This document shows, piece after piece, positions 1 to 38,959 of a DNA stretch of 38,959 bases. Below the pieces are notes generated by a model, which ran no database searches, was not told where the DNA came from, and saw only the letters and a list, made by a program, of their open reading frames with translations. Within the stretch, counting starts at the first letter, position 1, and each line of letters starts with the position of its first letter. Origin of the DNA: Octopus bimaculoides (Eukaryota); assembly GCF_001194135.2 (NCBI RefSeq), contig NC_068989.1, positions 15,176,653 through 15,215,611 of the forward strand. Direction: 5' to 3'. A program made the translations under genes and the position numbers.

Positions 1-1042
1 TGCACGTAAAGGCACCCACTACACTCTCGGAGTGGTTGGCGTTAGGAAGGGCATCCAGCTGTAGAAACTCTGCCAAATCAGATTGGAGCCTGGTGTAGTC
101 ATCTGATTCACCAGTCCTCAGTCAAATCGTCCAATCCATGCTAGCATGGAAAGCGGACGTTAAACGACGATGATGATGATGACATATATATACACACATA
201 TATATACACAGAACTGGCTATTTTTAGTTTCTGTCTACCAAATCTTCTCACAAAACTTTGGGCAGTCCAGGGATATAGCAGATACTTACCCAAGGTGTCA
301 CATCATGGGACTGAACCTGGAATTACATGAATGGGAAACAAACATCTCAACCACACAGTCACGCCTATCTATCTGTGCCAATACATATATCATAATATAA
401 AACCGGAAGTTATTAAATGTTGTTTAGTAATTTTCAGGCAATGCTGTGCCACTTAGAGAAAGGCAAAATAATAAAATTTACACAAAATTTATAAAAAAAT
501 AATTTTAATAATAATGATGAATTCATACTTTTCAATATAAAAACCACATCTTATATAATCACAATATAACTTTGGATGAATCTCCGTTTCAGAAATTTAC
601 ATAAAATCTAGGGTAATAATGATATATACATTCCACTTCCAGACTTTCTTTTTAATCAAAAGCTAATATCATGATTATTATCATTTTGGCATTCACTTTT
701 TCCATGCAAAGTTTACTGAGGCAGATTTTCTACAGCCTGATGGCCTTCCTGTTGCCAGTTTTTGCCTGTTTCCAAGAAAGGTAATATTTCTCCATGGTCA
801 GAAATGTTTTTGTAGAATATTGGAGATGAGTGAAACTGCTTGTGTGACAAGTGATAATCATTTAGAATTATCATGTGATGTCAAGACAAGGAGACACACA
901 CACATATACACATATTCAGTGATACACATACACACACAATGAGCTTCTTTCGCTTTCCATCAACCAAATCCACTTGCAAGGATTTGGTTGATCCAAGGCT
1001 ATAGTAGAAGACACTTGCCCAAGGTGCCCAGCTGTGGGACTG

Positions 1043-1437
1043 TTGTTGTTGTTGTTGTTGGCACTCCGTCGCTTATGACGTCGAGGGTTCCAGTTGATCC
1101 GATCAATGGAACAGCCTGCTTGTGAAATTAACGTGCAAGTGGCTGAGCATTCCACAGACACGTGTACCCTTAACGTAGTTCTCGGGGATATTCAGCGTGA
1201 CACAGTGTGACAAGGCTGACCCTTTGAATTACAGGCACAACAGAAACAGGAAATAAGAGTGAGAGAAAGTTGTGGTGAAAGAGTATAGCAGGGTTCGCCA
1301 CCATCCCCTGCCGGAGCCTCGTGGAGCTTTAGGTGTTTTTGCTCAATAAACACTCACAACGCCCGGTCTGGGAATCGAAACCGCGATCCTATGACCGCGA
1401 GTCCGCTGCCCTAACCACTGGGCCATTGCGCCTCCAC
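1043..1437 (-). mobile_element. Young tRNA-derived SINE with (AAC)n tail, nested in another SINE
   Basis: A box TGGCCCAGTGG and B box GGTTTCGATTCC. TSD TGTGGGACTG at 1033-1042 and 1438-1447. CpGs intact. The host SINE continues on both sides (about 941-1032 and 1438-1496). Confidence 0.88.
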
Positions 1438-2159
1438 TGTGGGACTGAACTTGTAGCCAATATACTTGGGGAGTGAACTTCTTAACCACACAGCCACACA
1501 TGCAGCAAAGAGTGCAAAATCTTAGCTGAATGAAAACAAAACAACTTTTTCTTGGAAAATAAATGTAAAATTGTGAAAAAATCTTAAAAATAAATACAGT
1601 TTTTGGTTTTTTTAAGACAAAATCCTTTTCAAAACATAACATGTTATGATATAAAAGGTAATCTGGAGGGAATCTTCATAGACTTCTGCAAATAAGCATA
1701 AAGCTTAAAGGTTTAGGGCAAGAGGAATTGGAATTATGAGATTCAAGCTTCTTTTAATGACGTTTTGAAGTGAAATGATAACAATCCAACCTGACCTGGA
1801 TTTTGCTCTGTTAGAATATATTCGATGCGACAGGGCTTGAAAATATATCCTGGCGTCTATTTGTTTTTTTTTTTTTTTGTTCTGATCACATACATTGAAA
1901 TTATGTCACATTTTTACAACAAAGATCTGTTTCAATAAATTATGTTTCAATTCTTCGAACACAATATCAAATTCATCAGAATCAACTGTACTTTGGAATT
2001 GTCCTTTGCAAACTGCTCGCTTATTATTCCACTTATACAGTCCTACTTAAGCCAGTTGTAATCATTTTTGTTTGCTTGTTCTTGTAATGACTTTAAAACC
2101 CAGTCTTTATCACATGAATCATTTGAAGTTTGAATTAAAAACAATGTTTGTAATCTGTA

Positions 2160-2591
2160 NNNNNNNNNNNNNNNNNNNNNNNNNNNNNNNNNNNNNNNNN
2201 NNNNNNNNNNNNNNNNNNNNNNNNNNNNNNNNNNNNNNNNNNNNNNNNNNNNNNNNNNNNNNNNNNNNNNNNNNNNNNNNNNNNNNNNNNNNNNNNNNNN
2301 NNNNNNNNNNNNNNNNNNNNNNNNNNNNNNNNNNNNNNNNNNNNNNNNNNNNNNNNNNNNNNNNNNNNNNNNNNNNNNNNNNNNNNNNNNNNNNNNNNNN
2401 NNNNNNNNNNNNNNNNNNNNNNNNNNNNNNNNNNNNNNNNNNNNNNNNNNNNNNNNNNNNNNNNNNNNNNNNNNNNNNNNNNNNNNNNNNNNNNNNNNNN
2501 NNNNNNNNNNNNNNNNNNNNNNNNNNNNNNNNNNNNNNNNNNNNNNNNNNNNNNNNNNNNNNNNNNNNNNNNNNNNNNNNNNNNNNNNNNN
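2160..2591. other. Assembly gap (N); other gaps at 6649-6658, 9184-9719 and 35126-35490
   Basis: Runs of N, mostly bordered by homopolymers or microsatellites. Confidence 1.
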
Positions 2592-3391
2592 ATTGTGCAG
2601 GTGGCACGTAAAATACACCATTTCGAGCGTGGCTGTTGCCAGTACCTCCTGACTGGCCTTCATGCCGGTGGCACGTAAAAGCACCCACTACACTCTCGGA
2701 GTGGTTGGCATTAAAAAGGGCATCCAGCTGTAGAAACTCTGCCAAATCAGATTGGAGACTGGTGTAGCCATCTGGTTCACCAGTCCTCAGTCAAATTGTC
2801 CAACCCATGCTAGCATGGAAGGCGGATGTTGATGATGATGATAATGAAATTGACCCCAGCACTTATTTTTTTCTAAGTCTGGTACTCATTCCATCACTCT
2901 CTTTTTGCAGACTAAGGTGTTTGTAGGTAAAGTGGCAGCATTGTCCCCAAAATATTAGCATTGTTCTATTGTCCCTATCTTGTAATTTTAGAGCCATTAA
3001 ATTTATTTGTAATAGCACCTGTGTCAGTGTCACATAGGATGCTCCTGTTGCTAGTGCCACGTAGAAAAGCACCCGTTTGAGGGCACATAAAAAGCTTGTG
3101 TGCTGGTGCCATGTAATAAAGTACCTGTGCTGGGGTCACGAATAAAGCACCCATCCTTTTGAGAAGGAAAGGTGACAAGAGATAAAATACTCCTATAAAC
3201 CTCTGGAATGATTGGAATGCTTTTAATCAATGGTCTGTTCAATCAAGGTTGTCTTGGGGCTAATCAACAACACTCATATATCTTAGCATTTATGCATAAA
3301 CCATTTGCCTAAATATTTAATTGAATATCTTCAGTTTGTATAAAAGTATATATATATATATAAAAGTATTTAATAATTCCTCAATTCTTAC

Positions 3392-3481
3392 TTTTTTACT
3401 AGGAGGTGTTCCAGGAATGACATCATCTTCACTATCATCATTGTTTTGTTTAGAGACGTGGAGATTAGGCTTGGGAATGAA
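3392..3481 (-). CDS. RAD9: RAD9 exon 12 (FIPKPNLHVSKQNNDDSEDDVIPGTPPSKK)
   Basis: VIPGTPPSKK matches human RAD9A TVPGTPPPKK. ttccag acceptor and gtaag donor; 90 nt, phase 0-0. The terminal exon lies downstream and was not resolved. Confidence 0.9.
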
Positions 3482-4207
3482 CTGGAACAGAATGAAAACA
3501 AAATTCTTACTCATAAACGGCAGTAGAGTTCTTAACATTGGTGTCATAGTGTGCAATAATTTTCATTGCATTAGTCTCTATATTATCAACACTTTCATAT
3601 AAAGAGAAAGCTGGAGTGGAGAACTGAAAATGGAATACAATATCAAGATACTGAGCCTTAAGAAAGCAATGACAAGAGATTGAGATATCCGGCACCTTGC
3701 TGTACTCAAAAAAACCTATCCATCACAGCAGAATTGAAACTGGTGCTGGTGCCACGTAGAAAGCACCCAGTACACTCTGTGGAGTGGTTGGTGTTAGGAA
3801 GGGCATCCAGCCATAGAAACCATACCAGAACAGACAATGGAGCCTGGTGTGGCCCCTTGGTCAAACCATCCAGCCCATGCCAGCATGGAAAACGGACGTT
3901 AAATGATGTTGATGATGATGACACAATTCAAGTCTTTCGTGTCGTGTTTCCAATCTTTCATGAAAACATGTCTAGCCATGGGGAAATATTACCTTGTTTG
4001 GAAACTGATGATGGTTGACAACAGGAGCAGGGATCCAGCTGTAGAAAATCTATCTCAACAAATTCTGTCAGATCCAAGCAAGCATGGGAAAAATGCACAT
4101 TAAAATAATGATGATGATAATGATGATGATGATGATGATAAATATTGATGAAACAGCAGAAATAGGGATGGGATAACAGAACAAAAGAAATTCATGTTTC
4201 TCCTTAC

Positions 4208-4445
4208 TTGAACAGCTATAATTGGACTGCTAGATTCTTCTTGCGATTCATGTTCAGAAGCTTTTTTATGAGAGTTAACCTTTTGCTTGCTGCTTGGTGA
4301 ACTTTCTGTGGGTGCTTGGTGAGCATAACGTGAAATATTGGGCGTGCTTACATCACCAGGTTCATTTACTGTAAACTCATCCCATTCCACAAAGATGGAA
4401 TCATCATTGAAAGAATCATCTGCATCCATCTGACAGGAGGTAGGC
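4208..4445 (-). CDS. RAD9: RAD9 exon 11, tail ((M)PTSCQMDADDSFNDDSIFVEW...HESQEESSSPIIAVQ)
   Basis: The tttattcttaattag acceptor gives the correct phase 2; gtaagg donor; 238 nt open. Acidic DDSFNDDS resembles human DDFANDDI. Confidence 0.82.
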
Positions 4446-5562
4446 CTAATTAAGAATAAAGTATAAACGCTGATTTCAAATTTTGGTACAAGGCCAGCTA
4501 TTCTGGGGGAGGGGTTAAGTCGATTACATCAACCCCTGTGCTCAACTGGTACTTATTTTATTGACCCTGAAGGGATGAAAGGTGAAGTCAACCCTGGCAG
4601 TATTTGAACCCAGAATGTAAAGACAGACGAAATACTACTAACCATTTTTTCCAGCTTGCTAATGATTCCATTAGCTCACTGCCTTAAAGAATGTATATTT
4701 TGACTTGGGTTAGTTTGTGCTACCAAAAAATTTGAAGAACTAAATACACCCTTGCACTCAATGGCATGCTGTGTGGTATGAAGTTTGCTTCTAAACAACG
4801 TGGTTCTGGATTCAGTCCCACTACATGGCACCTTGGGCAAGTGTCTTCTACTATAATCCCATACTGACCAAAACCTTGTGAGAGGATATGGTAGACAGAA
4901 ACTGAAAGAAGTCATTCATATATTCATATATGGAAGACATGGAGCAGAAGTGGTGAAGGCTGATCTCAGGAAACTAGATTTCACACAACAGACAACAATG
5001 GAATGCAAAAAATGGTGGGATGTTGTGTTGCAAGCATGGGAAAATGGACATAAAAATAATGACAATGATTATGATGGTAGTAGCAGTGGTAGTGGTGACC
5101 ATGAGAATGATGAGTTTTATACAATTTTCCTCTGCAGAAATCACTCAGAAGGCGAGCTGGCAGAAACGTTAGCATGCCGGGTGAAATGCTTAGCGGTATT
5201 TCGTCTGCCGTTACGTTCTGAGTTCAAATTCTGCCGAGGTCGACTTTGCCTTTCATCCTTTCGGGATAGATTAAATAAGTACCAGTTACGCACTGGGATC
5301 AATCTAATTGACTTAACCCGTTTGTCTGTCCCTGTTTGTCCCCTCTGTGTGTAGCCCCTTGTGGGCAGTAAAGAAATAAGAAATCACTCAGAAGGCATTG
5401 TAGCCAAAGTTACAGGAGAAGACACTTGCACAAAGCACAGTGCAGTGGAACTGAACTTAAGACCACATGATTACAAAGCAAACTTCTTAACCACATAGCC
5501 ATGCGTGCAGCTTAATGCTCTAAACATTAAGCAGGTCATCAATCAGTGAACTGTTAACTTAC

Positions 5563-5646
5563 ATATTATTTGCAGCTTCTCTGTCAGGTCCTTTGTTTTT
5601 CCCTGATGATGTTTTAGATGAATGTGCAGAAAGTTTAGACTGTTTG
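5563..5646 (-). CDS. RAD9: RAD9 exon 10, tail ((G)KQSKLSAHSSKTSSGKNKGPDREAANN+AT)
   Basis: Strong acceptor (tttctttgtcttcttcag) and gtaagt donor; 84 nt, phase 2-2, keeps frame between exons 9 and 11. No homology support. Confidence 0.8.
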
Positions 5647-5699
5647 CTGAAGAAGACAAAGAAAAAAAAAAAATGGAAATCATTTAAAAAATATATTTT

Positions 5700-6258
5700 A
5701 TCGAAATCGAAATTGAACCAAATTCGATGACTGGCACATATGCCAACCTTCCTTCATTGGACACTAAACTCAGCTTGCGAAGACCTGTTGGGGCAAGTGA
5801 GATCAAAACTGAACCAAATTCGATGACTGGCACCCATGCCAGTGGAGCGCTAACAGCACCATCCGAGCGGGATCACTGCCAGAGCAGTGGTCTCGCTCCT
5901 GTGCCGGTGGCATATAAAAAGCACCATTTGAGCGCAATCGTTTCCAGCTTCGCCTTACTGGCACTTGTGCCGGTGGCATGTGAACAAAACATTGGGCTGA
6001 CTCCTGTGCAGGTGGCACGTAAAAAACACCATTTGAGCGTGGCCGTTGCTAGTACTGCCAGACTGGCCCTCATACCGGTGACATGTAAAAAGCACCCACT
6101 ACACTCTTGGAGTGGTTGGTGTTAGGAAGGGCATCCAGCTGTAGAAACTCTGCCAGATCAGATTGGAGTCTGGTGTAGCCATCTGGTTCACTAGTCCCCA
6201 GTCAAATTGTCTAACCCATGCTAGCATGGAAAGCGGACTAAATGATGATGATGATGAT
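5700..6258 (+). mobile_element. 5'-truncated RTE LINE 3'UTR copy with tandem sub-modules
   Basis: Ends ...gctagcatggaaagcggactaaatgatgatgatg. Other copies at 1-180, 2592-2845, 3740-3920, 8085-8315, 11215-11405 and 14925-15060. Confidence 0.75.
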
Positions 6259-6487
6259 TTCCTTAATAAATTAAACAAAAAAAAAATTACAAAAAATTTA
6301 TTTCCCCAGAAAAGTTTTTATTTCTTTTATGAGGTAGTTGCCAAACACATGACCAAAGTCAGTGACTTTAAAAATCAAACAGGCCACTTAAGTATATTTC
6401 CTATTTCCAATTAACATGAAATTAATAACCTTGGGCCACTTTTGCGTAAATATACTTGAAATTACTGTATTAAAGTTGTAATCTTAC

Positions 6488-6619
6488 CCTTTTGTGTGAT
6501 TAGCTTTCTTGCTATTTGATAAAGCTTGACTACATGGATTATCTTCAGTCTCATCACGTGTAGCTAACACAAAATTTGCTTCAAACAGTCTCTCACTCTG
6601 AATTGAGTATATAATTGGC
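6488..6619 (-). CDS. RAD9: RAD9 exon 9 ((K)PIIYSIQSERLFEANFVLATRDETEDNPCSQALSNSKKANHTK+GG)
   Basis: FVLAT motif that ends the PCNA-like ring. Poly-T plus cag acceptor; gtaag donor; 132 nt. Confidence 0.93.
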
Positions 6620-8395
6620 CTGAAAAAAAAAAAAGAAAAAAAAAAAAANNNNNNNNNNAAAAAAAAAAAAAAAAAAAAAAAAAAAGGAAAACAAAAAATG
6701 AAACAAAAAACAAAAGAGACTTGTTAGGAGTTAATATTTTTAAATAGCATTTAGAGTCAAAATGTAAGCTGGTTGCAGTTTTGAAGAAGGAAAACAAAGC
6801 ATCTCTTGTTGAATGTTGTTTTATGTAGAATCCACAACACAAAAGGTTTTTGTGGACTCAATACTGCCCAACCTACTTTTGTTTTTCATAACTATGGAAG
6901 GTGTAGGCATGGCTTAGGTGTAAGCAAGATTGTGTGGTTAAGAAGACCACTTCCTAACCATATGGTTTCAGGTTCAGTCCCACTGTATGACATTTTAAGC
7001 AAGTATTTCTTACTATAGACCTGAGCCAATTAAAGCCTTAAGAGTAGATTTGGTAGACAGAAACTGAAAGAAGCCTATTGTTTATGTGTATGTGTGTGTG
7101 TGTGTGTGAGAGAGAGAGTATGTTTATATCTATCTCTTTGTCTTAGCATCACATAACAGTTGTAAATGGATGTCATTGTCATTCATTTCCAATATTCTGC
7201 AAAAACATGTCTGGCCATGGGGAAATATTACTTTGCTAGGAAACAGGAGGGGAATCTGGCTATAGAAAAACTGCCTCAATACACTCTGTCTGACCCATGC
7301 TATCATGGAAAAGCAGATGTTAAAAATGATGATGATGGCAATGTTAGATGCTTCTCTAATTCTAACATTTCATCAAATGAGATCCTCATTAGTTTGTTAA
7401 ATTTATCTTTTTTACAAAGCTCTCCCGCCACCACCACTATCACTGTTGTCTTCTTTCTTGAATAAAGCACACAGTTCTGCTTGCTTCAATTTGTTTGAAT
7501 GACTCAAAACAGATTCTACTCCCTATTTCATGGTCCAGCGGTTAAATGGTAGGAAGGGTATTCTCATTAACCACCATCATTTAATGCCTGTTTTCCATGT
7601 TAACATGGGTTGGACAGTTCAACAGGAGCTGGCGAGCCAGAGAATTATGTTATGCTTCAATATTTCTACAGCTGGATGCCTTTCCTAACACCACCTTCCA
7701 ACAAACTTTACAAAGTGTACTGGGTGCTTTTTATGTGGTATGGCACCAGTGAGGTCTCTAAATGACTCATAAGATATGACCCCCCTCAAATAAGTGGGTG
7801 AACTGCTCCTAGAAAAAGCACAATATCCAAGTAAGCAACAACAAAACAATGCAAAACAGTAAAATAAAACTTTCTAAAATGAGCTTTTTGCTGAAATGGC
7901 TTTGATTCCATAAAAATTAACTCAGTTTCTTTTATATGCCTATTGGTAATGCACTGAATTCAGTCAGAGGATATACAAGAGTGTATGATGATTAAATGTA
8001 GCGTCTCTATTAAAGATGAGGTTACTAACTTACAAAATTCATAATGTGTTTTTCACACCTACAGGCTTGTCCTTCAAGTGCTGGTGCCACTTAAAAAGCA
8101 AGTACTGGTGCTATGTAAACACACTTGTGCTGGCGGCATATAAGAAGCACCCAGCACATTCTGTTAAGTGGTTGGTGTTAGGAAGGGCATCCAGCCGTAG
8201 AAACAATGCCACAACAGACAATTGGAGTCTGGACAGCTCCCTGCTAGCCAGCTGCATGTCAAGCCGTCCAACCCATGCCAGCATAGAAAGAGGACACTAA
8301 ACGATGATGATGATGACACATCCACCTGTTTTTCTCTCTGACAAAACAAAAAAAATCAGGGATTTTATAATATATTTTCATTATTCCAACAGGAC

Positions 8396-8614
8396 GAAGG
8401 TGGTGAGCTGGTAGAATTGTTAACACGTTAGGTAAAATGCTTAGTGGTCTTTTGTCTGTCTTTACATTCTGAGTTCAGATTCTCCCAAGGTCGACTTTGC
8501 TTTCATTCTTTTTAGGGTTGATAAAGTAAGGACCAGTTGAGCACTAGGGTTGATGTAATTGGCTTTCTCCTCCCTCCCTTGAAATTGTTGGCCATGCACC
8601 AAAATCTGAAACCG
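8396..8614 (+). mobile_element. Same SINE head, tail type C, with a 15-bp TSD
   Basis: TTATTCCAACAGGAC at 8381-8395 and 8615-8629. A related copy lies at about 4474-4685 (-). Confidence 0.8.
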
Positions 8615-8709
8615 TTATTCCAACAGGACACACCTAGTTTCTAAGTTATAACTAGAACTATAATCCACTACCAGAAACAGGAAGGAAATGCAAACCACAG
8701 CCTACATAC

Positions 8710-8774
8710 TTGCCATAGGTATCAAAGTAGAGCTTGACAGGAAGACTGGTTGCCTCAGCAAAAAGTAGGATAGC
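8710..8774 (-). CDS. RAD9: RAD9 exon 8 (AILLFAEATSLPVKLYFDTYG+AA)
   Basis: Aligns to human GLLSFAESANLNLSIHFDAPG. Long pyrimidine tract plus tag acceptor; gtatg donor; 65 nt. Confidence 0.93.
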
Positions 8775-9719
8775 CTACAAGAAGAAAAAGAAAAAAACAA
8801 ACAAACAGATGACTGCATAAGTATTTGTCAATAAATATCAACCCGATTCCACAGTAGATAATAGAACTGAAAAAATTCATTTTACAAGAAGACCCAGATA
8901 AAGTATGGCAAGTTAAAGAGTCGAAAACACTTCCTTATTGTTTCATCTTTGCCATGTCTCTATATTCCTTGTTCATATTGTTGACTCTTCTACCCTAGTG
9001 ACTTTTGTAATCCCTGGCAGTACCATGGTGAGCAGTAGCATATTTTCCAGTACTAAACCTGCTATGATTCTGGATAACAACATAACTGACGAAAAGGTTT
9101 TCCCACAACTGTTTATTAACCTTTCAATTGATTGTTGTTCACATTTTACTTATATAAGTGTGTGTGTATATATATATATATATNNNNNNNNNNNNNNNNN
9201 NNNNNNNNNNNNNNNNNNNNNNNNNNNNNNNNNNNNNNNNNNNNNNNNNNNNNNNNNNNNNNNNNNNNNNNNNNNNNNNNNNNNNNNNNNNNNNNNNNNN
9301 NNNNNNNNNNNNNNNNNNNNNNNNNNNNNNNNNNNNNNNNNNNNNNNNNNNNNNNNNNNNNNNNNNNNNNNNNNNNNNNNNNNNNNNNNNNNNNNNNNNN
9401 NNNNNNNNNNNNNNNNNNNNNNNNNNNNNNNNNNNNNNNNNNNNNNNNNNNNNNNNNNNNNNNNNNNNNNNNNNNNNNNNNNNNNNNNNNNNNNNNNNNN
9501 NNNNNNNNNNNNNNNNNNNNNNNNNNNNNNNNNNNNNNNNNNNNNNNNNNNNNNNNNNNNNNNNNNNNNNNNNNNNNNNNNNNNNNNNNNNNNNNNNNNN
9601 NNNNNNNNNNNNNNNNNNNNNNNNNNNNNNNNNNNNNNNNNNNNNNNNNNNNNNNNNNNNNNNNNNNNNNNNNNNNNNNNNNNNNNNNNNNNNNNNNNNN
9701 NNNNNNNNNNNNNNNNNNN

Positions 9720-9752
<33 letters not shown>

Positions 9753-10088
9753 ATTTGTGTGTCTGTGTTTGTATCCCCGCCATCTCTTGACAACTGATGT
9801 TGGTGTGTCTCTGAAACTTAACGGTTCGGCAAAAAAGATCGATAGAATAAGCACTAGGCTTACAAAGAGTAAGTCTTGGGGTTGATTTCTTTTACTAAAG
9901 GCGGTGCTCCAGCATGGCCACAGTCAAATGACTGAAACGAGTAAAAGAATAAAAGAATATATATGTATCCTCTACTATATATTTTCTTGTATGAACTAAT
10001 CTGAGTGACTCTTTCTTTAGCTTAAACATACAAATTAGCATGCTAAATGTTGAAGATGTATACAATAACATTTCAGTAAGATGCTTAC

Positions 10089-10195
10089 GCGAAGTTCCTT
10101 AAGACAGAATGTAATATTCGTATTGTTAGCAATCTTGCATTCATCAAACTCATCTGGAAGAAGGTTTAACTCTGTCCGCATATGCTTTTTGGGAT
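10089..10195 (-). CDS. RAD9: RAD9 exon 7 ((D)PKKHMRTELNLLPDEFDECKIANNTNITFCLKELR)
   Basis: ITFCLKE(L/F)R signature. ttcctcag acceptor and gtaag donor; 107 nt. Confidence 0.96.
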
Positions 10196-10411
10196 CTGAG
10201 GAAAGAAGCAACCTTGGAAGTAAATTTGCAGCAAGAATTTGAGAAAATAATAAAGCAGAATTTTTAAGATGATGATATTTTATTGATCTGAAAAGGAGGA
10301 AAGGTGAAGTTGATTTCAGTGGGATTTGAACTCATAGTGTAGAGAATCAGAATGAATAACACAAAGCATTCTATCTGACACTCTAACGATTCTGTTAATT
10401 CACTGCCTTTT

Positions 10412-11105
10412 TCATCATCATCATTTAATGTTCGTTGTCCATGCTAGCATGGGTTGGATGGTTTGACCAGGACTGATAAGCTGAAGGGCTGCACCAGACT
10501 CAAGTCTGATTTGGCACGGTTTCTATAGCTGGATGCCTTTCCTAATGCCAACCACTCTGAGAGCGTAATGGGTGCTTTTACATACCACCAGTATCTGCTA
10601 TGATTATGATTTTACTTGGCTTGATGGGTCTTCTTCTCAAGCACAACATACTACCAAAGGTCTCAGCCATTTGTCATTGCTTCTGTGAGGACCAATGCTC
10701 GGAAGATGCTTTTTATGTGCCTGTTATGTGATACCAGCATCAGCCATGACAACAATTTCACTTGGCTTGATGGGCCTTCACAAGCCTGGCATATAGCCAA
10801 AGGTCTTGGTCAATAGTCATTGCCTCTGTGAGGCCCAATGTTTGAAGATCACGTTTCACCAGCTCTTCCTATGTCTTCTGGGTGTACCTCTACCATAGGT
10901 TCCCTCTACAGTTAGAGATCGGCACTTCTTTACACAGCTGTCCTCATCCATATGCATCACATGACCATACCAGTGCGGTTATCTCTCTTGCACACCACAT
11001 GTGATTTTTCTTATGCCCAACTTTTCTCTCAAGATGCTTACACTCTGTCGTACATGCACACTGACATTGCGCATCTAGCGAAGCATACTAACTTCATTTC
11101 TTACA
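10412..11105 (-). mobile_element. 3' end of an RTE-clade LINE (degenerate ORF2 C-terminus, 3'UTR and (ATG)n tail)
   Basis: The - strand reads ...SILREKLGIRKITCGVQER*PHWYGHVMHMDEDSCVKKCRSLTVEG.., typical of the RTE C-terminus (WYGHV). The 3'UTR matches the abundant (ATG)n-tailed repeat. Confidence 0.8.
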
Positions 11106-12258
11106 AGCCTATGCATGCCCTCAGTGGTCACAGCCCATGTCTCACTGACATGAAAATAAATGATACTCTCTCAAAACCACTGTCTTCCTCACATACGGTC
11201 ATGTTCTTTCAGGTGCCAGTGACACATAAATACACCCATGCTGGTGGCACATAAAAAGTACACAGCACTCTGTGTGGCATTAGGAAGGGCATCCAGCCAT
11301 AGAAAACGTGCTACAACAGACGATTGGAGTCTGGACAGCTCTCAATAAAACCGTCCAACCCATATCAACATGGAAAGTGGACATTAAATGACGATGATGA
11401 TGATATATATATATATATACAATAATAATAAAAAATGGTCTTGGGGTTAGTTCCATTGAGTGGAATCTTGGGTAAGTGTCATCTACTACAACCCTGGACT
11501 GACCAAAGACTTGTAAGTGGATTTGGTAGATGGAAACTGTGTATGGAAGCCAATTATATACATATCATCATCATTGCTTGGCCAATTATATATATATAAG
11601 TATATATATACATATATATATCATCATTGGATGGTTTGACATGGAACTGGTTAGCAGAGAGCTGTCCAGACTCCAATTGTCTGTTGTGGCATGGTTTCTA
11701 TGGCTGGTTGCCCTTCTTAATGCCAACCACTTAACAGAGTGTGCCACATGTTTTATACACACACATATAAGTATATATATAAGTTATATATATGTATATA
11801 TATAAATATATATGTATATTTTTTTGTGCGTGTGTGTGTGTGTGTGTATTCATGTGTATTCTTGTCTAGACATCTTACATTGGTTGTAAATGAATGTCAC
11901 TATCATACAGGCGAGGTCTTCATGAAAAACATGTCTAGCCATGGAAAAATATCTTGCTTGGAAACAGATGAATTTTGGCTTCAGGAAGGACAACTGGCCT
12001 ATAGAAAATCTGCCTCAACAAATTGCATCTGACCCATACAAGCATAGAAAAGTGGATGTTAAATGATGAAGAACTGAAAAGCATATGAAGGCCTCTTGCA
12101 TCATCAACAAACCTGCAGGTCTTAAAGGAACTTGAATTGTGTAGTATTAACAAAATTAAGAAACTGCTATTTGAAACTAAGATAAATTAGTTCTTCATGG
12201 GAATCACAACCACACGAAGAAAAAATTTTGTATCTTTGCATTGCTATTCCTATCTTAC

Positions 12259-12362
12259 CTGGTTCATCCACATGATTCTTGAAAGAAATTTTTTCCTTTG
12301 ATACTTCCAGAGTTACTTCTTCTTGGTTGTTCTGGAAATTTAGTACAGCATCACATAAAAGC
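12259..12362 (-). CDS. RAD9: RAD9 exon 6 ((R)LLCDAVLNFQNNQEEVTLEVSKEKISFKNHVDEP+G)
   Basis: Aligns to human RVLGEAVLPF..EVTL. ttcag acceptor and gtaag donor; 104 nt. Confidence 0.93.
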
Positions 12363-12523
12363 CTGAACAAGGAAACAATATCAGCCTTTTTAATAGAAAT
12401 CAAATACATAACAGCAGAAGGTATCGGCTGTTTTAATAGATATCTGATTACGGAACAGCAATAAAAACAGTTAAAAATAAACCAAACTAATTATGTTGCT
12501 CAGGTGTGGCTGTGTGGCAAACA

Positions 12524-12642
12524 GTTTACGGCCATATCACGTTGAGAGCACCGGTTCTCGTCTGATCACTGAAGTTAAGCAACGTTGAGCCTAGTGAGTA
12601 CTTAGGATGGGTGACTGCTTGGGAAACCTAGGTGCTGTAAGT
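12524..12642 (+). pseudogene. Processed 5S rRNA pseudogene
   Basis: Full-length 5S-like sequence (gtttacggccatatcacgttg...gatgggtgactgcttgggaaacctaggtgctgtaag). Followed by an A-run rather than an oligo-T terminator; TpG at positions that are CpG in typical metazoan 5S; single copy inside a SINE. Confidence 0.9.
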
Positions 12643-12660
12643 GTAAAAAAAAACCCAAAA

Positions 12661-12898
12661 CCTAAGGCGATGAGCTGGTAGAAACGTTAGCATGCCGGGC
12701 GAAATGCTTAACAGTATTTCGTCTGCCGCTACGTTCTGGGTTCGAATTCCGCCGAGGTCGACTTTGCCTTTCATCCTTTCGGGGTCGATTAAATAAGTAC
12801 TAGTTACGCACTGGGGTCGATATAATCGACTTAACCTGTTTGTCTGTCCTTGTTTGTCCCCTCTGTGTGTAGCCCCTTGTGGGCAGTAAAGAAATAAG
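12661..12898 (+). mobile_element. tRNA-headed SINE (AAGGCGGCGAGCTGGCAGAA family), tail type A
   Basis: Close match to copies at about 5148-5380 (+) and 12931-13167 (-). GTTCGAATTCC B-box. Confidence 0.85.
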
Positions 12899-12930
12899 AA
12901 GCTTGCTTCCCATCCACTGCATGGCACCTT

Positions 12931-13167
12931 ATTTCTTTATTGCCCACAAGGGGCTAAACATAGATGGGACAAACAAGGACAGACAAAGGGATTAAGTCGA
13001 TTACATCGACCCCAGTGTGTAACTGGTACTTGATTTATTGATCCCGAAAGGATGAAAGGCAAAGTCGACCCCGGTGAAATTTGAACTCAGAACGTAAAGA
13101 CAGACGAAATACCGCTAAGCATTTCGCCCGGCGTGCTAACGATTCTGCTAGCTCGCCGCCTTTTAAA
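12931..13167 (-). mobile_element. Same SINE family, inverted copy with a 15-bp TSD
   Basis: ACTGCATGGCACCTT at 12916-12930 and 13168-13182. Confidence 0.88.
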
Positions 13168-13520
13168 ACTGCATGGCACCTTGTGAATGGATTTGGTAGA
13201 CAGAAACTGAAAGAAGCCTGCTGTATATGTATGTATGGCTGCAACACTTGAGCTGAAACTAGTAAAGTAAGGTGTATGAGTATGTCTTTGTGTGTGCATT
13301 TGTCTCCCACCACTGCTGAGGTTGAGTCACTGGACCAAAAATTCTTCAAAGCAGTTCACCAGCATGGCTGCAGTCTAATGAATGAAACCAGTAAGAGATA
13401 AAGGTCTAGTTTAGCCCCGATAAAGCAGATCTATAATCAAATGCATTCCAGATGTGATCATCTCATCTTTTATTCATAGTGTACCTAGGATTATATTACC
13501 CATGTGTATCTTGTTTCACC

Positions 13521-13909
13521 GTGGAGGCGCAATGGCCCAGTGGTTAGGGCAGCGGACTCGTGGTCATAGGATCGTGGTTTCGATTCCCAGACCGGGCGTT
13601 GTGAGTGTTTATTGAGCGAAAACATCTAAAGCTCCACGAGGCTCCGGCAGGGGATGGTGGCGAACCCTGCTGTACTCTTCCACCACAACTTTCTCACACT
13701 CTTTCTTCCTGTTTCTGTTGTACCTGTATTTCAAAAGGGCCAGCCTTGTCACACTGTGTCACGCTGAATATCCCCGAGAACTACGTTAAGAGTACACGTG
13801 CCTGTGGAGTGCTCAGCCACTTGCACGTTAATTTCACGAGCAGGCTGTTCCGTTGATCGGATCAACTGGAACCCTCGACGTCGTAAGTGACTGAGTGCCA
13901 ACAACAAAA
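13521..13909 (+). mobile_element. Second full copy of the (AAC)n-tailed tRNA SINE
   Basis: Highly similar to 1043-1437. 11-bp TSD CTTGTTTCACC at 13510-13520 and 13910-13920. Confidence 0.88.
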
Positions 13910-15185
13910 CTTGTTTCACCTTTTTTAAAATGGTAAGGTGAAACTGGAGAGACATTTAGGTAGGCTGGCTCTGAGAAGGGTCCCAGGGAGTAGCATCCCT
14001 GCCTTCCTGAGCTAGTTTTTCACATTTCTTAAAAATCGTGGTAGAGGCCTTGGTCTTGGGACCATTCATGTCTAGAAACTGAGGTTGGGGATAAGCAAGG
14101 GCATGCTCCCCGTAGAAAATCCAGCTCCAAAATAGCCACATGATAGCAAAGGAGAATGGGCACCAGCCAGCCCAAAGGTTGGGGTGGGTTATACCTGCCT
14201 ACCTCGGTTGCTATGGTATTGAGGTAGATCTGGCCACCCCCGTTAACGGTGACAAAACCTGGGTTTAAAACACTGGATGATGGTGATGATGATGATTTGG
14301 CTGTTATTTTTAGCAGGTTGAAAACTTGAGCAGAGGCTCCCTTGTTGGCTTGCTAAAGTACTGGTATTCTAGAATTATAAACACACTCTATTACTACTTT
14401 CAGACAATGGACTCTGGCCATGCTGGGGCACCACCTTGAAGAGTTTTGTTAATCAAATTGATTCCTGTGCTTTTTAAAGCTTGGTACATATTCTATCAGT
14501 ATCTTTTGCTGAACCACTAGGTTAAGGGGATGTAAAACAAACAAGCAAGAAAGATTTGCATACACATACATGGGCATAAGAGTGGCTGTGTGGTAAGAAG
14601 CTTGCTCCCAATCACATGGTGTATGTGTGTGTGAGTGAATGTGTGTATGTGGGTTTGTGTCTCCTTGCCTTGACATCATGTGATTTTTATAAACAAGTGC
14701 CACCATCTTGTAAGTGGTATCCTTCATTTTGAATCTTTCATAGAAACATGTTTGGTCATGAAGAAATATTACCTTACATGGAGACATGTAATGGTTGATC
14801 ACAGGAAAGGCAACTAACCATAGAAAATCTACCTCAACAAATTCTGTCTGACCTATGCAAGCATGGAAAAGTGGACATTAAATGACGATGTTGAAATTGT
14901 ACAGCAAATAATTGCTGGGGTGCTTGGCATTAGGAAGGGCATCCAGCCATAAAAGCCATGCCAAAACAGACACTGAAGCTTGGTGCAGTCTTCTGCTTGG
15001 CCAGATGCTGTCAAACTGTCCAACCCATGCCAGCATGGAAAGCAGATGTTATGATGATTGTATGATTTTTATTTGTACTTGATTGATGGAAAAGGGAGAT
15101 ATTTTACCGACTGAACATCATATGACAAACAAAGAAACCGTATTTGAAAAGAGAATATTCTTGGACTAACATATCATTTACTCAC

Positions 15186-15285
15186 CTTGATGAAGCTATC
15201 AAGAGATTCTCACAGTCGTCTACATCAAATACTGCCTGTAACATTTCACATTCGATAAATGCTAGATTGTGTGTTTTGATAATTC
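15186..15285 (-). CDS. RAD9: RAD9 exon 5 ((G)IIKTHNLAFIECEMLQAVFDVDDCENLLIASS+AG)
   Basis: Aligns to human [21 protein letters not shown]. cttgtag acceptor and gtgag donor; 100 nt, phases fit. Confidence 0.95.
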
Positions 15286-15758
15286 CTACAAGAAACAAAA
15301 TTCAATACATTTTTTTAAACAAACTTTGGAAGCAGCAAATGTATTTGTTATTTTACAAACAAGAAAGTAAAATTCAAACAAAGTATACCTGTGAAAACAG
15401 CAGAAAGATTGGGTATTTTATTCTTATAAGACAAGAAAAAAAGTTGCCAGCAGGTGGCTATGAGAGTTGAACCTATACACCTCAGATGTGGGCTGAGTAC
15501 TCTACAATTAATCCTTTTGATACCAACTAGGTTGAAACTGCATTTAGCTCTGTAGCACAAATGTCTTGTTTTCAAAAGTTCTGAATTAAAATCTTCCACC
15601 AAACCTTAGTCACAATTTATGTTCCTTACACTGGTTTAATGATAACTAAGTTATTTTACTAAATTCTTTGACTGTGGCATGCTGGGAGTTTTAGTTGAAC
15701 ATATCAACCCCAGGACTCAATTTTTTTAAGCCTAATATTTATTCTATTAATCTCTTTT

Positions 15759-16100
15759 GGTGAAGGCGCATGGCTCAGTGGTTAGAGCGTTGAGCTTACG
15801 ATCGTGAAGTTGTGAGTTCGAATTCCGGACTGGGCTGTGTGTTGTGTTCTTGAACAAGACACTTTATTTCACATTGCTCCAGTTCACTTAGCTGTAGAAA
15901 TGAGTTGTGATGTCACAGGTGCCAAGTTGTATCAGGCTTTGCTGTTCCCTTGGATAACACTGGTGGCATGGAGAGGGGAGGCTGGTATGCATGGGCGACT
16001 GCTGGTCTTCCATAAACAATCTTGCCCAGACTTGTGCCTCGGAGGATAACTTTCTAGGTGCAATCCCATGGTCAGTCATAACCGAAGGAGGGTCTAAGCA
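15759..16100 (+). mobile_element. tRNA-derived SINE (different family)
   Basis: TGGCTCAGTGG A box and GAGTTCGAATTCC B box, followed by a SINE-like body. End coordinate approximate. Confidence 0.65.
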
Positions 16101-16868
16101 GGTCTCTTTTGCCAAACCATTAAGTTATGGGGACATAAACCCACCAACTATTAAGCAGTGGTGGGGGACAAACATTCACAAAGACATACACACATAGATA
16201 TGTACACACAGCAAAAGAGACTGATAGAATAAGTGCTGGGCTTAAGAAAAAAGTCTTGGGGTCAATATGTTCAACTAAAACCCATCAAGGTGGTGTTCCA
16301 GCATGGCGGTAGTCAGATGACTGAAACAAGTAAAAGATAAAAGAAAGAAAATATGAAATAGAGAGACTTATATGAATAAACACAGCACATATATACATAT
16401 GTGTGTGTGTGTTTATATCTCCTTTTCTTGGCATTGCATGATAGCTGTACATGAGTGTCACTGTCATACAAGCAGTGTCGTCTATTTTCCAATATTTTGT
16501 GAAATACTTTTCAGAATATAAAACTGGAAAAATGCTGCTCAGCATTTTGTTCGACATGCTGCCAGCTCAGTACCTATGAAATAAAGAATAAGAATAACCT
16601 TTATACTGTAGGCACAAGGCCTGAAATTTTGTGGGGAGGGGACAAGTTGATTACATTGACCCCAGTGTTTCACCGATACTTAATTTATCGACCCCTGAAA
16701 GGATGAAAGGCAAAGTCTACCTCAGTGGAATTTGAACTCAGAATGTAGCGACATGTGAAATACCGCTAAGTATTTTGTCCAGCATGCTAATGATTCTGCC
16801 AGCTTACTGCCTTAGAAATAAAGAATAATAATAATAACAATAACTATATATAATTAATATTGACATAC

Positions 16869-16983
16869 CATGTTTGCAGTGCAATTTGAACATCAATCTG
16901 TCATCTTTAACATTAAGCATAATCTTACACTTCTGTACAGTTTTCTCTATAGTTGCAACGGATTTGAAAATGTTCAGACAAGA
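16869..16983 (-). CDS. RAD9: RAD9 exon 4 (SCLNIFKSVATIEKTVQKCKIMLNVKDDRLMFKLHCKH+G)
   Basis: Aligns to human SFLSVFRSLAMLEKTVEKCCISL...LHCKFG. Long pyrimidine tract plus cag acceptor; gtatg donor; 115 nt. Confidence 0.95.
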
Positions 16984-17055
16984 CTGAAAAAGAAAAAAAA
17001 GAAAAAACAAAAACAAAAACACCAATAGAATAAACAAGAATTTTAAACATGTAAT

Positions 17056-17227
17056 ACACTCTCTGAGTGGTTGGCGTTAGGAAGGGCATCCAGCTGTAGA
17101 AACTCTGCCAAATTTAGATTGGAGCCTGGTGTTGCCATCCGGTTTCACCAGTCCTCAGTCAAGTCGTCCAACCCATGCTAGCATGGAAAGCGGACGTTAA
17201 ACGATGATGATGATGATGATGATGATG
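17056..17227 (+). mobile_element. RTE LINE 3' end, short copy with (ATG)n tail
   Basis: Matches the family 3' end seen at 1-180. Confidence 0.8.
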
Positions 17228-17741
17228 AATAACAGAGGAAAATGAGTTTGAAAATAATTTTCAAAAGGTACAGGTTTGTTTTATAATATTCAGATTCAGT
17301 CTCATAGCATTGTACTATAGGAAAGTGGGTTATACATCATTAGATGTACACCTGACTTTCCTATATTAAATTAAGAATTAAACGGAACGCTGAACTCCAG
17401 ACTATCAACTCAACAATATTTATTCATGGTGGAAAATATACATCTTTAATCTTGTTTGTTGAGACGTCTTCGGTGTGTGAGAACATGGTTGTTGGGACGT
17501 TGGTATATTGATGTGAGCTGTCTAGCGTGAGTTCGAAAGATGGAGAGACAGCTAGACATGTCCTTGCTCAATCGCTGGCCAGCAAGAAAGAGAGCGATCA
17601 AAGTGGGAAAGCTTGGATGTTTAATTCCACGCATGCGCACAGCGTTACTACAGTACCTTGGGCAAGTGTCTTCTACTATAGCCCTGGGCTGACCAAAGCC
17701 TTGCAAAAGGATTTGGTAGATGGAAATTGAAGGAAGACTAT

Positions 17742-17774
<33 letters not shown>

Positions 17775-18003
17775 TTATGTCCCACCATCGCTTGACAGCC
17801 GGAGTTGGTTTGTTTACATCTCTGTAACTTAGTGGTTTTGCAAAAGACACTGATAGAATAGGTACTAGGCTTAATTACTGAAGTTGATTTGTTCGACTAA
17901 ATCCTTTCAAAGTGGTGGTGCTCCAGCATGGCCACAGTGCAATGGCTGTAACAATGAAAATAAAAATAAAAGAAAATGAACAAAACAAAGTTAATTTTCT
18001 CAC

Positions 18004-18159
18004 CTTTATTGATATTTTACAGCGAAGTGGTTCGTCTTTGGCACTGTTTAAGTTATCACCGTTGCTATGATAGTCACACAAATACTGGATAAAGAATTTG
18101 GGATGAAACTGAAAACTAGCAAAGGCTGATCGAGAAGAATTGACTGTCTTTAAATACAA
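18004..18159 (-). CDS. RAD9: RAD9 exon 3 (LYLKTVNSSRSAFASFQFHPKFFIQY...LRCKISIK)
   Basis: Carries the TVNSSRSA and LRCKI motifs. tttcag acceptor and gtgag donor; 156 nt, phase 0-0. Confidence 0.96.
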
Positions 18160-18414
18160 CTGAAATGAAGACAATAAAAATATAAATTTTAATAAGAAAG
18201 GAATTTAAATTCGGTTCTTGTATTATTTATATTTAAAAAAATTTATCATCCTGAAAAATATGTTGATATTAAAATGAGAAACACTAAATTCTAAAACTCT
18301 CAGTGAATTCAGATGCATAAAAGCACAGACCACCTGAAGATTATTAGAAAATAGATTGGCTGAAAACAACCTAAAAGGATGTGGTAATTGATGTTTATGT
18401 ATTTAAGTATTATG

Positions 18415-18650
18415 TCATCATCGTTTAACGTCTGCTTTCCATGCTAGCATGGGTTGGACGATTTGACTGAGGACTGGCAAGCCAGAAGGCTGTACCAGGC
18501 TCCAATCTGATCTGGCAAGGTTTCTACAGCTGGATACCCTTCCTAATGCCAACCACTCCGAAAGTGTAGTGGGTGCTTTTTACGTGCCAGCAGCACGAGG
18601 GCCAGTCGGGTGGTACTGGCATTGACCATGCTTGAATGGTGCTTTTTACA
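18415..18650 (-). mobile_element. RTE LINE 3' end, inverted copy
   Basis: Reverse complement of the same 3' end. Confidence 0.8.
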
Positions 18651-19889
18651 TGGTCAGGTTGATTCACAATTATATAAGTTTATATAATACATATAAGTTT
18701 ATATTATACATTAATGTTCAGTAATTGTTGCTAAGCTTCAGATTAGTCTCTGTTCAAAAGCACTCCAACCATGATCATCCCATCTTATTAAAGGATTGAA
18801 CATCTAGGACAATAGGCAGTGCACTGGCAGAATTGTTAGCATGCTGGGCGAAATGCTTAGCAGTATTTCATCTGTTTTTATGTTTTGAGTTCAAATTCCA
18901 CCAAAGTCGACTTTGCTTTTCATCCTTTTGGAGTCAATAGAATAAATACCAGTTGGGCACTGGGGCTGACGTAACTACTCCTGGGTATGAGTATAAAAAC
19001 TGTATCCCTCTGCGAAGCCATGTTGAACCAGTGTGGTTCAAGCCAATATGATCTCAAGCTCAAGTTCATGGCCTCTGCATCTGAATGGCTGGTGGAAGGA
19101 AAATGGTGAGACTGTCATTCTGCAATAGACTGGACATGGGCAATCTAATTTAATCCACACCTAGGACTATATTAATCAATGTTCTTCTTGGTTTTAAGAT
19201 GGTAGTGTGTGTGATTTAAAGGAGATTTGTCTGCTATTTCTAGCAACTCAACAGACCAAGTACAGACTTCTTATGACCATTGGTTGTTACTGTTTAATTC
19301 CAGGTTAACCATGACATCCAGCTGATTTATGATCAGAGGCATTCCAATTATGACCACTCTGACTTTTGAGGGGTAACAAGAACAACATTATCTAATGTGT
19401 TGCTTCTTTATATAAGACAATAGGTTCAAGTGACCACTTCAAGTTGGTATTTGCTCTGCAAATGGTTGAGAAATAATACAGAAAATTTAATCAACATTTT
19501 CTTTTTAATGTTATATGACATTATAAATAAGCTACTTAAGTAGCAAATAAATATTGTATAGGATGAGAGTTTTTATTTCTAAATCAATTGGCATATAATT
19601 AAAAATGGATGTCTCACAACTCATGGACTCCACTGATAATTACATTTTTATTTGGTACACATAGAGTGAATGAGCCAGATTATTAAACAGTCACTGGCCT
19701 TCTAGGAATTCTAACCATATACAATCCTAGAAAGATATCACTCTGCACTGCACCTTAACCTTCCGCACACATGCAACCATGAGTAGAAGCCAGTGAGAAA
19801 GCCTCTAAAACATTACTCGATTTGTTATAAATTGCATCAAAATCTCATTCTACTGTCTCTTATAAATAAGACACATTGGAAAATAAAGT

Positions 19890-20390
19890 TATCATCTTCA
19901 TGTGGTTGAGCTAGCTTGGATTTTCTCAACATGATCACGCCATTCATCACAATCATGTGTAGAGTTTAGGAGGGCAGCAAAGTAACATCCCATGTCCATA
20001 GGGAGCTGATAAAGGTTTCTGCAGGACAACTGATACGTGCTTATCCATGTAGGGTGTCCAAACAAGTATATCACTAATGAGGTTTTGCTTAGCTCTCCTG
20101 TGAGTAGCATGCATTTCTTTCTCTCATGGCATCAGTGATTGCAGATGACTGCAATACAGTCTTTGGTTGGTTGGATGCTTTTTCAGGAGATACTCAGAGT
20201 AGCCCACGTAAGGACCATCAAAGCCTTGACTAATGCCTTGTATGTTTGGTGAATGTTGAAGCAATGGGTTCATATAATAGCACTGATTCCACAGTGAGAT
20301 AGAAGAAGATTTGTCAGATCTCCAGGTACAATGACTTTCAGATGATATGAAGAACTTACATGAAATGTCTCTTATTATTTTGTGCATTCC
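19890..20390 (-). mobile_element. Degenerate 3' end of a second RTE-like LINE
   Basis: Frameshifted peptide fragments KKHPTNQRLY, DMGCY and DEWRDHVEKIQASSTT* followed by tgaagatgat; resembles RTE-type ORF2 C-termini. Confidence 0.6.
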
Positions 20391-20400
20391 TTATATAAAA

Positions 20401-20597
20401 CTGTTTTGTCTGGAGAGAGTCATTTTCTTATTGTGCCTTAAAATTTAACACACTCACCAGTAAAATTTCCACTTATTTCTTATTTTTATTTTCCTAAAAT
20501 TTTCGTTGCGTCTTGCAACCTTTCCAATAGTCTTTTACCGGTGAGTGTGTTAAATTTTAAGGCACAATAAGAAAATGACTCTCCCCAGACACAACAG
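20401..20597. mobile_element. MITE-like fold-back element (~65-bp inverted arms)
   Basis: 20401-20465 is the reverse complement of 20533-20597 with few mismatches. No clear TSD. Confidence 0.75.
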
Positions 20598-21551
20598 AAT
20601 ATGCTTCAACACACAAAATCACATAAAAAAATCTTGCAAACCAAATCCAAAAACGAATTATATAAAACTGTTCCATATCAACGTTAATTTCAGTATCTTG
20701 TACCAAATCTCACACTTTAATATAATTTCTTATCTAAGCTGAAGATTTTTAATAGCTTAATCAGGTGGTGGTGGTGGTGGGAAACAGCGCACATGACCTT
20801 TTCCATTGCTTCTGAGACTGGTTAGCAAGTAAGTGGAAGCTAATTTTCAGACCAAGGACCTGGTCCTAATGCCTGCAGCTAAAAATACCAAGAAGTGATG
20901 TTAAATCATGCCTCAGATTAAGTCTACATTTATAGGTGTATAAGGGAGCTAACAGAATTGTTAGCACGCCGGACATCCGTACGTTTTGAGTTCAAATTCC
21001 GCCGAGGTCGATAAAATAAGTACCAGTTGAGCATTGGGTATGAATGTAAAAACTATAATCCTCTGCCAAGCCATTGTGGCTGAGTAGGCTCATCCAATCA
21101 GTGTGATCTCAAACTCAAACTCACGGCCTCCACATCAGACTGCGGTTAGTGGAGAGAACATGCAGAGGCCTTCGTTCTGCAGTGGATTGAACACAGGCAA
21201 TCCAATACAATCCAAGACCCATGTAATATAGGTCGTTTTTTCTCAAAGAGTCTTAACGACATGAGTGAACAAATTTTCTAGTAGTTACGTTTAATGCTGG
21301 TTTTCGAAAGTTGGTCAAAATTCTACAGGAATGAAAATAAACGGTTGATGTGTGTGTAAACCTACGTAGTACACATGTCAAATTTACTTATTTCTCAGTA
21401 GATTGAAAAAAAAAAACGATGAAAACCTTAATCGACTATCGACTTTTATTGGGGTTTCATCATCATTCGACCACTTTCAGTGAAACAAGTAGCTAATCCA
21501 TTTACACACATACATACAAATAAGCCTAGGCAGTCGTATTATTGAGAATTT

Positions 21552-21699
21552 GGTAATTTTTCAGATTAACACCAGCACGATTTTCACTAGGGTGTTAGGG
21601 TTAGGGTTACGACTAGGGACGGAATTCCCTAACCCAAACCCTAACTGTAACCCTAAAACCCTAGTGAAGATCGTGCGGGTGTTAATCTGAAAAATTACC
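21552..21699. mobile_element. 148-bp palindromic MITE with an 8-bp TSD and internal TTAGGG-like repeats
   Basis: Arms GGTAATTTTTCAGATTAACACC... and ...GGTGTTAATCTGAAAAATTACC. GAGAATTT at 21544-21551 and 21700-21707. Confidence 0.85.
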
Positions 21700-22043
21700 G
21701 AGAATTTATGTATTATATCTTGTTAGTCTCAGGCCAGCTCTGATTAAGCATACATATGATATAAGGCATTCCAGAGTGCTTATTCCGTTCTGTTGTATGT
21801 TTAATACTACGTTGTCATATACCTCTACAACCATCATTTTGATTGTAAACGATCGAGTGATTTAAAGGGGTTTTACGCAGCTACTTCTAGCATGTCAATC
21901 AAATGATTAAAATGTCAGAGTTACTTCCCTTGTTGTGTTTCGACGAGAAACTTTTAATAGAAACGTTAAAGAAAAAACTTCTATATATAAAGACGATTTT
22001 TATAAGATAACAATGTTATTTTATGATATAGCTCGATACTAAC

Positions 22044-22114
22044 CCCATCATCCAGTTGTTCAATGTATAATTCTTCTCCAATCTTTGCCAAAGAATGAAT
22101 GGCACGCGCAAAAA
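22044..22114 (-). CDS. RAD9: RAD9 exon 2 ((V)FARAIHSLAKIGEELYIEQLDDG)
   Basis: ttttcag acceptor and gttagt donor; 71 nt. Aligns to human [24 protein letters not shown]. Confidence 0.93.
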
Positions 22115-22362
22115 CTGAAAATTTAAGATGACTACAATTAATATTTTTATTTTTTTTAAAATCACATTAATGCGGTGGTGATTTTATTAAAATACTTTAT
22201 TTTGTTACTTTTCATAGTTTATACATAAACAATGTTTTAATCAGAATTATAATTCTAAACGAAACTTAAAAAACACTCCTTAACATTTTAAATAACAGCA
22301 TTGGTTACTAATATATATTATATCTATTTAATAGATTTATATCCGAGTATTTATATCGTTAC

Positions 22363-22402
22363 CTTTTATATTATTACCAGGAATGGTACAAGACATGTTC
22401 AT
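22363..22402 (-). CDS. RAD9: RAD9 checkpoint clamp subunit, coding exon 1 (MNMSCTIPGNNIK+G; a second ATG at 22396 is also possible)
   Basis: Resembles the human RAD9A N-terminus MKCLVTGGNVK. Ends at G|gtaacg (phase 1), matching exon 2. Confidence 0.85.
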
Positions 22403-22670
22403 GTTGGTTTCATTCAACTGTACATGAAATTCCGCGCTTCCTTTCGTTTCACGTCAAAATTTCCTTCGACGTTATAAACATTTCCAATTGGTTAGATTCC
22501 AGAATGCCAGCCAATCATAATCGTTGTATCTAAGCAACTTGTTGGTAAGTCAGGTGTTGGTTTCTATCCGTCAGGTGCTGGTGGACTTTTTAAAGGAAAC
22601 CTAATACGTTTGTTTATTTATCCATCAATTCCGATTCCATTTAGCTCCGTTGGTTTAATTTATTTCTAAG
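22403..22670. promoter_or_regulatory. Putative bidirectional promoter plus both 5'UTRs between RAD9 and VPS29
   Basis: 268 nt between divergent ATGs. Several CpGs; palindromic CCAATTGG (22484-22491); AGCCAATCA NF-Y-like box (22509-22517); CRE-like TGACGTGAA on the - strand (22448-22456). Confidence 0.75.
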
Positions 22671-22673
22671 ATG
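22671..22673 (+). CDS. VPS29: VPS29 coding exon 1 (ATG only, end of the 5'UTR exon)
   Basis: ATG|gtaagta is a strong donor in the CpG-containing region. Exon 2 begins at Leu2 in phase 0, and the total length becomes 182 aa, as in human VPS29. Confidence 0.82.
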
Positions 22674-24721
22674 GTAAGTAGTTTTTGTCTTCTTTATTTA
22701 AACGATGTTTTGTCATAAATATTGATTAAATGGAATGTAGTCTTGGGTTGTTTAGATTGTTTGGTGGGCGTGTGTACTTAGACCTCTACTTTGTATCATT
22801 TTTATCCCGTAGTTTGACCCCCTCTTGTATATTCGGTATATTCCGTTGTAAATACGCAAAGCTAAATATTACAAAGCCCTTAATTCTTGCTCATCTGATT
22901 AAATAATTTTGTTAAGTCTTTTCCGGCAGTATTGCTTGGTTTGAGTCATGTAGTTACGATTCAGAAGACGATAAACAAATGCCAAGAAAACGAACAGAAT
23001 AAAATGAGCTACTTGGTTCCAAAGGGTTCTGGTATTAAATAGAGCAATAGAATATACTTAAAATCATCTCGATATGATCAAGATATCCTATTTTTTATTA
23101 TAAAGTTAGTCTTCCTCTTATTGTCATGTTTCTTTTTATACACTAATTCAGTCTGTGCGAGTTTATGCTGTTAAGCCAGGAAATGTGATCAACAATTAGT
23201 TTTTAGGGTATATTCTAGGGAAAACTTACAGATATTAATTTGTTTCTAAAAATTTCTTAATTCAGAATTTTGTCGGGCATTTTAAAGACAAATTGCACTT
23301 TGTACTTACATTCTTAAACCGAAAAACATGAAAATATATAACAAAACTCCGAAAGATTTTCATTTAAGCACATACAAACTAATTTCCAAATATTTAGCAA
23401 AAACATGTCCAACTATAAAATATTAGTTGTGTAAGTTATTGCTTTATCACTTTCCTATTTAGCAAAAGTCAAACAATAATTGATAAGTGCAATCTAAATT
23501 GAATAAAGTATTAAAGTTATCCTCCTCAATCTTTACTATTTGACCTGCCCTATTTATCGTTCTAATGTCTAATATTGGTGAAAAGTTCACAAATATTATA
23601 ATTTCTGTTTCGACTGTAAGGAGATATCATAATCCCTAACAAGTTCCTATTAAAAATCTGCAGTGCTAATTATTCAAATTTGAGATCGTTAAGTTTGATA
23701 TAATGTCTTAGCATAATATTTGGTAACATTCTCTTAATGATTTTAATGAAATCATGTTGTCTCACAACACCGGAGGTGTATGATGGCAGGCTGGACTCGT
23801 TGGGCATTTCATACTTAGAATACACAAGAAATTATCGTAAATATTGTTATCTTTCATGATCATTGAAAGATGTAGACACATCATCATCATTATCATTTTA
23901 ACAACCATATTTCCATGTTGATATGGGTTGGATAGGTGTGCAACATAGAATCCTCTTAATCCTGTACCATTTTGCTTGCAGGTCATAACGTTTTCAGATC
24001 TAACCAAATACACTTCTCCCATGGTCTTACTCTACTGCACATAGTATTTTCTCAATCATTAATTGTCTGCACCAATGCATTATATGTCCTACACTTACTG
24101 TCTGATACCATTTAATATCCAGCTGCCCTCAACTCGTTTGTGCTGTGCTTTTTATGCAAATTAACATTGCACAATCAATTTATCATACTCATCTAATTTC
24201 TCTGTATGTACTCTATAGATTTTCCACAGAAATTGCTTATGATTCGTTACCAACCAGCATCATACATTTTACAAATGCTTCATATAGTTTTTCCTTAAAT
24301 GCCTTCTATCCTTTCTCTTCCTACATCTACACTACACCCACCTTCAGCGCTTAGATATCACTTAGATAACAGAAACTGCTACAACAATCTTCTACTTGAA
24401 TGATGCTCCTCCTGCTAATCATTGAGGAAGAGACTCTATGTAGTTACTTGTTCTACTAGAAATAACAGCCAAATCTTACTAAAACCATGTCTTACTTTCT
24501 AAAATAAGGAAAAAAGAAAGAGAATAATGTAATCTTAGACATACATAAAATAACAGGATGATCATGACTTGAATGCTTTCAGTTATAAGTCTACTTGATC
24601 AGGGTTGACTTGTGGCTAAACATCTAAAATAGCACATCTGAAATATTTATTCTTCCTCTGTACTGCTGCACCTTTTGTGTACTTGTTACATGTGCCTAAA
24701 CACACAGTATTAAGTTCTTAT

Positions 24722-24893
24722 GTGGAGGCGCAATGGCCCAGTGGTTAGGGTAGCGGACTCGCAGTCATAGGATCACGGTTTCGATTCCCAGACCGGGTGT
24801 TGTGTGTGTTTGTTGAGCGAAAACACCTAAAGCTCCACGAGGCTCCGGCAGGGGATGGTGGCGAACCCTGCTGTACGGAGTGCCAACAACAAC
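24722..24893 (+). mobile_element. Internally deleted copy of the (AAC)n-tailed SINE
   Basis: Head joined directly to the tail at ctgtac|ggagtgcc, with AC microhomology. Confidence 0.8.
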
Positions 24894-25728
24894 AGCCAGA
24901 GGGACCATGGCCTAGTGATTAGGGTGTTGCACTCACAATTGCATTATTGTGGTTTCAATTCCTGGGCCAGGTTATGTATTGTGTTCTTGAGCAAATCATT
25001 TCATTTCATGTTGCTCTGCAATCTCTTTTGACATCTGATGCGTAGCAAACTGTGCACCTGTTTAAGCAATATTGATTTGGTGAATGGAGTGACCTAAAGT
25101 ATAGCACAAACATTTGATCACTATAAATAAATCACCTGTGGGGTTGTTCAGCAAGGTTTTGCGGAACCCTCATCTGTGGTCTATGACAAGAAAGCTCACG
25201 GTCAGAAGAGAAAGAGCAGCCAGCACCCATGACCATCTTTGGGTTCTTTGAAACTAACAGAAAAAAGGGAAGTAGCTATACTTTGGTCAGAGATCTGGAC
25301 TGAAGGCTTGCAACAAAGTGGACTCTGTTAAAGGCACCCAAAAATCAGGGGTTGGTATTAAACTGGCTGATGGAGACAAAGTCCTAAACTAAAAGGAATG
25401 TTTGTTTTCTGGAGAATATTGTGGTGGTGTTGTGGCAAAGGCTTTAAAAACAGTGTAAGCTAATTATAGATCAGATTCACTACATTTTGATTTGTGGTTG
25501 AGAATCATTTTATTTGATTTGTATCGCCAATAAATCTTGTACCTTGGGTAAGTGTTTTCTATTATAGTCCCAACCTGACCAATTCCTTGTGAGGGAATTT
25601 GAAAGATGGAAACTATAGAAAGCCTATTGCATGTGTGTGTGTGTGTGTGTGTGTAAGTTAATATTTTACACTTGTCATTGGTTGAATAAAATAGTGGTGA
25701 TATTGACATTAGTTCAGTTACTGTGCTT

Positions 25729-25972
25729 TAGTGGAGGTGTGTGGCTTTGTGGTTAGGGTGTTGCACTCCTGACCGTAAGATTGTGGTTTCAATTCCTGGA
25801 CTGATGGACACATTGTGTTCTTGAGCAAAACACTTCATTTCATTCCACTCAGCTGGCAAAAATGAGTAACCCTGTGATGGACCAGTGCCCTGTCCAGGTG
25901 GGGAATATATGCTCCATGAAAACCAGTAAACCGTCCCTTGTGAGCTGGTGTGACTCGAGAAGGAGTACTTTT
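25729..25972 (+). mobile_element. Degenerate tRNA SINE with a V-SINE-like central motif
   Basis: tRNA-like head. accctgtgatggaccagtgccctgtccagg resembles, from memory, the CCTGCGATGGACTGG..CCTGTCCAGG motif of V-SINE-type elements. Confidence 0.5.
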
Positions 25973-26030
25973 TTTTAATCACTGTACTTTTGAAGACTTC
26001 TGGAATTTAAAAAAAAAAATTATTTGAAAT

Positions 26031-26430
26031 AGGTGCAGGAGTGGCTGTGTGGTTGGTAGCTTGCTTACCAACCACATGGTTCTGGGTTCAGTCCCCCTGA
26101 GTGGCACGTTGGGCAAGTGTCTTGTATTATAACCTCAGGCCGACCAAAGCCTTGTGAGTAGATTTGGTAGACGGAAACTGAAAGAAGCCCATCGTATATA
26201 TGTATATATATATGTGTGTGTGTATATGTTTGTGTGTCTGTGTTTGTCCCCCCAACATTGCCTGACAACCGATGCTGGTGTGTTTACGTCCCCGTAACTT
26301 AGCGGTTTGGCAAAAGATACTGATAGAATAAGTACTAGGCTTACAAAGAATAAGTCCTGGGGTCGATTTGCTTGACTAAAAGCAGTGCTTGAGCATGGCC
26401 ACAGTCAAATGACTGAAACAAGTAAAAGAA
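26031..26430 (+). mobile_element. Abundant ~400-bp SINE with an internal (TA/TG)n microsatellite (AGGAGTGGCTGTGTGG family)
   Basis: Full-length copy ending gactgaaacaagtaaaaga; many other copies in this window. Confidence 0.85.
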
Positions 26431-26705
26431 TGGGTAAGTGTTGGCAACAGGAAGAGTATCTTTTCATAAAATACTGCCTCAAATAATGCTCTGTCCAAAT
26501 CCATGCTATCAGGGAAAAATGGATGTTGAATGAATGAAGACAGTATGAGAGATGCAACATTCTATTTTCCCTCCCCTAAACATATTTTTCATACCCAGGT
26601 AAAAATTAGTAATGTTTCTCTTTATCTTAATATGTATTCACCATATGTTGAAATACTCTTCTGTATATGTAATTACATTTGCTTGTTTGTCTTTTTCTTT
26701 TGCAG

Positions 26706-26897
26706 TTGGTGCTAGTTCTTGGTGATTTGCACATTCCACATCGCTGCAATAGCATGCCTAATAGATTTAAGAAACTCTTGGTACCTGGCAAGATTCAGCA
26801 TATTTTATGTACAGGTAATCTATGTACAAAAGAATCATTTGATTACCTGAAGACATTAGCTAGTGATGTTCATGTCGTGCGTGGAGACTTTGATGAA
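26706..26897 (+). CDS. VPS29: VPS29 exon 2 ([43 protein letters not shown]...VRGDFDE)
   Basis: Near-identical to human VPS29. ttttgcag acceptor and gtaagt donor; 192 nt. Confidence 0.98.
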
Positions 26898-27014
26898 GTA
26901 AGTAACACATTAAACTAAATCTGAAGTACTGAGATAAACTCTTGTGTAATTGACGCTTATAATATTAACTGGCATATGAGATGTATTCTTGCATAAGATA
27001 CACTCTCTCTCCCT

Positions 27015-27355
27015 TTCTCTCTTTTACTTGTTTCAGTCATTTGACTGCGGCAATGCTGGAGCACCGCCTTTAGTCGAGCAAATCGACCCCAGGACTTATT
27101 CTTTGGAAGCCTAGTACTTATTCTGTCGGTCTCTTTTGCCGAAGAACCGCTAAGTTACGGGGCCGTAAACACACCACCATCGGTTCTCAAGAGATGCTGG
27201 GGGGACAAACTCAGACACACAAACATATATACACACATTCATATATATATATACATATATACGACAGGCTTCTTTCAGTTTCTTTCTACCAAATCCACTC
27301 ACAAGGCTTTGGTTGGCCTGAGGCTATAGTAGAAGACACTTGCCCAAGGTGCCAA
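27015..27355 (-). mobile_element. Inverted, 5'-truncated copy of the microsatellite-bearing SINE
   Basis: Reverse complement of most of 26031-26430. Confidence 0.85.
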
Positions 27356-28157
27356 CAAATATATTTTGTGGAAAATATAAGGACACAGATTGTGTCGTAT
27401 AGCCAGCTGGAGATGTCTCTTGGGCCTAAATTACAGCCACATTCGTCCTAAACCAGGACTGCCATGTTATGTTGGCAAACAATCTTTACTACAAAGTACT
27501 GTTGCTGAATATCTCTCGTTGTGAGATTTAAAAATAGTAATTTTCTAATGGGAAATTATGATGACGAAAATCATGTGAGGACAAAGTTTTAACCTGTTGA
27601 GTATTTTGGAGTTGTATTATTTGCATTACTTACATTTTTGGATAGATCAGAATTATAAAAGCGAGGTACAGGCATGGCTGTGTGGTTAAAAAGTTCAAAT
27701 TGCAATCATGTGGTTTAAGGAAGTCCCATCCATGTGGCATCTTGGGCAAGTGTCTTTTACTATAGTCCTGGGCTGTTCAATGCCTTATGAGTGAATATGG
27801 TAGATGGAAACTATGTGAAAGCCTGTTAGGTATTATATATGCATACATATACATGCACATGCACACACACACACACACACACTTTCAGACAGTCTTTATA
27901 TTTGCATGTGTATGTGTTTTTATGTTTGTTTTCCCACTGCTGGTGGTTGATCAGTTTGTTGTTTGTCTCCCTAAAAAAAAATTAGTTCTGAGGTCGATTT
28001 GACTGTTTAAACATCATTGAAGCTGGTGCCCCAGCATGGCCACAGTTCAAATGACTGAAACAAATAGTAAAGAGTTATTTACCACAGATTCTCTTCCCTT
28101 TATTTCTTTTGTTATTTTTATTGTAACTTAACCAATGTTTTTATTTTTCTCTTGCAG

Positions 28158-28393
28158 ACTCTTAATTACCCTGAGCAAAAAGTGGTGACTGTTGGCCAGT
28201 TTCGGATTGGTTTGTGTCATGGACATCAAGTAGTACCATGGGGGGAAACAGAAAGCTTAGCTATGGTACAACGGCAATTAGATGTAGACATTCTCATTTC
28301 AGGCCACACCCATATATTTGATGCTTTTGAACATGAAAACAAATTCTACATTAATCCAGGATCGGCCACTGGAGCTTATAATGCCTTGGAAAA
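28158..28393 (+). CDS. VPS29: VPS29 exon 3 ([24 protein letters not shown]...ISGHTH...[14 protein letters not shown]+AA)
   Basis: GHTH and NPGS calcineurin-like phosphoesterase-fold motifs. cttgcag acceptor and gtatag donor; 236 nt. Confidence 0.98.
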
Positions 28394-28646
28394 GTATAGT
28401 TTCTTTTATTTGTATTTTTGAAGCTTCTGTGTAATTTGTCAAATCTAGTTATTTGTTTATCTCAAGAGGGTCATTATTCCAATAACAAACACACACCTTC
28501 CCTTCTAAATTTCAGAATTTGTGCCTATACTAGGAAGAATTATTAGTCAATTTGTTAACTTTTAGACAATTAACTAATAAATTGTTTGTCGATTAGTTAA
28601 TTGGTTAAATGTTAAATTTACTAATAATAATAATAATAATAATAAT

Positions 28647-29142
28647 TTTGTCTTGGTATAAAAGATAGGCTACAGCAAATATTCTGCTCAATACCACAGA
28701 TTTGCTTGTCAGTTGTTTGAACTTAACCAGTTGAGCATGTCCCTTGGTGGCTGACGATATGTGCATCTCTGATCATGAGCAGAAGTAGTGGGGGAGCATC
28801 ATAGCCATGTGTTGAGAGGAATTCTTTCGGGTTTGAATAATTCACCTTTGGAAACATGGGTGTTTTACTCAACATCCTTAAACGAACCTTATTCAGGGAC
28901 CTTTTGAGCGGGATAGGCTACTCGACCTGAAGAAAATTCTAACTGGGCCTCACCTGCGAGGTCATGCGCTGTTTATCTTGATATGAGATCACTTTGTCGT
29001 GCATATATGGTTGTGATGCATGTGCCTAGTGTACCCTTATCAGATGGGTAGTCATGATGGGTATAATAGGTTTTGTATATTTTACCCCAGTGCCACTTTG
29101 AGGGCATGCAATGCTCTCTCACTCAATAATAATAATAATAAT
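28647..29142 (+). mobile_element. ~480-bp unclassified retroposon-like segment bracketed by (TAA)n arrays
   Basis: More GC-rich than its surroundings; (TAA)n at about 28622-28646 and 29125-29142. Confidence 0.4.
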
Positions 29143-29422
29143 CATAATAAAAGTGAAATAGAAACTGTGCATGTGTTTATTATTGGCATAATGACCCTCC
29201 CAAGATACACCAGAATTTGTTTTGACTTATGAACTCACATTGAGAATCTTACAAACCTAATTCAAAACCAAAAGTGTTTATTTTATAATTACATGATAGG
29301 TACAGGCATGGCTCTATAATTTATTTTGCTTCTCAACTAAGCTGTTTTGGGTTCATTCCCATTGTGTAACACCTTATCCCTAGATCAACCAAAGCCTTGT
29401 GAGTGGATTGTTCAATGTATTT

Positions 29423-30155
29423 TTTCCATGCTAGCATGGGTTGGACGATTTGACTGAGGACTGGCGAACCGGATGGCTGCACCAGGCTCCAATCTGATCT
29501 GGCAGAGTTTCTACAGCTGGATGCTCTTCCTAACGCCAACCACTCCGAGAGTGTAGTGGGTGATTTTACGTGCCACCGGCACGAGGGCCAGTCACGCTGT
29601 ACTGGCAACGGCCACGCTCAAAATGGTGTTTTTTACGTGCCACCTGCATGGGAGCCAGTCCAGCGGCACTGGCAACGACCTTGCTTGGATGATTTTCTAA
29701 GATGCCACTGGCACAAGTGCCAGTAAGGCGACACTGGTAACGATCATGCTCAAATGGTGTGCCACTAGCATGGAAGCCAGACAGCTGCTCTGGCAATGAT
29801 CACGCTCGGACAGTGCTGTTAGTGCTCCACTGGCACAAGTACCAGTCATCGAATATGGTTCAATTACGATTTCGCTTGCCCCAACAGGTCTTTACAAGCA
29901 AGATTTAGTGTCCAATGAAGGAGAGGTTGGCATGGGTGCCAGTCGTCAAATTTGGTTCGATTTCGATTTCAAATTCAAATTCCCTTGCCTCAACAGGTCT
30001 TTGCAAGTAGAGTTTAGTGTCCAATAAAGTAAAGATACGAATAAGTGAGCTGGCTGCACTTCTGGCAGAGGCCACAGATTATGCTCTCACTTGGCTTGCC
30101 GGGTCTTCTCATGTACTGCATATTTCCAAAGGTTCCGGTCACTAGTCAATGCCTT
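29423..30155 (-). mobile_element. Long RTE LINE 3'UTR copy
   Basis: Reverse complement of 5700-6258, extending toward the ORF2 stop region seen at 10600-10800. Confidence 0.75.
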
Positions 30156-31163
30156 ATACAAATTCACATAAAGAATCTTGCAAACCAAATACAAAAACGA
30201 AATTTGGTTTATGTTGTGAGCACTAATGTTGAATTTCTGGCAATTTCTTTTCCGAGAATTAACAAGTGACTTTGTAGTTATATCATTGGCACTGAATCAT
30301 AATAGTGTTAACTTCTCTCCGGTTGATTTTGCAAAGACCTTTTCTTTTTAGAAGTGTGTATATGAGTGTGAATACTATGAGCTGATGGTGGAGGTTATTC
30401 CCTGGCAAAACTTGATTAAAGAAGATATGAAAGGTAGTGAACCCCAATCTGAGGAAGTTGAGCCTCCCAGAAGTGATGATGCAGGGTTAACCAAAATGGC
30501 AGAATGTTATATTACAGACCTGTTCAACCCATATTTGTATGGAGAATGGACATTTGAATAATGATGATAATGTGGTCTTATAGTCATCAGATAAAATTGT
30601 GACAATGCTTATATCATCATCATTTAATATCTGCTTTTCCATGCTTGCATGGGTTGAATGGACTTTGTTGAGGCAGATTTTCTACAGCCGGATGCTCTTC
30701 CTGTCACCAACTCTCATCTGTTTCCAAGATATTTTCCCTCAGCTAGACATGCCTTTCACGGAAGACTGGAAACAAACAACTTCACTTGTATGATGATGAT
30801 GATGATGATGCTCATTTGTAACCGTCACATGCTGTCAAGGTACACACAATCCAGATACACATCACAGGCTTCTTTCAGTTTCTGTCTACCAAATCCACTT
30901 ACAAGGCCGAGGCTGTAGTAGAAGACTCTTGCTCGAGATACCATGCTGTGGGAGTGACCCCCAAGACCACATTGTTGGGAAACAAACTTCTCAACCACAC
31001 AGCCATGCTTATATACACCTAGGTTATTTAGTTATTTGCCTGTATCTAATTCACAAGCATTTATATGAAACATGTCATATCTAATCATATCCATTATAAA
31101 TATTTTATATTCTGAACTTAACAATTCTATCATCATTATATTTTTTTTCTCCTTTCTTTGCAG

Positions 31164-31281
31164 CAATGTCATTCCTTCATTTGTGATTTTGGACATCCAG
31201 CAGTCAACTGTAGTTGCCTATGTCTATAAGCTGATAAACGACGATGTTAAAGTGGAGAGGATAGAATATAAGAAATCATAG
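31164..31281 (+). CDS. VPS29: VPS29 exon 4 ((N)[38 protein letters not shown])
   Basis: ctttgcag acceptor in phase 2; ends at TAG. Sum 3+192+236+118 = 549 nt = 182 aa plus stop. Confidence 0.98.
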
Positions 31282-31611
31282 AAAATATTGTTATTTATAG
31301 ATAAAGATATGAAGAGAATATAGACTTATGGTGGAGTTTTGTATATTTTAAAAGCCTGACTACAACGGTGGATGTAATTCTACTAAAGACTTCTGAAGAA
31401 CACCAGAACTGATTAAGAATATAAGCCAAGCAAACAGCTCATCTTCTCAACTGTGACAGATTTACAGTTATGGCGAAGGTTTGTTAATGTGGTATAACGA
31501 TAGCATCATCTGGTAAAAATATCCCCAATTATTTGTAAGGAAATCTACTTCTTAAATTCCTACTCATTCTGGCTACATATACATCTCTAATGATTTAACA
31601 GTAACAATATA

Positions 31612-31621
31612 CACACGTGTG

Positions 31622-31685
<64 letters not shown>

Positions 31686-31690
31686 TACAT
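31612..31690. repeat. Compound (TA)n(CA)n microsatellite about 330 nt downstream of the VPS29 stop
   Basis: Directly visible in the sequence. Confidence 0.9.
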
Positions 31691-34007
31691 TCATACATGA
31701 TCTTTATCCAATTTATATATGTATCTAACTGAAATATGCGATCATATTAATATACATATGTATATATATATATATTGAAACACATGAACATATTAAAAAT
31801 TGTAATCTACCACAGTTGTTTTTATAACTGCTAATACTTGTCAGCTTTTTTAGTATTTAAAATAATCTACAAAAACAAGAACAATGTTAAAAATTTGCTC
31901 TACCATTGACATTACTGGTTCATTGTTAACATGATCACCACCCTTACTTTAACCGACCAAATGGTCGTTTTTTTTCTGACTGAATGAAGATGGTTACCTA
32001 TAAACAAATAAACCTCTATAAAGTACCGTTTCAGTCTGTACATGTTAATTATTTATCCTAATTTGTGCTTTGTTTCAGGCATTTGATTGCGGCCATGCTG
32101 GGGCACCGCCCTGAAGAGTTTTAGTCAAACAAATCAATCCCAGGACCTGCTTTTTTTAAGTCTGGTATTTATTCTGTCAGTCTCCTTTGCCGAACCATTA
32201 AGTTACAAGGGCCGTAAACACACCAACACTGGTTGTCAAGTGGTGGTGGGGGGGACAAACTTAGGCACAAAACATATATACATATGTGATGGGCTTCTTT
32301 CAGTTTCCATCTACTAAATCCACTCACAAAGCTTTGGTTAGCTCGAGGCTATAGTAGAAGATGCCCAAGGTACCATGCAGTGAGACTGAACCCAGGACCA
32401 TGTGGTTGGGAAGTAAACTTGTCACACAGCTACTTATGAAACATATAGCAAGTACTCTTTTACTTGTTTCAGTCATACGACAGGCTTCTTTCAGTTTCCG
32501 TCTACCAAATCCACTCACAAGGCTTTGGTCGCCCCGAGACTATAGTAGAAGACACTTGCCCAAGGTGCCACGCAGTGGAAATGAACCTGGAACCATGTGG
32601 TTGGTAAGCAAGCTACTTACCACACAGCCACTCCTGCAGTATGACAGGTATGTTTCAAAACTAGTGTGAGTGCAAGGTATTAAATATCTCAATACCAAAC
32701 TGTAGCATCATTGTTTTAATGTTCATGTTTTCCATGCTTGCATGGGTTGGGCAGAGTCTCTATGGATGGATGCTCATCCTATCACCAATCCTTACCTGTT
32801 TCCAAACAAGGTAACATTTCTCCATGGTCAGATAGGTTTTCGCAGAATATTGGAAATGAATGGCATTCATTTACAACATCATTCAATTCTTTCATCCCTC
32901 ACCACCATTTATTGCCCTATAAACACTCTGCAGCACCACATTTTTCTTGTGTACCTAGATTTTTTTGTCGCCAGAGATAAAAAGAGTCGCTACTCTTAGA
33001 CACACATAAGTCTGTGTTCAGTTTATTTCTCCATAGGGAATTAAGATGGCATTACTTTCAGTATTGACCAGTTCCATACATGCACGCACATGTTTTCACA
33101 TACCACACTAAATTGAAGGAAATAATCTTATTGACTCTTTAGTGACATCAGATCTTATGAATGATGAAAATGATCTGTTGTCTCTAAAGTGTCAAAAATT
33201 TGATAAAATTGTCCATAGAAGGGGGTGTGAAGGATTTGTTTTTAATAACTCATTCTTGAATTGCCCCCTTTCTCTTATTGGTGTACTAAACATTGTGTAC
33301 AAAAGGTATAACCCTATGTTTGCCTCACCAAAATATTACCATGCCCCACGTTGGGAATTACGGACCTAGATTATGTTGAAAGGAATTTTCCTTTTAACTA
33401 GACAGTCAGAAGATTAGTAACCCCACAACATATTGGTTGGAATGTTTGCAACAAAGTGGATTCTGCCAAAGGCAGAGTGTTGGTGTTAAGCAATATTAAA
33501 TTAAGTATCAAATAATATTTCCAATACACCAAGAACTCCATTATAGATACTGAAGGGCAAAGATTTTGGAAAGACATGGAGAAATGGCCCATATGTTTTC
33601 TGGTATCTAGCTCGGTGACTTAATTTCTTAACATCACTAAGTCTAAATAGCGTTAGCAGTATAATTTATTTTACATCATCAAGAATTAACAAAATCTCTT
33701 CCATTTTCTATGCTTTATGCTAAAGGAAAAAAAAAAGTATTGTGCCAAGTTGTAAAAGATGAGCCTAGATACAGTGGGCAAAACTAATTTCAAGTAAAAT
33801 TCCTAATTAACAATAACAACAACAATAAAAGCTTAACATTGATTTTTATTGAAGAAATATTAAAATGAGTGAATAAAAGAAAAAGTACATGACTGGAATG
33901 ATATATCCTGGATGTTTATTCATAACCACTGCAAATAAAAATTAAAATACAAAATGAAGAAAATAAATACAGAAAATTCTTTTAATAATCAGCAAGGAAA
34001 AAATTAC

Positions 34008-34222
34008 ATCTTCAATCTACGGCGCCTCCAAGACCCAATAGAGACTGATCTGAGATCTTCTCTTCGCAGACAATGCTGCTATCGTCGCCCAAACAGAGCG
34101 AGCTCTGCAGCGAATCATGTCCTGCTTTGTGGACGCCTCGCGGCTCTTTGGCCTGGAGGTCAGCCTCAAGAAGACGGAGTTACTTCACCAGCCTGCACCC
34201 CAGGAGGTATACCGCTCACCCC
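34008..34222 (+). mobile_element. Isolated reverse-transcriptase fragment of an RTE/BovB-like LINE
   Basis: FNLRRLQ...DLLFADNAAIVAQTERALQRIMSCFVDASRLFGLEVSLKKTELLHQPAP, the RT FADD motif region, here FADN. GC- and CpG-rich island. Confidence 0.8.
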
Positions 34223-34660
34223 ACTTTTTACTAAAAGTAAGTGAAATACTAAAGAGTAAAACACCACAGGACTAATGCCTACCATTTAGTTTTAATTCTT
34301 GGTTGAGGTCACTTCACATATAATCGATGGTCTTAAGACAGGCATAAGGTTCATAACATCCTATCTTCTATAAATCAGGATCCCATGTACTTTCACACTA
34401 ACGATTGTTTGCTATTCTGAACAATTTGCACTGGTATCAATGACTAACAAAACTTTTCCAAACAATTGTGACCATTCACCTCCACCTGCCAAAAAAGCAG
34501 CTACCTAATCAGATAATTTGATGACTACGAAATTAACAGAACACACCTCAAATTTTTCTACTCTGCAACACAAACCATGATAGTTCAAGACAGCTAACTG
34601 GTGAGAACTTTACTAGTTTTAACAAACTTTGTCAGCAAATGTGCTTCATTTCTGACACAC

Positions 34661-35047
34661 TTACTCTCTTTACTTGTTTAAGTTATTTGACTGTGGCCAT
34701 GCTGGAGCACCGTCTTTTAGTCAAGCTAATCGACCCCAGGACCTATTCTTTGTAAGCCTAGTACTTATTCTATCGGTCTCTTTGGCAGAACCGCTAAGTC
34801 ATGGGGACGTAAACACACCAGCATCGGTTGTCAAGCGAAGTTGGAGGGACAAACACAGACACACAAACATACATATATATATCCGACGGGCTTCTTTCAG
34901 TTTCCGTCTACCAAATCCACTCACAAGGCTTTGGTCGGCCCGACACTATAGTAGAAGACACTTGCCCAAGGTGCCACGCAGTGGGACTGAACCCGGAACC
35001 ATGTGGTTGGTAAGCACACTACTTACCACACAGCCACTCCTACGCCT
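34661..35047 (-). mobile_element. Full-length, low-divergence copy of the microsatellite-bearing SINE
   Basis: Reverse complement of the family consensus seen at 26031-26430; CpGs largely retained. Confidence 0.85.
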
Positions 35048-35907
35048 AAATATACTAAACAAGTGATCTAGATTAGGCGTGAGCTACCTTTTTTCTGGAG
35101 GAAAAAAAAAAAAAAAAAAAAAAAANNNNNNNNNNNNNNNNNNNNNNNNNNNNNNNNNNNNNNNNNNNNNNNNNNNNNNNNNNNNNNNNNNNNNNNNNNN
35201 NNNNNNNNNNNNNNNNNNNNNNNNNNNNNNNNNNNNNNNNNNNNNNNNNNNNNNNNNNNNNNNNNNNNNNNNNNNNNNNNNNNNNNNNNNNNNNNNNNNN
35301 NNNNNNNNNNNNNNNNNNNNNNNNNNNNNNNNNNNNNNNNNNNNNNNNNNNNNNNNNNNNNNNNNNNNNNNNNNNNNNNNNNNNNNNNNNNNNNNNNNNN
35401 NNNNNNNNNNNNNNNNNNNNNNNNNNNNNNNNNNNNNNNNNNNNNNNNNNNNNNNNNNNNNNNNNNNNNNNNNNNNNNNNNNNNNNNNNNNATATATATA
35501 TAATCATATCAAAGGGAAATGGAAATTAATAAAAATTTTCACTTCCAAGTGGCCTAGTGTATAAAAATTTAGTCCAAAGACTTCGTTCCTTTCGGGATTT
35601 TATCCCTAATTTTGTGGTTCTAGAACCTAGCAGTTCTTTCTAGCGTAAGGGATCCCATGAGTGGATTCCTCTTACGTATTTAAATATACACTGTACCTAT
35701 ATATGTATGTATGTATATAAAACCTACTTACCAGATCAAATTTGCAATACTCCAGTCAACTTTTGCAGAAAGTGGTCCCTCTATAGTTGCACCATCTTTA
35801 GTCACAGACACAATTTCAAACTAATTCAAGAATAAAGTAAAAGAACAACATCAGTAAATTCAATCTAAAACCTTTTACATTTGAAATATTTATTGTGAAA
35901 TACTTAA

Positions 35908-36475
35908 TCCTTTAGCATTCAGCTTACTTCATCAAATGTAATACTTATTTACTCTCTCTCTTTTGCTTGTTTCAGTCATTTGACTGCAGCCATGCTGGAG
36001 CACCGCCTTTAGTCGTACAAATCGACCCCAGGACTTATTCTTTGTAAGCCTAGTACTTATTCTATCGGTCTCTTTTGCCGAAGAACTGCTAAGTTACAGG
36101 GACGTAAACACACCAGCATTGGTTGTCAAGCGATGTTGGGGGGACAAACACAGACACACAAACACATATATATATATACATATATATGATGGGTTTCTTT
36201 CAGTTTCTGTCTACCAAATCCACTCACAAGGCTTTGGTCGGCCCGAGGCTTGCCATGCAATGGGACTGAACCGAGAACCATGTGGTTGGTAAGCAAGCTA
36301 CTTACCACACAGCCACAAAGTTAATCCTGTATTATCTTGTAGCTTTGAGATTTCGAAGTTATGAGTGTTAGTTTTCTAGAATAACATTGTAGAGTAGATA
36401 ACGAAAAGCTGGATCTGGCCACTTTGAAGATAAAACATGTAGAACAACTGATATGGTCAGTTTAAATGCTAAGGG
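35908..36475. mobile_element. Probable piggyBac-type MITE with a nested SINE (about 35950-36317)
   Basis: Left end ttaa|tcctttagcatt and right end aatgctaaggg|tcaa are imperfect short TIRs with TTAA-like flanks. Confidence 0.45.
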
Positions 36476-36734
36476 TCAAGCATAAGGAACAACAACCAGA
36501 GAAAGCTACTCTTTTTAGTAATACTTCTTGATCTTCAGAAACAACGTATTTTACAAGACGTTTCTAGATTCAAAATAGTTTGATCATGTTATTCAAGCCA
36601 TGTCAGACTGGAGCCTGCTAGTTCTCCAGCTTACCAGTCCCAGGCAAACCATCTAACCTGTGTCAGCATGGAAAACGGATGCTAAATGATGATGACCATT
36701 TCATTTCCATGTTGATGTTATGGGCAGCTGTATG

Positions 36735-37472
36735 AATTTACCATTTATATTTTGTACCATCCTGAGCGTGACCGTTGCCAGTACCGCCTGACTGGCCTTG
36801 TAGGGTTTTCGAGCGAGATCGTTGCCAGTGCCCCTGGACTGGCTCTTGTGCGGGTGGCACATAAAAGACACCATTTCGAGCGTGGCATGTAAAAAGTACC
36901 CACGACACTCTCTGAGTGGTTGGCGTTAGGAAGGGCATCCAGCTGTAGAAACTCTGCCAAATTAGATTGGAGCCTGGTGTTGCCATCCGGTTTCACCAGT
37001 CTTCAGTCAAATTGTCCAACCCATGCTAGCATGGAAAGCGGACGTTAAACGATGATGATGATGATGATGATATTAGCAGTGCCAGTGGAGCACTAACAGC
37101 ACCGTCCGAGTGTGATCATTGCCAGAGCAGCTGTCTGGCTTCCGTGCTAGTGGCATGTAAATAGCACCATTTGAGTGTGTTCGTTACCAGTGCCGCTGGA
37201 CTGGCTCCTGTGCAGGTAGCACGTATAAAACACCATTTTGAGCGTGGCCGTTGCCAATACCGCGTGACTGGCCCTCGTACCAGTGGCATGTAAAAGCACC
37301 CACTACACTCTCAGAGTGGTTAACGTTAGGAAGGGCAACCAGCTGTAGAAACTCTACCAGATCAGACTGGAGCCTGGTGCAGCCATCCGGTTCACTAGTC
37401 CTCAGTCAAATCGTCCAACCCATGCTAGCATGGAAAGCGGACGTTAAATGATGATGATGATGATGATGATGA
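36735..37472 (+). mobile_element. Two tandem RTE LINE 3' copies, each ending in (ATG)n
   Basis: Tails at about 37050-37072 and 37448-37472. Confidence 0.78.
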
Positions 37473-38189
37473 TATATTTTTATATAATCTGCTGTAATTC
37501 TTAACATCTTATGTTTTCTTCCATAGGGAAACATATTGTGCTACTTGGCATTATATTCTGACAGTTTAAGTGACAGAACCTAAGTATGGTTTCTAAAACA
37601 ACAATTCTTCATCTTAACAAATCACTTCAATAATTTGTTAAAAAGAAATATATATTTTTCAAAGTTATTTTTGGATAGTAAATTTCGTTAACAATGAAGT
37701 ACTGCTTCAAAAAGCAGTTTTTATAATAGTAAATGAAAACTGTTCTTAACTATAAGAATACTAACAAACAAAACAGCTGTTTACCTTGTTAAGGGAACGA
37801 GCATCTCGGTAAAACAGAATTTTCATAGCTTTCATTATAAGAGTTTTGGCCTCACTCATTGACATGTCTGGGTTTTTCTCAAGAGCATCTCTTAATATAG
37901 GCTGCAACATAATTCAGATAGGTTATTAGGGTTAGTCCTTACAACTTTAACAAATAAAACTTTGGAAATTTGAGACAAAGATTAAAACTAAATTTAAAAG
38001 CAAAGTCAAACTTACACGAGCCAAATAAGCCCCAAAGCCAGTAGCTAGAGTGTCAGATGTATATGCTATGCCAATTTTGTCAACATAACCAAGGAATCTG
38101 TAAGCAGATAATACAAAGATGTTATAAGTTGAAGCAATTAATTCTACGAAGCTAACTGAAATACTGAATAATAAGAATAATAATAATAG

Positions 38190-38566
38190 TGAAGTTGCTA
38201 ATTGATCCATCATATATGTTTGATTCCAGGATCATAAAGAAAGAAGATGAAAAAAATATAATCCCTTTAAATTTGAAATTGCAAGAATTTGAAATATGAA
38301 AACTGTAAAGGTTGTGAATATAATAATTGGTGCCTTGGGAAATGTAAGTAAAGATGCAGACAAATGGTTGAAGGAGATTGAAATAGAATATCCTGTAGTT
38401 TCTACATTGATTCTTAGGGACAGGAAGGATTAACAAGAGGGTTCTAAGCACTTGAAAGACTATTCAAAGCTAACGGATACCTAAGGTTACAGCTAATACA
38501 CCACCATCCACATAAATCCAGCCAGGGATAAGACCAAGCTTGAGTCAAATCAATAATAATAATAAT
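38190..38566 (+). mobile_element. Degenerate 3' end of an RLE-type (R4/Dong-like) non-LTR retrotransposon with (TAA)n tail
   Basis: LLIDPSYMFDSRIIKKEDEK / KYNPFKFEIARI*NMKTVKVVNIIIGALGNVSKDADKWL resembles the restriction-like endonuclease C-terminus. (TAA)n on both sides. Confidence 0.6.
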
Positions 38567-38779
38567 CCTTTCTATATATAGGCACAAGGCCTGAAATTTT
38601 GTAGGAGGGGTTAAGTCAATTACATCAACCCCAGTGTTTCACTGGTACATAATTTATCGATCTTGAAAGGATGAAAGGCAAAGTCGACCTCAGCAGAATT
38701 TGAACTCAGAACGCAGTGGCAGACGAAATACCACTAAGCATTTTTCCCAACGTGCTAATGATTCTGCCAGCTCGCCACC

Positions 38780-38780
<1 letters not shown>
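38567..38780 (-). mobile_element. Same SINE head, tail type B, inserted in a (TAA)n array
   Basis: Head gtggcgagctggcagaa on the - strand; (TAA)n on both sides. A related copy lies at about 16600-16815. Confidence 0.8.
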
Positions 38781-38817
<37 letters not shown>

Positions 38818-38959
38818 CACCAACTCCATGTTCCCTGTTAGCATGGGTTGGACAGTTTGACAGGATCCAACGAGCTGGAGGACTGCACTGAGCTCCAATG
38901 CCTGCTTTTGAAGGATGCAGTGCTCCGACAACTAACAACTGATGCTGGCAGTTTGTTCC

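What the first reader, a model, noticed from the sequence alone, without database searches (positions are those of the whole stretch)
22044..22680. RAD9 and VPS29 head-to-head (268 nt between ATGs), the same pairing as human RAD9B-VPS29
Seen in the sequence: the RAD9 ATG (- strand, 22402/22396) and the VPS29 ATG (+ strand, 22671) diverge from a short CpG-containing spacer with CCAAT boxes, while introns on both sides are packed with retroposons. Established knowledge: human VPS29 and RAD9B are divergent neighbours at 12q24. Inference: the pairing predates the protostome-deuterostome split and was kept by a shared promoter, even in a lineage known for heavy genome rearrangement. It would link a DNA-damage clamp to retromer trafficking, with RAD9B rather than RAD9A retaining the ancestral neighbour.
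Basis: partly seen in the sequence, partly recalled or inferred. Interest (0 to 1): 0.75.

Follow-up and report, generated by a model that had tools for sequence, protein, structure and literature searches.

The report
Ancient RAD9–VPS29 head-to-head gene pair
In this octopus sequence the DNA-damage checkpoint gene RAD9 and the retromer gene VPS29 start 268 bases apart on opposite strands, an arrangement also found in oyster, lamp shell, annelid, crayfish, acorn worm, amphioxus, sturgeon and human, so it is a real but fairly ordinary example of an ancient gene pair that probably shares a two-way promoter.

Summary
The window is Octopus bimaculoides. RAD9 (- strand, 13 coding exons, 22402 down to 1644) and VPS29 (+ strand, 4 coding exons, 22671 to 31281) diverge from a 268-nt spacer.

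The spacer lies in the only CpG-undepleted, repeat-free stretch of the 39-kb window. It holds the window's only pair of CCAAT boxes 24-27 bp apart.

I found the same head-to-head RAD9-VPS29 pairing in 7 of 8 other bilaterian lineages checked: oyster, Lingula, Owenia, crayfish, Ptychodera, amphioxus and sturgeon RAD9B. The starfish was the exception. Published tables list the human pair. Catfish RAD9A and two cnidarians lack it. PPTC7 lies on the other side of RAD9 in oyster, Lingula, amphioxus, sturgeon and mammals.

The pairing therefore dates at least to the bilaterian ancestor, and RAD9B kept the ancestral neighbours.

A shared NF-Y-type bidirectional promoter is the most likely reason it persisted. 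Double CCAAT boxes recur at 24-25 bp in octopus, Lingula and amphioxus. This is inferred, not shown, and the spacer has grown to 2-8 kb in oyster and crayfish.

Nothing supports a functional link between checkpoint and retromer.

This is a new, well-documented member of a known class, conserved ancestral divergent gene pairs. Interest is moderate to low.

The parts
22363..22402 (-). RAD9 coding exon 1 (ATG at 22402; in-frame ATG at 22396 aligns with Met1 of orthologues); GT donor after 22363
22044..22114 (-). RAD9 coding exon 2
18004..18159 (-). RAD9 coding exon 3
16869..16983 (-). RAD9 coding exon 4
15186..15285 (-). RAD9 coding exon 5
12259..12362 (-). RAD9 coding exon 6
10089..10195 (-). 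RAD9 coding exon 7
8710..8774 (-). RAD9 coding exon 8
6488..6619 (-). RAD9 coding exon 9
5563..5646 (-). RAD9 coding exon 10
4208..4445 (-). RAD9 coding exon 11
3392..3481 (-). RAD9 coding exon 12
1644..1685 (-). RAD9 last coding exon as annotated in XP_014777887.1, stop included. It lacks the conserved FRSLFFG tail, so it may be an artefact of the 432-N gap at 2160-2591.
22403..22670 (.). 268-nt spacer between the two start codons; presumed shared bidirectional promoter plus both 5' UTRs
22484..22491 (.). Palindromic CCAATTGG: a CCAAT box readable on both strands, 82-89 nt from the RAD9 ATG
22511..22515 (+). CCAAT box (AGCCAATCA, good NF-Y flanks), 24/27 bp from the first box and 160 nt upstream of the VPS29 ATG. 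Together the two form the only 24-27 bp double CCAAT module in the window.
21001..23000 (.). CpG-undepleted island (1-kb bins with o/e 0.89 and 1.17, against 0.42 window-wide), despite low G+C
21707..24721 (.). Zone around the promoter that is free of intra-window dispersed repeats
22671..22673 (+). VPS29 coding exon 1: the ATG alone, followed by GTAAGT. The same exon structure occurs in oyster, Lingula, Owenia, crayfish, Ptychodera, amphioxus and sturgeon.
26706..26897 (+). VPS29 coding exon 2
28158..28393 (+). VPS29 coding exon 3
31164..31281 (+). VPS29 coding exon 4 with TAG stop

Best explanation
RAD9 and VPS29 are an ancestral bilaterian divergent gene pair, part of a PPTC7-RAD9-VPS29 block.

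In octopus they are most likely transcribed in opposite directions from one compact, unmethylated, TATA-poor promoter of the NF-Y (double CCAAT) type lying in the 268-nt spacer. VPS29's first coding exon is just the ATG, and RAD9's first coding exon is 34-40 nt. Both core promoters and both 5' UTRs must therefore fit into, or overlap within, this spacer.

Any rearrangement breakpoint there would damage at least one of two broadly needed genes. The adjacency has therefore been kept by purifying selection for more than 500 million years, even through the genome reshuffling of coleoid cephalopods.

After the vertebrate genome duplications the RAD9B copy kept VPS29 and PPTC7, and RAD9A lost them.

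What is shown: gene identities, gene structure, and the adjacency and orientation in eight bilaterian lineages plus human. What is inferred: that the promoter is shared, that NF-Y binds it, and that this is what maintains the linkage.
For: Gene models and identity.

Head-to-head RAD9-VPS29, with the distance between start codons:
- octopus 268 nt
- Lingula 308 nt
- amphioxus 238 nt
- Ptychodera 264 nt
- Owenia 165 nt
- sturgeon RAD9B 778 nt
- oyster 2213 nt
- crayfish 7944 nt
. The neighbours are VPS29 by tblastn, at 59-94% identity per aligned segment.

Human pair: listed as divergent with overlapping or close TSSs. The mammalian gene order is PPTC7-RAD9B-VPS29.

PPTC7: it lies downstream of RAD9 in oyster, Lingula, amphioxus and sturgeon. 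It was confirmed as PPTC7.

RAD9A: the catfish locus lacks both neighbours.

Conserved exon 1 structures: ATG|GT for VPS29 and ATGAARTG...AAAG|GT for RAD9.

Promoter features:
- CpG o/e is 1.18 against 0.42 window-wide, and the zone is repeat-free.
- There are three CCAAT/ATTGG boxes where 0.57-0.87 are expected.
- It is the only box pair 24-27 bp apart in the window. A pair 24-25 bp apart is also present in Lingula and amphioxus. Shuffle P is 0.003-0.006 for each, with the range taken from human NF-Y ChIP data in PMC4889920.
- A divergent ATTGG...CCAAT pair occurs in 4 of 6 compact spacers.

Precedents: an NF-Y-driven bidirectional promoter (PMC1802594), and the class of conserved 5'-5' microsyntenic pairs explained by coregulation (PMC3514665).
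Against: - No TSS, expression or binding data were available, so sharing of the promoter is inferred.
- The pair persists in oyster and crayfish with spacers of 2.2 and 7.9 kb. The sturgeon spacer is 778 nt without a close CCAAT pair. Owenia has no CCAAT box at all and carries two CCGGAAGT-type ETS sites instead. A compact double-CCAAT promoter is therefore not required for the linkage.
- The divergent-pair pattern was defined after seeing the data.
- Acanthaster shows no VPS29 within the 109-kb locus, so the pair can be lost.
- The 2010 survey listed this pair for tetrapods only, although its species set included Daphnia, Drosophila, Nematostella and Trichoplax.
Confidence: 0.65

Rival explanations
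1. Neutral inertia. The adjacency is an unbroken remnant of the ancestral gene order with no selective constraint. Two small neighbouring genes separated by a short spacer offer a tiny target for breakpoints, and slowly rearranging genomes keep many such pairs by chance.
For: All positive invertebrates except octopus and crayfish belong to lineages regarded as slow to rearrange. Adjacency survives spacer expansion to 2.2 and 7.9 kb. It was lost in Acanthaster.
Against: The pair, its orientation and both first-exon structures are kept in eight bilaterian lineages, including a coleoid cephalopod whose genome is heavily reorganised (PMC9023564). The flanking genes beyond the trio differ in every species. 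CCAAT modules recur in the spacers beyond chance.
Confidence: 0.2
2. Adaptive co-regulation. RAD9 and VPS29 are kept together because the cell needs them expressed together, implying a functional link between the 9-1-1 checkpoint clamp and retromer or retriever trafficking.
For: Only the conserved linkage itself, plus the double-CCAAT architecture. In human cells that architecture is typical of proliferation and cell-cycle promoters (PMC4889920).
Against: No known pathway connects the two, and none was found in the literature. Only 5 papers in the library mention both genes, all as locus lists, and none mentions them together with synteny. Vertebrates run the main checkpoint function through RAD9A, which is unlinked to VPS29. 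The two cnidarians and the starfish do without the linkage.
Confidence: 0.08
3. Interdigitated long-range regulation (a regulatory-block type of constraint). Enhancers or other cis-elements for one gene of the PPTC7-RAD9-VPS29 block lie inside the introns of a neighbour, so the whole block must stay intact.
For: The block has three genes in oyster, Lingula, amphioxus, sturgeon and mammals. That is more than a two-gene promoter model needs.
Against: All three are housekeeping-type genes, not developmental regulators. PPTC7 is absent from the 10-kb flank in Owenia, Ptychodera and crayfish, and its orientation differs in amphioxus. The octopus introns are filled with dispersed repeats and CpG-depleted sequence, with no sign of conserved elements.
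Confidence: 0.06
4. Convergence. The pairing arose independently in molluscs and vertebrates.
For: None found.
Against: The same pair is present in seven further bilaterian lineages. They share the orientation, the ATG-only VPS29 first exon, the RAD9 first-exon boundary and often the same third gene.
Confidence: 0.01

Closest known systems
Conserved ancestral microsyntenic pairs (CAMPs) of metazoans, 5'-5' coregulated subclass (Irimia et al. 2012, PMC3514665), e.g. HSPE1-HSPD1
   Same: Two unrelated genes, adjacent and divergently oriented in both protostomes and deuterostomes. The spacer is under 1 kb in most lineages, and a shared promoter is the proposed constraint.
   Different: This pair is not named in the main text of that paper, and its supplementary list was not available here. 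Co-expression was not tested. The pair was absent in the two cnidarians checked, whereas HSPE1-HSPD1 reaches unicellular relatives and fungi.
Human RAD9B-VPS29 divergently paired genes (PMC3815023 suppl.; PMC12672016 Table S1; PMC2871058 Table S5)
   Same: Orthologous genes, same orientation, close or overlapping 5' ends, and PPTC7 on the far side of RAD9B.
   Different: The earlier lists record conservation among tetrapods only (chicken, human, mouse, Xenopus), or do not place it among pairs shared with yeast, fly or worm. Here the pair is traced to molluscs, brachiopods, annelids, arthropods, hemichordates and amphioxus. Octopus RAD9 is the single pre-duplication gene, not RAD9B.
MRPS12-SARS2 bidirectional promoter driven by an array of CCAAT boxes bound by NF-Y (Zanotto et al., PMC1802594)
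   Same: A spacer of under 300 bp between two oppositely transcribed housekeeping genes, multiple CCAAT boxes in both orientations, and no strong TATA dependence.
   Different: NF-Y binding and bidirectional activity were shown experimentally there. Here they are inferred from sequence only.
Double CCAAT modules of human NF-Y-bound promoters with 24-27, 36 and 43 bp spacing (PMC4889920)
   Same: Box distances are 24/27 bp (octopus), 24 and 45 bp (Lingula), 25 and 34 bp (amphioxus) and 34 bp (Ptychodera). These fall on or next to the preferred classes.
   Different: The preferred distances were measured in human cell lines. Whether invertebrate NF-Y has the same spacing preference is assumed.

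Membership tests
RAD9 (9-1-1 checkpoint clamp subunit) | Full-length match to the Rad9 family profile and to solved RAD9 structures | tested here: met
   Pfam PF04139 E 3.3e-75, profile 1-253/253. Human RAD9A chains E 4e-71. 100% identical to XP_014777887.1.
VPS29 (retromer/retriever subunit) | End-to-end similarity to VPS29, a ~182-aa metallophosphoesterase-fold protein | tested here: met
   Pfam Metallophos_2 E 2e-25. Mammalian VPS29 structures E 1e-108 over residues 1-182.
Conserved ancestral microsyntenic pair (CAMP) | Non-paralogous genes adjacent in several phyla on both sides of the protostome-deuterostome split | tested here: met
   Adjacent in Mollusca (2 classes), Brachiopoda, Annelida, Arthropoda, Hemichordata, Cephalochordata and Vertebrata.
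Conserved ancestral microsyntenic pair (CAMP) | Conserved 5'-5' orientation | tested here: met
   VPS29 is on the opposite strand, upstream of RAD9, in every positive locus.
Conserved ancestral microsyntenic pair (CAMP) | Correlated expression of the two genes | not testable with these tools
   No expression data were available.
Bidirectional promoter | Opposite-strand transcription start sites less than 1 kb apart | tested here: inconclusive
   The start codons are 268 nt apart and each lies in a first coding exon. The TSSs are therefore under 1 kb apart unless there are unannotated upstream non-coding exons. The TSSs themselves were not mapped.
Bidirectional promoter | CpG-island-like, unmethylated sequence context | tested here: met
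   CpG o/e is 1.18 in the spacer and 0.89-1.17 over 21001-23000, against 0.42 for the window. G+C itself is low (37%), so this is not a vertebrate-style CpG island.
Bidirectional promoter | Activity in both directions from one DNA fragment | not testable with these tools
   Needs a dual-reporter assay.
NF-Y double-CCAAT promoter module | Two CCAAT pentamers at a preferred distance (24-27 bp) | tested here: met
   Boxes at 22484/22487 and 22511. This is the only such pair in the window. Shuffle P 0.003. Range taken from PMC4889920.
NF-Y double-CCAAT promoter module | NF-Y occupancy | not testable with these tools
   Needs ChIP or EMSA.

The most novel reading that the evidence does not exclude
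The spacer may be a promoter whose grammar, and not just its position, has been conserved since the bilaterian ancestor. That grammar is a double CCAAT (NF-Y) module at helical-phase spacing, serving an ATG-only VPS29 first exon on one side and a 34-nt RAD9 first exon on the other. It sits within a three-gene PPTC7-RAD9-VPS29 block that survived both the coleoid genome reshuffling and the vertebrate genome duplications. If so, it would be a compact, experimentally tractable model for how a shared core promoter freezes gene order over more than 500 million years.
Probability: 0.35. Interest if true: 0.5.

Novelty: new member of a known kind. Interest (0 to 1): 0.35.

Why it matters
This is a clean, fully resolved case of deep conservation of gene order. 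The same two unrelated genes share the same orientation, the same first-exon boundaries and, in several phyla, the same promoter box arrangement, from octopus to human.

It shows which vertebrate RAD9 paralogue kept the ancestral locus. It adds PPTC7 as a third member of the block.

It also offers a 165-310-nt promoter that could be swapped between phyla to test whether shared core promoters are what preserve such pairs.

It does not reveal a new kind of element. It gives no reason to connect DNA-damage signalling with endosomal sorting.

Tried and rejected
- **False exon 8.** A weak tblastn hit at 6800-6729 first looked like RAD9 exon 8. It has no usable donor site and was dropped in favour of 8774-8710, which reproduces the RefSeq protein exactly.
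- **Missing RAD9 tail.** A search for the conserved FRSLFFG C-terminal exon below 3500 found nothing. It may lie in the N gap at 2160-2591.
- **PPTC7 in the window.** No hit. It must lie beyond the left end.
- **Priapulus RAD9.** The look-up found no record, so Ecdysozoa rests on the crayfish alone.
- **Acanthaster.** The RAD9 model spans 97 kb on a draft scaffold. No VPS29 was found by annotation or tblastn. I count this as absent or unresolved.
- **Naming the PP2C_2 neighbour through PDB.** This returned only a plant PP2C. It was resolved with a homology search instead.
- **Repeat classification.** ARAGORN found no tRNA-like SINE heads, and ORF inspection found no long RT ORFs. "Retroposons" therefore remains a plausible label, not a demonstrated one.
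- **Literature.** The supplement of Irimia et al. 2012 is not held. The supplements of Schmidbaur et al. 2022 do not name the genes. I cannot exclude that the pair sits in an existing microsynteny list under gene identifiers.
- **Promoter/terminator scanner.** Not used, because it models bacterial sigma-70 promoters.
- **Other motifs.** E2F-like, CRE half-site, ETS, NRF1 and YY1 matches were noted but are not consistent across species. I make no claim from them.
Full report
**What is in the window**

The window is a draft-quality eukaryotic sequence with four N gaps. The RAD9 protein it encodes is 100% identical to XP_014777887.1 of Octopus bimaculoides.

Probing with recalled human sequences located exons of both genes. 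I then refined them by hand to splice sites.

VPS29 lies on the + strand with four coding exons, all with GT-AG introns:
- 22671-22673, which is the ATG alone, followed by GTAAGT
- 26706-26897
- 28158-28393
- 31164-31281

It encodes 182 aa. It matches Pfam Metallophos_2 (2e-25) and mammalian VPS29 structures over its whole length (1e-108).

RAD9 lies on the - strand with 13 coding exons from 22402 down to 1644. Their translation equals the RefSeq protein exactly. It covers the whole Pfam Rad9 profile (3.3e-75) and matches human RAD9A structures (4e-71).

The second in-frame ATG (22396) is the one that aligns with Met1 of other RAD9 proteins.

**The spacer is unusual within the window**

- Window-wide CpG observed/expected is 0.42, which is strong depletion. 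The only 1-kb bins at or above 0.89 are 21001-23000, and the spacer itself scores 1.18, in the top 2% of 268-nt windows.
- About 31% of the window consists of short dispersed repeats, with up to 14 copies inside the window. None lies between 21707 and 24721.
- The spacer holds three CCAAT/ATTGG pentamers (22484, 22487, 22511), where 0.57-0.87 are expected.
- These form the only box pair 24-27 bp apart in the whole 39 kb.

The label "retroposons" for the intronic repeats is plausible but was not demonstrated.

**Is the pairing ancestral?**

I used RAD9 orthologues from the homology searches to fetch genomic loci with 10-kb flanks and their gene calls. With RAD9 placed on the + strand, a 181-186-aa Metallophos_2 gene sits immediately upstream on the - strand in seven species. 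Distances are between start codons.

| Species | Group | ATG-to-ATG distance |
|---|---|---|
| Octopus bimaculoides (window) | cephalopod | 268 nt |
| Crassostrea virginica | bivalve | 2213 nt |
| Lingula anatina | brachiopod | 308 nt |
| Branchiostoma lanceolatum | cephalochordate | 238 nt |
| Owenia fusiformis | annelid | 165 nt |
| Acipenser ruthenus (RAD9B-type) | vertebrate | 778 nt |
| Procambarus clarkii | decapod | 7944 nt |
| Ptychodera flava | hemichordate | 264 nt |

- tblastn confirms that these neighbours are VPS29, at 59-94% identity per aligned segment. In crayfish only the ATG exon falls inside the locus, so the Pfam annotation of the gene call carries the identification there.
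- In every one of these species the VPS29 first coding exon is the bare ATG followed by a GT donor.
- In every one the RAD9 first coding exon is ATGAARTG...AAAG|GT.

Loci without the pairing:
- Catfish RAD9A, whose neighbours are a 635-aa gene and a RabGAP-TBC gene.
- The coral Oculina, where RAD9 is head-to-head with a different 680-aa gene.
- The hydrozoan Hydractinia, where RAD9 is intronless.
- The starfish Acanthaster, with a 97-kb RAD9 model on a draft scaffold and no VPS29 in 109 kb.

For human, published tables give RAD9B (+) with its TSS at chr12:110,501,655 and VPS29 (-) with its TSS at 110,502,111, that is, overlapping 5' ends (PMC12672016 Table S1). Older lists give 184-213 nt (PMC2871058 Table S5; PMC3815023).

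The chance that a given gene has one particular gene as its divergent neighbour is of the order of 1 in 10,000 per genome. Eight lineages with identical orientation and exon structure can only mean common descent. The pairing therefore dates at least to the last common ancestor of protostomes and deuterostomes. Whether it is older is open: both cnidarians checked were negative.

**A third gene**

Downstream of RAD9 lies a gene of about 300 aa with PP2C_2/SpoIIE domains in oyster, Lingula, amphioxus and sturgeon.

- Its exons are 63-66% identical to vertebrate "protein phosphatase PTC7 homolog".
- They match the octopus PPTC7 protein XP_014777889.1.
- Mammalian gene lists give the order PPTC7, RAD9B, VPS29, FAM216A (horse, PMC6353161; human, PMC13409549). 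Sturgeon also has a FAM216 gene beyond VPS29.
- PPTC7 is not in the octopus window. Its RefSeq accession is two away from that of RAD9, which hints that it lies just beyond the window's left end.

The sturgeon and catfish loci show that RAD9B, not RAD9A, kept the ancestral neighbours.

**How it probably works**

The two first coding exons are tiny, so both 5' UTRs and both core promoters must lie in or overlap the spacer. Its CpG retention marks it as the one unmethylated, promoter-like stretch of the locus.

CCAAT boxes recur across phyla:
- Box pairs 24 or 25 bp apart occur in octopus, Lingula and amphioxus. Each has a shuffle probability of 0.003-0.006.
- A 34-bp pair occurs in Ptychodera.
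- Human NF-Y-bound regions prefer distances of 24-27, 36 and 43 bp, and double CCAAT boxes are typical of proliferation-linked promoters (PMC4889920).
- A divergent ATTGG...CCAAT arrangement, with one box reading towards each gene, is present in 4 of 6 compact spacers. I defined that pattern after seeing the data.

An NF-Y-driven bidirectional promoter of just this kind has been dissected for MRPS12-SARS2 (PMC1802594). Coregulation through shared promoters is the standard explanation for conserved 5'-5' pairs (PMC3514665).

My best reading is therefore an ancestral shared NF-Y-type bidirectional promoter, where breakpoints are selected against.

The caveats are real:
- No TSS, expression or binding data were available.
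- Owenia uses ETS-type sites and has no CCAAT box.
- The pair survives with 2.2-kb and 7.9-kb spacers in oyster and crayfish.

Compactness is therefore not indispensable, and part of the persistence may be neutral.

**What is not supported**

Nothing suggests a functional tie between the 9-1-1 clamp and retromer.
- Only five papers in the library mention both genes, all as locus lists. None mentions them together with synteny.
- Vertebrates run the main checkpoint function through RAD9A, which is unlinked to VPS29.

**Novelty**

- The human pair is already catalogued as a divergent pair.
- It was recorded as conserved among tetrapods in 2010. That survey's species set lacked amphioxus, molluscs, annelids and echinoderms.
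- The general phenomenon is well described. Hundreds of bilaterian-age microsyntenic pairs are known, most of them 5'-5', and 275 metazoan blocks are retained in a squid.
- I found no text naming this pair as bilaterian-wide. The relevant supplementary lists were not all available.

It is best filed as a new, well-documented member of a known kind. The added details are the PPTC7 trio, the frozen first-exon structures and the recurring double CCAAT module.

Noticed in passing
window 12524-12643 (+): A full-length 5S rRNA match (Rfam RF00001, 95.6 bits, model 1-120/120) lies inside RAD9 intron 5. It is followed by an A-run rather than a T-run terminator, and then by a copy of a dispersed repeat family (12662-13162). 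It looks like a retroposed 5S copy or the head of a 5S-derived SINE rather than a working 5S gene.
   Followed up: partly
outside the window (left end); loci L001 19071-22605, L002 17865-25011, L003 20437-28720, L007 27575-32216: PPTC7 lies next to RAD9 on the side away from VPS29 in oyster, Lingula, amphioxus, sturgeon and mammals. Octopus PPTC7 (XP_014777889.1) has an accession two away from RAD9 (XP_014777887.1), so the trio is probably intact in octopus too.
   Followed up: partly
window 1644-1685 (-) and N gap 2160-2591: The annotated last RAD9 exon (KSMKIPSRLPFIS*) lacks the FRSLFFG-type tail present in the vertebrate RAD9 proteins inspected here. No such exon is found below 3500. The true terminal exon may be hidden in the 432-N gap.
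   Followed up: partly
window 6729-6800 (-): The peptide ALFSFFKTATSLHFDSK resembles RAD9 exon 8 (AILLFAEATSLPVKLYFDTYG) but has no usable donor site. It may be a decayed duplicate of exon 8, lying next to a long poly-T tract and a 10-N gap.
   Followed up: partly
window 34027-34191 (+): A reverse-transcriptase-like fragment lies downstream of VPS29. It is similar to a long retroelement ORF in the Acanthaster locus (L005 36749-38074).
   Followed up: no
L006 10001-11386 (Hydractinia symbiolongicarpus): RAD9 is a single intronless ORF of 461 aa next to an IQCJ-SCHIP1-like gene. This suggests intron loss or retroposition in this hydrozoan, along with loss of any ancestral neighbours.
   Followed up: no
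L004 6866-7089 (Owenia fusiformis): The end of one VPS29 exon (KFYINP[GV][10 protein letters not shown]) occurs three times in tandem, and the gene is split into two gene calls in the annotation. This may be a local exon duplication or an assembly artefact.
   Followed up: no
L009 4171-9740 (Oculina patagonica): In this coral RAD9 is also head-to-head with a close neighbour (261 nt), but the neighbour is a 680-aa gene without Pfam domains. RAD9 may tend to sit in bidirectional arrangements even where VPS29 is not the partner.
   Followed up: no
window 22430-22437 and 22450-22457: An E2F-like TTCCGCGC and a CRE-like TGACGTGA (on the RAD9-sense strand) lie between the CCAAT boxes and the RAD9 start codon. 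They are not consistently present in the other species' spacers.
   Followed up: partly
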